NCBI GenBank assembly: GCA_029258835.1
Contig: JAPDJY010000053.1
Coordinates: 14,006 to 78,005, forward strand
Origin: Thermoproteota archaeon
Lineage (GTDB): Archaea; Asgardarchaeota; Jordiarchaeia; Jordiarchaeales; Freyrarchaeaceae
Length of the DNA: 64,000 nucleotides
Reading direction: 5' to 3'
Part shown: piece after piece, positions 1 to 64,000 of the stretch
Numbering within the stretch: the first letter of the stretch is position 1
How the letters are laid out: every line of letters starts with the position of its first letter
Program-made: the position numbers and the translations under genes
Notes under the pieces: model-generated
Seen by the model: only the letters and a program-made list of their open reading frames with translations
Database searches by the model: none
Told to the model about the DNA's origin: nothing

Positions 1-248
1 TGTAAAAATTACATTTAGTAATAAAAAAACGGGATGTATATATTCTTATAATGCATAATACGTAAAATTTATATATAGGTGTTTTATCTTTGTCTAAACA
101 GCGAAAAATAAGTAGTTTGCTCTTACCTCCCTCCTCCCCTCCCTCCAACCCGCGGGGGCGGCCCAACTAGTTCTTCATTCCCCTCCTCTCCCTCCTCCCC
201 CCACCCACGGAATGAAATGGATGGGCTGCCCCCGCCTAACTTCTAAAG

Positions 249-1031
249 TCACCTGCGGAGGTTCCATTCGTCACGGGAATACTTATCATCCACAAGCTCC
301 TTTACAAGGCGTTCCTCGTAATCGGTAAGTTTCCCTTCTTTCAACTTTATACCTAGAGCTTTTTCAAAGCCCATTTTTATGGCGTCCTTTACCAGTTCAA
401 TGCTGGGCGGCTCGCCTAGTATTTTTTCGAGACTTGTTACTCTTTCACTTATATTCCTCGCTTGCTTATCACTCATTTTTTCTTTTGGGATCAGCAGTAC
501 CTGCTTCATGGTTTCTATGTCCGCCTTAATTAGCAGGGTTCCATGGTGGAGGACTACTCCCTTCCTTCTGGTCTGAGAGCTACCGCTAATCTTCTTCCCG
601 CCTACAAGTATGTCGTTAACTGGCTGGAAAACGGCGTCTATGCCGAGTATTCGGAGGGCTTCAATCACCCCGCCACATAGCACCTCGTATGATTCGGCTA
701 TGTTCTTGGGAATTCGAGGGTGATCCTCACCGACCACAACAGAGTATATTATGCCATTATGATCGGAATATATTGCTCCGCCGCCGGTTATCCTCCTGCT
801 AATCTCCACTCCCAACCTACGGCACGCGGCAAGGTCAACCGTCTTCTCTACGGATTGAAAGTAACCTATGGAAACCGCAGGGGGCTTTCTCCTGTAGAGG
901 AACACCGTGTTTGGGCACTTCCCCTCTGCACGGGCAAGAAGAATGGCTTCAGCCACCGCTCCGCTGGTAGGTGGATCAATCAGGTCAAAATCGATGTAGC
1001 GCCAAACCTCCAACTGTGACCCCTCCAACAT
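249..1031 (-). CDS. lplA: lipoate-protein ligase A family / octanoyltransferase
   Basis: RRITGGGAIYSD, NDILVGGKKISGSSQ and HHGTLL motifs; start moved to ATG 1031 (the ORF track extends to 1091). Confidence 0.85.
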   Translation of the reverse strand: MLEGSQLEVWRYIDFDLIDPPTSGAVAEAILLARAEGKCPNTVFLYRRKPPAVSIGYFQSVEKTVDLAACRRLGVEISRRITGGGAIYSDHNGIIYSVVVGEDHPRIPKNIAESYEVLCGGVIEALRILGIDAVFQPVNDILVGGKKISGSSQTRRKGVVLHHGTLLIKADIETMKQVLLIPKEKMSDKQARNISERVTSLEKILGEPPSIELVKDAIKMGFEKALGIKLKEGKLTDYEERLVKELVDDKYSRDEWNLRR

Positions 1032-1468
1032 CCAAAAAAGAAAACCTTCTTTAAATTGTTTCCAGTCCTTTAGAAGCGGCTTCCCTTTCAAAAACTAATA
1101 GAAAAATGGAGGAAGGGAGGAAGATGCAAATTTAAAAGTTAATATGGGAATTTCCCTTTGACTGTTTGAGACCACCTTCTCTTAAGGTGTAACGTAGAAG
1201 AGTACTGAGTACTGATCCCCCTGCTTTCCCTCATGGAACATCACGTAACCCTATGGGAATGTGAATACTCAAGGGCAAACCGAAAAAGGACCGAACAGAA
1301 AGGGAAGATAACGGATCCCAAAAAGTAGATAGGAAGATAAGACTTCTTTAAAGCAGCATGGGCATGGGGAGCCCTTTCGCTAAAATTTTGCTAAAAGCTA
1401 GTAATAAATAATAAAAAAGTAAGTAATAAAAAATAAAAAATGAAAAATAAATAAATTAAAAAATGAAG

Positions 1469-1642
1469 TTATATGGGGTAGGGGAGGGGGACCGGTAGGA
1501 TCCAGCCGCCGATGATGGGAGCCCACATTGAGTACCATGGTGAGGGGGCGAAGACGTAGGGCCATGCTGCTGTTAGCCCTGTGCTGACTGATGCTGCTAG
1601 TAGTGCTAGGAGGGTTATTAGTGCTACTAATATTTTCTTCAT
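1469..1642 (-). CDS. small secreted hydrophobic Pro/Trp-rich peptide (57 aa)
   Basis: SD-like GGAGGCGGTGA before ATG 1642; MKK + hydrophobic helix + AxA-like cleavage site; long oligo-T tract downstream on the minus strand. Confidence 0.65.
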   Translation of the reverse strand: MKKILVALITLLALLAASVSTGLTAAWPYVFAPSPWYSMWAPIIGGWILPVPLPYPI

Positions 1643-1869
1643 TTTTGTCACCGCCTCCCCTCCTTCTGGAAGAGATAAAAGGGGAACAGAAAAAGTGGTT
1701 AAAATTATGTTGGGGGAGGCGGGTGGAGTGCGATAAAAATGAGTGTTTTAGCGTGTGTTGAAGGGGGAGGGTTGATTGGAGTTGAGTTTCCTTGGGGGTG
1801 ATTGCGTGGAGGGAAAAGGATTTTAGTTGTTTTCCCATCGTGTTCGAGTAGGATTATGAAGGGTGGTAT

Positions 1870-2373
1870 GTGAAGTTGTATCTTATGGCGGAGGAGCTGG
1901 ATAGGGCGGATTCAATCTCGGAGATATTTAGGGTGGTTGAGACTGTTATACTGAGAAAGCTTGGGAAGCATAGGCCTGTCATGCTTGGAGTGGCGGAGAT
2001 GGGGATGCGGGGGGAACTCGTGATAGGGGCGTTTCACCCTGTTGGATCAACCCTTATAGTTCTTAACAAGACTCCGCTAGAGAGGATCAAGGCATCTTCG
2101 AGAAGGCTTTTAAATGCGTACTGTTTCCACATGTTGCTTCACGAATACCTTCACAGCTTGGGGATGCTTGACGAGCGGGATGTTAGAAGAATGGTTTATG
2201 AGATAAGTAGGGAGTTCCTAGGACCCGAGCATCCAGCCACCGTGATGAGTTCTAGGGGGGTCACACATTACTTTCCCTTCATAACATATCCGGCTCCAGG
2301 GGAAAATGCACCAAACTTGAAAATAGAGATAGTTAAGGATTTCACGCAGCAAAGTGTAACGTATTTCTCATAG
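1870..2373 (+). CDS. putative zincin-like metallopeptidase
   Basis: HEYLH (HExxH) motif in a 167-aa ORF. Confidence 0.65.
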   Translation: MKLYLMAEELDRADSISEIFRVVETVILRKLGKHRPVMLGVAEMGMRGELVIGAFHPVGSTLIVLNKTPLERIKASSRRLLNAYCFHMLLHEYLHSLGMLDERDVRRMVYEISREFLGPEHPATVMSSRGVTHYFPFITYPAPGENAPNLKIEIVKDFTQQSVTYFS

Positions 2374-2778
2374 GGTGCTTGGCTCCCAGCGCCCATTTTT
2401 GATGAGGTTTTTCGGGGTGCAGTATTTTTTGACTATGGGGTTTTTAGGGTTGCCAACGTAGACCCATGCCTTTACCCGGCTGCCATCGTTAAGGATGACT
2501 GCCTTTTCCTTCCTGAAGTAAAGTGAGTTGGGATCCATGTTATCGCATCCCTCGTACCTGTCGATTGAGGCTATGACCTCTTCTAGGTTAAATATTTCGA
2601 TGACCTTGCCATAGACAAGGCTGCCTTCTGACTCGTCTTCTATCAGGATGGGAAACCAGCTAGCCCTGTAAAGGCGTCCTCTGACGGCGCCTTCCATCAC
2701 CTTAACAGGTTTAATCCCCCATCGTCTTTCAAGGAATTCCATGTTCATTAGCGTTCCGTAGGCAAAAATCCGGTTCAA
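2368..2778 (-). CDS. gamma-glutamylcyclotransferase (AIG2-like) family protein
   Basis: IFAYGTLM N-terminus, DRYEG, AWVY. Confidence 0.85.
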   Translation of the reverse strand: MNRIFAYGTLMNMEFLERRWGIKPVKVMEGAVRGRLYRASWFPILIEDESEGSLVYGKVIEIFNLEEVIASIDRYEGCDNMDPNSLYFRKEKAVILNDGSRVKAWVYVGNPKNPIVKKYCTPKNLIKNGRWEPSTL

Positions 2779-2983
2779 CCTTTACCCCCAGCTATTTTAA
2801 GTCAGAAATGTGTGAGTTTTCCTTTAAAAAAGAATGATTATCCTTAGATTAATTAAGTTCACGTTTTGGTTGTGAGTCTGAGTTTAAGGAGAACCAAATG
2901 GCGTGGAAGTTGAAGGAGGGTTACGCGGGATCGAAAATGACTTATGGGGGGTAGGAGGATTATTTCGGTTACAGGTGGGGTTT

Positions 2984-3574
2984 ATGATTGAGGGGATAAT
3001 CTTTGATATGGACGGCGTTTTAGTATCGTTAAACTTGGATATGAAGGAAATGACGAGGAAGGTTGAGGAGTGTCTTGGCTTCAAGGTTGACCGAACGGTC
3101 TTTGGAACCCTTGTTAGGCTGATCGAGAAGGATAAAGAGCTTTACGAGAGGTGTCTGTCAGCGATTGACGAAGTGGAGATGGCGGCTATCGAGCGGACAA
3201 TGACCGTTTTTCCCGACACGAGGATGGTGATTGAGCAGCTTAGCAAAAGTTACCCTTTAGCCTTAGTAACTCTGCAAGGCAGGAGGGCGGCTTTGAAAGT
3301 ATTGGACAAACTAAACATAAGACAGCTGTTTAGGTTCATATTTACGAGGGAAGACTCTCTTTTCAGAAGCGAACAAATTAGAAAAGCAATTCAAGCGTTG
3401 GGTATAAACAAGGAAAACGTTTTGATGGTTGGGGATCGTAAAAGCGACAAGTTGGCAGCGGAAGAGGTTGGATGCAAAGTGATAATAGTTCGGAGGGAGA
3501 ACTATAAGCCCTTAGAGGGGGCTATTACGATCCATTCATTACACGAACTCCTAACGGTAATAAAAGGCTTTTAA
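2984..3574 (+). CDS. HAD-family hydrolase
   Basis: IIFDMDGVL motif I, MVGDRKSD motif IV; start moved to ATG 2984. Confidence 0.9.
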   Translation: MIEGIIFDMDGVLVSLNLDMKEMTRKVEECLGFKVDRTVFGTLVRLIEKDKELYERCLSAIDEVEMAAIERTMTVFPDTRMVIEQLSKSYPLALVTLQGRRAALKVLDKLNIRQLFRFIFTREDSLFRSEQIRKAIQALGINKENVLMVGDRKSDKLAAEEVGCKVIIVRRENYKPLEGAITIHSLHELLTVIKGF

Positions 3575-3633
3575 CCAAACTGGAAAACCGCTAAATGAGG
3601 GTACGGGCTTTTGAAAGACAGGAGGAGGTAAAA

Positions 3634-4224
3634 ATGCCATTAAGAAGGATTAGTGAATGGTTAAGCAATGTTAAGCTGGAAACCGCTGTGGAGATAATCG
3701 ACGTGTCATTTGCAACCCTACTAGTACTGACAATAATTTTATTCTTTTTAAACGTGATAATGCTCCCAAAGAACGTGTTTTTCCTCCGTATTCCAGAGTT
3801 AAACGTCTTCAGCGCTTACTACTCGGCTCAACGGCTATCATTCAACGATGAAGCCATGATATTACTATCAATGCTCGTGGCAGCTCCAACACCACTTTCC
3901 TTATTTGTAACATTACGTATAAGAAGTGAATGTGGAGAGAGTTTCAGTGAAGCATGGGAGAAAATGGTAAACTCGCTAAGGGAAAAATGGCTAAACAAGG
4001 AAAGGGAAGGGATTGCAACCATAGTTCTCCTAGTATCCTCAGTGGTACTAATTGTTCTCCCTTTCACGACGATTCTGCTTCTTCAACCAGTAATAATAGA
4101 CTACGTGGCATCAAATCTCACAGCCCAGTGGTATCAGGGTAACATGATCTGTTTTGCATCATCGTTAGCCATCGCGTATATTACCTCAAAGATCAACGAT
4201 TTGAAAAGAAAAGCAGAACAGTAG
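3634..4224 (+). CDS. hypothetical membrane protein
   Basis: about four hydrophobic segments; GGAGGT SD before ATG 3634. Confidence 0.6.
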   Translation: MPLRRISEWLSNVKLETAVEIIDVSFATLLVLTIILFFLNVIMLPKNVFFLRIPELNVFSAYYSAQRLSFNDEAMILLSMLVAAPTPLSLFVTLRIRSECGESFSEAWEKMVNSLREKWLNKEREGIATIVLLVSSVVLIVLPFTTILLLQPVIIDYVASNLTAQWYQGNMICFASSLAIAYITSKINDLKRKAEQ

Positions 4225-4265
4225 TCACATTGAAAAAGGAGAAGAAGCTCTGAAGAGGTTAAAGT

Positions 4266-5147
4266 ATGGATTTCATTGAAAGCATGGACATAGTTATGTG
4301 GGCTAAGAATGGTGCAAGATTTCTCCCCTTAACCCTTAAAAGAATAGAGAAAGTGTTGCCGGAAAACGTAGTGCACAGAAAAATCTTCATTGATGACCAC
4401 TCAGTGGACGGGTCAGCGTCCATCGCGAGGGAGTTTGGATGGGAGGTTTATGAAAATCCCGTGGGAGGGGTCGGCGGCGGCTTTGAAGAGGCGCTAAGGA
4501 AAGTGGACTGCCCGTTTTTCGCCTCGTTTGAACAGGATCTCCTCCTCAGCTGGAAATGGTGGCCTGCTATTCCACGCTACATGAAGGAAAGCCTTGTCGC
4601 TGTAGCTCAGGGATGGCGCATTTCCAGCCATCCAGTCCTAGGAGCAATAGAGGAAGCTGCAGTTAGAGTAAAGGGATTAATCAACATACCTCTCTACAGC
4701 ATAGATAATAACATTTACCGCACAGAGGCTATCAGGAAACTGGCTAGGAGGATAAGTGGGATACGTTACGCCGCCGACGCGGCACTTAGAGCAAAAATCC
4801 TGAAAAGTAAGCTGTTATGGGTTACCGATGTTAACGTCACCTCCCTTCATTTAAAGCCTACAGGTATTAGGGAGTATGTTAAACGGAGATATGGAGAACC
4901 TCGGAAAGAAGTCTACGAGTTAGCGTTAAGGGGAGAAATCGCGGAGGAGGAAGCGGAAAAGTTCAGGCTATTTAGCCTTTACCTGCGTTTTCTCCTATCT
5001 CCCGTAGTCGGCGTCAGCGCCTCACTTTTACAAAGGCAACCATGGCTCCTCGTATACTACCCTATGGTTAGGGGGCAAAGCCTTAAGGCGTTCACCGAGT
5101 GGTTAAGAGAGAGAAGAGAGACGCTAAAGGAGGATAGAAGAGACTAG
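4266..5147 (+). CDS. glycosyltransferase family 2
   Basis: IFIDDHSVDGS GT-A motif. Confidence 0.8.
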   Translation: MDFIESMDIVMWAKNGARFLPLTLKRIEKVLPENVVHRKIFIDDHSVDGSASIAREFGWEVYENPVGGVGGGFEEALRKVDCPFFASFEQDLLLSWKWWPAIPRYMKESLVAVAQGWRISSHPVLGAIEEAAVRVKGLINIPLYSIDNNIYRTEAIRKLARRISGIRYAADAALRAKILKSKLLWVTDVNVTSLHLKPTGIREYVKRRYGEPRKEVYELALRGEIAEEEAEKFRLFSLYLRFLLSPVVGVSASLLQRQPWLLVYYPMVRGQSLKAFTEWLRERRETLKEDRRD

Positions 5148-5834
5148 CTGATTGTAAGTTTTACATCGATGAGCATTTTCCGCTAGGAACGCCTCGTAGT
5201 ACTTAGGTACCATATTCTTTCTGAGAAGAGTGTAGAGGATTTTAACCGGCCATTCAATCAGCATTCTCCTAGTTGGCAGCTTACAGCCAACCGAGAATAA
5301 AAAGTATTCCGGGTGTGTGAGAACCGATGCAACCCCCTTCTTTCTAAGGCTTTCCTGAATCAGCTTCTTAAAGACCTGATATCCGTCCTTTCCTCGAGTT
5401 TCAATTAGCGTGTCAAGAGTCACGTGATCAACAGGGAAAACACGGGTTTGAGTTTTGAAGGCAGGTTTCCCGTAACCGCAAATATATTCCAGATTTAGAC
5501 AATCCATAACACTCCAGGTTTTATCTCCTCTCCATCCTGGCCCGCCACGTTTACCACACGGGCTAACACCTCGAATGTTAAACCCGTGAGAGCGAAGTTC
5601 CTTTAGCTCTTCAAGCGCCCTCTTCGCATTGATCGTATTTGCGAGGTGTAAGCCTATTTCCCAGCCACCTTCCTCCGCTGCCTTCAAGAGTGCAATGTCC
5701 CTTTCACTCTTTAACAACTCAACTCTGACAAATATCGTCGACCTAACACCGTAACGTTTCTCAAGTTCCATTAAGCGTGGCAGTCCAAGGCGTAGGCCTA
5801 AGTAGTAGTCTACATCGTGTCTTAAACCGATCAA
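5124..5834 (-). CDS. polysaccharide deacetylase-like protein
   Basis: LRHDVD, STIF, WEIGLH, VLTHPE motifs. Confidence 0.75.
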   Translation of the reverse strand: MIGLRHDVDYYLGLRLGLPRLMELEKRYGVRSTIFVRVELLKSERDIALLKAAEEGGWEIGLHLANTINAKRALEELKELRSHGFNIRGVSPCGKRGGPGWRGDKTWSVMDCLNLEYICGYGKPAFKTQTRVFPVDHVTLDTLIETRGKDGYQVFKKLIQESLRKKGVASVLTHPEYFLFSVGCKLPTRRMLIEWPVKILYTLLRKNMVPKYYEAFLAENAHRCKTYNQLVSSILL

Positions 5835-6687
5835 GCGCGTTCACCACCGGGATGAGAGGATACTTCAAACCTTGCGGAATAGCATCAACCAAATCCCTGT
5901 AAATGCCGATTTTTAGAGCCAGACTACCTCTCCAAGTTATGGGAATATAGTAGCGAGGAAGAACAAATCTTCTAAAACCATTCCGGTACTTGAAAAGGTC
6001 AAGGGAGGGGTGATTACCCATTCTCGCGTATATGAGGTACCGTATTCCCTTTTCCTCGCACACCTTAACGGCTTCGGATATTAAAGCGTTATTTGGAGCT
6101 TTATCCCTGTGGGCAATGTATGAGAGAAACTGGGTTATTACTCCAACGTTACCCCTAGCGTCTATTATCATGAAGCCTATTAGCCTGCCTTTATAGTATG
6201 CTCCCAGTAGCGTTCTATCCGTTTTAACGCTTAAGCACCCATTTCTTAGGATCCCTTTAAGGACGCTTTCGTAGCTTTCACCATAATGGGGGAAGCCGCG
6301 ACCCTGCCTTATAGGCGTCTCATTGTATATTTTCCATATTTCCAAGGCTAATTGCTCTGTGGGCTTCTCAATTCTAATGGTAACTCCTTTCCTAACCGCT
6401 TTCCTAACAGCCCACCTACTTGACTTAGCTATCTTCTTCCACCAGTAATCATGACTGTAAATTTTCATTAGGGCTACGTTATCGTGTACGTACTTGAAGT
6501 TCCAGTGCCTTTCTTTTCCTAGGAAGGTTCGCTCGATGAACGTGTAAACGTCTACTCCGGCTTGCTTGATAAGGTTTAGAAAGCTTTGGCTAGGATTAAA
6601 ATCGATGAGGTATTCTTGGGGGTGCTTGGCGATCCAGAAGAAGAGCTTCGGGCTGACAAGCAGCCCCCCTCTTCGCCGCCACCCCAT
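5761..6687 (-). CDS. GNAT/FemAB-like acyltransferase
   Basis: RWAVRKAVRKGV, APNNALISEAV, SLDLFKYRNGF motifs; start uncertain. Confidence 0.7.
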   Translation of the reverse strand: MGWRRRGGLLVSPKLFFWIAKHPQEYLIDFNPSQSFLNLIKQAGVDVYTFIERTFLGKERHWNFKYVHDNVALMKIYSHDYWWKKIAKSSRWAVRKAVRKGVTIRIEKPTEQLALEIWKIYNETPIRQGRGFPHYGESYESVLKGILRNGCLSVKTDRTLLGAYYKGRLIGFMIIDARGNVGVITQFLSYIAHRDKAPNNALISEAVKVCEEKGIRYLIYARMGNHPSLDLFKYRNGFRRFVLPRYYIPITWRGSLALKIGIYRDLVDAIPQGLKYPLIPVVNALDRFKTRCRLLLRPTPWTATLNGT

Positions 6688-7075
6688 ATTTAATCCCTCA
6701 TTCAAACTATAAGAGGCCGGCAAATAAACATTGCCGGAGGGGAAGGAGGAAATATCTGGCAAGCCTCCACTAAGAGTTTAAACGTGAAGGAATGGAAGAG
6801 TGAAAGAATAAGGGGCCACTATCAGTAAAAGGGTTAAGCAGTTTAGATGTAGGAGGCGATTCCTAGCTGTTAAGAAGGCGTTACTGTGGGAGCGTGGGAT
6901 TCCGGGGGAACATGCTGTGGGGGTATCGTCCTCTTAAAGGTAGCTTGCATGGAGGCGAGAATGCGGAAGACTTGATGCCATAACCCCTAGTGAACGGGAT
7001 AAATAATAGAAGTTAACTACCTTGCTTATCTAGCAATGACGGGTTGACGCGTACCCCCAAGAATACGTTGAGTGT

Positions 7076-7618
7076 TCAGTCTTCTGTGGGCGTCCACCTG
7101 GTAATCCCCTTCTCCTTGGTTAGCCTTTCTGCTTCGCCTAGATTGAACGGTTTCACAACCAAGGTTAAGCCTTCATATCCGATAACCTCTACGTCTTCCC
7201 CCTTCATAACATATGGTTTTCCCTTAACCCTCGCTGACCATAGTTCGCCTTCAACGTTCACGAGTCCCTTAGGGGCTACATCCGTTTTAGCAACACCCTT
7301 CTTGCCGATTATTGACTCCATGTCAAGCTTTCTCTTTAGCTTCTTGGTTTCATAAGCCTTGTACGTCATAAACAAGAAGAAGGCGGAAAGCACCACTCCT
7401 GTAACGATCACAATGTTCCTAATCGTAGCTACAAGCCTCCATTTCTCCGGAGGGGACTCCATAGGGAGCAAGATGATGACTGCTATGAGTGTGCATCCTG
7501 TGCCGAGAAGGGACACTACCCCGCTTCCCAGTTTAACGTCAGCCAGCATTAAAACCACGCCTAAGGCGAGGAGTAGAAGGGAGCCCACCATGCTTATGAT
7601 CCATCCTTCAACAGGCAA
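7076..7618 (-). CDS. NfeD-family membrane protein
   Basis: three TM helices plus C-terminal OB fold (IGKKG...GLVNVEGELWSA). Confidence 0.85.
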   Translation of the reverse strand: MPVEGWIISMVGSLLLLALGVVLMLADVKLGSGVVSLLGTGCTLIAVIILLPMESPPEKWRLVATIRNIVIVTGVVLSAFFLFMTYKAYETKKLKRKLDMESIIGKKGVAKTDVAPKGLVNVEGELWSARVKGKPYVMKGEDVEVIGYEGLTLVVKPFNLGEAERLTKEKGITRWTPTED

Positions 7619-7730
7619 GCCACATCCCTCTCGGCTTACACCAATAAATAAATGATGAAGTTAAAAACTTATAATTTTATAATTCTTTTAACAAGTTTTA
7701 GTAAGACCTTCAGCGGGATCCTGCTGGAGT

Positions 7731-10502
7731 GTGGCTGGGATGATAGACTTAACAGCTCTCTTTGAAGCTTACTCTCTGAGCATTCCGTTAACAGTCACTT
7801 TCAATATTGCCCCAGCGTTGCTCATAGCGTTCCTATTAGCGTTAGCTAGGAGGAAAGCGGGGAAGTTCAAGCCGCTAATCACCGCAGGAATAATAGTAGT
7901 GGTAACCTTGGCAGCTTTAAACTGTGGAAACATACTCATATCCCACTTTGAAAACGTGGATCCCGGAAACCTTCTGCTGGAGTATTTAGGAGTGCCGGTG
8001 ATGTTTTTTGAGGCATCGCTGATTTACCCATTCGAGAGCTGGACTGGAGCGGTAGCATCACAGTTCATAGTGGTATTAACCCACTACCTTGCTGGAACCC
8101 TTCAAACGTTCATCCTATGGGCCTTCGTCGGCTTGTTCTCGGTTTTCATAGGTATACCAACACTCCTCATCAGACTTCTAGTACTCGAAAGGAAGCTTGG
8201 GGGAACGTTCCTTGAAAGGGTTAAAAACGTGGTTTTCGGCAGGGTGCCAAGAAACCCGTTAGATGAGATGCCCAACGTCAGCCTCGTAAAGGACTACCTT
8301 GTGATAGGGTTGGTTACGCTACCAGCCATGGTGTCGTTTGGCGCGACCGTTGAAAACTACTACAATATGGGTGTAATAGGAGGGTTCGGCCTTAACGTGG
8401 CAATATACATAATGCTCCTTTACAGGTTCTCGTATCTGACGTCTTCAAGACTTGCTAAGAAGGGTGAAATGAAGTGTATGGGTGTCAACCTGGGAGATAA
8501 GCTGATGAGGAGCGTGACAGGCCCCTTCACGTACTTCAACATTCTTCTTTCAATGGCAGGGGTCGGAAACATCATATACGGGTTCTACACCCAGAGAACA
8601 TTTTACATGATGCTCCAAGTGTTAAGAGAGAATTTTATAGCATCGCTGACCGCTCAGAACCCCATGCTGGGGTTGGCCGCATCAGCGTTAATCCCCCAGA
8701 TGCAAGGAATAAACATTTACATGCTTGCCAGAATAACATTGGCAAATACGGCGTCAATAGTCTTTGCAGTAGCCCTCCTACCCCTCTTTGAAAACTTCGG
8801 GGTTCACCTCTACGATAAAGCGTACAACGCTATGGTGAGGTTCTCGGAGGAGGTCAGGAAGCTGGGAAGCGGGGCAACCGTGGAGGGCATCATAACGGGT
8901 GTGACGCTCGGGGCGGGAACGTTCATAGTTATTTACGTTTTGATGATGGCCATTACAGGGTTAGCTCTCGGCGGGCTATACGACCCAGCGGTTACATCAA
9001 CCCTGATATACTTCGCTCTCTCCCATGAAACATACATCATGCTCTCGGCCACCCTAGCAGTCCATAACGGCTTCACCCTAACGTTCCCTCCAGCCATGTC
9101 TGCAACGGCCCCCCTAGCAATGTGGGTTCTCTTAACAGTTTTCATCACAATGGCGGCACACTTCATTCTAGGAGGCGCCTCGGGAAGCCTAGCTACGAGA
9201 GACGTGAAGCCAGAGGTGATAGCGTTCGTCTCGGCAACGATAACAGCCGTCGTCATGTGGATGTTCTCAACCCTAAGCACCCCCCTAGTGGGATACGTGA
9301 CAACGTACCTTGAAACCCCACCAGTGGGGGTCATAGCGTTAAACAGGCCACTAACAACCCAGCCAACCTACCTCATAGATCCGAAAGTGTACATAAACGG
9401 GATGTACATTTTCAGGCATGCGACATACCTAGCTTACCTAGTCCTCTTCGACCTTCCGATATGGATCCTCTCAACAACGTTGATAGCTTACCTTACATAC
9501 TACGCTAAGCCACCTGAAGAGGCTGCCGTAGCAGTACAGGTCCCCGCAGTCGAGGAGATAAAAGCTAAAGAGAAGGAGGCTGCGTTCAAGCTCACTCTAA
9601 GCGACGTGGCGCTCAGCGCCGGAATATTTGCTTTAGGTATAGTAACTACAACGGTCGCCGCATTCCTGTTATACGGCGCCCTACAGCTTAACGCTGTCTG
9701 GCTTTTCAGGGCAGTAATATATGAGATTGCGGCGCCGGAGGGAATAGAGTACTGGCTTTACCTTAACCTTACACTCATACCCCACGCTATAGCGTCAATG
9801 CTACGTCTCCCCCCATGGACCCTTGAAAATAACCTGCCCATCATACTAATCCATAATTTTAACAGGTGCATTCTCTCATCGATTGGAGCCCTAATCTTCT
9901 GGATGGTAACAGTAGGATTCTACATGGCTATTAGAGGTGAAACAAGCGGGGTTGAATGGTACATTCTAGGCGCGGTGGCATTCATAGCAGAGTACTTTCT
10001 ATTCGACGACCAGTTCACCCCTACAGCGATGATAATAATACCCTTACTGGTAGCAACAGCGTACAAGCTTGCCCACAGAAAAGCAAGCTTCACCTCAACC
10101 CTCATAAGAACATCCCTCTACTCGCTCTGCACGCTAGAGATACTTTCCACGGCGTTCGTGATAGGAGGACTCTACATGACAGAATCCGTCACATTCCTAT
10201 GGCTTGGAGGAAAAGGAGGATACCCATACCTCATATCCATACTCCCTCACGGAGTGATCGAAATACCAGCAGCAATCCTAGCAACAGCGATAGGAATATC
10301 AATAGCCAAAAGACTAACACAAACAATAGGCAAACCAGAAGAATTCCTAGAAAAATCAAAGGAAATACTGGCATCCACTAGCATGGCGGCAACACTGCTA
10401 GTAACCATAACCCTATTCACAATAGCAGCAATAATAGAAGCGTACATATCACCCCAAATCTACTGGAGTACGTTTCCACTACTAGCCATTCTAACGGGAT
10501 AA
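7731..10502 (+). CDS. large polytopic membrane protein with C-terminal SpoIIM-like domain
   Basis: many TM segments; ILPHGVIEIPA and AAIIEAYISP motifs. Confidence 0.7.
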   Translation: MAGMIDLTALFEAYSLSIPLTVTFNIAPALLIAFLLALARRKAGKFKPLITAGIIVVVTLAALNCGNILISHFENVDPGNLLLEYLGVPVMFFEASLIYPFESWTGAVASQFIVVLTHYLAGTLQTFILWAFVGLFSVFIGIPTLLIRLLVLERKLGGTFLERVKNVVFGRVPRNPLDEMPNVSLVKDYLVIGLVTLPAMVSFGATVENYYNMGVIGGFGLNVAIYIMLLYRFSYLTSSRLAKKGEMKCMGVNLGDKLMRSVTGPFTYFNILLSMAGVGNIIYGFYTQRTFYMMLQVLRENFIASLTAQNPMLGLAASALIPQMQGINIYMLARITLANTASIVFAVALLPLFENFGVHLYDKAYNAMVRFSEEVRKLGSGATVEGIITGVTLGAGTFIVIYVLMMAITGLALGGLYDPAVTSTLIYFALSHETYIMLSATLAVHNGFTLTFPPAMSATAPLAMWVLLTVFITMAAHFILGGASGSLATRDVKPEVIAFVSATITAVVMWMFSTLSTPLVGYVTTYLETPPVGVIALNRPLTTQPTYLIDPKVYINGMYIFRHATYLAYLVLFDLPIWILSTTLIAYLTYYAKPPEEAAVAVQVPAVEEIKAKEKEAAFKLTLSDVALSAGIFALGIVTTTVAAFLLYGALQLNAVWLFRAVIYEIAAPEGIEYWLYLNLTLIPHAIASMLRLPPWTLENNLPIILIHNFNRCILSSIGALIFWMVTVGFYMAIRGETSGVEWYILGAVAFIAEYFLFDDQFTPTAMIIIPLLVATAYKLAHRKASFTSTLIRTSLYSLCTLEILSTAFVIGGLYMTESVTFLWLGGKGGYPYLISILPHGVIEIPAAILATAIGISIAKRLTQTIGKPEEFLEKSKEILASTSMAATLLVTITLFTIAAIIEAYISPQIYWSTFPLLAILTG

Positions 10503-10629
10503 GGGCAAGACACCATCAAACACACTTTCAGCAAGCCACCGCCCTCCCCAACCCGAAGCACCACCTTCTCTTTCCCACAGTGGGAAAAATTAATTAAAAA
10601 GAAATGTCCCACAAAAAGCAGGTGGAAGC

Positions 10630-10845
10630 ATGCTGGTTACACCTATAGATGGAAAAGGGAGAATAAGCCTTCCAAAAAAGTTCAGAGAAAAATGTGGTAG
10701 AAAAGTCATAATAAAGGAAGCAAACGGATACCTAGAAGTTCACCCCCTCCCAAACTACCGTGAATCCAAGGGAAAGTACCCCCTAAAGAAGAGCATCGAG
10801 GAAGTAGAAGAGGACGAGGAGAAGCTCCTACTGGAAAGAGGCTGA
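10630..10845 (+). CDS. AbrB/MazE-type antitoxin
   Basis: IDGKGRISLPKKFRE swapped-hairpin motif, directly upstream of a PIN gene. Confidence 0.85.
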   Translation: MLVTPIDGKGRISLPKKFREKCGRKVIIKEANGYLEVHPLPNYRESKGKYPLKKSIEEVEEDEEKLLLERG

Positions 10846-10850
10846 AAAAC

Positions 10851-11294
10851 GTGAAGATCACCGCAGACACCGACCTCTTCATATCCCACTTCGCAGGGGA
10901 CGAGCACGCCGACTACGCAGATAAAATACTAGAAGAAGCGGAGAGAGGAAAACTGAAAATTTACACTTCATCCATGATGATCGACGACCTTATAACAGCC
11001 TACAGATCTCAAGGATACACGGTCAAGCAGGTTGTAAGCATACTCCAAGACCTCCAAACCCTAACCTTTGAAATCCTCCCATTACCAGTACATGTAGCAA
11101 TAGAAGCCATGAAAATCTACAGCGAACATAAAGGATCAAGAAAGCTCCACTACTTCGACGCCTTCATCGTAGCGACAGCAAAACTCCAAGTCAAAGCACC
11201 ACTAGTAACAACAGACAGGTACATACTGGAAAATCAAGAGAAACTCCAGGTCAAAGCGGTGAAAATAGAAGACTACGCAAAAACACTCAGGTAA
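10851..11294 (+). CDS. PIN-domain (VapC-like) toxin
   Basis: DTDLFI ... FDAFIVATA ... LVTTD PIN motifs. Confidence 0.85.
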   Translation: MKITADTDLFISHFAGDEHADYADKILEEAERGKLKIYTSSMMIDDLITAYRSQGYTVKQVVSILQDLQTLTFEILPLPVHVAIEAMKIYSEHKGSRKLHYFDAFIVATAKLQVKAPLVTTDRYILENQEKLQVKAVKIEDYAKTLR

Positions 11295-11416
11295 AAGTGA
11301 GGCACGGAGCCTTCCACGAAGAAAGCAAACACACCCCAACCAAAAGAAGAAAAAGAAATCCTCAAAAATATAAAAAACTGAAAGATAATGAGAGGAAGGC
11401 AATAAAAAGGAAGGTT

Positions 11417-12931
11417 TTATGGCATTGACAGCCTACCTGGGTGCATGATGAAGTTCGGGTCAATAACCTCTCTAAACCGCCTTAAGAGGTCATAGTATGC
11501 CTTAGCCCTAGCAAACGTTAGCGGGGCATGCACGTACGGGTCAGGCCTATAGTTCAGCCACCCTTTATCGAGGAATATCTCCGTAGTGACGCGGTTCACC
11601 TCCTGCACACGACGCACATCCTCAGGATCAGTATAATCGAAGCATACGATAGGCATACAAATTGCCTGGCGGCAGTGGTCAATGCTGGCTATCCACATAA
11701 CCGGAGGGAAACCATACTCCTCCAGCTTCTGATTGTAAATCTCCGCGAATTCCGCACAGTTCTTCCATGGGGTATACCAGGTAATGAACAGGAATCCGGC
11801 GTTCCATAGCGAGTATGGGATGGCGATCTTGTTTGGTTTGCGGAGCCTGCTTTGGATTTGCTTGGGGTGTAGCTTCCACTCCTTTATTTCGTGGCCTGTT
11901 TTCGCGTTGTATTCTTTGGCTAGTTCATGTATCTTGTTAACTGTGAAGTCGAGTTCTTCTTTGCTGTGGCACCAGATCTCGAAGTTCATCCACCATCGGG
12001 GGATGCCGAGTTTCTTGTAGAACTCGTAGTCTGTTGGGACTTTCTCCTTAGGCCATCGGGTCATGACAAGGGGCCAGTTTCCTCCCTGCACCATTACGAG
12101 GTGGTCTGCTATGCCTAGCTCGTACTTTGACACTTCTAGGGTGAAGTCTTGCATGTCGTATGGGTTGTCCATTCCATATGCAATTATTGTCTTGTGGTGT
12201 GGGTGGGGGACTATTTTTATTGCGAGCTTGGTGATGACGCCCATTGTGCCTTGGGCTCCTAGGAAGAGGCCGTCGAAGTTTGGTCCTAACCCCCACCTGT
12301 AGAATGGCTTTGCTCCGGGTAGAGACCAGCTTCCGGTTCTGACTATTTCGCCTGTTGGGAGTACGATTTCCATGCCTAGTACCATGTCTGCCTGTGGGCC
12401 ATACCTTGCTGTGACCATGCTGAATCCTCTTTCGAGGGCGTCGCCGACCACGGTTGCGGCTGGCGGTGCACCGTCGGGAACCGGGGGAGCCCAGTCTGGG
12501 TAGTATTCTTCAGGGCAACTGAGGGATATCCTCTATGTTGCCTTTCTGAAGTATGCCCAGACTTTGCCGCTTCTTACCCCCGGCTCCAGTACGGCGTATC
12601 TTGCGTCGGTGTTGACTTCTATTATGCGGTCCATTCGTGATAGGTCTAGTAGGATTCCTCCTGGCTGTACTAGGGGGGTTGCGTATCCGCCGCTTAGTCC
12701 TCCTGCGCATGGGGTTACGGGTATGTGGTTTTCATTTGCTAGGATCAGAATTTTTCTCACTTCTTCGACGTATCTGGGTCTCACGACTACTTCTGGTACT
12801 GTTGCTTCAAGCCCCATTATCCCTCTTGAGAGGTAACTGTACCGCATCGCGATGTCTGACGAGACGAACTCTTTCCCTACTATGCTTTCCAGCATCTTTA
12901 CGATGTCAGGTGTAACTTCATTATAACTCAC
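11417..12931 (-). CDS. FAD-binding oxidoreductase (GlcD/D-lactate dehydrogenase-like), interrupted by a 36-nt BHB intron; 492 aa spliced
   Basis: ORF-track halves 12533-12931 and 11417-12451 are in one frame, separated by a TAG inside the insert; PEVVVRP, GGILLDLSRM, GAQGTMGVITKL, DPNFIMHPG motifs. Confidence 0.88.
12508..12543 (-). other. BHB-type intron in mRNA (36 nt)
   Basis: central helix UCAG/CUGA, bulges AA^A and AG^A, inner stems GGCAAC/GUUGCC and GAGG/CCUC, distal exon helix AGUCUGGG/CCCAGACU; splicing gives ..YFRKYYPDW.. Confidence 0.8.
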
Positions 12932-13256
12932 AGGCTACTCCTCCAGGGGTTTTTCCATGCTGGTGAAATTTCAATTGAACATTTTACCTTCTATATTTAA
13001 AGTTGTTGTTTTGATTTCCCGCTTCCCGAATCTTCATGTGGATGCTTAATTAACTCGGAGATGGAGCCATTAAAGTTTCGACTTTAAAAATCGTCTAAGG
13101 ATGTATGAGGGTGTATTTTAAAAAAGATAAAAAATTTGGGGGTCTGAGTCCGGTTATCGCTAGCTTTCCATTTAACTATTTATTTTAGCCTTTTAAAAGT
13201 TGTGAAGGGTTCTGCTTGTTTTAGGGGGGGTTGCGGTTTGTTTTGCGTGTTGGGGG

Positions 13257-14684
13257 TTAGTCGCTTATGCCTGCGAGGCGTTTTACTATCTGCTTTTTCT
13301 CTTCAACATCGTAGGTTGCCATTATTGCTATTTCCTCCATTACAGGGGATCCTCCTCCGTGGACGTCTGCGACCGCCATTACTCCCCCAAGGGCTGAGCA
13401 GAGCATATCCGAGAGCAGTCTGAAGCACCTGTGGATGTTTTCCGGCGGGACTTCGGCTCTTCTAGATATGTACTTTTCCAGCAGGGGGCCTGTTTCAGGG
13501 TTTAGGAAGTCTTCCTCGTATGGTAGGGTTGCTGGAAGGCCTCCTGATAGGTCTGTTAGGATTTCTATGGCTGCGTGTGCATTTAGACCAGCGTGCCTTC
13601 TGCCAACGTTAGCGTATACGACGTTTGGCACGCAGGTTCCCGACCCGTACGTTTGCGACTTTACCGCCGAGGCGATTCCCGCCGCGTAGACTAGTTCGCT
13701 TAAGCTGACTAATTGGGCAAGCTTCGACCTCACGTGAGGCTTGTTCTCCACACCGTTGTAGTCCGACACTAAGGCGGCTGCCCCCATTATTATGTCGAAC
13801 AGTGCAGGCTTACAGCCTGTGTAGCTGTGCCTGTGGAAAAGGGCGAAAAGGTGTGCTAGCAACCCTGCAAACTGCCATTCTCCGCACAGGAAGACACGTT
13901 CCCAGGGGACGAAGACGTCGTCGAATACCACAAACGAGTCGGCTGCTCCAACTTCAGCCAGGGGGGCCTTAAACTTTTTCCTCGGTCTAAACGACGTTGC
14001 ACGGGTGACTAGTTTTACGCCTTCAGTATCCGCGGGTATCGCGAATGAGACTGACCAGTCTCCATCATCCTTAGTCATCATCCTCGTGGGTAATACTATG
14101 AGCTCGTCGGCGTAGGCGGCCATGGTTATGTGGTTCTTCGCCCCCCGAACTATTATTCCGTCATCTGTCTTCTTTACGATCCGCACGTAAAGGTCCGGGT
14201 CTTTCTGCTGGTGGGGGCGTAGGCTTCGGTCACCCTTAACGTCCGTTTGGGCTCCTGCAGCCACAAGGTCGTTTTTCTGGAAGTATTCAAGGTACTTAAG
14301 GAACCTTTTATGGTACTCTGTTCCTAAGGCTTGGTCGACTTCATATGTTATTACCGAGAGGGCGTTTATTGCGTCACATCCCATGCACCTCTGTATGCAC
14401 CCACCGGTCAAGTGGCAAAGCTTCCTTATCATTTCCTGCTTTTTAAGGAGGTCCTCCGGGCTACGATTTATGTGTGTAAACCTGTTTATTTTCTCCCCCG
14501 TGAGATGTGAGGTTGCTACGAGCAGGTCTTTGAATTCGGGGTCGTCAACCAGCTCGAACGTTTTCGATATAACTCTTATCCCGCCTTGGAGGCGGGGGTC
14601 ATCACGCTTAACTTTTTCTCCTCCAATGTAAACGTTCGGCTTCATTTTGTACAAGCTTTCTTGATATTCTTCAGGGGTACGCAT
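13257..14684 (-). CDS. 4-hydroxybutyryl-CoA dehydratase / HpaB-family protein
   Basis: CIQRCMGCD, AQTDVKGDRS, HRHSYTGCK, HGGGSP motifs. Confidence 0.85.
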   Translation of the reverse strand: MRTPEEYQESLYKMKPNVYIGGEKVKRDDPRLQGGIRVISKTFELVDDPEFKDLLVATSHLTGEKINRFTHINRSPEDLLKKQEMIRKLCHLTGGCIQRCMGCDAINALSVITYEVDQALGTEYHKRFLKYLEYFQKNDLVAAGAQTDVKGDRSLRPHQQKDPDLYVRIVKKTDDGIIVRGAKNHITMAAYADELIVLPTRMMTKDDGDWSVSFAIPADTEGVKLVTRATSFRPRKKFKAPLAEVGAADSFVVFDDVFVPWERVFLCGEWQFAGLLAHLFALFHRHSYTGCKPALFDIIMGAAALVSDYNGVENKPHVRSKLAQLVSLSELVYAAGIASAVKSQTYGSGTCVPNVVYANVGRRHAGLNAHAAIEILTDLSGGLPATLPYEEDFLNPETGPLLEKYISRRAEVPPENIHRCFRLLSDMLCSALGGVMAVADVHGGGSPVMEEIAIMATYDVEEKKQIVKRLAGISD

Positions 14685-14906
14685 TTCGAAGCCTCCTCTA
14701 CCTCCCTGAGAATATGGCATATGACTATACTTAAAGGTTTTTCAGGCTTCAGCCAGAATGTAGCCTTTTGAGTTGAAGGGTGTAGAATAATGGTGTTTTA
14801 ATGGAGAAGCTAGTGGGCAAAAGAAGGAGGAGTTATGCTTTTTTCCTGGAGAGAGGAGGAGGCAATGTAGAATTGCAGATTTTTAGTCTATTTGGATGTA
14901 AGCGGA

Positions 14907-15236
14907 TTAAAGTATTCCGATCCAGTACTCTTCTCCGCCTTCTACGCTGAAAACGGTTGAAATCAGCCTGTTTTCCTCCTTTTTGCTTTCCAAGTACATT
15001 GACTTTATCCTTATAATGTACGTTTCACCGCACTTATTGCACTTGACGGTGTAGTCCAAGGTTTCCAGTATGTTTTCGCCTGAAACCTCGTCGCTGCTTT
15101 TAAAATCTATTACATCTACTTCGTCCTTGCTTCCACATTTGAGGCATTCCTTTATCGTAATTGGCTCCATACCCCTTCTTCCTAAAGGGACGTAAACCTT
15201 CGACGGCATGTTCTTTAGGGGTTTATCGTGCGACAT
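14907..15236 (-). CDS. hypothetical Zn-ribbon protein
   Basis: two CxxC pairs. Confidence 0.65.
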   Translation of the reverse strand: MSHDKPLKNMPSKVYVPLGRRGMEPITIKECLKCGSKDEVDVIDFKSSDEVSGENILETLDYTVKCNKCGETYIIRIKSMYLESKKEENRLISTVFSVEGGEEYWIGIL

Positions 15237-15425
15237 CGCAACACCAACCTTTAAGGGGTCCCAATTGTTGATTGGGGAAGCACATAAATAAATCTTTACT
15301 TTACTTCACGTCAGCCCCTTTATTAGCGCGTGATGGGGGAATGAGGGAGATTAACTAATTGGATAATTTTTATTACCGTTAATGCTTTAGAATTAGGTTG
15401 TCTAGGAGTTCGAGAGGGGGCGGCT

Positions 15426-17936
15426 TTGCAGGCTGTCATAATGGCTGGAGGTAAGGGAACACGCCTTAGGCCTTTAACGGTTAACGTTCCCAAGCCGATA
15501 GTGCCTATAGTTGACGCTCCCATGCTGGAGCACACGATCAAGCTTCTTAAAAAGCATAATGTGAGGGACATCCTCGTCACCGTAAGCTACCTTGGAGACA
15601 AGATAAGAAGGTTTTTTGGGGATGGGTCAAGGTACGGTGTCAGGATCAAGTATTCTCATGAGGAGGAACCGCTGGGCACCGCAGGGGGGGTAAAACTTCT
15701 AGAGGAACACATTGACGACACTTTCATCGTTCTGAGCGGGGACGTTTTAACCGACATGAACATAACTAGGCTGCTTGAAAGGCATAGGGAGAACGATGCC
15801 ATGGTTACCATAGCGTTGACGAGCGTGGATAACCCTGTTGCCTACGGCATAGTGGTAACGGACGAGAACGGGAGAATAAAAAGGTTTCTGGAAAAGCCCA
15901 GCTGGGGCGAGGTCTTCAGCGACATGGTCAACACGGGCACGTACATACTGGAGCCTGAAGTATTAGATTACATTCCAAGGAATAAGGAGTACGATTTCAG
16001 CAAGGACCTTTTCCCTCGACTCCTTAAAGAGGGAAAGCGACTCTTCGGCCACCTAGTAAGGGAGTACTGGATCGACATAGGCACCCCCCAGAAGTACATG
16101 CAAGCCCACTACGACATCCTCAGGGGTCAGGTTAACATAGAGATCCCCCACAGGCAAGTCAGGGAGGGAGTGTGGGTTGGGGAGGGAACGGAGCTTCCGG
16201 ACGGATGCGAAATCCACCCGCCAGTCGTCATAGGAAGGTTCTGCAGGGTAGATGAGGGAGCGGTGATAGATAGGTTCAGCGTTATAGGTGGAGGATGCTA
16301 CGTGGCCGGAGAGGCGCGGGTGGCAAGATCCATTGTATGGGGGAACACATCCATACATAAAGGGTCACGTCTGCAGTCGTGCATCGTGGGGGCTAGGTGC
16401 GAGGTGGGAGAGGGAGCGCAGATTCTAGACGGTGCTGTTGTCGGGGACGACTGCATCTTTGGTCCGGGAGCGAGGGTGATGCCTAACGTTTACATTTGGC
16501 CAAATAAGGTTGTGGAGAAGAACGCAGTAGTTAACATGAACCTGAAGTGGGGCGTGAGGTGGAAGAAGAGCCTTTTCACCGAGTATGGCATTTCAGGCCT
16601 CGTGAACATAGAGATTACACCCGAGTTCGCCACTAAGCTTGGAGCAGCATTCGCAACGTACCTAGGGGAAGGAGCAAACGTCATAGTAGGTAGGGATACA
16701 CATCTCGCATCACGCATGGTGAAGAGGGCGATAGTAGCAGGCTTGCAGTCCGCAGGGGTTAACGTTTACAACGTGAGAGTTCAGCCGGTTTCCATAATAG
16801 AGGCGTCCATAACGTCTTACGGGGCTGACGGGGGAGTCTTCATTTCAATGTCTCAGAAGGAGGCTAACACGGTTTGCATTAGACTGTTCGATTCCGATGG
16901 GATCGACCTTGACAAGGCGCACCAGAAGAAGGTTGAGGACATATTCTTCAAGGAGGCGTTGAAGAGGATTGACCCGGGAAAGGTAGGAGACATACTTTAC
17001 CCGCAGGAAGCTATCGAGTCCTACTTTGAAAGGATAATACGGCATACTAATGAGGACATTTTAAAGGGAAGGAGGATGACGGTGGTGCTCGACTGCGGGG
17101 ACGGATGTGCGTCTCTCACCGCTCCATTCTTTATGAGGGAGCTAGGATGCGACGTCGTAACGTTAAACGCTAACGTGGGAGCAGCCGTGCCGAAGAGGGA
17201 GCACAGGCCCATCACAGGCGCCGTCGAAAACCTAGCTAAAACCGTTAAGGCATTAGATGCAGACTTAGGCGTAGTTTTCGACGAGGACGCGGACCAGGTC
17301 TTATTTATCGACGATAAAGGTGAGCTGCTGGGTGGAGACATCGCCACAGCATTACTGGCTGTAAGCCAACTTGAACAGAAGGGCAGAGGTAAGGTCGTCG
17401 TCCCGGTAACCACGAGCCACGCAATAGACGAGGTGGTGAAGGAGTATGGGGGGGAAACTGTTAGAGTTAAACTCGGCTTCCGGCCAATCATAGACACCAT
17501 CAGAAAGGTTAAGGGAGTTTTTGGCGGGGACGAAAGTGGCGGATACATTTTCCCCGAGGTATACCCCTTCAGGGATGGGCTGGTTGGGGCGGTTAAGCTT
17601 GCAGAGTTTATGGCGACGCGTGATGAGCCACTGTCAGAGCTGCGAAGGGAGGTTCCAGAATTTTACATGCTCAAACGCTCGGTGGAGTGTCCCCTAGAGC
17701 ATAGAGGGGCATTAATGAGAAGCCTACTAGAGGGAACCCAGGGGCAAGTGTTTGACACTATAGATGGAATAAAGATTTACTTCGACTACGGATGGGTCCT
17801 CATAAGGCCCTCGTCCCATGACGCAACCCTAGACATTTTTTCAGAGGCGAAGACGCGTGAGCAAGCGAAGGAGCTACTTAACAGGCACGTGAGGGAAATA
17901 GAAAGGATACTATATGAGATCAGAAGTAGCATTTAG
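15426..17936 (+). CDS. NDP-sugar pyrophosphorylase (mannose-1-P guanylyltransferase-like) fused to a phosphomannomutase-like domain
   Basis: MAGGKGTRLRPLT, hexapeptide repeats, PMM domains (GGDESGG, DGIKI, IRPS). Confidence 0.9.
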   Translation: MQAVIMAGGKGTRLRPLTVNVPKPIVPIVDAPMLEHTIKLLKKHNVRDILVTVSYLGDKIRRFFGDGSRYGVRIKYSHEEEPLGTAGGVKLLEEHIDDTFIVLSGDVLTDMNITRLLERHRENDAMVTIALTSVDNPVAYGIVVTDENGRIKRFLEKPSWGEVFSDMVNTGTYILEPEVLDYIPRNKEYDFSKDLFPRLLKEGKRLFGHLVREYWIDIGTPQKYMQAHYDILRGQVNIEIPHRQVREGVWVGEGTELPDGCEIHPPVVIGRFCRVDEGAVIDRFSVIGGGCYVAGEARVARSIVWGNTSIHKGSRLQSCIVGARCEVGEGAQILDGAVVGDDCIFGPGARVMPNVYIWPNKVVEKNAVVNMNLKWGVRWKKSLFTEYGISGLVNIEITPEFATKLGAAFATYLGEGANVIVGRDTHLASRMVKRAIVAGLQSAGVNVYNVRVQPVSIIEASITSYGADGGVFISMSQKEANTVCIRLFDSDGIDLDKAHQKKVEDIFFKEALKRIDPGKVGDILYPQEAIESYFERIIRHTNEDILKGRRMTVVLDCGDGCASLTAPFFMRELGCDVVTLNANVGAAVPKREHRPITGAVENLAKTVKALDADLGVVFDEDADQVLFIDDKGELLGGDIATALLAVSQLEQKGRGKVVVPVTTSHAIDEVVKEYGGETVRVKLGFRPIIDTIRKVKGVFGGDESGGYIFPEVYPFRDGLVGAVKLAEFMATRDEPLSELRREVPEFYMLKRSVECPLEHRGALMRSLLEGTQGQVFDTIDGIKIYFDYGWVLIRPSSHDATLDIFSEAKTREQAKELLNRHVREIERILYEIRSSI

Positions 17937-17937
17937 A

Positions 17938-18483
17938 CTATTTTTTGAGCGGGAGCGTGTTTGCGAGAGATTCAAGCAGCATGATCGCTGAAAGCTCGAA
18001 GAGTGCTCCTGGAGGCTCCAGCTCCCCGTAAACCGTACGTTCGATGAAGCTTCTCCCAGTCCTCTCTTCTCTTCCCTCAACCTTTAAAGTGAAGTCTGCC
18101 AAACTGCCAATAGTTGAGTTTGGATAGGAAGTTACGGCGACTATCCTACAGCCTATTTCCTTAGCAGTTCTAACGGCGGAAACAACTTCGTAGGTTTCTC
18201 CTGACCCGGAGATCGCTATGAGAAGGTCATCTGGCTCGACACGGGGAACAAGGTCGACCACGTCGAGGCCTACAAAGTGAACCTTATAGCCTTTGTTTAA
18301 AAGCCTGATCGCAAGAATTTTCCCCACGAACTCGGATCTCCCCCTTCCAACGATAAAAATTCTGGACGCTTTAGCGATTTCATCACCCATTCTCACTAAG
18401 GCTTCATAGTTCACCTTCTCCAAGTTCTCCCGGATTCGTTCCATCATTTCTTCTACGTTCCCTTTAAGTTGCTGCTCAGACAA
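17938..18483 (-). CDS. hxlB: 6-phospho-3-hexuloisomerase (SIS domain)
   Basis: IVGRGRSE, ISGSGET, GALFELS motifs; TTG start inferred. Confidence 0.75.
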   Translation of the reverse strand: MSEQQLKGNVEEMMERIRENLEKVNYEALVRMGDEIAKASRIFIVGRGRSEFVGKILAIRLLNKGYKVHFVGLDVVDLVPRVEPDDLLIAISGSGETYEVVSAVRTAKEIGCRIVAVTSYPNSTIGSLADFTLKVEGREERTGRSFIERTVYGELEPPGALFELSAIMLLESLANTLPLKK

Positions 18484-18664
18484 CAAAAACGACACCCCAC
18501 TAAATCTCCCTTTAAACCTGAGAAGAATATAACTCTTACCGTCACCATGATGAGGGAAGGGCTGTATTTGAAGTGTTAACATGATTGTGAAACTAAGGCG
18601 GACGCTAAGTTTATTTTCCAGATAGGATAGAAGTTAGGGTTGAAAAGTTTGTTGAGGGTAAGGG

Positions 18665-18955
18665 ATGAAGCTGGACGTGAGAAGCCTCTGCTCAAGACTT
18701 CCAACTTACTTCTCAAGATCTTATACTGAACATGTTTTCTCGGAGGAAATGAGGCTTATCAGGCCATTAGTTGAAGTTGAAGGTGCAGAGGAGGAGGGTG
18801 CAAGGGACGTGGTGGAAAGTTTAAGGGAGGAGTTTTACAGGTACATTGAACAGGTTATAGAGGGAGAGGGAGACGCGGATAGGGTTAAAGAGACATTAAT
18901 GAGGTATACTAACTGGGCTGTCTCTCAGCTCGGTAAGGTAGGAGTAGAAAAGTAA
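18665..18955 (+). CDS. hypothetical protein
   Basis: 96-aa ORF abutting the downstream glycosyltransferase. Confidence 0.6.
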   Translation: MKLDVRSLCSRLPTYFSRSYTEHVFSEEMRLIRPLVEVEGAEEEGARDVVESLREEFYRYIEQVIEGEGDADRVKETLMRYTNWAVSQLGKVGVEK

Positions 18956-18956
18956 G

Positions 18957-20147
18957 ATGGAAGTCAACGTTTGTATGCTGCTTTGGGAGTATCCCCCTCT
19001 GGTCCAAGGGGGGCTTGGAGTTCACGGGTATGAGAATTCTAAGGCGCTGGCAAAGCTTGGATGCAAAGTTAGTGTTATAACGAGGTTTGCGTTCTCCCAG
19101 CCAGTGTTCCATAAGGATGGAAACGTCAGGGTCTATAGGGTTCCGGAAAGAAAGCTTGTAATGACCCTTCCATTTAACGATTTCCGGGTTTTCCTTTCTG
19201 CAAACCTAGCATTTAACATAGCCGCAACAGCTAAGTTCTTTAAGCTCGACGGGGAGGAGAACTTTAGCATATGCCATGTTCACGATTGGCTCTCGGCTAT
19301 AGCTGGACTTACCATTAAAGAATCGCTGGGAAAGCCTATGGTCTTTACCGTTCACAGTACCGAGAGCGTCCGGTCGGGCGATAGGGGGATAGAGCCGATA
19401 AGAGAGCTGGAGAAGAAATGTGCCGAAAGAGCAGACGTAGTAATAGCCGTCAGCAACTACATAAAACAGGAAGTTTTAAGGATGGGTATTAGGGAGCGAA
19501 AGGTGAGAGTTGTCCACAACGGAGTAGATGTTAAAATGTTTAGGCCGGCTTCGAAAAAGTCGCGTAGAAGGGTGAGAGAAAAATACGGGTTAGGGGATGG
19601 CCCTGTAGTGCTCTTCCTAGGCAGGCTTGACCCATCCAAAGGATTAGATTACCTCCTTAGGGCTCTTCCAGTAGTTCTAGAAGAAGAACCTGAGGTTAAA
19701 GTGGTTATAGGTGGTCAGGGATGGCTTGAACCCGTCTTGGTTTCCTTAGCCAAACTTTTAGGGGTGGAAGACCATGTTGTCTTCACAGGCTACGTGCCGT
19801 CTGAAGAGCTTCCAAGCCTTTACTCTGCTGCAGACGTATTCGTCTCCCCCTCACTCTGCGAGCCGTTCGGATTAACCCTCTTAGAGGCGATGGCGTGTGG
19901 AACGCCTGTCGTTTCAACGTATGCTGGCGGTATACCTGAATTTGTTAAACCAATGGAGAACGGGATACTCGTAGATTCGCACAGCCCAGACCAGCTGGCC
20001 TACGCCATAACCCTGCTTCTTCAAGACGAAGAATTAAGAAGGAAAATAGCTGAAAATGGAAGAAGACATGTTGAAAAGGAGTTCACGTGGGAGAGGACGG
20101 CGGAAAAAACGCTTAAAATCTACATGGAAGCTTTAGGGAAAGCGTAG
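18957..20147 (+). CDS. glycosyltransferase family 4
   Basis: WEYPP..GGLG, HDW, EPFGLTLLEAMACG. Confidence 0.92.
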   Translation: MEVNVCMLLWEYPPLVQGGLGVHGYENSKALAKLGCKVSVITRFAFSQPVFHKDGNVRVYRVPERKLVMTLPFNDFRVFLSANLAFNIAATAKFFKLDGEENFSICHVHDWLSAIAGLTIKESLGKPMVFTVHSTESVRSGDRGIEPIRELEKKCAERADVVIAVSNYIKQEVLRMGIRERKVRVVHNGVDVKMFRPASKKSRRRVREKYGLGDGPVVLFLGRLDPSKGLDYLLRALPVVLEEEPEVKVVIGGQGWLEPVLVSLAKLLGVEDHVVFTGYVPSEELPSLYSAADVFVSPSLCEPFGLTLLEAMACGTPVVSTYAGGIPEFVKPMENGILVDSHSPDQLAYAITLLLQDEELRRKIAENGRRHVEKEFTWERTAEKTLKIYMEALGKA

Positions 20148-20152
20148 CGCGT

Positions 20153-20533
20153 TCACAGCCCACCATCCCTTCTCTCGTCACTCTCCAACATGTTTATCTT
20201 GCTGGTGAACTCTGACAGTAGTTTCCTGTAGACTTCCGGGTTAACCCTTCCTTCAAGATACATTTTATTAAGGTAGTTAACGAGTTCCTTGTAGACGCGG
20301 ACTTCGTCCAGGACGCCTCCCGGCCGGGGGTGACGGCTAAAACCATGTGAAGGCTGGTAGGGTTGCCATGGTGCAATCCACCTGAAGGGTTCTTCAGTTT
20401 TAGCTTTCCTCCAATGGGAGGGAGTATGCCGGACGCTGGTGGAATCCTCCGAGAAGATGCCTATGAGTAGAAGGATGAAGATCACCGGAACTATTAACAC
20501 TAATAGGGAGAGGATGAGCAGGGAGAAGAGCAA
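20153..20533 (-). CDS. hypothetical membrane-anchored protein
   Basis: N-terminal TM helix, short C-terminal helical (SHOCT-like) domain. Confidence 0.6.
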   Translation of the reverse strand: MLFSLLILSLLVLIVPVIFILLLIGIFSEDSTSVRHTPSHWRKAKTEEPFRWIAPWQPYQPSHGFSRHPRPGGVLDEVRVYKELVNYLNKMYLEGRVNPEVYRKLLSEFTSKINMLESDERRDGGL

Positions 20534-20713
20534 AGTCTATCACCCTTTAGGAGGTTCTTCCAATAAACAATGCCACAGGGAAGGTATAAAAGCGTTTCAT
20601 TTAAGTATGAGAAACGCTGCTAAGAAATTATGGACTCCACCGGATAGTTAATGTTAATATGGTAGTAGCATTTTTATTTCTGTAGGACAAGTACCGGGTG
20701 GAGAGAGGAAGTC

Positions 20714-21511
20714 TTGGAGCTTGTGATTCTGGGAAGTGGAGACACGGTAGGTGTGCCGAAGATTGGGTGCACCTGTCCAACATGCAACATGGCTAGGGAG
20801 AGAGGTATACCTGATGCTAGGACGAGATTTTCTCTTTTATTTAGAGACACTGAAAGAGGGTATAACATCCTTGTTGATACGAGTCCGGACATGCGCCTTC
20901 AGCTTCTAAGAGAGAACGTGAAGAGGGTTTCAGCAGTCATCTTCACCCACCACCACTTTGACCACATTCTAGGCTTTAACGACTTTTACAGGGTTCAACA
21001 GGTGGTAACCGTCTTCGGGCTTAGGGAGACTGTTGATTACGTGCTTGACAAGATGGGATTCGGCAGCCTAGTTAAAGCTAGGAGAAAGTACATTCGCCCG
21101 TTTGAAATGGTAAGATATAAGTCCATTGAGTTTATGGCTTTCCCTGTCTTTCACCCTCATCTGAACGATGGGGTAAACGTGCAGCCCGTAGGTTACGTTT
21201 TCAAGGTGAATGGAAGGAAGATCGTTGTGACAGGGGATACGGGAATAAACATTCCCGAGAGGTCGATTGAGGTGATGTATGAGCCGGACATACTGGTGGC
21301 TGACGCGTTCGTCTCCTCCCCCAAACACTTCCTAGACCACCATATGACGGTTGAGGAGGCGGTGCTCCTCGCAGAGAGGTTGAGAGCAGAAAGAACCATA
21401 CTGGTCCACCTTGCCCACGTGAACCCTCCACACATGGAGCTTCAAAGAAAGGTAGATCCAACGTCTAAGAAGGTCATAGTGGGCTATGACACGTTAAAAG
21501 TGGAAGTGTAA
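20714..21511 (+). CDS. MBL-fold metallo-hydrolase (PhnP-like)
   Basis: GVPKIGCTCPTC, THHHFDH, HLAH. Confidence 0.9.
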   Translation: MELVILGSGDTVGVPKIGCTCPTCNMARERGIPDARTRFSLLFRDTERGYNILVDTSPDMRLQLLRENVKRVSAVIFTHHHFDHILGFNDFYRVQQVVTVFGLRETVDYVLDKMGFGSLVKARRKYIRPFEMVRYKSIEFMAFPVFHPHLNDGVNVQPVGYVFKVNGRKIVVTGDTGINIPERSIEVMYEPDILVADAFVSSPKHFLDHHMTVEEAVLLAERLRAERTILVHLAHVNPPHMELQRKVDPTSKKVIVGYDTLKVEV

Positions 21512-21671
21512 TAGGCAGCGGTGCCGAAGGGATGAGAACGTTTTACCATATTACGAATTACGAATTTCTCCTGTTAAAATCGATTATTGACGAATTAATT
21601 TTGGGTTGCAGGAAAAGGTTTAAACAGTTCCCAGCTTGGTTAAGCTCCAAAGGGATTGAGGAGGAACAGCT

Positions 21672-22841
21672 TTGCCCTCGGTGGTTTCCATCGTTAAGAC
21701 CGATGGCAATGTTGAAGACGCTGTTAGAAGAGCGGTTGAACTGGCTGGAGGAATAAAGTTAAACGGTGAAACCGTGCTTTTAAAGCCCAACCTGTGTGCC
21801 GCTAAGCCTTCAGGTAGCGGTATAGTCACGAGCACAGAGGTCGTTTCGGCGATGGTAAAGTTGGTTAAGGATCTGGGAGGGGAGGTATTAGTCGGTGATT
21901 TGCCCATAGCAGGGTGGGATCCAGAGGAAACGTATCGTGTGACGGGGATGAGGGAGGCTGTGGAGGCTGCAGGAGGAACATTTGTCGATTTCAGTAGGGA
22001 TGAAGCTGTGACGATACAGATTCCAAGTGCAAAAAAGCTGAAGAAGGTTAAAGTGGTTAAGACTGCATTAACCGTCGACGCTATAATCTCTCTGCCAGTG
22101 CTCAAAGCACACTTCTTCACCGGTTTAACCTTATCGATAAAAAACCTGAAGGGGCTGACCTGGCAGGATCAGAGGACTAAGATCCATGTTTTAGGATTGC
22201 ATGAGCCTGTAGTAGACCTGTTATCGGCTTTCCGCCAGAAGCTGATTTTTAGCCTTGTCGACGGGACGGTAGGATGCGAAGCAATAAAGCCTTCAGGGCC
22301 TTTGTATGGTCCAACAGAGGGGAAGCCTGTAAGGTTGAACCTCATTGTTGCTGGTGCAGATCCTGTAGCCGTTGACAGCGTAACAGCAAGGATTGCTGGG
22401 TTAGACCCGCATAGCATGAAGATACTTAAGATCGCAAGCGAGAGAGGGCTGGGGGAAATAGAAGACATAGAGATTAGAGGGGAAGACGTTAAACCGTTCA
22501 AGCTTAAGAGGAGGTTTATAGATAAAATACTTCAAGCGTTAAATGTTCTCTGGACGTCAAGAACTGTAAATCCGATAGTTCATCCATTAGCCAAGAAGAT
22601 CTATGGCCCACAAATTGAAAGCTTGAGGGCAGTTGAGAAGGAGCTTGAGAAGGTTGAACCAAGCAGAATAATAGTCGACAGGGAGAAATGCAACCTGTGC
22701 GGGGTCTGCGTCAAAGCGTGCAAAATTGGAAACATAACCGTGAAAGGCGATAACCTGCTGATAGGAGATAACTGCCTTGGATGCCTCATCTGCGTAGAGT
22801 CATGTCCGGAGTCAGCATTATCAATTAAAGTCGGTGGGTGA
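21672..22841 (+). CDS. DUF362 protein with C-terminal 2x[4Fe-4S] domain
   Basis: LLKPNL, LPVLKAH, TLSIKNLKG, DPVAVD; CxxCxxCxxxC twice. Confidence 0.88.
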   Translation: MPSVVSIVKTDGNVEDAVRRAVELAGGIKLNGETVLLKPNLCAAKPSGSGIVTSTEVVSAMVKLVKDLGGEVLVGDLPIAGWDPEETYRVTGMREAVEAAGGTFVDFSRDEAVTIQIPSAKKLKKVKVVKTALTVDAIISLPVLKAHFFTGLTLSIKNLKGLTWQDQRTKIHVLGLHEPVVDLLSAFRQKLIFSLVDGTVGCEAIKPSGPLYGPTEGKPVRLNLIVAGADPVAVDSVTARIAGLDPHSMKILKIASERGLGEIEDIEIRGEDVKPFKLKRRFIDKILQALNVLWTSRTVNPIVHPLAKKIYGPQIESLRAVEKELEKVEPSRIIVDREKCNLCGVCVKACKIGNITVKGDNLLIGDNCLGCLICVESCPESALSIKVGG

Positions 22842-22851
22842 AACCGCTATT

Positions 22852-22885
22852 TAACCAGAAGACGGGTGTAACCAGAAGACGAGTG
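22852..22885. repeat. 17-bp tandem duplication TAACCAGAAGACG(G/A)GTG
   Basis: two adjacent units with one mismatch. Confidence 0.8.
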
Positions 22886-22929
22886 GAAACAACCGTTAAA
22901 GCTTCGAATGCCTAACTCATCAACTCAAC

Positions 22930-24351
22930 TTATTTTTGGATGGAGTAGGAGGGTAGCAGCCATTTAGGGCGCCCCAGAAGGGTTAAAGTGAAATGTTCTT
23001 GAAATGAGGGGTTTTTAGAGTAGAATCTTAATATTTCATCGTCAGAGTATATGGTAAGTTTTTCAGCCGTTTTCTCTGCGATGTGTTTTCCCAGGCCTAT
23101 ATCTGGCTTACGGAGAACGTCCTTTAGGAGGGCTTCTGCGTCATCATATTTCCTCCCAACCTCCACGACCCACCTGTCCTTTTCCACCCTTGGACCGGAG
23201 ATCGTTGAATGAGACGTTAAGTGCTTTTTTAGGAATCGTGACTGGTGTGGCGTGGCAGGGGGAGGCCCAAGCTGCTTTTTCAGTCTTGGAAGACGCTTAG
23301 ACTCAAGTTCAATGATGAAGGCTGTCTCGTCCTCCCCGCTCCACACATCCCTGTTTAACACCTTAAAGTCGTGTTGCTCCAAGACCTTCTCCACCGCCTG
23401 TATGGACCTGCTTAGTTGCCCCCACAGGATGTCCGGAGGAAGCCTTGGAGTCGGGAAAACTATAAGAAGCATCGACGTCCCCCTTTCCCTAAGCGCCGAG
23501 GAGAGCTTTTCCGGAGGGTAGGAGGGTACTTTAGGAGGGAAGAAGAAGGCTTCTTTGGGTTCCTCGAGGAAGGCTTTAGCTGCAGCTCTGAACTCGTTGA
23601 ATTTCTGCAGTGTTAGAGCCGCCGCTACGTTCCTCTTAGGGTCTATGGGGTCTACTACTATTAGAGGTGACTGGAAAATTTTGCGTGGTTTTTCATGGTC
23701 TTCATAGTGCTTAGCGGGGTCTATGACGTGTCCGGGCTTCCACTTGAGAGACTCGTTGAGAAGGCTTCCGAACGAACCATAGTGTATTATGAGGAGCTCA
23801 CACAGATATCCCGAGAAGCCTCCAACCCTTATTTCTGCGCCGTATGCGCCTATTCCTTTCATAAATGCTTTGAGAAGGCGGATTTCTCCCTTCAACGTTT
23901 CATTTAACCTTTCCTTCACGTAGCGTGTGTGGAGGGGTGTCCGGTCAACGGAGGAGCGCATTTGGCTTGGATCCTCTATTTCGAAGCAAGGGACAAATTC
24001 AACGGTGAAACCTTCTATGTTAGCTCTGAGGTAGGGGTGCTCGGCATACTGTTCCTCTCCCAACCCTCCAGTAGCTCTCCTCGCCAGTTTAAGGCCTAGT
24101 TCGCCTATCTCGTTGAAGCTGTAGCTTTGAGGGAAGACCATGAATATGTCTATGTCCTGGTTTCCTCTTATCCAAGTGTCTTTAGCGAGTGAGCCAACCA
24201 GCATCGGGGTTATCTTCGCGTTTAGCTTCTCAGCCTCCTCTTGGAGGCGTCTAATCATCCTCTCCGCTATGGCTAAGGCCTTCGCTTTCTCCTCCGGTGA
24301 CGGAGTTACCTTTTTTAGGACGTTCATGCATACTTCGTGAAAGCTAGCCAA
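22930..24351 (-). CDS. cca: CCA-adding tRNA nucleotidyltransferase
   Basis: GSLAKDTW..DIDIF, YAEHPY, DRTPLH, GGFSGYLCELL. Confidence 0.96.
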   Translation of the reverse strand: MASFHEVCMNVLKKVTPSPEEKAKALAIAERMIRRLQEEAEKLNAKITPMLVGSLAKDTWIRGNQDIDIFMVFPQSYSFNEIGELGLKLARRATGGLGEEQYAEHPYLRANIEGFTVEFVPCFEIEDPSQMRSSVDRTPLHTRYVKERLNETLKGEIRLLKAFMKGIGAYGAEIRVGGFSGYLCELLIIHYGSFGSLLNESLKWKPGHVIDPAKHYEDHEKPRKIFQSPLIVVDPIDPKRNVAAALTLQKFNEFRAAAKAFLEEPKEAFFFPPKVPSYPPEKLSSALRERGTSMLLIVFPTPRLPPDILWGQLSRSIQAVEKVLEQHDFKVLNRDVWSGEDETAFIIELESKRLPRLKKQLGPPPATPHQSRFLKKHLTSHSTISGPRVEKDRWVVEVGRKYDDAEALLKDVLRKPDIGLGKHIAEKTAEKLTIYSDDEILRFYSKNPSFQEHFTLTLLGRPKWLLPSYSIQK

Positions 24352-24366
24352 CGTGATGCCTCCATG

Positions 24367-24930
24367 CTAGGGTATGCTCCTAAGGGTCGTGTATATGGGG
24401 CCTTTAGGAGTTAGCTGGCTTCTCTTAAGCTTGACGGAGTCGATTGTTATTTCCCCAAGTTCCAGTCCTTTCATCCTTGAAAGCAGGGATGCAAGCTTTT
24501 CACGGTTATGGACGAACTTTACCCTAGCGATCGTCGCATGGGGGGTGAAGGGCCTACTTTCAGGCTTAAAGCCGAGGGGTTTCAGCTTCCGCTCTAACTC
24601 GTAAGCTATTGATTTAAGGTTCTCGCTTCCTTTACAGGCGCCAATCCATATCACGTTTACACGGCGAATACTTGGAAAACAGCCGACGCTGCAAAGCTCT
24701 AATCTAAACGGCTCGAAGGGTATGGTCTTCATAACTTCGTAAACTTTATCCACCATTTCACTTGAGATCTCCCCTAGGAACTTTAGGGTGAAATGCACAT
24801 TTTCAAGCTCGACGAACTTGGCTTTAACTAGAGGGGAAAGGTCTTCCTGAACCTTTTTAATGGCATCCAGCACTTGAGGTGAGTCGACATCGACGGCTAT
24901 GAAAGACCTAACCTTCTCCAACTTGGACAT
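24367..24930 (-). CDS. thpR: RNA 2',3'-cyclic phosphodiesterase / 2'-5' RNA ligase (2H family)
   Basis: HFTLKFLG and PHATIAR (two HxT motifs), GPIY. Confidence 0.93.
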   Translation of the reverse strand: MSKLEKVRSFIAVDVDSPQVLDAIKKVQEDLSPLVKAKFVELENVHFTLKFLGEISSEMVDKVYEVMKTIPFEPFRLELCSVGCFPSIRRVNVIWIGACKGSENLKSIAYELERKLKPLGFKPESRPFTPHATIARVKFVHNREKLASLLSRMKGLELGEITIDSVKLKRSQLTPKGPIYTTLRSIP

Positions 24931-25432
24931 CTCCCACCTGTTTACTTAAAACATCTAGGAGGACCTTTTCAAGGATGGTTACGAGTGCTTCAAGAGACTC
25001 TTCAACTTCAGGGGATAACTTCTCACCGAGGGCGCTCTTAGGCTGAACACCTACAAATATTACGTAGGCGTTAACCGTCTCCTGTAGGTACCTTGCAACC
25101 ATAGAGAGAGGGGTGTGATGAGTTGAAAATGTTACTCCTCCTAAACTTGAGATGTCTGATGTTACCACCACGTCCCCGGGGCTACCGTTGAACTGGGCTG
25201 CATCCACGAAGACTACGTGGCTGGGTTCAAAACGCCTTAAAACACCTGTAAAGTTTTCAGGCATGGTTCCTGCTTCCACCACCAGAACGTTGGCAAGTTT
25301 TAAGCGTTTAAGCCTTCTGGCAACTTCAAGCCCCACCCGGTCGTCACCCTTGAGCTCGCTTCCCACGCCTACAATAGCCACCTTGACCGCGCCGTCCAAC
25401 AGCTTCTTGAGAGCCTTTATCAAGCCTAACAC
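24908..25432 (-). CDS. hydrogenase maturation protease (HycI-like)
   Basis: GVGSELKGDD, PEN, VDAA, STH. Confidence 0.9.
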   Translation of the reverse strand: MLGLIKALKKLLDGAVKVAIVGVGSELKGDDRVGLEVARRLKRLKLANVLVVEAGTMPENFTGVLRRFEPSHVVFVDAAQFNGSPGDVVVTSDISSLGGVTFSTHHTPLSMVARYLQETVNAYVIFVGVQPKSALGEKLSPEVEESLEALVTILEKVLLDVLSKQVGDVQVGEG

Positions 25433-25496
25433 CCATAACTCCTTAACAAAGGAAACTTTAAAACCGTTTTTAACAAAGCTGATGACGGTGGCAGAA

Positions 25497-26078
25497 ATGG
25501 AGGAGAAAACAGAGGGAGAAAGTAGGGTTCAAGAGGAACTTAGAGAAGGAGAGGAAGAGGAGAAGGTTACCGGACTCTTAGTTGACGGCGATGTTGTGAT
25601 CAACGAGAAAGACGCCGAGAAAATACATGGGAAAGGCTACGGAGAGTACGAGGAAGACGGGAAACTTCACCTAGCACCCGTAGAAGCACTCCTCCTAGCA
25701 GAAAGGGGGAGACTCGTGGTGCTGGATAGTGAAGGCAGGGAGCTCACATTTAAAGAATTAGCGAAGACCTTCACCCGGAAAGACCCTAAACTATGGACGC
25801 GGTACTTGGTTTACAGGGACCTGAGAAGCAGAGGGTATGTTGTTAAGCAAGGGTTCGGAGGGGGAATAGACTTCAGAGTTTACCCTAGAGGAAGTAAGGT
25901 CGGAGAGGAAGCTGCGAAAACGCTGATATACATAGTCACCGAGGGAAAACCGATAAACCTTAAGGAGCTAGACAGAGTAACCAAGCTCGCAGTAAGCATG
26001 AGGAAGAAGCTCACAATGGCGCTGATAAACAGGCAGGGTGACGTTGTATACTACAACGTGCTACAGATGACGTTTTAA
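25497..26078 (+). CDS. endA: tRNA-splicing endonuclease subunit (probably the structural subunit)
   Basis: LAPVEAL, YLVYRDLRSRGY, DFRVY, RKKL, GDVVYY; Ala where the catalytic His is expected; ATG 25497. Confidence 0.88.
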   Translation: MEEKTEGESRVQEELREGEEEEKVTGLLVDGDVVINEKDAEKIHGKGYGEYEEDGKLHLAPVEALLLAERGRLVVLDSEGRELTFKELAKTFTRKDPKLWTRYLVYRDLRSRGYVVKQGFGGGIDFRVYPRGSKVGEEAAKTLIYIVTEGKPINLKELDRVTKLAVSMRKKLTMALINRQGDVVYYNVLQMTF

Positions 26079-26186
26079 GCCGGGTTGAGTAACAGGAAAT
26101 AAATGTTCTCATGATATTTTTATGTTACCTTCCGATTACACGCCTTTATTTCTACCAGTTTTCTTTGTGTAGAAGGGTGAAAGTGG

Positions 26187-26378
26187 ATGAAGGTGGAAGC
26201 TGAAGGGTTAGCTAATGACGATGTTAAGGCATTCCTGAGGGAGCTGCAGAGGGTTTACAGGGAGTACTTCAAGAGGAGAGAGCATAAGACAACCAATGAC
26301 TTGATCATACTTAATAACTTAGCTGGCTCGATCAGGAAGCTTAGGTGGATGCTTCAGGAAGGCGGTGTGAAGCGTTAA
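26187..26378 (+). CDS. hypothetical protein
   Basis: SD GGGTGA + ATG, 63 aa. Confidence 0.55.
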   Translation: MKVEAEGLANDDVKAFLRELQRVYREYFKRREHKTTNDLIILNNLAGSIRKLRWMLQEGGVKR

Positions 26379-26404
26379 GGACGTTAAGAAAGACGGGGAA
26401 CGGG

Positions 26405-27277
26405 TTAGAAAAGTTTTTCCTCGAGGAATGGGCGTACGCTCGTCCGGTGGAAGGCTAAACCAAGCTCCTTATAGGTGAAGCCCAAGGCCAACCCTAACAT
26501 TTCAGTATAGTAGAATATGGGAAGGGCGAAATCGTATCCTTTCCTTTTCAGCTCCAGTTGGCCGAAGTCATACTGCATGAAGCAGAATGGGCAGGCAACC
26601 ACCATGCAGTCAGCTCCGGCTTTCGTAGCCGACTCAAGCTTCAACTTTATGTACGGGTAGGACTTAGCTCTGTCAATGTTGTTCATGGCTGCACCACAGC
26701 ACAAGTCCTTGTAATTATAGTTTAAACTTTTAGGGCCTAGGGCTTCGACGAGTACATCTAGTTTTCGGGGGTTTTCAGGATCGTCGAAGCCGAGGACCTC
26801 ACTCGGCCTCAAAAGATGGCACCCGTAGTGGACTGCCACGTTGGCCTCTAAAGGATTCACTATGAGGCTTTCTATCCTGCGTGGGCCAACCCTGTACAGG
26901 GCCTCAACTATGTGGAGAACGTCGATGTCGCCCCTGAACTCCCTGTCGATGCGCTTTAACGCCTCGTTCACTTCCTCCATGAGGGCTGGGTCTCGCAACA
27001 GAATTTCTCTAGCTGTTTTTAAAGTTTCAAAGCAACCACTGCAGAGAGTTAGAATGTCCTTTCCTTCCTCTTCGGCCAGCGCTAAGTTTCTAGCAGCTAG
27101 GTAGAGCCAAGCCTTAAAACTGACCCCCTGAACACCAATCGGATCCGGACAGCAGCTTGCCCCCTCAAGAGGCTCGTATTGGATACCTAGGGCTTCGAGA
27201 ACCATTCTTGAGGAGGCCTCGATGAAAGGAAGGCGGAAAGGGATGAGACATCCTAGAAATAGGGAGTAGTCATTCAC
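26405..27277 (-). CDS. hdrB: heterodisulfide reductase subunit B-like
   Basis: FLGC, SCCPDP, HYGCH, CCG, CPFC (CCG domains). Confidence 0.93.
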   Translation of the reverse strand: MNDYSLFLGCLIPFRLPFIEASSRMVLEALGIQYEPLEGASCCPDPIGVQGVSFKAWLYLAARNLALAEEEGKDILTLCSGCFETLKTAREILLRDPALMEEVNEALKRIDREFRGDIDVLHIVEALYRVGPRRIESLIVNPLEANVAVHYGCHLLRPSEVLGFDDPENPRKLDVLVEALGPKSLNYNYKDLCCGAAMNNIDRAKSYPYIKLKLESATKAGADCMVVACPFCFMQYDFGQLELKRKGYDFALPIFYYTEMLGLALGFTYKELGLAFHRTSVRPFLEEKLF

Positions 27278-27786
27278 CCTTCACGTTCCCCCCCGAGCAC
27301 GTTTACGAACTCTTTAAGCAAGGCTCTAACTTCATCTACATTGACGGAGGGGGGAGGAGGGAGAGATAGTGAAGCCCTTCTCTTCTCCACCGCTGAGGAA
27401 AGGCTTAACGTCCTGCCCGTCTTAAATATCTGCTTCACCTCTTCGACCACTCCCTCAGGGACGTCCCCCCGCTCCACAGCCAAGTTCTTAAAGAACGTGA
27501 TAAGGTAGGATACCTTAACGTTCATCGGGCATGCTTCCAAGCATGAGTGGCAGCTAAGACAGGACCAGACTCCGTCCTTAAACACGACCTCGTCTTCCAA
27601 GCCGAGGAGAGCGTCGCAGACTATACGTCTAGGACTAAAGCTTTCAACTACACGTGCCACCGGACACTTACTAGAGCAAAGCGAACACTGCATACAGTAC
27701 TTAAGGGAGACACCTCCCTCAGGGAAACAGGAGACGCGATGGCGAAAGGAGCTAATAGACTGCAGCTTCAAAGATGCCACCTCCAA
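27274..27786 (-). CDS. hdrC: heterodisulfide reductase subunit C-like
   Basis: two CxxCxxCxxxCP motifs, adjacent to hdrB. Confidence 0.9.
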   Translation of the reverse strand: MEVASLKLQSISSFRHRVSCFPEGGVSLKYCMQCSLCSSKCPVARVVESFSPRRIVCDALLGLEDEVVFKDGVWSCLSCHSCLEACPMNVKVSYLITFFKNLAVERGDVPEGVVEEVKQIFKTGRTLSLSSAVEKRRASLSLPPPPSVNVDEVRALLKEFVNVLGGEREG

Positions 27787-27943
27787 AAGAAAAGAAAAGA
27801 GAATGCTTTAAAGTTTTTCGAAGCATAATCTAAAATCTAACGAAAGTATGGGTTAAAGTCTGTGGGAATGCCTTTACTAGAAACTTTATATTCACGGAGA
27901 GAGTAGGGGAATTAAACTGGTTTTCTGGAGGAATAGGGAGAAA

Positions 27944-28357
27944 ATGGTGATAGAAAGAACAGCCGAAGTAAGCCAAAAAGCCGTGGAAAGGATAAACAAA
28001 CTTCTCAAAGAAGAAAACTACCCGGGAAACATAGACATACTGCTAATAGACCGGTTTGGAAACCTAGTAGCTCAAAGGATTAGGTACTCAGACATAGAGG
28101 AAGCCATGGAAAGCACATTTACGCTAATAGCAAGCTGCAACACAATATCGAAAACCTTTGCTCAAGGCGATGCTACTGAATGCATCATACGCGGGGAGAA
28201 AGGGTACATAATAGCAGTTGAGGTAGAGCCAACTATCTTGGTAGCTGCGGGAATACCGGATAGGCAACTAGGCATAATGCTTCAAAGACTAAGAAGCACT
28301 GCTAAGAAGATAAAGAAAATAATAGAGGAAGACGCAATGGAAAAAGTTACCGTGTAA
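27944..28357 (+). CDS. roadblock/LC7-domain protein
   Basis: LLIDRFGNLV ... IIRGEKGYII ... LGIML pattern. Confidence 0.75.
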   Translation: MVIERTAEVSQKAVERINKLLKEENYPGNIDILLIDRFGNLVAQRIRYSDIEEAMESTFTLIASCNTISKTFAQGDATECIIRGEKGYIIAVEVEPTILVAAGIPDRQLGIMLQRLRSTAKKIKKIIEEDAMEKVTV

Positions 28358-28605
28358 TCTAATTTAGACATTAAAAACTTGGAAGTGCAAGCTTCACCAC
28401 ACACATTTTAATTCTTCCATAGCTAGATGGCAGGGCTTTCCCCCTTTATCCTTCTGCGCAGCTTCCGCCTTTCTCCTCCTCTAAATGAAACGGCTTCCTT
28501 TTCATCGCTTATCTTCTTAGTATTTCTTATTTCTAAAAAGGGAAACACTACGCAGTGATCTCCCTAGTAAATTTTAAAAGTGTGTAACGTTTTATTTTTC
28601 TTCGA

Positions 28606-28738
28606 GGTGCCGGTAGCTCAGCCTGGGAGAGCGCAGGACTGTGGACTGGCAGGGGCAGGCAGTAAGTGGTAAAGCTGAATCCTGAGGTCGCGGGTTCGAC
28701 ATGGAGGTTTAGCTTCCACGAAAGTCCCGCCCGGCACC
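28606..28738 (+). tRNA. tRNA-His(GUG) with encoded G-1 and three BHB introns (28645-28664, 28666-28679, 28701-28724)
   Basis: acceptor (G)GTGCCGG/CCGGCAC(C), D stem GCTC/GAGC, anticodon stem CAGGA/TCCTG with loop CT-GTG-GA, T stem GCGGG/CCCGC with loop TTCGACT after splicing. Confidence 0.93.
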
Positions 28739-28799
28739 CTCATTTTGCTTTTTCACCCCTTTAACATCCAGGGAAACCGTTAAGATTTTATTCTTTCTC

Positions 28800-30152
28800 T
28801 TGGTAGGGTTGTCCCGGCTTACGGGGGTGTTTGGGTCGGTTAAGTATAGGGTTCCACGAGGCTTCAGAGATTTCCCCCCAGAGGTAGCCATACTTAGGAA
28901 AAAAGTCATAGAGATCGTCGAGGATGTCTTTGAAAGGTTTGGTTTTGACCCGATCGAGACGCCGGTCATCGAGTATTGGGAGACACTTAAGGGAAAGTAT
29001 GGTGATGAGGTTGAGTCCAAGCTACTTTACAGGTTTCAGGATCCCTGGAGCGAGGAGTGGTTGGCTTTAAGATATGATTTAACCGTTCCGCTAGCGAGGT
29101 TTGTGGCGAGCCACGCTCCCCCCCTACCCTTTAAAAGGTATCATATTGGGCGTGTTTGGAGGCATGAGAGGCCACAGAGGGGAAGGTACAGAGAGTTTTG
29201 GCAGTGTGACGCTGACATAGTAGGTTCACCTTACCCTGAAGCAGACGCGGAAGTCATCGATGTGATGTGTGAGGTAATGAAGGCCCTAAGCTATAAGCGT
29301 TTCAGGGTGAGACTTAACGACAGGAGGATGCTTAGAGGGGTCTTCGAGGAGGAACTTAGAATATCAAAGTACGGGGACGAGAAAACCCTAGAAGTTTTCA
29401 GGGCAATAGACAAGCTTGACAAGATAGGAAGAGAAGGCGTCAGGGAGGAACTCCTGAGGACAGGGTTGAAAGGAGGTGAAGTCCAAAAAATAATGGAAAC
29501 GGTGGAGGTTTCAGGAGAGCCGGAGGAAACCTTACAGTTCGTTGAGGAACGGTTCGGAGGAAACGAGAACATTAAGGCAGCGCTAAGCCACCTTTCAGGC
29601 ATACTTGATAACTTAACTCATAAGGGGAAGGTGACCGTGGATCTGAGCATGGTTAGGGGGCTGGACTACTATACGGGCCCCATCTTCGAAACCTACATTG
29701 AGGAGCCAAAGATAGGGGCTCTGGCTGGGGGAGGACGCTACGATGACCTAATAGAAAGGTATGGTGGACCGAGAACGCCGTCAACAGGTGTAAGTATTGG
29801 AATAGAGAGGGTAATAGATGCAGGGCTTGAGCTCGGAATGTTCAGCCTTAACCAAAAAACGAAAACTAAAGTTTTTGTCGTTAATATGGGATTAGAGCAG
29901 CGAGGCTACGCCCGGAAAGTAGCTGAGGAAATTAGGAAAAGCGGATTAACAGTGCAGGTAGACCTTATGAGGAGAAGCTACAGGAAGCAGCTCGAGTACT
30001 GTGACAAGAAGGGAATACCATACTTAGTGTTTATAGGAGATAGGGAAACGCGAACGGAAACAGTAACTCTCTACATAAAGAGCACGGGGGAAAGATATGA
30101 GGAAATACCCCTCCAACAGGCGGTAGAAGTCATGCTAAGGAAGAGCCGCTAG
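28800..30152 (+). CDS. hisS: histidine--tRNA ligase
   Basis: PRGFRDF, LRYDLTVP, RGRYREFWQCD, RGLDYYTG, GGGRYD. Confidence 0.97.
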   Translation: MVGLSRLTGVFGSVKYRVPRGFRDFPPEVAILRKKVIEIVEDVFERFGFDPIETPVIEYWETLKGKYGDEVESKLLYRFQDPWSEEWLALRYDLTVPLARFVASHAPPLPFKRYHIGRVWRHERPQRGRYREFWQCDADIVGSPYPEADAEVIDVMCEVMKALSYKRFRVRLNDRRMLRGVFEEELRISKYGDEKTLEVFRAIDKLDKIGREGVREELLRTGLKGGEVQKIMETVEVSGEPEETLQFVEERFGGNENIKAALSHLSGILDNLTHKGKVTVDLSMVRGLDYYTGPIFETYIEEPKIGALAGGGRYDDLIERYGGPRTPSTGVSIGIERVIDAGLELGMFSLNQKTKTKVFVVNMGLEQRGYARKVAEEIRKSGLTVQVDLMRRSYRKQLEYCDKKGIPYLVFIGDRETRTETVTLYIKSTGERYEEIPLQQAVEVMLRKSR

Positions 30153-38534: not shown

Positions 38535-40889
38535 CTATTGTACTTCCTGGATCATTTGCTTTGCCGCTGTAACAAACTTGTCCGCTTCAGCGCAGTCCAC
38601 GTTGACCATTTGCAGCCTCTGCGGGTTCACTCCAAGCTGGCTTAGCATCGCCCTGAGGAGCGCCACCCTGGCACCAGCGACTTTCGCCCCCCTGCTGAAG
38701 TGGCATCTCTCCTCGAAGCAGCCTACTATCATTATCCCGTCAACGCCGTTGGCCAGCGCCCTTAGTATTTCCTGCGGGTCTACTACTGCGGTGCAGGGGA
38801 CACCGATCACCTTAACGTTAGCCGGGTACTCCATTCCCAGCATACCAGCATAATCTATCGCGGAGTAACCGCACTCGTAACATGCTATTACTACAATGTT
38901 AGGCTTCACCCCATCCGCCGAAACACCCTCAATGGATGCCATTATCTGCTCGTCTGTGTGATTCCTCAACTGTATGGACTCCGTAGGGCAGGCTCCAGCG
39001 CAGAGTCCACACCCAAAGCATTTGGCTTCCGTTACGACCGCAGACTTATCCTCCTCAACCGTTATAGCGTTGAATGGGCACGCCCACTGGCACACTTGGC
39101 ATTTGCCGCAGGTGTCCTCGTTCACTACGGCTGTGAGAAGAGGCTTCTCTATACTTCCCTTCTTCATGAGGCGAGCAGCCATAATGGCTGCAGACGAGGC
39201 GTGGGTTATGCTGTAAGGTATATCCATTGGGGTCATTGCTGCCCCCGCAACGAATATGCCCGCGACGTTTGTTTCCGCCGGTCTGACCTTCCTGTCGAGC
39301 GCCTCGACGTACCCGTCTGGCCCAAGCTTGACGCCGAGGATCCTTGCGAGTTCCTGTGTTCCTCTTGACGGAACCATTGCCATTGAGAGGGCCACCATGT
39401 CCGCCTCTACTCTATTATACTCCCCTGCTAGTGTGTTTTCCACGTCTACGATGAGCTTTCCGTTCTCTCCAGGGACAACCGATGCGGGCTTTCCCCTTAT
39501 GAAGGTGACGCCTAACTCCCTCGCCTCCCTGTAGTACTCCTCATACCTTGACCCTACAGGCCTAATGTCCATGTAGGCTATGACCACGTCTACCTCAGGG
39601 AACCTCTTCTTAATCATGACAGCGTGCTTCAAAGCTATCATACAGCAAATGTTAGAGCAATAGAAGTTGTGGTTTTCATCCCTCGAGCCGGCGCACTGTA
39701 TCATCACTATTCTCTCGACCGGGCGCCCGTCAGACACCCTTAATAACCTTCCTCCGGTTGGGCCGGTGATGTCGAGCAGCCTCGCAAGGTCGACTTGGGT
39801 GACGACGTCTGGCAGCTTACCGTATCCGTATTCCGTCAGCCTCCGCGGGTCATACTCTTCGAAGCCGGTCGCAACGATTATAGTCCCAGCGTTAATTGTG
39901 AGGGTTTCCTCCTTCTCGTCAAGGTTTATGGCGTTGACAGGGCATGCTTCAACGCACTTGCCGCATTCCTTAAACTTGCAGTTCTCAGGGTCTATCACAT
40001 ATATTGGCGGTATGGCCTGAGGGAAGGGGAGGTATATCGCCTTCCTCTCGCTTAAGCCAAGGTTGAACTCGTCCGGGACGCTCACGGGGCAGACCTCGGC
40101 GCACGCCCCACAATTAATGCAGGCATCACTCACGTACCTTGGCTTCTTCTTGACAACGACATTAAAGTTGCCGACCTCTCCCATAACGTCGACCACTTCA
40201 GCGTTTGTCAACACTTGTATCCTTGGGTCGACCTCTATCGCAGACCTGTAAATGCACTTCCTCGTCGAGTCACCGCCTAAGGCGGGACAGGCGGTTGTTC
40301 GGACGCAGAGCGAGCAATCATTCGTTGGGAAAACGGTTCCCAGCTTAAGACATAAACCTCCAAGTGTAGGCTGCCTTTCCACTATGGTTACGTCAAATCC
40401 TAGCTCAGCTAGCTCCTGAGCAGCCGTTATTCCACTGATCCCTCCACCTATCACGAGCGCCCTCTGCGTGATGGGGACAGACTTAACCGGCACGTCGTCA
40501 AGCTTCTCAGCCCTGCTGGCTGCAGCGTTTATAAGCGCCTTCGCCTTCTCAGTCGCCTCCATCGGATGGCTTGGATGAGCCCACGCACATTGCTCCCTTA
40601 TATTAGCAACCACGAGGTTGTACCTACTCAGCCCGGCCGCCTCAACGCTTCTCGCCAGCTCCTCCCCTTTAACCTTAGGGGAGCAGGCGGCGACTACAAC
40701 CCTGTCAACACCTTCCTCCTTAATCTTCGCCTCAAGCTCCCTAAGGCCCTGTTCACCGCAGAGGTCACTGTGCCTTGCAACAAAAGCAAATCTCCCACTC
40801 TTCTCAGCCCACGAGGCCACATCGTCGAAATTTACGGTCTTAGCCAGGGTTCCCCCGCAGTCGCAGATGAAAAGCCCAATCCTAGCCAA
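38535..40889 (-). CDS. hdrA: HdrA-MvhD fusion flavoprotein
   Basis: CDCG, ACSP, NIREQCAW, GGGISG FAD motif, ferredoxin insert, QCAGSRD; C-terminal MvhD domain (IACYECGY, VPC, GC..RCH). Confidence 0.93.
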   Translation of the reverse strand: MARIGLFICDCGGTLAKTVNFDDVASWAEKSGRFAFVARHSDLCGEQGLRELEAKIKEEGVDRVVVAACSPKVKGEELARSVEAAGLSRYNLVVANIREQCAWAHPSHPMEATEKAKALINAAASRAEKLDDVPVKSVPITQRALVIGGGISGITAAQELAELGFDVTIVERQPTLGGLCLKLGTVFPTNDCSLCVRTTACPALGGDSTRKCIYRSAIEVDPRIQVLTNAEVVDVMGEVGNFNVVVKKKPRYVSDACINCGACAEVCPVSVPDEFNLGLSERKAIYLPFPQAIPPIYVIDPENCKFKECGKCVEACPVNAINLDEKEETLTINAGTIIVATGFEEYDPRRLTEYGYGKLPDVVTQVDLARLLDITGPTGGRLLRVSDGRPVERIVMIQCAGSRDENHNFYCSNICCMIALKHAVMIKKRFPEVDVVIAYMDIRPVGSRYEEYYREARELGVTFIRGKPASVVPGENGKLIVDVENTLAGEYNRVEADMVALSMAMVPSRGTQELARILGVKLGPDGYVEALDRKVRPAETNVAGIFVAGAAMTPMDIPYSITHASSAAIMAARLMKKGSIEKPLLTAVVNEDTCGKCQVCQWACPFNAITVEEDKSAVVTEAKCFGCGLCAGACPTESIQLRNHTDEQIMASIEGVSADGVKPNIVVIACYECGYSAIDYAGMLGMEYPANVKVIGVPCTAVVDPQEILRALANGVDGIMIVGCFEERCHFSRGAKVAGARVALLRAMLSQLGVNPQRLQMVNVDCAEADKFVTAAKQMIQEVQ

Positions 40890-40904
40890 ACGTCTCCCCC
40901 CTTT

Positions 40905-41804
40905 TCATGTTCCTCCGTTAAGCTTCACCATTAACGGGTCAACTTTCGTCCGGTTAAACTTGAGCTCCAACTCCTCCGGGGTCAGCCCCATGGCTAGCCC
41001 TAACAGCTGGGTGTAGAAGAGTACCGGTACATTATAGTTTTTCCCGTACGTTTTGTTGATCATCATCTGCCTTACGTCGTACTGTCTGAAGCAAACAGGA
41101 CATACTACGGCCATGCAGTCAGCCTTAGCCTGCGTCACGTAGTGAAGCTTCTCCATCACCATCTTAACGTTCGCCTCTTCGTCTAAGTTGCCGACACCGC
41201 ACCCGCAGCAAAGGAACTTCCTGAAGTAGTCCACGCTCTCGGCACCCGTCGCCTCAACCAAAGCGTCCAGTAGGACCGGGTTGAAGGGGTCATCCACCTG
41301 AAGCAGGTAGCTCGGTCTTAGAAGATGGCATCCATAATGCGCCGCCACCTTCACGCCCTTAAGCGGCCTCTCAACATAGCCCCTAAGCTTTGCCGGTCCA
41401 ACGTCTTCGTACAGGACTTGGATGAAATGTTTTACCTCGACTCTGCCCTTATACTCTCTTCCGACCTTCGACAGCGCCTCTTCAACTCTACCCCTCAGCT
41501 TGGCGTCGTGCTCCAGAAGTATCTTCGCCTCCTTAAGGGTTTCGAAGCAGCCGTTGCAGAAGGCAACGATGTCCAGCCCCGCCTCCTCAGCCACGCAAAG
41601 GTTTCTAGCTGCCAGCGTTACCCAAGTGGTGATGTCCAGCCCCGGAATACCTATGGGTTCAGGGCAACACGAGAAGCCTTCAATGTCTTTCACTTCAACA
41701 TCGAGTTTACCGAACACCTTCCTTATCGAAACCTCAATGTGCGGTAAAAGGTTTGGGATCACACATCCCAGAAACATTGCATAAGCGTTACTCGCCACCG
41801 TCAC
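40905..41804 (-). CDS. hdrB: heterodisulfide reductase subunit B-like
   Basis: FLGC, SCCPEP, HYGCH, CCG, CPVC. Confidence 0.93.
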   Translation of the reverse strand: MTVASNAYAMFLGCVIPNLLPHIEVSIRKVFGKLDVEVKDIEGFSCCPEPIGIPGLDITTWVTLAARNLCVAEEAGLDIVAFCNGCFETLKEAKILLEHDAKLRGRVEEALSKVGREYKGRVEVKHFIQVLYEDVGPAKLRGYVERPLKGVKVAAHYGCHLLRPSYLLQVDDPFNPVLLDALVEATGAESVDYFRKFLCCGCGVGNLDEEANVKMVMEKLHYVTQAKADCMAVVCPVCFRQYDVRQMMINKTYGKNYNVPVLFYTQLLGLAMGLTPEELELKFNRTKVDPLMVKLNGGT

Positions 41805-42321
41805 TCTCCTCCTTACCAGCTTTACCTTCCTTAGCCATCACTTCGATGAACCCAAGATGCTCAAGTATAGCCTTAATCTCCGCGGGGTCAGCGGTTTTAA
41901 TCTCAGGGAGGCCCATCTTAGCCCTTCTGGAAAGCGTCGCCTTGGACGGTGCGTTCACAAGCCCGGTCTCAACTAAAACCCGCGTCTCGGCTTTCAAATG
42001 CTCTGGAAAATTGCCTTCCCTAGTGGCAAGGTTCCTTAACACGGTCAAGAGCTCGCTTACCCTAACCCCTTGCGGGCAAACCTCCGTGCAGTTGTGGCAC
42101 ACGGTGCAAAGCCAGATGTTCGGATCATGGATTACCTCTTTCCGTCCTGTGAGGATGCTTTCTATGAGCTTCCTCGGGTTATACTTGGAGTTGTAACGGA
42201 AAACCGGGCACGCCCCGCTGCAGGTTGCACACTGGTAACAGTAGTTCACCGTTTCTCCTTCCATGTGGAGCTCTGCCATCTCCTTTCTAAAGTAGGAGCT
42301 TATCTCATAGTAGGCTTCCAC
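41788..42321 (-). CDS. hdrC: heterodisulfide reductase subunit C-like
   Basis: CYQCATCSGACP, CTVCHNCTEVCP. Confidence 0.92.
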   Translation of the reverse strand: MEAYYEISSYFRKEMAELHMEGETVNYCYQCATCSGACPVFRYNSKYNPRKLIESILTGRKEVIHDPNIWLCTVCHNCTEVCPQGVRVSELLTVLRNLATREGNFPEHLKAETRVLVETGLVNAPSKATLSRRAKMGLPEIKTADPAEIKAILEHLGFIEVMAKEGKAGKEESDGGE

Positions 42322-42998
42322 CTTGGACGTCCTCCATTAAAAATTGTAAGCGGGGGAGAGGAAAGCCTCGCCCGGTGGTTACAAAGTGTGGATATTTTAA
42401 AAACTTTTACTCTTACCGTTACCTGCAACCTTCCTGCTGCCTTTTAATAACCAGAGCTCCGTATCCTCCTTTCTTAGCCTTCTCTCTGTTTTTAACCTTT
42501 CAGGCGTCCTTCCGGGCATCATTTTCTAGCTTTCAGCACGGTGCTTACTGGTGATAGCTCCTAGAGCACACGTTTCCCGGCTTCTATGGCTGATTCTTCC
42601 ATCCGGTTTTTTAGTGTCCATAGGTAGGGTTCACGCGGTATCTTACTGTCAGTCATCTCGCTTGGGTGTCACCTTTCTTCCATCCGGCATGGCGCACTTA
42701 AGGACGAGGAGAGTAGTGCTGAGAGTGGATGGAAAACCTTAAAGCTGTTTAAACACCATTTTTCATTATCTTACTGCCCCTAAAATGTTGAAGGTTGTTC
42801 CATTCCCTTGGGGGCATTGTCTGCCTTCACCTGCGGTCTTCGCCTTACACGCTAGGTTTTGGTTCGCTGACGGACATTTGGGTTGGAAAATGGCTTCCGC
42901 CGCCAATCCGTCACGGAACGGCGTTGCGGCTGAAACATGAACTACTTCCCGCCGTCACTCCTAGGAATTACGGCTGGCCTCCGCTGAGGGGTGGAATT

Positions 42999-43655
42999 AT
43001 GAATGCTAGGTTTAAGGTGTTTGATTTAAGCCATGTGATAGAGGAGGGGATGCCTGTTTACCCGGGAGACGTTCCTCCCGAGATATCTGCCGTTACGAGT
43101 GTTAAGGAGAAAGGGTATAGGATTTCAAGGCTGGTTTTGGGTTCCCATACGGGGACCCATGTGGATGCACCCGCACACTTCATTGAGAGTGGGGAGGGAA
43201 TCGACCAAGTTAGCCTTAACAGGCTTGTAGGGTGGGCTTTCGTCGCCGACTTGTCCTACGTGGAGGTTGGGAAAGGGATAGAAAGGGAAGATCTAGAGCA
43301 TTACGACCGTGACGTTAGAGAGGGAGACATTCTCCTCGTGTATACTGGAATGGAGAACCTGTGGGGTCAAGAAGAGTTTCTAACTAACTATACTCATCTG
43401 ACGCTTAGCGCTGCCGAATGGATATTAGAAAAGAAGGTTAAAGCTGTCGGGTTTGACTGGATGTCCGTGGAGCGCTACGGGGGGAGTGGAGAAGTCCACC
43501 GTAGGCTTCTATCAGAGGGGGTGATGATCATTGAGAGCCTCACGGGCTTGGGTGCTATTAGGGGTGAACGTGTCTTCTTTGTGCTAGCCCCTCTTAAGGT
43601 TAAGGGATGTGACGGGGGGCCTGCACGCGCAATCGCGGTGAAGTTTGAGGGTTGA
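42999..43655 (+). CDS. cyclase family protein
   Basis: DLSH, MPVYPGD, HTGTHVDAPAH; ATG 42999 after SD GGGGTG. Confidence 0.9.
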   Translation: MNARFKVFDLSHVIEEGMPVYPGDVPPEISAVTSVKEKGYRISRLVLGSHTGTHVDAPAHFIESGEGIDQVSLNRLVGWAFVADLSYVEVGKGIEREDLEHYDRDVREGDILLVYTGMENLWGQEEFLTNYTHLTLSAAEWILEKKVKAVGFDWMSVERYGGSGEVHRRLLSEGVMIIESLTGLGAIRGERVFFVLAPLKVKGCDGGPARAIAVKFEG

Positions 43656-43841
43656 CCTCGTGAGTGCGGCGGCCTTCTTTGAAGTATAAGCTGGCCTTGG
43701 GCACGCCGGCGGAGGGAGAGGGGCATGTTAAAAGTGTTCATTCACGTTTTCTTTAGATTCTGTGGTGGCTGCCTGCTTGAAAATAATTTAAATAAGTTGT
43801 TTGGTAGAGAGAATTTAAGGGGAGTTCCTGGTGGGGGTTGG

Positions 43842-44468
43842 GTGATTAAGAGGTTTTTTGAAAGTGTTTTAGCTTCTAAAACGGTGCCCCCCGGCTTTCG
43901 GGAGGAGGATGTTTTAGGAGTTATTCTTCTTTTAGGGAGGTCGGATGGGCCAGTAGGGCGTTACACGGTTAAGAGGAAGCTTGGCTTAGGGGAAGCTACA
44001 GCTAAAACTTTGCTTCGCAGGCTTCATGGGCTTGGTATTGTTAGGCCTGCCGGCAGGAGGGGACACGTTCTGACGGAGGAGGGAAAGACGATAGTTGATA
44101 TAGTTGAGGGGTACATCGCAGAGTTTAAGAGGGTTCCTAGAAGCGACTTTTCGCTTGGAGAGTGCGACTACGGGATTAGATTTAGGGGTTTGTCCCATTT
44201 GGTTTCTACAGGGTTAGACCAGAGGGATCAGGCTGTAGCGATGGGCGCCGACGGGGCGACGACGATCATCGTTAGGGAGGGAAGGTTTCTGGTTCCCTCT
44301 GTTAAGGAGTTAGAGGGGGAAGAGGAGGAGTTTATACGGCGTCATTTCAACTTGGAGGAGGGAGACGTGGTGGTGATCGTTTCCGGGAGGGACTGCCTTT
44401 CAGCCTTTAAGGCCGGATTAGCTGTCGCGGCAAACCTCATTAAAAAGGTAGAGGACGGGAGAAATTAA
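43842..44468 (+). CDS. winged-HTH protein (DUF4443-like)
   Basis: GRY..KRKLGLGEATAKTLL, GLDQRDQAV..GA.GAT. Confidence 0.75.
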   Translation: MIKRFFESVLASKTVPPGFREEDVLGVILLLGRSDGPVGRYTVKRKLGLGEATAKTLLRRLHGLGIVRPAGRRGHVLTEEGKTIVDIVEGYIAEFKRVPRSDFSLGECDYGIRFRGLSHLVSTGLDQRDQAVAMGADGATTIIVREGRFLVPSVKELEGEEEEFIRRHFNLEEGDVVVIVSGRDCLSAFKAGLAVAANLIKKVEDGRN

Positions 44469-44530
44469 AGGAGAATTAAGAAGAAATATCGGCGAGAAGG
44501 GAACAAAAGGAAGTTAAATAAACTTGGCGT

Positions 44531-44965
44531 TTATATGTAAAGGCCGTTGCAATCGTGGTCGCGTTTCTTACTCCACGCATTCTGCCATTTTCTGATGAAG
44601 CTTGCTGTTTCCTCTATTAGCTCGTAAACTTCGTCTGTTTCTCCGTTAGCTATGGCTTCCTGAACGCTCCTCAGAATTTCCCTTTCCTCTTTCTCCCTGA
44701 GCTTTTCGGTTACGGCTTCCCTAAAAAGCCGAACGGCTTTGGGCTCTTTTATCAGGAGGGAGAGGTACTTGTTTATTAACTCATCAAACTTCCCATCGGC
44801 ACTTAACGTTTGAATCGCCTCGAGAAGGGAGAGGAAGGCTATGTCAAACTCGTCTATGTCAAGCTCCAAGTTAACGTTTTCAAGCTCTTCAACCAGTTCC
44901 TCATAGCTCGAGAAGAAGATCCAGAAGAGGTTGCGCAACTCGTTAAGTACGGTGCTTAAGCACAT
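44531..44965 (-). CDS. hypothetical acidic protein
   Basis: 144-aa ORF with ATG start. Confidence 0.6.
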   Translation of the reverse strand: MCLSTVLNELRNLFWIFFSSYEELVEELENVNLELDIDEFDIAFLSLLEAIQTLSADGKFDELINKYLSLLIKEPKAVRLFREAVTEKLREKEEREILRSVQEAIANGETDEVYELIEETASFIRKWQNAWSKKRDHDCNGLYI

Positions 44966-45305
44966 ACATGAACCCTCGAACCGTTTCTATACCCTTTAGA
45001 GGAAAGCAAACTATAAAAAATTATCACCAAAAAACTTAAAAAACGTTTTATTTCAACCTTGAAAAGTCTATTATACGTTAAGAAGAGAAATGAAGAAGAC
45101 GTCATGCTAAAGGGTATCCCCCTCTCTTTACAAGGGTCAACATTAAAGTAACCACTGTGAATCAGCGTAGCTATATTTCTTCATCAGCCACCTAAAAACC
45201 TCTCTTAGAGAGAAATTAGGACTAAGAGAAAGCAATGAGAAATTTGATGAGAGCATAGAGCATGGTCTTTTTTGAGGTTTCAGGTGGGGGATCTTAGGGA
45301 AGGTT

Positions 45306-46022
45306 TCAGGTTTTTCTTTGGAGTTTAGTCAAGTGTTTTAAGTAGTTTATGTATTCTGACGTTTTCAGCTTGCTTTCCCCTCTTTTCCTAGCTTGAAAGG
45401 TGTATGGTGTTTCTACCAGCTTTTGGAAACGTGCTTTGGCTATTATTTCCAGTAGAATTTTGAATCCTTCAGGGTTGAGTTCCAGCCCGTCTAGGATGCT
45501 TCTCTTGAATGCGAAGAACCCTGAGAGGGGGTCCTTCACCCTTCCAGCCTTTGGAGCCAGCATTCTGGCTAGGAGTGTCGCCGTCTTTGAGACCAGCCTC
45601 CTCCACTTAGACCAGCCCTCAACGCGCCCCCCTTCAACGTACCTGCTCGCCACGACCAAGTCGGCTCCTCCCTCAATCTCCCTGAGCATGTGGGGGAGAA
45701 CCTCTGGCGGGTGCTGGAGGTCAGCGTCCATCACAGCCACCACATCCCCCCTAGCTGCCCTGATCCCATCAACAACCGCCGACGCGAGGCCCAGCTTTCC
45801 AGACCTGTGAATAACTCTAATATTCCCGTACTTCTCAGCCAACTCCTCGGCAAACTCGCCCGTTCCGTCAGGGCTTCCATCGTCGACAACAATCAGCTCG
45901 TATGGAAAACCACTTAGAGCCCGTCTAAGGCGAGACACCAACTCTCCTAAATTATCCCTCTCATTATAAGTCGGAACCACAACCGAAATGAACATTAAGG
46001 ACACCCTTTGAGACCCTAACAT
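45306..46022 (-). CDS. polyprenol-phosphate mannosyltransferase (GT2)
   Basis: PTYNE, VDDGSPDGT, MDADLQHPPE, GESKL. Confidence 0.92.
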   Translation of the reverse strand: MLGSQRVSLMFISVVVPTYNERDNLGELVSRLRRALSGFPYELIVVDDGSPDGTGEFAEELAEKYGNIRVIHRSGKLGLASAVVDGIRAARGDVVAVMDADLQHPPEVLPHMLREIEGGADLVVASRYVEGGRVEGWSKWRRLVSKTATLLARMLAPKAGRVKDPLSGFFAFKRSILDGLELNPEGFKILLEIIAKARFQKLVETPYTFQARKRGESKLKTSEYINYLKHLTKLQRKT

Positions 46023-46181
46023 AACTACAAAACACCAACCTCCTTTTAAACCTTGCAGACGGCTAAAAAAGGATTAGTGTTGAGAGCTACTTAAGGTTCC
46101 TGCGCCGTTGATTCGGTTTCTACTCACGTGTTTACCGTCAGGCTGAATGTAGGCTAGGTTAAGTTTGAACCTTAGAGTATG

Positions 46182-47617
46182 TTAGCGTCCTTTTACCTTG
46201 CTTGGTTCCGCTTTGTCCATTTTCTGGATGACTTTGATAAATGCTGATGCTACCGGGTTTAGCTGGTCGGCTGCTACCTTGTCTATGGTGTCGCAAGGGT
46301 CAAAAAGGTATTCTGGGCCTGATATGTAGCTGTAGATGGGGTATCCTGACCTGTAAAAGGCGTTCGCATCGGTTGGAACGCCCAGCGGAGTATTACCGGG
46401 GAGAATTATTAGTCGTCGTAGGTCGTGCCTTTTCACCTCATCGGCTAGTATACTGGCCATTTCACGTGCTATTTCATTGCTCCCCCCATGGACAAATACG
46501 CTTCTTGGCTCGGGCATACCCGTATCAACCCATTCCCCATCTTTAACATCAAAGTCCTTTGCTATGTGTTCAATGCACACGTCTAGCATGAGCTTTGAAG
46601 TTATATCTAGATTGCCTTCTATGAATGTGGCATCCCCCCTTGCCGGTCCACCAAAGTGTGAACTAGTGAAGAGGAAAACGATTGTTTTATTCCTTTCAGA
46701 TCTTGGAGTTTTAGCCATGTATTCGGCTACAGCTAAAACCTCGGCTACTCCTGATGCATCCTCGACGGCGCTGCTCCATGGCCCATCATGGTGGGAATGT
46801 ACAACCATTACGTCGTCGCCTCCACCGGGTAAACGGGCGATAACGTTATGCGTAGTCGACGGCTCAACAGACCCGGTTAATGTTAAATGCGCCCTAGCTT
46901 TCCCTCCTCCTTCTTTAACGAGTTCTACTAGCCGGGTTCCGTGAGCCTTGTTAACCCAGAGGCCAGGGATCCATCCAGGTATCTTTCCGGGTAAACCTAT
47001 GTGAGAGAGGAACCAGTCTGGAAGATCATGGCATAATGGGCCAAAGTAAGGTATGTATATTCTATCCTCATTTGTCGGGTAGTCCGCGAGGACTCCTACT
47101 ACCGCCGCCCGGTGTAGGCATGCCAGCCTGTACGCCCGCCACCAGTTAGGATATATCCACGTTGCTGGATGAGCGAAGTCACTTAGGGTTCCTGCGGGAT
47201 CCCAAACAAAGTATCCCATGTTTCCTAAGGCTTCTATTCTTAGCAGGGGGAGGTGCACGTCGACTAAAATTATTTTTCCTTTAACATCTACTGCTTCGAA
47301 ATCTTCATCTGATCCATCGCCCACGTAAACCATGTCGGTGTCTATTCCTTCTGGACCTGTAAAAGCAGTGTTCGGAGTGTAAAAGCAGGGCACTTCCTCC
47401 CCGCTAACAGTTAACCCCCACTTATCGGCCTCCCAGCGAGATATTTGGTAGGGTTGCTTCTCCACGTCGGTTATGCCGAACTCTTCAAGCTTTCTTACAA
47501 TGTAATCTTCAGCCTTGCAGTCTGCCTGCGTGCCGGGTCTTCGATAGCCAAACGAGAAGATCTCCCTTATCCACCCTAATATCTCATCGTTGGGGCTACG
47601 TCTCCCTCCCTGCTCAT
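46182..47617 (-). CDS. M28 family peptidase with PA domain; 1-nt frameshift near the 5' end
   Basis: SHHDG..AVEDASG, TDA, PEY; coding frame stays open upstream to ~47625 (GYRRPGT..AEDYI) but the SD-linked ATG 47617 is out of frame. Confidence 0.75.
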
Positions 47618-47785
47618 CCCACCACCTCTAATAGTTAAATAACCGAAGAAAAATTTAAGCATTTTTTGAAGGGAAAGGGAGGCGCCGATTTCTTACAGCT
47701 GCCATCTTCTTGGAAGACTTTTTCAAAAGGTTTTTATATTTTCTGGTTTTTGGGGGGTTTGTACTTTTACGGCACGGTGAGCGGG

Positions 47786-49033
47786 TTGGAGATACTTGAG
47801 TTAATCAGGAAGGGGCTCAGGGTACGCGGTTTCATTTACGTCACACTCGGAAACGTCGCCAACGCGGGGCTAGGCTTCCTTTTCTTCTTCATCGTGGCAC
47901 GAATTTTAGACGTAAGTAGTTACGGAGTCATAAGCTACAATGTTTCGACAGGGTTTCTCGGAGCCACGCTTGCGATTTTCGGGTTAAGGACCGCTGTCAT
48001 CACGTTTTACCCTAAAGAGAGGAATATTGTGCTTGTTAGGCAAGCCGCAACGTTCACCTTCCTAACTGATGCTGTTGGGATCATTATCATACTGGCATGT
48101 GTGCTATTTTTCAATGCACCCCTTGAGTTTGCAATGCTAATACTTCTTGGAAGTACAGCTTTCATGATGGCCACAGCGATCGCCTTAGGTGAGCAGAGGT
48201 ACGGGCAGTATGCCCGCCTCATGATAGGCATGAGGATTGGACAGTGCGCCCTCTTAGGCATAACCTACCTTTTCATCGCTTTTACAGGATGGTTTCTGCT
48301 ATGGATTAGGGAAATTGTCCTCTTGGCTTATAGTATTCCCTACATTGCAGCTGGTTACAGGTATTTCAAGTTTATCAGGTTTAATTTTTCCTTTAGCGAG
48401 ATCTATGCTAAGTGGCGTTTCTGCCTCCCCGCGGCTGCATCAAGCATTATGACTGCGTCTGTTGGAAGCTTGGACAAGGTGATCATAGGAGCGCTTTTCG
48501 GGATGTTCGCGCTAGGAAACTACCATCTAGCTTTTCAGTTTCTAACGGGCTTCACCATTCTGCCCGTAAGCCTGCTGAGTTTCCTTTTACCTGAGAAGTC
48601 TGGAGGGGCAAAGAGAAGGGAGGTGGAAATCCTCGGCATAGCGGCTGCAGCATTGATAAGCGCTGCAGGCTTCCTCTTAGCCCCATACCTCATCAAATGG
48701 TTCTTCAGAGGGTTTGAGGGAAGCGTAAGTGCCATTCAAGCTCTTAGTCTGGCTGTTGTCCCAGCCAGCGTGGCAAACATCAGGATAAGCACGCTTTTCA
48801 GCGAGGAGAGAGCGGATCTTGCGATGGCAAGCTACCTAGCCATGTTTGGAGTATACCTTTCAGGAATAATTCTTCTTGGGGGGAGCATGCAGGCTTTAGG
48901 CTTCGCGATATCGTACACCATCGGGCAAGCCGTCTTAGCTGTGGCAACCGTGTTATTCTCGTCTGAGTCGTGGAAAAGGTGGAGGGCAAGCAGGAGAAAG
49001 AACGCTTCCGGAGAAGGCACGACACCAAACTGA
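47786..49033 (+). CDS. MOP-superfamily oligosaccharide flippase
   Basis: about 12 TM segments, LDKVIIG..LGNY; start uncertain. Confidence 0.8.
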   Translation: MEILELIRKGLRVRGFIYVTLGNVANAGLGFLFFFIVARILDVSSYGVISYNVSTGFLGATLAIFGLRTAVITFYPKERNIVLVRQAATFTFLTDAVGIIIILACVLFFNAPLEFAMLILLGSTAFMMATAIALGEQRYGQYARLMIGMRIGQCALLGITYLFIAFTGWFLLWIREIVLLAYSIPYIAAGYRYFKFIRFNFSFSEIYAKWRFCLPAAASSIMTASVGSLDKVIIGALFGMFALGNYHLAFQFLTGFTILPVSLLSFLLPEKSGGAKRREVEILGIAAAALISAAGFLLAPYLIKWFFRGFEGSVSAIQALSLAVVPASVANIRISTLFSEERADLAMASYLAMFGVYLSGIILLGGSMQALGFAISYTIGQAVLAVATVLFSSESWKRWRASRRKNASGEGTTPN

Positions 49034-49042
49034 AGATTTATT

Positions 49043-49969
49043 TTACTTCGGTCCTTCCACCCTGTTCCGGAGGGTGCCTATTTTTTCTATGTATGCTTCC
49101 ATCACGTCTCCCGGCTTTAGGAGCTTCGGCTTCGGCTTCGCGTAGAAGCCGACTCCGGCAGGGGTTCCAGTAGCTATCACGTCTCCCGGCTCAAGCGTCA
49201 TCACGTCAGATACGAAGGAAACGAGGTATGGTACCTTAAAGATCATGTTTGCTGTGGAGCTGTTCTGCCTCACCTCCCCGTTAACCCTCATCTGCATTTT
49301 TAGACGGTGAGGGTCTGGGATCTCGTCTTTAAGTGTGAGGTACGGCCCCATTGGCGCGAACGTGTCAAAGCTTTTCCCTCTGAACCATTGTCCATCCCTA
49401 AACTGGATGTCCCTCGCTGAAACATCATTGAAGACCGTGTAGCCTGCGACGTAGTCGTAGGCTTCCTCCTCCGGTATCTCTCTACCCTTTCGGCCGATTA
49501 TTACTGCCAGCTCGACCTCATAGTCAACCTTACGGGAAATTTTGGGGTAAATTACTGGTTCGTCGTGTCCAATTACCGCGGTAGGCGGCTTCGAGAACAA
49601 AATAGGGTTCTCTGGAGGAGTCAAGCCGGCTTCTTCGGCATGATCCGAGTAGTTTAATCCAAGACACACTATTTTGCTAGGTCTTGGGATAGGAGCCTTC
49701 AACTTAACGTCATTAAGGCTGTAGAGCAAGCCTTTGGCTCCGACCTTCCCCATCCGAAGATCTACTCTAACCGATTCAACAACCCTCCTCGCAGCCTCTA
49801 AACACTCCTCGCCAGACGACAGAAAGGAGATCATATCTGATGGGGGCTTAACTCCAGCTGCCTCATCCTCGTAAACCTGGAAGGCAGTAGGGATATCTAG
49901 TATCAACTCGTTTTCAACTAGTACACCTAGTCTCAGATCGGCTCCCACCGAGAAGCTGACCAGCTTCAC
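49043..49969 (-). CDS. fumarylacetoacetate hydrolase family protein
   Basis: CLGLNY, DYEVEL, NDVSARD, GKSFDTF, TGTPAGVG. Confidence 0.93.
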   Translation of the reverse strand: MKLVSFSVGADLRLGVLVENELILDIPTAFQVYEDEAAGVKPPSDMISFLSSGEECLEAARRVVESVRVDLRMGKVGAKGLLYSLNDVKLKAPIPRPSKIVCLGLNYSDHAEEAGLTPPENPILFSKPPTAVIGHDEPVIYPKISRKVDYEVELAVIIGRKGREIPEEEAYDYVAGYTVFNDVSARDIQFRDGQWFRGKSFDTFAPMGPYLTLKDEIPDPHRLKMQMRVNGEVRQNSSTANMIFKVPYLVSFVSDVMTLEPGDVIATGTPAGVGFYAKPKPKLLKPGDVMEAYIEKIGTLRNRVEGPK

Positions 49970-50435
49970 GTAAAGCACCCCTTCGTCTGGTAAGAGAGCC
50001 CTCAAGCCTCTAAGCGTGGAGTCTCCGAGGATTCCTAGAAGATTATTGCTATCATTTATTTTTAAAAAATTGATTGCATTTACCTTGCCATCAATAAGTT
50101 TATGATGCAGGAGGATTGAAAACTGCGCTTAAGTGTATCATTAGCGTGAAGAAATAACGGAATATTTATATGTGTGTTTTCTACGTGATTATTTGCTAAA
50201 AGAAAAACGATTTGCCTTCTTCTGGGGAGATGGGACTACGTCTTTGGCTACCCAACATATCAGTGTTCCGTGATCCGGTGATCCCCCGCCTTGGGGGTTG
50301 GGTAGCCAACAGAAGGTTTCCTTGTTTTAAACGTTTTCGCCGCATGGACCTAGGATACTTTTTGGCATTGACTGTTTCCTCCCCACTTCCTGAAATTGGA
50401 AGATTTTCGATAAAAAAAAGAAAGGGGGTGGTGAG

Positions 50436-50795
50436 ATGGTTGCAGTCCCTAGAGGGCATCACATTATAAGTGAGGTCTTCGCTGACCCCGAGGTGTTAGA
50501 TGATTTAGAGTTCCTGAAGGATACGTTTTTGACTGCTGCGGAAATAGCCGGGCTTCAGATACTCGACGTGAAGTTCCATAAGTTTGAGCCTATGGGGGTT
50601 AGCGGCATACTTCTAATATCGGAGTCGCACGTTTCAATTCACACGTGGCCAGAGGATGGATACGCGGCCATAGACATATTCACGTGTGGCGACGTTAGAA
50701 AGTGCTGGGAAGCCTACCAATACATAATCTCAAGGATAAACGCAAGGCACCATATTGAAATAGAGATTAAGAGAGGACTCTTGGATGAGTCCTGA
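50436..50795 (+). CDS. speD: S-adenosylmethionine decarboxylase proenzyme
   Basis: GVSG..LISESHVSIHTWPE..AAIDIFTCG pyruvoyl self-cleavage motif (arginine-decarboxylase paralogy not excluded). Confidence 0.88.
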   Translation: MVAVPRGHHIISEVFADPEVLDDLEFLKDTFLTAAEIAGLQILDVKFHKFEPMGVSGILLISESHVSIHTWPEDGYAAIDIFTCGDVRKCWEAYQYIISRINARHHIEIEIKRGLLDES

Positions 50796-50903
50796 CTACT
50801 TGCCTGGGCTACGCCTACGCGTAGCTCAGAGCTCCAAGTGCATGTGCAGCACCCTACCCCTACTTTTTTAAGGATTTTCCTTGATGCTGGGGGGTGGTTA
50901 TAG

Positions 50904-52064
50904 GTGATAGTGGATGAAAGGTTCCTTAGCGAACTCGTAGCGTTCTGTAGGAGTAAAGTTCCATCTGACCCCAACTTGACCATTTACGAGGCGGCAAGGC
51001 TCCTACGCCAGCTTGAGGACGGGGTTGCTATAAGTGATATTTCATGTAAGATGATGGTGTCTTCGGTCATGGCCGCGTTAGGATTCCTTTACTATAAGGG
51101 TGTGTTAAATGTTAACAGGGAGGAATGTACCGTCAGCACCCCAGAGATAGAGTGGAATGTTAAGTCATTCATTGAACTTGAAATAAAGGGGGTAAGCAGG
51201 CTTCTCCCTCAAAGAGAGGCGATAAGTAGGGTTTTAAGAAAGAGAGATATGGAAATCATATTTGAGTTCTCTCAGCTTCCAATAAACGTTGAAAGCCTGA
51301 TGAGAAAGTTCGCATTAATGCAGTCGTTTCAAGACGTTGACGGAAAAGACGTTATTTTCATAGGTGACGACGATTTTATGAGCGTCGTTTGCAGCCTTCT
51401 TGGCCTTCCTAGACGAGTCGTAGTGGTGGATTTAGATGAAAGGCTTCTCGAAGGGATTAAGGAGCTGTCCGATGAACACGGGCTAAACATAGAGACCGTT
51501 AAGCACAACCTTATACATCCCCTTCCAAAGGAGCTGCAGGGAACATTCGACACCTTCTGCACCGATTCCCCCCACTGCCTAGGCGGGATACTTCTATTCG
51601 TGAGCAGAGGGGTTTCAGCTCTTAAAAGGGACGTTGAGACAGCAGGCTACTTCGTCTTCCAAACAGTTAACGAGCCACTACTAATGGAGTTTGAGACAAG
51701 GCAGAGGCTAGTCAAGCTGATTACTAATGAAATGAATGGAGTAATCCAGTGCATGCTGCCAGCGTCAATAAAGTACATTACCCCTAGGGATGAGAAGGAG
51801 AAACTCATGGACGTGTTCCTTAACGCAGTCAAAGAGCCAAGTTTAGATGATTACTTTAAGAGGATCGAGGAGGCACTAAGGCCATCATCTAGGTTCATAG
51901 AGTTTTACCCAGAGTTCTCCATGGAGGCAGCGTTAATAGCCAGAGTAGCGTTCAGGAAGCCTAAACCATTAATAGAGGGGGACTACGACAAGGAAGCAGA
52001 AAAGAAGTATGGCCCGGTATACTCCTGGGCGATAATAGAAAAGCACATAGCAGAGAAATCGTAA
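50904..52064 (+). CDS. bpsA: branched-chain polyamine synthase-like (N4-bis(aminopropyl)spermidine synthase, DUF43)
   Basis: FIGDDDFMS, VVDLDERL, FDTFCTDSP, FVSRG; follows speD. Confidence 0.75.
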   Translation: MIVDERFLSELVAFCRSKVPSDPNLTIYEAARLLRQLEDGVAISDISCKMMVSSVMAALGFLYYKGVLNVNREECTVSTPEIEWNVKSFIELEIKGVSRLLPQREAISRVLRKRDMEIIFEFSQLPINVESLMRKFALMQSFQDVDGKDVIFIGDDDFMSVVCSLLGLPRRVVVVDLDERLLEGIKELSDEHGLNIETVKHNLIHPLPKELQGTFDTFCTDSPHCLGGILLFVSRGVSALKRDVETAGYFVFQTVNEPLLMEFETRQRLVKLITNEMNGVIQCMLPASIKYITPRDEKEKLMDVFLNAVKEPSLDDYFKRIEEALRPSSRFIEFYPEFSMEAALIARVAFRKPKPLIEGDYDKEAEKKYGPVYSWAIIEKHIAEKS

Positions 52065-52218
52065 GACCTCTAACCATACAAAAATTAACACATAACTTTC
52101 TTCACACATACTTAAGAACGAAGAATTCATGCATAGCCTAGTTCGATACGTCAATGCTTAGCTTAATTAAGGGAACCGCGTGGACGAACCCGAGGAGACG
52201 GTGGAGAAAAGGGGCGGA

Positions 52219-52509
52219 TCAGAGGGTCAATTTCTGCTTAGAAACAGAAGCCCAAATTTTCTGGACAAGTTTCTTTCCTTCAGGTGTAATCTCCACCCAT
52301 CCAGCCTTCGTTTTAGTCGCTAAACCCTTTTCAACGAGCCACTCTATTGTTTCTTCAGGGGACAGTTCAGCCTTTCCACTAGTCCAGGGTCTGTGTGTGC
52401 GTTCGAGACGTTTAGCCACAAGCTTTAACCGCTCCCCCTTTGGCATCTGAGAAAGGAGAATTAGCGCGCTTTTAACCTCTTCAGGGAGGCATAACACTTG
52501 ATCCGACAA
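52219..52509 (-). CDS. hypothetical winged-helix protein
   Basis: LVEKGL..VEITPEGK; SD GAGGTGA. Confidence 0.6.
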   Translation of the reverse strand: MSDQVLCLPEEVKSALILLSQMPKGERLKLVAKRLERTHRPWTSGKAELSPEETIEWLVEKGLATKTKAGWVEITPEGKKLVQKIWASVSKQKLTL

Positions 52510-52886
52510 GTTATCACCTCATCCATTTAAAACGAAAGGGAGTTCATTAAATTAAACTTTATCGGTAAAACCCTCCTCTATGATTATTAAAATTGCATAG
52601 TTTCTAAAAATGAGCATGTGAAATCGCTGATATTGTTAAAATAAGATACAACAAATGGAAAATTTTGTTGAGTAATTAAGGTTTTTCGGATTTTATGCAT
52701 GTGAAAAACGATTTCAAGAGGCAACCAAGGTGGAAAATTGTGGGTTTAACAACGTTCAGGAAAGACGGGAACTCTACCAGTAGAATATTTTAACGAAGGG
52801 GGACATGTCAAATTACGGGTTCAAAGCGAAAAAAATAAATTTAGCTTAAACCTAGTTTTCAACCACTAGGAGGTTTCTGAAAATGG

Positions 52887-53213
52887 GTGGTTACCTTCCG
52901 GAGTGAAAGGGAAGCTGTTTTTAAGGAAGACCAGGTTGAACCTAACCGTTTTACTGCTTTTAGAACTGAGATCAACAGAAGGAGAATACTAGTAGACCCT
53001 TACAAGTGTACGGCATGCATGATATGCATGGTTACATGCGCGGCGAAGCATCATGGTTCCTTGAACCCTAAGAAGGCTAAGATCAGAGTTGAGAATAGGC
53101 TTCCAGTAGTTAAAGTCTGGTTCTTAGAAAGCTGTGACGGATGCGAGTCCTTAGGGGTGAGAGTTCCATTTTGCGTTCAGCACTGTCCTAAGGGAGCATT
53201 AAGAGTGGGGTGA
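52887..53213 (+). CDS. 4Fe-4S ferredoxin-like subunit associated with AOR
   Basis: CTACMICMVTC, CDGC, CVQHCP; overlaps the aor start. Confidence 0.85.
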   Translation: MVTFRSEREAVFKEDQVEPNRFTAFRTEINRRRILVDPYKCTACMICMVTCAAKHHGSLNPKKAKIRVENRLPVVKVWFLESCDGCESLGVRVPFCVQHCPKGALRVG

Positions 53214-55057
53214 TGGTTGTGAAGGGAGGCTACACAGGCAGAATCTTAATGGTCGACTTGGGGAAAAGCGAGTGTAAGACCATAGACTGGACAAGTGAAA
53301 AGAGTGAGTGGCTGAAGTTTGTTGGCGGAAGAGGCTTCGGAGCCAAGATCATTTGGGAGCAGACAGGCCGGAGCACCGAGCCGCTTGGACCGGATAACGT
53401 GCTAGTTTTCGCTGCAGGCCCATTGACAGGTTTACCAGTACCAGGCCCAAGGATTAGCGTTTGCTCTTTAAGCCCGCTTACAGGGATATGGGGTGATAGC
53501 GCCATTGGAGGCTACGCTGGCCTCAGGATGAAGCAATGCGGCTATGACGCAGTGGTTCTTAAGGGTAGAAGGAAGGGGTTCGTATATCTTTACGTTGGCG
53601 AGAACGAAGTCGAGGTTAGAGACGCGTCACACTTGGTTGGAATGGGAAGCGTCGAGGCGCAGGAAGCCCTCAGAGAAGAGCTTGGAGGAGACGTAGCGGC
53701 TTTAACCATAGGTCCAGCGGGGGAAAACCTCGTCCTTTTCGCGTGTATAACAAGCGATTATGGGAGGCAGGCTGGCAGAACTGGAATGGGGGCGGTTATG
53801 GGGTCTAAGGGCGTTAAAGCGGTGGTCTTTGACGGATCTCTGGACGTGCCCGTAGCCGACGCTGACCGGCTAGTTAGCCTATTAGAGGAGGCTAGGGAGT
53901 ACATTATGAAAAGCAACCCTGAGTTGTATGCCCAGTTCAGCAGGTACGGTACTACTATGACTCTCGACTGGGCTCAGGATGTGGCATGCTTGCCAACGAG
54001 GAATTTTAGCGAGAACGTCTTCGAGGACGCCGAGATGATAGGCGCTAACGCTGTGGAAGAGAAGATTATGAGGGGGAAAAGGGGGTGCTTCGCCTGTCCA
54101 ATAGCGTGCAGGACCGTGTCTGAGGTTAAGGTTAACGGGAAAACCGTGCACCTAGATGGACCGGAATACGAGACGCTCGCACTTTTAGGTTCTAACTTAG
54201 GGCTTGGGGATATAGAGGCGCTTTCAGCAGCCCATTACCTGTGCGACCATTACGGATTAGACGCTATATCAGCTGGAGCTGTGATCGGGTTTGCCATAGA
54301 GTGTGCTCAGCGAGGACTAATGTCTCTTGACGGGTTAAAGGCTGAGTGGGGTAATAAAGAGACCATATTTAAATTGTTGGAGAGCATTGCATACCGGAGG
54401 GGAATAGGAGGTTTACTCGCTGAAGGAGTAAGGAGGCTAGCCGAGTTCGTGGGTAACGGGTGTGAAGAATATGCCATGCACGTTAAGGGCTTGGAGCAGT
54501 CCGGATATGAGACTAGAGCTGCTCCGGGGATGAGCCTAGCGTACGGAACCTGTGATGTAGGAGCGCACCATAACAGGTCGACGATAATTGGCTGGGAGTC
54601 CAGGAATGACAGGCTTGGAGTAGGTAAGGATAAGGTTGAGGTTCAGATTCTCCTCCAGCATCAGAGAAGCCTCTTCGACGCACTTGGGGTGTGCAGGTTT
54701 CCTTGGTGTGAAACCAAGCTACCCTTCGAGTATTACCCGATGTTTTACCAGGCGGCTACGGGAATACAGGCAGGTGAAGATGAGCTGCTGACAGCCTCGG
54801 AAAGGATCTTCAACCTCACTAGGATGATAAGTGTACGCCGAGGGGTTTCACGAAAGGATGATTACCCGCCAAGGAGGGTCTTTAATGAGCCACTTCCAAG
54901 CGGCCCATTTAAGGGAGTCAAGGTCGACATTAAAGACTATGATGGGATGCTGGACGTGTATTATAGTCTTAGGGGATGGGATAATAATGGGATTCCAACG
55001 AAGGAAAAACTGGAAGAGCTAGGTATCCTAGACATGATCGAGAAGGGAATGGGGTGA
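53210..55057 (+). CDS. aor: tungsten aldehyde:ferredoxin oxidoreductase family
   Basis: GPAGENLV, AGRTGMGAVMGSK, CFACPIAC, GPEYET, YYSLRGWD. Confidence 0.92.
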   Translation: MMVVKGGYTGRILMVDLGKSECKTIDWTSEKSEWLKFVGGRGFGAKIIWEQTGRSTEPLGPDNVLVFAAGPLTGLPVPGPRISVCSLSPLTGIWGDSAIGGYAGLRMKQCGYDAVVLKGRRKGFVYLYVGENEVEVRDASHLVGMGSVEAQEALREELGGDVAALTIGPAGENLVLFACITSDYGRQAGRTGMGAVMGSKGVKAVVFDGSLDVPVADADRLVSLLEEAREYIMKSNPELYAQFSRYGTTMTLDWAQDVACLPTRNFSENVFEDAEMIGANAVEEKIMRGKRGCFACPIACRTVSEVKVNGKTVHLDGPEYETLALLGSNLGLGDIEALSAAHYLCDHYGLDAISAGAVIGFAIECAQRGLMSLDGLKAEWGNKETIFKLLESIAYRRGIGGLLAEGVRRLAEFVGNGCEEYAMHVKGLEQSGYETRAAPGMSLAYGTCDVGAHHNRSTIIGWESRNDRLGVGKDKVEVQILLQHQRSLFDALGVCRFPWCETKLPFEYYPMFYQAATGIQAGEDELLTASERIFNLTRMISVRRGVSRKDDYPPRRVFNEPLPSGPFKGVKVDIKDYDGMLDVYYSLRGWDNNGIPTKEKLEELGILDMIEKGMG

Positions 55058-55078
55058 GTTCGGCGGCGAGAAAGGTTC

Positions 55079-56695
55079 CTACTCGAATTTTTTAGCTTTA
55101 AACCATGTTTCTTTTAACGGTCTTGAAAACTCTTCGATGTAGCCTTCTAGCGTGCTGCAGATAGCAACTGTTTGCTCCGCTTTTGGGGGGAGCCACGCTA
55201 AAAGGACTTCCTCCCTGTCTCTCATTACACCCATCATGTTTCCTTCCTCTAAGACTCTCAGGGAAGTGTTGGGTCTTGAGGCTATCTTCCTAAGGGTGGC
55301 TGGGTCGCCTGAGGCTGCTACCTGCAAGGTCACCCTTGGGCTGGCGGATAGGAGGGCTTCAACGTCCTCGACTTCGATGTTTGGGGCCACGAGAAGGAGG
55401 GATGACTTGGCTGATTTGACCACTTGCCTCATGTAGTCTTTCACGTTGCTGTAACCGGCGACTAAGCCCACCCCAACTATTTCCGTGAACGCTATGCTCC
55501 TAACCGCTTCAACTATGCTTTCAACCCTACTCTTAACCGAGTCAAGCTCTCTACCTATTTCTTGGCTTAAAGGCGAGACTACCGACGTAATCTTATTGGA
55601 TGCTTCCGATCTAAGCTTGTCGAGGGATGCTTGCACTTTAGACAGCTCATCCTCAACTTCCGACTTAACCCTTAACACGACGGCCTTTTCATCCTCTGAT
55701 GCTTTCGACACCTGCTCTGTGATCCTCCTTTGGACGTCCTCAAGGTGTCTTTTCACCGTGTCAGACAGCTTAGCTAATGCAGCCTCGAACTCCTTCCCAG
55801 CCGACTTAAGGGAGGATTCAAGCTTCGTAATAGTTCTCCCAATCTCCTCCTCCACCCTGCTTGCTATGGCTTCACTCATTCTTTCAAGGCTGAGTTTAAC
55901 CTCTTCGCTTACCCTTGACGATGCAGCCTCTGCGCTTGAGGACATGATGTTGAAGGCCTCTCCCGCCCTCTTCTTAGCCCGCTCGGATTCCTGTGAAATC
56001 TTGCTTTGAACGTCTGTTAGAGCGCTTTGGAGCGAGGATTTTGCGTCCATGAGCCTTCTCTGCATCTCCTGAAGCTGGCTTACCAAGTCGGATATCGTAG
56101 ACTCTACGTTTGAGGACACCCTGCTTATGCTCTCATTAGCAGAGGTGAAGGCTAGGTCCAAGGCGCCTACAGTGTCCCTCTTAAGTCCTGCAAGTTTACC
56201 CTTAAGCTCTGAAAGGTACGAGTTTAACGAGCTTTCAGCGCTTACAGCAGCACTCCTGGAATGTTCTTTAACGCTCTTAACGGCCTCGTCTCCCATGGAA
56301 CGGCTGGAAACCGAGGCTTCTTCAAGGCATTTTTCAATGGCTAATGACAGCATGTAACCCGTCTCTTCCGTCACCGAAGCGATGGCACCCTCGACACTAG
56401 TCGTTGCTGATGAAGCCTCTTCTCTAAGGCCGGCTAAGGCTGCCTCCTCCCGCCTTGAGAAATCATCTAAGATCTCACTTATACGCTGAGAGAAAACCCT
56501 AAAGCTGTCAATCAGCTCAGCTACCTTAGCCTTAATGGCGTTTTCGACTTCATCACTAATGCTGCCAGCACTTTTCGAAACGTACTCTTTAACCTCACCT
56601 AGCTTCTCAAGGATCTCCCCAACCCCTCTTTCCAAGGCAGCTCTAGCCTCATCCACCCTACTCTTAGGTGCATGAACCACAGAGGCGCTAGGCAA
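55079..56695 (-). CDS. long amphipathic coiled-coil (apolipoprotein-like) protein with C-terminal TrmB/PLD-like domain
   Basis: ~400 aa of S/E/A/K/V-rich helical repeats, then a globular domain (AKSSLLLVAP, RDREEVLLA). Confidence 0.65.
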   Translation of the reverse strand: MPSASVVHAPKSRVDEARAALERGVGEILEKLGEVKEYVSKSAGSISDEVENAIKAKVAELIDSFRVFSQRISEILDDFSRREEAALAGLREEASSATTSVEGAIASVTEETGYMLSLAIEKCLEEASVSSRSMGDEAVKSVKEHSRSAAVSAESSLNSYLSELKGKLAGLKRDTVGALDLAFTSANESISRVSSNVESTISDLVSQLQEMQRRLMDAKSSLQSALTDVQSKISQESERAKKRAGEAFNIMSSSAEAASSRVSEEVKLSLERMSEAIASRVEEEIGRTITKLESSLKSAGKEFEAALAKLSDTVKRHLEDVQRRITEQVSKASEDEKAVVLRVKSEVEDELSKVQASLDKLRSEASNKITSVVSPLSQEIGRELDSVKSRVESIVEAVRSIAFTEIVGVGLVAGYSNVKDYMRQVVKSAKSSLLLVAPNIEVEDVEALLSASPRVTLQVAASGDPATLRKIASRPNTSLRVLEEGNMMGVMRDREEVLLAWLPPKAEQTVAICSTLEGYIEEFSRPLKETWFKAKKFE

Positions 56696-57105
56696 AGTAA
56701 AACCTCCACTCAGGCAGGAATCCTTAAAAATTAGTTAAACGTAAAAAATAAGAGTCTTATGGTCGGCGTCCCTGCCTCTAGGTGAAAGCTTACTTTTCAG
56801 AAAGTGTCGGTGACGTCTAATCTCCTCGCCAGGCAGGATTAGGGTGCTATCAGCACTCCAGCTCTGGAAATCCGGGTGAAGCACTAAGAATGAAAAGAAT
56901 GAAGATAAAGTTGAACCAAGCAGAATTAAAAAGGAACTGTTTACATCGGCTTACAGCCACATTTCCCTACCACTTAAACAGCTTTTTCACTTGCTTATGT
57001 ATTTGAAATAAGACGTCTCGAGAATTCTTTGCAACCGGAACCCTAACGAATCACAGGTAAAAGCATGAAATCAATTTGCCGCTTACAAGAGTGCACTATC
57101 TTATG

Positions 57106-57139
57106 TTTAACGTTCATCCTTTTTTAACGTTCATCCTTT
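57106..57139. repeat. perfect 17-bp tandem duplication TTTAACGTTCATCCTTT
   Basis: two identical adjacent units upstream of the AT-rich promoter region of the GTPase gene. Confidence 0.85.
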
Positions 57140-57292
57140 AATTAGCAATAACAAATGTATGAAGCAAAAAAATAATATTATAATTATTCAAATTTAAATA
57201 AAAGGAAAAGTGGAATAAATTGAATAAATTGGATAAGTTAGAATGACGGAGTGAAGCCTCTGAGGATGTTGAAAGAAGCTGAGGGGTGCGAG

Positions 57293-57820
57293 TTGGCTAC
57301 ACAAACCTATCTTTTTAAGGTGGTAATGGTCGGGGATCCTGCAGTCGGTAAAACGAGCTTGGTTGTAAGGTATGTGCACGGTTTCTTTCAACATGATTAC
57401 ATAGCTACGATAGGAACACAGATAATGAGCAAGGAAGTTTACGTAAGGGATAGCATTGTTAAACTTTCAATATGGGATATAGGGGGACAGGAGAAGTTTG
57501 ACACGCTTGCCCCAGCATATTATAAGGGTGCATCCGGAGCGTTGGCCATCTTTGACGTAACACGTAAGGAGACCCTTGAAAATATTCCTAAGTGGATTTC
57601 ACGGTTGCACCGCTATGCAAACCCGAACGTTCTCACGATCCTAGTTGGAAACAAAGTCGATCTTGTTGATGAGAGGCAGGTTAGCCCTGATGAGGCAACC
57701 GGAATAGCAGATAAGTATGGGCTACCCTACGTGGAAACTTCTGCGAAAAGCGGAAAGAACGTTATTAAAGTCTTTGAGGTGATGGCTGAGAGGCTGCTAG
57801 CCAAAAAAGTCGGAGGATAA
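57293..57820 (+). CDS. Rab-like small GTPase
   Basis: GDPAVGKT, TIG, WDIGGQEKF, YYKGA, NKVD, ETSAK. Confidence 0.95.
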   Translation: MATQTYLFKVVMVGDPAVGKTSLVVRYVHGFFQHDYIATIGTQIMSKEVYVRDSIVKLSIWDIGGQEKFDTLAPAYYKGASGALAIFDVTRKETLENIPKWISRLHRYANPNVLTILVGNKVDLVDERQVSPDEATGIADKYGLPYVETSAKSGKNVIKVFEVMAERLLAKKVGG

Positions 57821-57846
57821 AACATGGTTTGAACGACCTTTTCCAA

Positions 57847-58299
57847 CTACCTTCTGCGCCTGTTTCTCTGGCCTCTCCGTGGTTTCCTCCTGTAGGGTTC
57901 ACCTTGACCGAGGGAGAACCTTGGGATTGACGGCTGCCTGTACACGTTCTCTGATAGGTTATTGTCTACGTTTGCCTCTATCTCTTCGTCGATCACTTCG
58001 AAGCTGCCGTACCTGCCTAGGTTAAGGCGCATTTGCCCTCTGAACAGGCTTACATAGCCGTTTTCTATCTTTAATGATGTTTCAGGGGAAATGTTTGAAA
58101 TGGCGTCGTCCCATAATGTTAGGAGTATTGAACCTGTTTCATCCCCAACTAGTGCTTCGGCAACCCTATGGGTTGAGCCGTCACGCCTGGAGACCACTTC
58201 TCTTGCTTCACTAACATTCACAACTTTAACTTTTAGGTTTACTCTTCTCGAGGTTGGAGTTAAATCCCCTACGGAAATAAATTCTACATCTTCTTCCAA
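57847..58299 (-). CDS. ssb: single-OB-fold ssDNA-binding protein with Arg-rich tail
   Basis: VGDETGSILLTLW, IENGYVSLFRG..LNLGRYG. Confidence 0.9.
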   Translation of the reverse strand: MEEDVEFISVGDLTPTSRRVNLKVKVVNVSEAREVVSRRDGSTHRVAEALVGDETGSILLTLWDDAISNISPETSLKIENGYVSLFRGQMRLNLGRYGSFEVIDEEIEANVDNNLSENVYRQPSIPRFSLGQGEPYRRKPRRGQRNRRRR

Positions 58300-58490
58300 C
58301 TTATAACCCCTCAAGAACATATACCCGTAGAAGAGCGAAAGAAGGCAGAGGAACCCCCGCAAAAAACGTTAAAAAGGAGGCAGCCTTGACTTCTTCCGCT
58401 CTTAGCAAGACTTACGAATTCTCCCTTTTAATACTTATCGGTGCGAACCTCACAAAGAGGCATCCTCCTTTAGACTTTATCTTAAAAGTT

Positions 58491-59042
58491 CTACCTTAAG
58501 TATAAACCTTTGTTCTGGGTTTTCAGGGGAACCTCCTCTATCATAAGGGAGGCTAACGTTTTAAAAACATCTTCAACCATGTAGTTCTCCTTGGCTGACG
58601 ATTCAAAGTATGGTACTTCTAACTTCTCAGCTAGGCGTGATCCATCTTCGTAACGAACTTTCCTCTGGGACACCAAATCTATTTTGTTTCCAACTAGGAT
58701 TACGGGTATGTTTCCACAGTGGTATCTAACTTGGTTTACCCAGCTCATCACATTTTTGAACGTTTTAATGTCGGTTACGTCGAAAACCACTAGGGCGCCT
58801 CGCCCGCCTTTAAAGTAGTTTGGCAGTAGAGGCCTAAACTTCTCCTGGCCGCCAGTATCCCATATTGTAAGCTTAATCAGGCAGTCGTTTATGTCTACTG
58901 TTTTAGAGTAGAAGTTTACTCCTAGGGTTGGAATATAGTTTTCTCTAAATGATCCGGTGGCAAACCTTATTGTTAGGCTTGTTTTACCTACTCCACCATC
59001 CCCAACGACCAGAACTTTAAAATTATATATTGACTTACTCAA
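58491..59042 (-). CDS. Rab-like small GTPase
   Basis: GDGGVGKT, WDTGGQEKF, NKID, ESSAK. Confidence 0.95.
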   Translation of the reverse strand: MSKSIYNFKVLVVGDGGVGKTSLTIRFATGSFRENYIPTLGVNFYSKTVDINDCLIKLTIWDTGGQEKFRPLLPNYFKGGRGALVVFDVTDIKTFKNVMSWVNQVRYHCGNIPVILVGNKIDLVSQRKVRYEDGSRLAEKLEVPYFESSAKENYMVEDVFKTLASLMIEEVPLKTQNKGLYLR

Positions 59043-59252
59043 TTAGGATTCCTCCTGATGAGAAACGACAGGCAACCCACTAATTGTTAAAGAGCCAAGT
59101 TTCCAACAAATTTAACATCATTTTCCCATGAAGAAAGCCTTGACTTAAATATGTTCCCTTTCCTTTTTTAAGGAAAATCTTTTGCAGATCTAACCTAGGT
59201 TTTACTTACATTCTTAACGTGGAGATGTACCTCCTGATAATACTCAGGGAGG

Positions 59253-59501
59253 GTGTGGAAAGTGATGTTCAGAAACGTGTTAAGAAGGAGAGGGTTTTGG
59301 AAGACTAGGAGTAGTGATGAGGAAGTTTTCATGAAGCACGATGAAAGACTTGGAGGAATATACGTAACACTACAAAACCGGATGGCAATCCTCAGAATGG
59401 AAGATAGGGACACCATACACGTGTTCAAAAGTGCTAAACATTTAGAGCTTTACCTTAAAAAGCTTGAAGAGGAACACGTGGGCGTATTCTTAAACGCGTA
59501 G
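59253..59501 (+). CDS. hypothetical protein
   Basis: SD GGGAGG + GTG, 82 aa. Confidence 0.6.
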   Translation: MWKVMFRNVLRRRGFWKTRSSDEEVFMKHDERLGGIYVTLQNRMAILRMEDRDTIHVFKSAKHLELYLKKLEEEHVGVFLNA

Positions 59502-59536
59502 AGGCCACCGTTGAAAGAGAAAAAGAGAGAAAAGAG

Positions 59537-60049
59537 TTAAATTTTTAATCGTAGCTCGTGTCTGCAGCACTCGTCGCCTGAAGCTTTACACTTAGTCTCC
59601 CAAGATTCAGCCTCAAACCCCCTCATAATGCACACTTCCGTAAAGATGCCATCAACGGAATTGCAGAACTTTAATCCTTTAAACTCGTCCGGTAGAGAGA
59701 TCCCCTTGCAGAGAGGGCAGTTGTAATCCTCATAGACGATCTTCTTCTCTTCAGGGATAACGTAGATCTTATCGAAGCTTTTACCGGTGTAAAAGTAGTA
59801 AGCAAAGTTATAGGTTTTTGAGAATTCATAAAACTCAATGGCATGCTTACCTATTCTTTCAGCGTACTTTGTAAGCATCCTTCTACCCATTTTCCGTCCG
59901 ATTTCCCAGAGAACCTTAGAGGCTTTGTCAACATCCCCATTTTCAAGTTCTAAGATATAGTCGACTGTTCCGCTGACAAAGGATACGAAAGCATCCAAGT
60001 TGAGCTTATCTGCTATTACATGCCAGGCAACCCATCCCTTCATTCCCAA
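59537..60049 (-). CDS. V4R-domain protein
   Basis: IGRKMG, CPLC, FC..DG, ETKCKASGDECC. Confidence 0.85.
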   Translation of the reverse strand: MGMKGWVAWHVIADKLNLDAFVSFVSGTVDYILELENGDVDKASKVLWEIGRKMGRRMLTKYAERIGKHAIEFYEFSKTYNFAYYFYTGKSFDKIYVIPEEKKIVYEDYNCPLCKGISLPDEFKGLKFCNSVDGIFTEVCIMRGFEAESWETKCKASGDECCRHELRLKI

Positions 60050-60165
60050 ATTTTAAGTCCCCCTGAAGTGGAGATTCTTAAAAATGAATTGGACATTCAA
60101 AACTAAAAAGTTTTTCCGGAAAGAGGCCGTTTTATTGGGGGAATTGATGTTGAAATGGCGTCCGA

Positions 60166-60888
60166 CTAATCTTTCTCTTTGGATCTGCTCCCCGCTGCTA
60201 TCTTTATTCCTCCATCTATGATTTTTATTTTTCTCTTTACCGGCAGTTTTCCTCTTCGACGTATTTCAACACAGTCCTTCTCTAGTAATATCAGCGTGTT
60301 TGCCAAGTGGAGGATTGCTTCTGTTTCGGCTTCTCCAGCTAGTTTCGGCTCTAAAAGAGCCAAGATAACATTGTCTGAAAGTTGAACCTTAGCTTTTAGA
60401 AAAGAGAGAAATCTTAACGTCGCCTTGGGTGTTGCAAGGGTTATAATAGATGAAAGGGAGTCTATTACTATGCGTACATGGGGGAGATGCGACAGTATGG
60501 AGATTGACTCGACTATTTTGGAGCTGAGCGCGGCGAGATCTGTTGGAGCAGGAACGTAAGATACCATGTCCGTGTCTTCAACCGTGAAATCAACGGTTGG
60601 ACGATAAAGGTCTATTATCTTGTAGCGGGGGGATTCACCTCCATACTTTGAAAGATCTAATCCTAGGTCTGATATCTCCGCCTCTATCTCTTCTGCAAAG
60701 TTAACCGTGGTGACGTATATTCCGCCATCTCCAAGCTCAAGCCCTTCACAGAAAAATTTCAGGGCGAAAAGCTCTTTACCCCCTAATGGTTCACCCACTA
60801 CTATGCAGAGAGATCCGGGGCGGAAACCGCCATCGAGAACACTGTCCAGCCCTCTTATTCCGGACTTCACAGGCCCCCCCTTAACCAT
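60166..60888 (-). CDS. KaiC/RAD55-family ATPase (degenerate)
   Basis: SGIRGLDSVLDGG, GEPLGGKE (Walker A lacks S/T), IVIDSLS. Confidence 0.85.
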   Translation of the reverse strand: MVKGGPVKSGIRGLDSVLDGGFRPGSLCIVVGEPLGGKELFALKFFCEGLELGDGGIYVTTVNFAEEIEAEISDLGLDLSKYGGESPRYKIIDLYRPTVDFTVEDTDMVSYVPAPTDLAALSSKIVESISILSHLPHVRIVIDSLSSIITLATPKATLRFLSFLKAKVQLSDNVILALLEPKLAGEAETEAILHLANTLILLEKDCVEIRRRGKLPVKRKIKIIDGGIKIAAGSRSKEKD

Positions 60889-60919
60889 TAAACGATCCTC
60901 CTACGACTGCCTCGCTCAA

Positions 60920-61279
60920 TTAAGGTATAGCCTCCACTATTAGCTTACCTATCTCACCCAGTTCCCTGAGAACTACGGCAGGGTCATTCTTAACCAGGAA
61001 TAGCAGAATTGCTTTCGGTCCGACGCCGACAATGACCATTTTTCCGCCTTCAACGTTAACGGTTAGGTGCCGTACCAGCCCTCTCCTCACCGTTTCAGCA
61101 GCTACTTCAGCAGCGCCCAGCATGGAAGCAGCCATGGCTGAAAGCCTGTTCGCATCCACGTCTTGAGGCATGACGTTTTCAAGGAGATTGCCATTCCTAG
61201 TGGCTGCGAGGCACCCTTCAACTCCCTCAAGTGCCTGAATTCTCATTAGAAGCTTCCTCAGCCTTTCCTTATACTCCAA
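60920..61279 (-). CDS. roadblock/LC7 (MglB-like) protein
   Basis: GVEGCLAATRNG, LSAMAASMLGAAE. Confidence 0.9.
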   Translation of the reverse strand: MEYKERLRKLLMRIQALEGVEGCLAATRNGNLLENVMPQDVDANRLSAMAASMLGAAEVAAETVRRGLVRHLTVNVEGGKMVIVGVGPKAILLFLVKNDPAVVLRELGEIGKLIVEAIP

Positions 61280-61292
61280 AAAAGCACCTCCT

Positions 61293-62435
61293 TCAAGCCG
61301 ATAGTATGTTTAACAGGACGTCTAACACAAGGGAGATGTTGACCCTATTCTTAGCACTACAGCCTACTACAGGGGTTGAGGGACCTAGCCCTAGTGCCTC
61401 CTTAACGTCCTTAGGAGACAGAGCCGACTCTAAATCTTGCTTGTTAGCCGCAACGACGAATGGCGTACCATGGCTTTCACATTTCTTAGCAAGCTCTACG
61501 GCCCTTCTAAAGCTTGAAGGATCTGCGCTGTCAACTACTAGGATGGCCCCCACGGCGCCATCAGCCATCTTGTCAACCATCGGGTCGAACTGCGGCTGCC
61601 CCGGGGTGCCGAAGAATTCCATGTAGAACCCTTTATAGTCAAGGGATCCGTGGTCGAGGGCGACCGTCGTTCCCATTCTTTCAACGCTGACGGCGTCCTC
61701 GGCGAGGGCGTGTATAAGCGTCGTTTTTCCGGCGTTGTAGGGGCCAAGGACTATGACCTTTGGAAGGTATACTCTAAGCTCTCCCGGTGAAATGATCTTT
61801 ATGGGGAAAGCGAGCTCTTCGAAGCTGGTGACCCAAGCTGCCTTCTTCACTCTCAACTCGTTCTCCACAAGGAGGGTTGGGTCTGGTTTAACCTCGAAAA
61901 CCCCGTCGAACAGGTTTGTTACCTCCCTTATCATCTCGCTGTCGTAAAACCATGACGAGAAGAGAGCTATCACCGTCGAGTCTCCTGTTGCCTCTAAGAG
62001 GCTAATTAGGGCTTCCATTTCATTCCCGTAAGCGTCTAGGAAGCTATTCACCGAGTCGAACACTAGAAGAGTGTTTTCAGAAGAGAGGGATAGCAGCGTT
62101 TCCCTTATGGAGTCCAGGTTATACGGGTCGACAACGTGTGCTTCAGAGCTTTCCAGGCCGCTAAGCTTTGAGTATGAGTCGACGAGGATGAACCTGCCTC
62201 TCTGCTCGTGCGACTCAAAGCTTAAACGGGCTTTCCTAGCTTGGCGCTTAACGCTCACAGGAGGCTTATTGTTCACCAGGTAAACAGTCCTGTAGCCCTC
62301 CTCCAGCCCCGCCTTAGCCACATGGATCCCTATAGTTGAAGGGTCTATGCTTGGCGACGTCATGAAGATACATCTTGAACCTCTTGGAAGGCCGCCCAGC
62401 CGACGGTCAAACATTGGAAGACGGAGACGGAGCAT
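61293..62435 (-). CDS. inactive KaiC/RAD55-like domain fused to an MglA-like small GTPase
   Basis: N-terminal GGLPRG..VFDS with no Walker A Lys; C-terminal GPYNAGKT, TTVALD, GTPGQ, NKQD, SAK. Confidence 0.88.
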   Translation of the reverse strand: MLRLRLPMFDRRLGGLPRGSRCIFMTSPSIDPSTIGIHVAKAGLEEGYRTVYLVNNKPPVSVKRQARKARLSFESHEQRGRFILVDSYSKLSGLESSEAHVVDPYNLDSIRETLLSLSSENTLLVFDSVNSFLDAYGNEMEALISLLEATGDSTVIALFSSWFYDSEMIREVTNLFDGVFEVKPDPTLLVENELRVKKAAWVTSFEELAFPIKIISPGELRVYLPKVIVLGPYNAGKTTLIHALAEDAVSVERMGTTVALDHGSLDYKGFYMEFFGTPGQPQFDPMVDKMADGAVGAILVVDSADPSSFRRAVELAKKCESHGTPFVVAANKQDLESALSPKDVKEALGLGPSTPVVGCSAKNRVNISLVLDVLLNILSA

Positions 62436-62453
62436 TCAGCAGTCACCAGTCCA

Positions 62454-63254
62454 TCAAAACAGGATTGATATGCCATCTTCAGATATGGAAAAACGCTTTT
62501 TACCCTCATAATGGGGGGAACCTCTCATCTTGTACACTTCGATGTACCTGCTTCTTTTATCACCTTCAGGCTCCCAGTAGAGGATGAAGACCCCATCAGC
62601 GAGAAACTCTTCCACTCCGAACCTAGTTATGCCCGGCTTACCATACTCTGTCTCGGTGACGAAAAGGGAAGTGCACCTATACCTTTTCAGCATGCTTGAA
62701 ATGATGTTCAACTCACGTCTGACAACCCCCGGATTACCGTACTGCAGAAAGAGGACGGAGATAGGATCTAGGACAACCCTTTTAACCCCTCCTTCCTTCA
62801 CTATGGCTTCTATCGTCGCGTAGAGTCCGTCAAGAGCGAAGACGTCAGGGTTGAGGGAGAGAGACTTCTCACCAACAGCAACCACGCTCAAATCAAGCAG
62901 GATGAGCTTATGCTGGTCTACCAGCTCATCAATACTCCAGTTAAAGTTCTTAGCGTTCCTGAGAAGGCTGTCAAGATGCTCTTCAAGAGAGATGTATAAA
63001 CCCGGCTCGTCAAACTCCGAAGCGCCACGATACAGGAATTCCAGACAAAAAATCGACTTGCCAGCCCCCGAAACCCCAGACACCAGGTAGGTGCCACCCC
63101 TAAAAAGGCCGCCTCTAACAAGCTCGTCGAACCCCTTAATCCCCGTCGGAACCCTACCCTTAACAGCCTCCACGAGCTCCTCCTCTATCTTAATCCGTTG
63201 CTTAAGCTCTGTTAGAAAGCCTGAGTCACCCTCCTTACTTCTCCCTCTCACCAA
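62454..63254 (-). CDS. KaiC-like single-domain ATPase
   Basis: TGIKGFD, GVSGAGKS, SLEE, VEEFLADG, KMRGS. Confidence 0.92.
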   Translation of the reverse strand: MVRGRSKEGDSGFLTELKQRIKIEEELVEAVKGRVPTGIKGFDELVRGGLFRGGTYLVSGVSGAGKSIFCLEFLYRGASEFDEPGLYISLEEHLDSLLRNAKNFNWSIDELVDQHKLILLDLSVVAVGEKSLSLNPDVFALDGLYATIEAIVKEGGVKRVVLDPISVLFLQYGNPGVVRRELNIISSMLKRYRCTSLFVTETEYGKPGITRFGVEEFLADGVFILYWEPEGDKRSRYIEVYKMRGSPHYEGKKRFSISEDGISILF

Positions 63255-63531
63255 GCGATTCTCCCTCCTTTAAGGCTTCGAGAACCACAATTAACTCCTC
63301 CTCCGTTGGCAACCCTATGAAACGCCAGTTGATCCCAACAATGTCTATCGTAGGAGTCGAGATAACCCCCTCCCTCACAGCCATCTCAGGGTTCTCGGAA
63401 ACGTCCACCTCTTCGATTTCAAGGTTCAGGTTCAGCTTCTTAAGGGATGACCGCACCGTCCTAAGCACCTGAGGATACCCCGGAGTGCGATTAGTTTTAA
63501 AGATGACTATTTTATATTTCTCGCTCTTCAC
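63235..63531 (-). CDS. thioredoxin-fold KaiB-like protein
   Basis: EVDVSENPEMA..EGVISTPTI..FIG, no CxxC; overlaps the KaiC-like gene. Confidence 0.7.
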   Translation of the reverse strand: MKSEKYKIVIFKTNRTPGYPQVLRTVRSSLKKLNLNLEIEEVDVSENPEMAVREGVISTPTIDIVGINWRFIGLPTEEELIVVLEALKEGESLGEREK

Positions 63532-63801
63532 GATCTCCCCCCATGAGCAGCAAAGCATTCCTTTCTCATAGCTATGGATAAACAACCTAATAAATACATC
63601 TAAAAATAAACGCATACAACCTAAATTTAAATGATCTAATGAAACCATCCCCAAGATTACACCAACCAGTTATTAGAACCCTTAGGCAGGCAACCCCAAA
63701 CCACCCACCCCACCCTCCACCCGGATTTTAAAGAAAAGTACTTACGTTACAGCAACACTAAAAATATTTTAGAAACATTCAAGGTTTTCTTCGAGGGAAA
63801 A

Positions 63802-64000
63802 ATGAAGGAGAATGACCCTTGCATCAAGAGGGGAGTGCTGCAGGAGGAGGCTGGTGGTGGGAAGGTAAGATGCCTTGTCTGCATGAGGAAGTGCGTCATA
63901 CCGGATGGTGGACTCGGGTTCTGCGGAACCAGAAGGAACGTTAAAGGGGAAATCCACACCCTAACCTACGGGGACATATCATCCATAAGCGTTAACCCAA
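63802..64000 (+). CDS. amrS: AmmeMemoRadiSam radical SAM enzyme, 5' part (runs off the window)
   Basis: own translation MKENDPC..VRCLVCMRKC..GFCGTRRN..TYG..SISVNP. Confidence 0.85.
   Translation, partial: MKENDPCIKRGVLQEEAGGGKVRCLVCMRKCVIPDGGLGFCGTRRNVKGEIHTLTYGDISSISVNP

What the first reader, a model, noticed from the sequence alone, without database searches (positions are those of the whole stretch)
12508..12543. 36-nt BHB intron carrying an in-frame UAG in a GlcD-like FAD oxidoreductase
On the minus strand UCAG-AA^A-GGCAAC-AUA-GAGG-AUAUC-CCUC-A-GUUGCC-CUGA-AG^A folds as a BHB. Only 1 bp closes it on the exon side, but an 8-bp exon-exon helix AGUCUGGG/CCCAGACU lies 5 nt away. Removal deletes the stop and gives VWAYFRKYYPDWAPP in a 492-aa protein. 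Pairing between the two exons suggests selection on coding sequence to present the motif.
Basis: partly seen in the sequence, partly recalled or inferred. Interest (0 to 1): 0.86.

Follow-up and report, generated by a model that had tools for sequence, protein, structure and literature searches.

The report
tRNA-type mini-intron in an Asgard enzyme gene
A 36-base hairpin that breaks an FAD-oxidoreductase gene of an Asgard (Jordarchaeia/Freyarchaeia) archaeon is almost certainly a bulge-helix-bulge intron cut out of the mRNA by the tRNA-splicing enzymes, a kind of mRNA splicing so far confirmed in archaea only for the cbf5 gene of Crenarchaeota.

Summary
On the minus strand, 36 nt (12543..12508) carrying an in-frame TAG interrupt a PF01565 FAD-oxidoreductase gene (12931..11417). 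All 15 aligned homologues lack exactly these 12 codons.

The insert folds as UCAG-AA^A-h'-CUGA-AG^A. Cutting after the second base of each bulge restores a 492-aa protein collinear with its homologues.

Decisive evidence comes from relatives. Orthologues at 93.5-94.3% amino-acid identity, in independent assemblies, carry an insert at the same site. The five insert forms are 36, 29, 29, 24 and 22 nt long. Three shift the frame, and the in-frame stops are TAG, TGA or TAA. All keep the same central helix, bulges and inner stem.

The spliced coding sequences have dN/dS of 0.013-0.026 at dS 0.3-1.6. The 20 codons after the insert show only synonymous changes. This excludes pyrrolysine read-through (no pylS either), a pseudogene and a split gene.

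The genome encodes two EndA paralogues and RtcB. Its only EF-1alpha and ahcY genes carry frame-shifting BHB inserts of the same type.

No RNA read covers the junction, so splicing itself is inferred. First readers of this scan noted similar introns on other pieces of this same genome. My own blind census found no significant excess.

The parts
12544..12931 (-). Exon 1 of the FAD-binding oxidoreductase gene (GTG start at 12931; encodes residues 1-129 plus two bases of the Lys130 codon)
   Evidence: ORF and translation. PF01565 FAD_binding_4 matches residues 46-131, profile 1-84 of 139, and is broken at the insert.
12508..12543 (-). 36-nt bulge-helix-bulge intron with in-frame TAG (12535..12533)
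   Evidence: Absent from all 15 aligned homologues. Five length variants (36/29/29/24/22 nt) sit at the same site in relatives. Unique in the genome.
11417..12507 (-). Exon 2 (residues 130-492 of the spliced protein, stop codon included)
   Evidence: The first 20 codons show 10 variable codons across the five insert forms, all synonymous.
12546..12549 (-). Central helix H, exon strand UCAG
   Evidence: Pairs with CUGA at 12513..12510. Invariant in all five insert forms.
12543..12545 (-). 5' bulge AAA; predicted cut between 12544 and 12543
   Evidence: Sequence. The cut after the second bulge base restores the frame in all five insert forms.
12537..12542 (-). Inner helix h', 5' strand GGCAAC
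   Evidence: Pairs with 12519..12514. The sixth pair is C-G / U.G / U-A across the insert forms.
12514..12519 (-). Inner helix h', 3' strand GUUGCC
12510..12513 (-). Central helix H, intron strand CUGA
12507..12509 (-). 3' bulge AGA; predicted cut between 12508 and 12507
   Evidence: The second bulge base is G, U, C or A among the insert forms, which fits an unpaired, non-coding position.
12556..12563 (-). Exon-exon helix, 5' strand AGUCUGGG
   Evidence: 8/8 pairs in the five intron-bearing forms and 6-7/8 in intronless homologues.
12493..12500 (-). Exon-exon helix, 3' strand CCCAGACU
25152..26078 (+). Second EndA paralogue. It is a candidate structural (beta-like) subunit of the splicing endonuclease, and its real start is probably internal. 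The putative catalytic paralogue lies on another contig (G000:C1:12233-12481).
   Evidence: PF02778 + PF01974. RtcB is at G000:C1:78966-80273.

Best explanation
The 36 nt are an archaeal bulge-helix-bulge intron inside an mRNA.

In the transcript, the exon sequence UCAG pairs with the intron sequence CUGA to form the 4-bp central helix. A 6-bp intron stem (h') and exon-exon pairing flank it, leaving two 3-nt bulges (AAA and AGA) on opposite strands.

The splicing endonuclease EndA is probably an (alpha-beta)2 heterotetramer built from the two paralogues in this genome. It cuts after the second base of each bulge, and RtcB joins the exons. The mature mRNA reads ...UUC AGA AA|A UAC UAC... and encodes a 492-aa FAD-binding oxidoreductase.

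Shown: the structure, its exact fit to the homology-defined boundaries, conservation of the site and the BHB core across five insert forms of different length, purifying selection on both exons, and presence of the enzymes.

Inferred: the cleavage and ligation themselves, the endonuclease architecture, and circular release of the intron.
For: 1. All 15 aligned homologues lack exactly the 12 codons.

2. Orthologues from other assemblies carry inserts at the identical site: L001 29 nt, L012 29 nt (different sequence), L006 24 nt, L023 22 nt. The spliced coding sequences of L001, L006 and L012 are 93.5-94.3% amino-acid identical to the window's; L023 was not included in that comparison. Three inserts are not multiples of 3. 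The in-frame stops are TAG, TGA, TGA, TGA and TAA.

3. All five forms keep UCAG-AAA-GGCAA...UUGCC-CUGA-ANA. All 100 pair cells are paired, against 25-53% when the partner is slid. One inner-stem pair changes C-G to U-A via U.G. The second base of the 3' bulge takes all four values.

4. Applying the EndA rule yields an intact ~492-aa ORF wherever the gene is complete: the window, L001 and L006. L012 is 5'-truncated and partly masked, and its ORF is open over the 387 codons present.

5. dN/dS is 0.013-0.026 at dS 0.32-1.6 among the intron-bearing genes compared. Ten of the 20 codons just after the insert vary, all synonymously.

6. The BHB register lies only 1.8-4.0 kcal/mol above the MFE.

7. 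The genome has two EndA paralogues, each with N- and C-terminal domains, and RtcB.

8. The same solution is needed for essential genes of this genome:
- The only EF-1alpha above cut-off has a 43-nt frame-shifting insert inside GHVDHG|KST, with CGGC-AA^U-(10-bp stem)-GCCG-AA^G.
- The only ahcY is split at profile positions 179|180 by a 23-nt BHB.
- An aconitase-family gene in this window has a 29-nt insert.

9. The lineage is known for introns in 92-95% of its tRNA genes (PMC11291895). Hetero-oligomeric EndA is known to accept relaxed motifs in mRNA (PMC2738675, PMC5829648).
Against: - There is no RNA evidence for the junction. The single metatranscriptome that holds the gene has contigs on both sides but none across 12357-12609.
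- The exon-side closing helix is weak in the window: 1 bp, then an internal loop. The MFE prefers a 6-bp helix without a 3' bulge, so this is a relaxed rather than a strict hBHBh' motif.
- With five related sequences the covariation is not statistically significant (207 of 500 shuffles reach it).
- My blind genome-wide motif-plus-coding-frame census showed no significant excess of frame-restoring BHBs, for example 39 against 29 and 32. The system-level support therefore rests on individually verified genes.
Confidence: 0.88

Rival explanations
1. Stop-codon recoding: UAG is read as pyrrolysine (or read through), and the protein keeps a 12-residue insertion.
For: In the window the insert is 36 nt, in frame, with a single TAG. 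Pyrrolysine use has been claimed for some Asgard lineages (my recollection, not checked here).
Against: The genome has no PylS (38 bits against a cut-off of 178) and no tRNA-Pyl. Relatives have 29-, 29- and 22-nt frame-shifting inserts and TGA/TAA stops at the same site. No homologue has the 12 residues.
Confidence: 0.01
2. Pseudogene: a small palindromic insertion inactivated the gene.
For: Gene callers split the gene into 132-aa and 344-aa ORFs.
Against: dN/dS is 0.013-0.026 with dS up to 1.6 among the intron-bearing copies compared. There are no further lesions in the copies that are complete. The insert is not a repeated element in the genome. Essential single-copy genes (EF-1alpha, ahcY) carry inserts of the same kind.
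Confidence: 0.03
3. Programmed translational bypassing: the ribosome hops over the hairpin, as in phage T4 gene 60.
For: A stop codon lies shortly after the break and a stable hairpin is present. No RNA data exclude it.
Against: No matched take-off and landing codons exist. The codon before UAC UAC is GAA, UAA, CAA or AAA in the different forms, while the take-off side is AGA-AAG. The gap length varies from 22 to 36 nt. The boundaries fit the BHB cleavage rule exactly. The genome has the BHB machinery and many BHB substrates.
Confidence: 0.03
4. Split gene: the two ORFs are translated separately and the halves assemble.
For: In the window a GTG at 12451 starts a 344-aa ORF. In L012 an in-frame GTG lies inside the insert.
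Against: The 17 residues between the insert and that GTG (YYPDWAPPVPDGAPPAA) include family-invariant positions. The first 20 codons after the insert vary only synonymously, so this stretch is translated. Yet the window, L001 and L006 have no in-frame start between the last upstream stop and this segment. The break lies inside the FAD_binding_4 domain.
Confidence: 0.03

Closest known systems
BHB intron in cbf5 (pseudouridine synthase) pre-mRNA of Crenarchaeota (Watanabe et al. 2002; Yoshinari et al. 2006; Yokobori et al. 2009, PMC2738675)
   Same: It is a short intron inside a protein-coding gene, bounded by a (often relaxed) bulge-helix-bulge motif. It occurs in organisms with a hetero-oligomeric EndA and many non-canonical tRNA introns. 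It is present or absent among close relatives (gain and loss), and gene callers mistake it for a frameshift.
   Different: The host is an Asgard (Jordarchaeia/Freyarchaeia) archaeon and the gene is a metabolic FAD-oxidoreductase rather than cbf5. Splicing has not been shown experimentally here. The intron length varies between 22 and 36 nt at one site within a narrow clade.
Archaeal tRNA introns at non-canonical positions, removed by EndA and RtcB (Marck & Grosjean 2003); Freyarchaeia and Atabeyarchaeia have introns in 92-95% of tRNA genes (PMC11291895; bioRxiv 10.64898/2026.10.13.758758)
   Same: The motif has the same geometry (4-bp helix, two 3-nt bulges, cut after the second bulge base), the same size range, and the same inferred enzymes. 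The lineage is the same one that carries the heavy tRNA intron load.
   Different: The substrate is an mRNA without a tRNA body, so recognition must rest on the BHB alone. Here the exon side is closed only by weak or interrupted pairing.
BHB intron in the 5' UTR of HVO_1309 mRNA of Haloferax volcanii (Schwarz et al. 2020, PMC7714728)
   Same: EndA processes an mRNA at a BHB.
   Different: That intron lies in the untranslated leader. This one lies inside the coding sequence and must be removed to restore the reading frame.
RTCB-dependent 'SOS splicing' of DNA transposons from animal mRNAs (PMC12779559)
   Same: It works alike in outline: a base-paired hairpin insert is recognised by shape, excised from an mRNA independently of a spliceosome, and the ends are joined by RtcB.
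   Different: The domain of life differs, the trigger is paired inverted terminal repeats, and the endonuclease differs. There is no evidence that the element here is a transposon, since it is a single copy in the genome.

Membership tests
Archaeal bulge-helix-bulge (EndA-type) intron | 4-bp central helix flanked by two 3-nt bulges on opposite strands | tested here: met
   UCAG/CUGA with bulges AAA and AGA. The arrangement is conserved in all five insert forms, with 100% of pair cells paired. The canonical register lies 1.8-4.0 kcal/mol above the MFE.
Archaeal bulge-helix-bulge (EndA-type) intron | Flanking helices h (exon side) and h' (intron side) of the strict hBHBh' form | tested here: inconclusive
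   h' is strong, at 6-9 bp. In the window h is 1 bp, then an internal loop with 2 possible pairs, then 8 bp. In the relatives it is 1 bp, a bulged C, GUA/UAC and then 8 bp. The motif is therefore relaxed, of the kind reported for cbf5 introns (PMC2738675).
Archaeal bulge-helix-bulge (EndA-type) intron | Cutting after the second base of each bulge yields the functional product | tested here: met
   The rule removes 36, 29, 29, 24 and 22 nt respectively. It gives an intact ORF collinear with intronless homologues in the complete genes (window, L001, L006), and an open frame over the available part of L012.
Archaeal bulge-helix-bulge (EndA-type) intron | Splicing endonuclease and RtcB ligase encoded by the organism | tested here: met
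   Two EndA paralogues are over the Pfam cut-off, each with PF02778 + PF01974. RtcB scores 607 bits.
Archaeal bulge-helix-bulge (EndA-type) intron | Excision and exon ligation observed in RNA | tested here: inconclusive
   The one RNA run (X16) holds three contigs of the gene at 99% identity or better, but none across the intron. No joints were reported.
Pyrrolysine-recoded gene | pylS/pylT present, and UAG conserved or replaced by a sense codon in homologues | tested here: not met
   No PylS and no tRNA-Pyl. In relatives the TAG is replaced by TGA, TAA or frameshifts.
Programmed translational bypass (T4 gene 60 type) | Matched take-off and landing codons flanking the gap | tested here: not met
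   The codon preceding exon 2 varies (GAA, UAA, CAA, AAA) and never matches the take-off codon in all forms.
Pseudogene | Relaxed selection (dN/dS near 1) and accumulation of further lesions | tested here: not met
   dN/dS is 0.013-0.026 at dS 0.3-1.6, with no other stops or frameshifts in the complete copies.

The most novel reading that the evidence does not exclude
This intron is one of many. Jordarchaeia/Freyarchaeia would then routinely splice mRNAs of ten or more ordinary and essential genes (EF-1alpha, ahcY, an aconitase-family gene, this oxidoreductase and others noted by the scan) with the tRNA-splicing endonuclease and RtcB. Protein-coding 'genes in pieces' would be a regular feature of an archaeal lineage close to eukaryotes, and standard gene callers would systematically misannotate these genomes.
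Probability: 0.7. Interest if true: 0.88.

Novelty: new member of a known kind. Interest (0 to 1): 0.72.

Why it matters
As of 2020 the only BHB intron reported inside an archaeal coding sequence was in crenarchaeal cbf5 (PMC7714728, PMC2738675). My searches of the held library found no report of BHB introns in Asgard protein-coding genes.

This case offers an unusually clean comparative proof in a metabolic gene. One site carries five insert lengths, three of them frame-shifting, and all three stop codons occur among them. The BHB core is invariant and both exons are under strong purifying selection.

It extends mRNA splicing by the tRNA machinery to Asgard archaea. It links that splicing to the extreme tRNA-intron load already published for this lineage. 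It also shows that apparent pseudogenes and split ORFs in these MAGs can be intact genes, which affects metabolic reconstructions and completeness estimates.

The case provides a defined 101-nt substrate and two endonuclease subunits for direct biochemical testing.

Tried and rejected
1. RNA junction evidence. Two searches for runs gave one metatranscriptome (X16). Its contigs cover 11509-11696, 11952-12356 and 12610-12816 but not the intron, and no joints were found. This says nothing either way.

2. Blind genome-wide census. I scanned both strands for strict BHBs (4-bp helix with at most 1 G.U, two 3-nt bulges, inner stem of at least 4 bp, length 12-90). I then asked whether the EndA rule restores an ORF more often than cuts shifted by 1 or 2 nt.
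- ORF openness alone gave 1165 against 1052-1183.
- Codon-usage frame assignment of 50-codon flanks gave 492 against 506 and 498. Requiring length of 50 nt or less and inner-stem energy of -8 kcal/mol or lower gave 39 against 29 and 32.
- A-first bulges with 30-codon flanks gave 15 against 11 and 9.
None of these is significant. Operon junctions and open alternative frames dominate the background, and genes with short first exons (EF-1alpha, the aconitase-family gene) are excluded by design. The census did recover this intron, the ahcY intron and several compact hairpins.

3. Mobile-element origin. blastn-short of the five insert forms against the genome found only chance 11-14-mers and 15-18-nt one-mismatch matches (E 0.2 or higher).

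4. ARAGORN with introns as a way to compare tRNA BHBs. It finds only about 23 tRNAs and its intron calls are unreliable, so I abandoned this.

5. My first genome search used an irrelevant family (PF01717). It served only to identify the genome.

6. Covariation statistics. There are too few, closely related sequences.

Full report
**What is there.**
On the minus strand a GTG-initiated gene runs from 12931 to 11417. It encodes a protein of the FAD_binding_4 family (PF01565). The Pfam match is broken at profile position 84 of 139. The reading frame meets TAG at 12535..12533 and then continues in the same frame. The best homologues are FAD-binding oxidoreductases of Asgard archaea; the best named hit is Njordarchaeum at 69%. 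In a 16-sequence alignment, every homologue has a gap of exactly 12 residues: VWAYFRK[ATxRISLSCPEE]YYPDW against VWAYFRKK-YPEW.

**Structure.**
The transcript around the insert folds far better than shuffled sequence: -43.7 against -28.5 +/- 3.4 kcal/mol, z = -4.4.
- central helix UCAG/CUGA
- 5' bulge AAA
- inner stem GGCAAC/GUUGCC, capped by a GAGG-AUAUC-CCUC hairpin
- 3' bulge AGA
- one closing U-A pair
- the 8-bp exon-exon helix AGUCUGGG/CCCAGACU

The MFE instead extends the central helix to CUUCAG/CUGAAG. The canonical BHB register costs 4.0 kcal/mol more in the window and 1.8 kcal/mol more in relatives. BHB-like arrangements of this quality (perfect 4-bp helix, inner stem of at least 6 bp) occur at about 1.2e-5 per position and length in this genome. 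The agreement with boundaries defined independently by homology is therefore not chance.

**Comparative evidence (the decisive part).**
Searching by protein and by a DNA pattern recovered orthologues from other assemblies:
- a Logan contig (L001)
- Jordarchaeales JZ-1 (L006)
- Jordarchaeia QC4 (L012)
- JGI metagenome contigs L021-L025

Five distinct insert forms exist at exactly the same codon:

| Source | Length | In-frame stop |
|---|---|---|
| window (= L022, L025) | 36 nt | TAG |
| L001 | 29 nt | TGA |
| L012 | 29 nt, different sequence | TGA |
| L006 (= L021, L024) | 24 nt | TGA |
| L023 | 22 nt | TAA |

Three of the lengths are not multiples of three. All five keep UCAG-AAA-GGCAA...UUGCC-CUGA-A-N-A. 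The loop and stem length change freely. The second base of the 3' bulge is G, U, C or A. The sixth inner-stem pair is C-G, U.G or U-A. On the alignment all 100 pair cells are paired, against 25-53% when partners are slid. With five related sequences, however, the covariation itself is not significant.

Applying the EndA rule (cut after the second base of each bulge) restores an intact ORF of about 492 aa in the complete genes: the window, L001 and L006. L012 is 5'-truncated and partly masked, and its frame is open over the 387 codons available.

The closest intronless relatives are other Jordarchaeia at about 75% identity, and more distant Asgard. They read TTCAGAAAA... straight through.

**Why it must be removed from the RNA.**
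Among the intron-bearing genes compared, dN/dS is 0.013-0.026 while dS is 0.32-1.6. The gene has thus stayed under strong protein-level constraint while carrying the insert. In the 20 codons just downstream of the insert, ten codons vary among the five forms and every change is synonymous. This stretch contains family-invariant residues (PDGAPP). It lies upstream of the first possible restart codon, and in the window, L001 and L006 no in-frame start exists between the last stop and it. Together these observations exclude four readings:
- A pseudogene is excluded by the purifying selection.
- A split gene translated as two proteins is excluded by the constrained stretch upstream of any restart codon.
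- Pyrrolysine or any single-stop recoding is excluded by the frameshifts and the use of three different stops. The genome also lacks PylS and tRNA-Pyl.
- Translational bypassing lacks any matched take-off and landing codons, because the codon preceding exon 2 is GAA, UAA, CAA or AAA.

The insert is present in DNA contigs of independent runs. It is a single copy in the genome, so it is neither an assembly artefact nor a repeated mobile element.

**Machinery and context.**
The genome (2.72 Mb, 94.7% complete) encodes two EndA paralogues, each with N- and C-terminal endonuclease domains. One is a 190-aa protein on contig C1. The other lies in this very window at 25152-26078. RtcB is also present. 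Two paralogues suggest the (alpha-beta)2 architecture. That architecture is the one known to accept relaxed BHB motifs and has been linked to cbf5 pre-mRNA splicing (PMC5829648, PMC2738675). It was also recently inferred for most Asgard genomes (bioRxiv 10.64898/2026.10.13.758758).

The relatives are labelled Jordarchaeia, a synonym of Freyarchaeia. That lineage is reported to have introns in 92-95% of its tRNA genes (PMC11291895). ARAGORN's poor tRNA yield here fits this report.

Prompted by earlier notes of this scan, I checked other genes myself:
- The only EF-1alpha above cut-off has a 43-nt frame-shifting insert inside the P-loop GHVDHG|KST, with CGGC-AA^U-(10-bp stem)-GCCG-AA^G. Removing it restores [23 protein letters not shown].
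- The only ahcY is split exactly at profile positions 179|180 by a 23-nt BHB, TGGG-AA^A-...-CCCA-AA^T.
- An aconitase-family gene in this window has a 29-nt frame-shifting insert at 33340-33368 with the same layout.

An organism cannot live without EF-1alpha, so it must remove such inserts. This makes splicing of the oxidoreductase mRNA the economical reading.

**The exon-exon helix.**
The helix is 8/8 paired in all intron-bearing forms, and all variation within it is by transitions that keep pairing. Intronless homologues already have 6-7 of 8 pairs. The helix comes from the conserved V/I-W...P-D/E-W codons, and the exon half of the BHB (TCAGAA) is present in the nearest intronless relatives. 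The site therefore looks pre-adapted, and selection on the coding sequence need not be invoked. In the four relatives an additional GUA/UAC helix sits next to the 3' bulge, so the exon-side closure is better there than in the window.

**What is missing.**
No RNA read spans the junction. The single metatranscriptome holding the gene has contigs on both sides only. My blind census combined strict BHB motifs with inferred coding frames. It did not show a significant excess of frame-restoring motifs over shifted-cut controls. I therefore cannot state from my own data how many genes are affected. The census was underpowered and excludes short first exons by design.

**Comparison and novelty.**
Mechanistically this is the same kind of element as the crenarchaeal cbf5 intron (Watanabe 2002; Yokobori 2009, PMC2738675). 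A 2020 study still called that the only BHB intron reported inside an archaeal coding sequence (PMC7714728). The differences are the host lineage (Asgard), the gene (a metabolic oxidoreductase) and the length polymorphism at one site. I found no paper in the held library describing BHB introns in Asgard protein-coding genes.

I file it as a new member of a known kind, with confidence 0.88 that it is spliced by the EndA/RtcB pathway. The broader reading is that mRNA splicing of this type is routine in this lineage. It is probable (about 0.7) and would be of high interest. First readers of this scan have noted similar introns on other pieces of the same genome. I verified three such genes here: the EF-1alpha and ahcY genes on other contigs, and the aconitase-family gene in this window (partly).

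Noticed in passing
window 33340-33368 (+): A 29-nt frame-shifting insert lies in an aconitase-family gene. Upstream is a 43-codon open frame ending ...VAMVHEMLG. Downstream is a 399-codon frame matching PF00330 from profile position 91. The layout is TTGG-AA^A-CCCGG...CTGGG-CTAA-AC^T. It is probably a second BHB mRNA intron in this window.
   Followed up: partly
window 25152-26078 (+): A second EndA paralogue (PF02778 + PF01974) lies here. The long N-terminal part of the ORF overlaps the opposite-strand gene and is low-complexity, so the true start is probably internal (near MTVAEMEEK). By eye I found no His at the position of the catalytic His seen in the contig-C1 paralogue, which suggests a structural beta subunit.
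   Followed up: partly
G000:C27:28874-28832 (-), outside the window: The only EF-1alpha gene has a 43-nt frame-shifting BHB insert inside the P-loop (GHVDHG|KST), with a 10-bp inner stem.
   Followed up: yes
G000:C4:24376-24354 (-), outside the window: The only ahcY (S-adenosylhomocysteine hydrolase) gene is split at TIGR00936 positions 179|180 by a 23-nt BHB insert.
   Followed up: yes
window 37134-37149 (-): An earlier scan note lists a 16-nt candidate micro-intron here. I saw an open frame through it and could not judge it without homologues.
   Followed up: no
whole genome G000: ARAGORN finds only about 23 tRNA genes in a 94.7%-complete genome, nearly all with predicted introns, some implausibly long. 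This fits the published heavy, non-canonical tRNA intron load of Freyarchaeia (PMC11291895).
   Followed up: partly
window 13257-14720 (-) and L001 105-1532: A 4-hydroxybutyryl-CoA dehydratase / HpaB-family gene sits directly upstream of the oxidoreductase, both in the window and in the close relative L001 (conserved synteny). This hints at a shared pathway.
   Followed up: no
G000:C28 (+) index 12826, C8 (+) index 63568, C27 (+) index 11922: My census found compact frame-restoring BHB hairpins with A-rich bulges and inner stems of 8-10 bp (lengths 32, 30 and 27 nt). The first matches the acyltransferase intron noted earlier by the scan.
   Followed up: no

Follow-up and report, generated by a model that had tools for sequence, protein, structure and literature searches.

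The 64-kb window (the whole stretch of DNA analysed here, to which all positions refer) contains a heavily interrupted tRNA-His(GUG) gene situated ~60 nt upstream of hisS, the gene for histidyl-tRNA synthetase, and 2.5 kb downstream of a gene encoding an EndA paralogue (Table 1). Read from its 5′ end, the tRNA gene comprises G-1, the acceptor strand GUGCCGG, a normal D arm, the anticodon stem strand CAGGA and the beginning of the anticodon loop, CUGUGG, from which the 3′ stem strand UCCUG is separated by 35 bases, i.e. nt 38 and 34 extra ones. The 3′ half continues with the variable loop, GCGGG, UUCGAC, 24 extra bases, U, CCCGC, CCGGCAC and the discriminator C73; no CCA is encoded, and a T-rich tract follows at 28743-28755. 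G-1 (G28606) is encoded in the genome and lies opposite C73 (C28738) in an 8-bp acceptor stem, an end pair that is identical in all orthologues. The locus is wider than the interval 28634-28730 given in the initial annotation, but the three introns that had been placed there, at positions 37/38, 38/39 and 59/60 (hereafter A, B and C), were all recovered at the same coordinates by a scan for the BHB geometry, defined as a central helix of 4 bp that has a bulge of 3 nt on either strand, with cleavage behind the second bulge base. Removing 28645-64, 28666-79 and 28701-24 in silico leaves a 75-nt product with four intact stems that ARAGORN calls tRNA-His(gtg), in agreement with the earlier view that this is a real tRNA-His gene, and the cuts defined by the rule produce an exact 7-nt anticodon loop and an exact 7-nt T loop.

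Table 1. Coordinates of the tRNA-His gene, its exons and introns, neighbouring features and Jordarchaeum counterparts
Feature	Position	Strand	Description
EndA paralogue, 308 aa	25152..26078	+	PF01974 + PF02778; PDB matches 5x89, 1a79
TATA-like AT-rich box	28570..28579	+	AATTTTAAAA; read from sequence; 27-36 nt upstream of G-1; putative promoter
tRNA-His(GUG) gene	28606-28738	+	133-nt precursor
Exon 1	28606..28644	+	G-1, acceptor 5′ strand, D arm, anticodon stem 5′ strand, loop nt 32-37 CUGUGG
Intron A, 20 nt, 37/38	28645..28664	+	CUGU 28639-42 / GCAG 28659-62; bulges GG^A, UA^A; inner CUG/CAG
One-nucleotide exon (best-supported model)	28665..28665	+	A = nt 38; nt 38 is constant (6/6 sequences) only if taken as the last A of GCAG YA A
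Intron B, 14 nt, 38/39, hBH	28666..28679	+	CAGU 28660-63 / GCUG 28674-77; bulges AA^G, AA^U
Exon 3	28680..28700	+	Anticodon stem 3′ strand, variable loop, T stem 5′ strand, T loop nt 54-59
Intron C, 24 nt, 59/60	28701..28724	+	Strict hBHBh′; UUCG/CGAA, bulges AC^A, AG^U
Exon 4	28725..28738	+	U60, T stem 3′ strand, acceptor 3′ strand, discriminator C73
Histidyl-tRNA synthetase gene (hisS)	28800..30152	+	Pfam tRNA-synt_His 1.3e-49
tRNA-His, Jordarchaeum L002	1505-1651		
tRNA-His, Jordarchaeum L003	1515-1656		
tRNA-His, Jordarchaeum L004	1506-1654		
tRNA-His, Jordarchaeum L005	1506-1655		

The gene and its genomic setting

The expectation that standard tools would fail on this gene was also borne out. 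Over the whole 64-kb window, ARAGORN reported 0 tRNAs from the unspliced gene and Rfam found nothing at gathering thresholds, the unspliced locus scoring 17.6 bits in a whole-genome Rfam tRNA search against a cut-off of 29; when the T-loop insert alone was removed, ARAGORN modelled one 34-nt intron in the anticodon loop and miscalled the gene as tRNA-Gln(CUG). In the host genome (a 2.7-Mb draft in 91 contigs, completeness 94.7%), the sole match of a tRNA-His query at E<=0.001 was the gene itself, and a crude anticodon-arm screen of the genome gave no further tRNA-His candidate. The public runs that contain the window sequence are marine, sediment and hydrothermal-vent metagenomes. No public RNA run is listed for the tRNA stretch, and in the sole RNA run sharing the wider region the contig ends at 28477, within the neighbouring gene.

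The position of the tRNA upstream of hisS is kept in four Jordarchaeum loci, which belong to genomes of the same family, and in the close strain L029. In the sister family (Freyr-type genomes), the ~1.5 kb around hisS was searched in six genomes and showed nothing resembling tRNA-His, and an outgroup tRNA-His was found there neither by its 5′-end pattern nor beside hisS. An A/T box similar to that of the window occurs at equal distance upstream in the orthologues, and the gene probably has its own TATA-like promoter. A gene for a Roadblock/LC7-domain protein (27944-28357, plus strand, Pfam E = 3e-6) lies just upstream of the tRNA. The 308-aa EndA carries ~130 extra N-terminal residues ahead of the EndA N-terminal and catalytic domains. 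A second EndA paralogue of 190 aa (PF01974/PF02778), encoded on contig C1, has as its closest solved chains 3p1z_B, 3ajv_B and 2zyz_B, which are crenarchaeal catalytic subunits, and looks like a catalytic subunit of the crenarchaeal type. Besides these two paralogues the genome encodes one RtcB ligase, and the EndA pair together with RtcB presumably constitutes the splicing machinery for the introns described here.

Interruptions are not limited to this gene. ARAGORN detected 8 tRNAs genome-wide without its intron mode and 23 with it, some of them with implausible introns of 450-700 nt, and Rfam placed 12 tRNAs above its cut-off in the 2.7-Mb genome, so that most tRNA genes of the host are evidently hidden by introns. 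A genome-wide census combining BHB removal with ARAGORN was set aside as too coarse for counting, since it returned many calls that kept residual inserts and did not recover tRNA-His itself. A tRNA-Tyr(GUA) gene (contig C30:1115-1253, plus strand) has 64 extra bases in its anticodon loop; considered as a second example of tandem introns, it was set aside as ambiguous, either one hBH intron or two or three successive introns fitting the insert. Two protein-coding genes of the window contain BHB-shaped inserts, one of 36 nt (12508-12543, minus strand; central helix 4/4, inner helix 6), whose removal by the BHB rule lengthens the open reading frame, from 133 aa to 493 aa, and one of 29 nt (33340-33368, plus strand; central 4/4, outer 3, inner 6). 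The two inserts suggest that mRNAs of this host undergo splicing of the tRNA type.

Overlapping motifs in the anticodon loop

Intron C is the simplest of the three. The scan gave it a full central helix (4/4), an outer helix of 5 bp that corresponds to the T stem and an inner helix of 7 bp (UGGAGG/CUUCCA), which makes it the perfect T-loop BHB that had been described from the first reading, and this strict BHB would be removed independently of the others. It occupies the same site in all sequences compared, with central helices of 4/4, outer helices of 5 bp and inner helices of 3-7 bp; the central helix shows GU/AU changes among the orthologues, and in the inner helix two pairs have changed on both strands in those of Jordarchaeum, a case of covariation.

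The 34 extra bases of the anticodon loop have a more intricate organization. In the precursor, intron A has a complete central helix (4/4) and 3 inner pairs but an outer helix of 0, which becomes the 5-bp anticodon stem once B has been removed, the other two values remaining the same. Intron B combines its 4/4 central helix with an outer helix of 4 bp (CAGG 28656-59 / CCUG 28681-84) and a 7-nt loop where an inner helix would otherwise stand, the scan counting 1 inner bp. Both CAGU and CAGG lie within intron A, as had been claimed when B was first described as built partly from the sequence of its neighbour, and the central helices of A and B are mutually exclusive because nucleotides C28660-G28662 are common to both. 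Intron A holds three copies of GCAG (28649-28662, GGCAGGGGCAGGCAG), and these repeats also yield the CAGG that mimics the anticodon stem; relative to Jordarchaeum, which has GGGGCAG, the three copies may reflect a local duplication. Because GCAG occurs three times, there is also a weaker, register-shifted route in which A28661 serves as the one-base exon and the mature tRNA is identical.

The possible ways out of this arrangement were enumerated by an exhaustive search of successive BHB excisions ending in the 7-nt loop CUGUGGN, with either canonical central helices or 3/4 central pairs. In the window, excision of B followed by that of A was the sole canonical route; the same held for L029, and in L002 and L003 it was the sole relaxed route. 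A one-step BHB route was found in none of the six sequences, even under relaxed rules, and no route starting with A was found, even when 3/4 central pairs were allowed. Such an outcome is not in itself extraordinary. After dinucleotide shuffling of the whole insert, 13% of the shuffled sequences still had some canonical BHB route, and when B alone was shuffled, 2.1% had a canonical route whose outer helix reached 4 bp or more, and 2.1% had, at the exact cut sites, a sum of central and inner pairs that equalled or exceeded the one observed. The motif logic alone is thus only moderately unlikely by chance, and the comparative evidence is the stronger support.

Conservation of the introns and of a proposed one-base exon

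This evidence comes from six sequences, namely the window gene, L029 and the orthologous genes of four Jordarchaeum genomes (L002-L005). The tRNA-His of L002, L003 and L005 is identical to Candidatus Jordarchaeia, Jordarchaeum and Jordarchaeales loci, and the window HisRS is ~71% identical to theirs. Scans of sequence collections for further members of the window genus gave one close strain, the other hits being repeat copies of the Jordarchaeum loci. Across the two genera the exons hardly vary, exon 1 being identical or nearly so in all orthologues and the anticodon stem showing one compensatory A-U to G-C change, whereas the introns diverge to ~70% identity overall and also in length. The Jordarchaeum genes share with that of the window the location upstream of hisS, introns at 37/38, 38/39 and 59/60, the single A and the mutually exclusive central helices. 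They differ in having four introns, including one in the D arm (position 22/23 by the BHB rule, 16-19 nt, central helix UGGG/CCUG or a 3/4 variant) that is precisely absent from the window gene, and in a B intron of 17-20 nt with an inner hairpin of 3-4 bp and a degenerate central helix.

In intron A, CUGU/GCAG and the bulges GG^A and YA^A are constant and the inner helix varies. Intron B measures 13-20 nt. Its central, outer and inner helices amount to 4/4/1 pairs in the window (shuffle p 0.021), 4/5/1 in L029 (0.006), 3/3/4 in L002 (0.006), 3/4/4 in L003 (0.003), 1/3/3 in L004 (0.11) and 2/3/4 in L005 (0.015), but the BHB spacing [1 nt][hairpin or loop][4 nt][2 nt] before U39 is kept in 6/6 sequences. 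L004 and L005 have a weak central helix (1/4 and 2/4, respectively), and the fit there is better with the register displaced by one. The hot-spring genus thus retains the inner hairpin of B with a decayed central helix, and the marine genus has lost the hairpin and possesses perfect central and outer helices; both forms resemble relaxed motif classes (hBH, HBh′).

At a closer range, L029 (a metagenome contig) and one DNA run represent strains that differ from the window at three places: nt 59 (28700), a bulge base, is T instead of C, as it is in most orthologues; one nucleotide is deleted in the loop of B; and G28655 is replaced by T. The last change adds pairs to the inner helix of A and to the outer helix of B and abolishes the alternative A28661 register. 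None of the three changes (0/3) breaks a motif pair, in what is a very small sample of strains.

The nucleotide lying between A and B deserves particular attention. In the window, AA flanks both ends of B, and three pairs of cuts lead to the same intermediate. Because of this repeat the window sequence by itself does not fix the cuts of B, and the one-base exon rests on the cut rule together with L003 and L004. Across the six sequences the base following GCAG YA is A in 6/6, but the base preceding U39 is A, A, A, C, G and A, respectively, and A28665 is favoured as nt 38 because only that model gives an identical mature tRNA in all six. The single A between the two introns, already part of the initial annotation, consequently finds its support in the orthologues, but in the window taken in isolation it depends on the cut rule. 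Two introns separated by a one-base exon are the best-supported model of the insert, mainly through the geometry conserved at the exact cuts in two genera.

Proposed order of excision and competing explanations

If this model is right, the precursor would be cut by the two-paralogue EndA and rejoined by RtcB, the 34 extra bases of the anticodon loop being two abutting introns around the exonic A28665 (nt 38). Intron B would be excised first, from a fold whose CAGU and CAGG strands belong to intron A; ligation of A28665 to U28680 would then complete the canonical 37/38 BHB of A, and the subsequent removal of A would leave the loop CUGUGGA. The overlap of the central helices would prevent the release of A38 as a free nucleotide by simultaneous cutting. 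Several in silico results agree with this sequence of events. The outer helix of A goes from 0 to 5 bp upon removal of B in 6/6 sequences, and the minimum-energy fold of the B-spliced intermediate is exactly the canonical BHB of A. When A is removed first, B drops to 0-2 central pairs and 0 outer pairs (in the window, central 2/4, outer 0 and inner 1), and in Jordarchaeum it retains only its inner hairpin. Each of the two introns thus depends on the other, and under BHB rules the sole productive path takes B before A.

How far this order is obligatory, as had originally been claimed, is a more delicate matter. B-then-A stands as the sole BHB-consistent productive route, but A is not incompetent before B leaves, for in every precursor it is already a relaxed HBh′ motif with a 4/4 central helix and 2-5 inner pairs. 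The HBh′ class is reportedly cut by broad-specificity EndA. Because a premature cut at A is possible for this reason, a productive outcome would require the order without the order being enforced, and the firmer reason for it is the loss of the central and outer helices of B if A leaves first. Simple energy models do not favour the fold of B over that of A in the precursor arm (nearest-neighbour predictions at 37 °C of -5.2 kcal/mol for the B fold versus -7.3 kcal/mol for the A fold plus anticodon stem), and in whole-precursor folding even the anticodon stem gets almost no probability. We infer, soundly enough but from in silico evidence, that the order is obligatory for the productive route. 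Considered in its entirety, the explanation in which 28606-28738 is the one working tRNA-His(GUG) gene of an Asgard archaeon (Jordarchaeia) from marine hydrothermal sediment, with three BHB introns, excision of B before A, a one-base exon and splicing by EndA and RtcB, is in our opinion somewhat probable. The bolder proposal, that A38 is a true exon between overlapping, mutually exclusive protein-spliced introns, with the pre-tRNA acting as a conformational switch and this layout occurring in at least two Jordarchaeia genera, is about as likely as not.

The competing explanations depart from this reading at different points. The closest of them accepts both introns but no fixed order, with A and B leaving in any sequence or A leaving first, a broad-specificity EndA reading adjacent helices and the dependency being an artefact of the strict BHB rule. 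The HBh′ nature of A in every precursor speaks for it, as do the degenerate central helices of B in L004 and L005, where the gene is nonetheless conserved and the enzyme must therefore tolerate weak central helices, and relaxed BHL and hBH motifs are reportedly cut by (alpha-beta)2 and epsilon2 enzymes (PMC4033280). However, after removal of A almost nothing is left of B in the window and only the inner hairpin in Jordarchaeum, the A-first route is absent even with 3-of-4 rules, and simultaneous cutting would free A38 as a mononucleotide, all of which makes this explanation unlikely. We consider it quite improbable that B is instead nested within A in a twintron-like fashion, spanning 28664-77 or 28665-78, with nt 38 provided by A28678 or A28679 and no micro-exon involved: the AA on both sides of B (UAA|G...GAA|U) accommodates such cuts, which yield an identical intermediate, but the BHB rule places them at 28665/66 and 28679/80, and with a C or a G before U39 in L003 and L004, shifted cuts would alter an otherwise conserved exon.

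The variation of that same base (A, A, A, C, G, A) also counts against a single 34-nt intron removed in one step through an unconventional motif, as nt 38 would then have to come from it. ARAGORN can indeed model the insert in this way once intron C has been removed, but it then reads the wrong anticodon (Gln CUG); no one-step BHB route exists in any of the sequences compared, excision at the outermost pair of BHB cuts would take out 35 nt and shorten the loop to 6 nt, and such an intron seems very improbable. A draft genome in 91 contigs and a gene that standard tools do not call might, finally, invite the view that this is a decaying pseudogene and that the real tRNA-His lies in the unassembled part of the genome. 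Exons that are near-invariant across two genera against diverging introns, the compensatory changes, the conserved place upstream of hisS and the integrity of all motifs in three strain variants make us give it hardly any credence.

Jordiarchaeia tRNA genes are among the most interrupted known, and the accurate removal of many small introns from them is a standing question. In Freyarchaeia and Atabeyarchaeia, 92-95% of tRNA genes bear introns, frequently more than one per gene and frequently non-canonical (Valentin-Alvarado et al. 2024, PMC11291895), and a census of these families counted 2.2 intervening sequences per gene, with up to five, and found that tRNAscan-SE misses 30% (Goswami et al. 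2026, bioRxiv 10.64898/2026.10.13.758758). The window gene comes from the same lineage and conforms to this pattern of many non-canonical introns and poor calling by software, with three introns, some in non-canonical positions, that are missed by standard tools. The census of Goswami et al. 2026 (bioRxiv 10.64898/2026.10.13.758758) groups positions within three nucleotides, and two abutting introns would probably be counted as one in those published censuses. A search by terms of Valentin-Alvarado 2024 and Goswami 2026 brought up no reference to abutting introns, to one-base exons or to the order of splicing.

The parallel with Thermoproteales drawn in the initial annotation is apt in that nested multi-intron tRNAs are known there, but less so for the host, an Asgard archaeon of the Jordiarchaeia, where multi-intron tRNAs have already been published. 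As far as their summary in Soma et al. 2013 goes (PMC3728597, citing Sugahara et al. 2008), some archaeal nested introns have a last BHB that forms only after the others are processed. The likeness, within what that summary covers, is that the full BHB of one intron exists only after another leaves, which implies sequential splicing; the window gene differs in its reciprocal dependency, in a B motif made from the sequence of A, in its 1-nt exon and in its Asgard host. Pre-tRNAs of Cyanidioschyzon merolae contain BHB introns in the D arm, at 37/38 and in the T loop, and the intermediates observed experimentally indicate that removal of the 37/38 intron comes last (Soma et al. 2013, PMC3728597). 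Each of these BHBs can fold independently and the order is set by stability or position, whereas in the window gene it would follow from shared nucleotides. Single-nucleotide exons are documented for the spliceosome in Arabidopsis (PMC4674806) and in Fusarium CYP621A (PMC12940212); they are likewise exons of minimum length joined on both sides, but spliceosome-defined and produced by a different chemistry, in contrast with the one-nucleotide exon proposed here, defined by two overlapping BHB motifs. In the literature covered, where the nested introns of Thermoproteales are represented by the statement of Soma et al. 2013, we found no published description of such an exon. Nested and multiple BHB introns are known; new here, on the best-supported reading, is that two BHB introns abut on a single exonic nucleotide and depend on each other.

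This gene leaves the known mechanism as it is, since nested introns, the recognition of BHB motifs by EndA and the joining of the cut ends by RtcB had all been established before. It illustrates why annotation software misses or miscalls such tRNAs, and it indicates that counts of intervening sequences can underestimate the number of introns, since abutting introns merge into one insertion. If the proposed reading is true, no exon of the BHB/EndA system could be smaller than A38, which would have both of its phosphodiester bonds made by RtcB, with the fold of B presented first and that of A second, and the gene would carry a built-in test of the extent to which relaxed motifs are readable. For the Jordiarchaeia it would provide a compact natural test case in which, because the two introns share nucleotides, the order of cutting decides between a working sole tRNA-His and a dead-end product.
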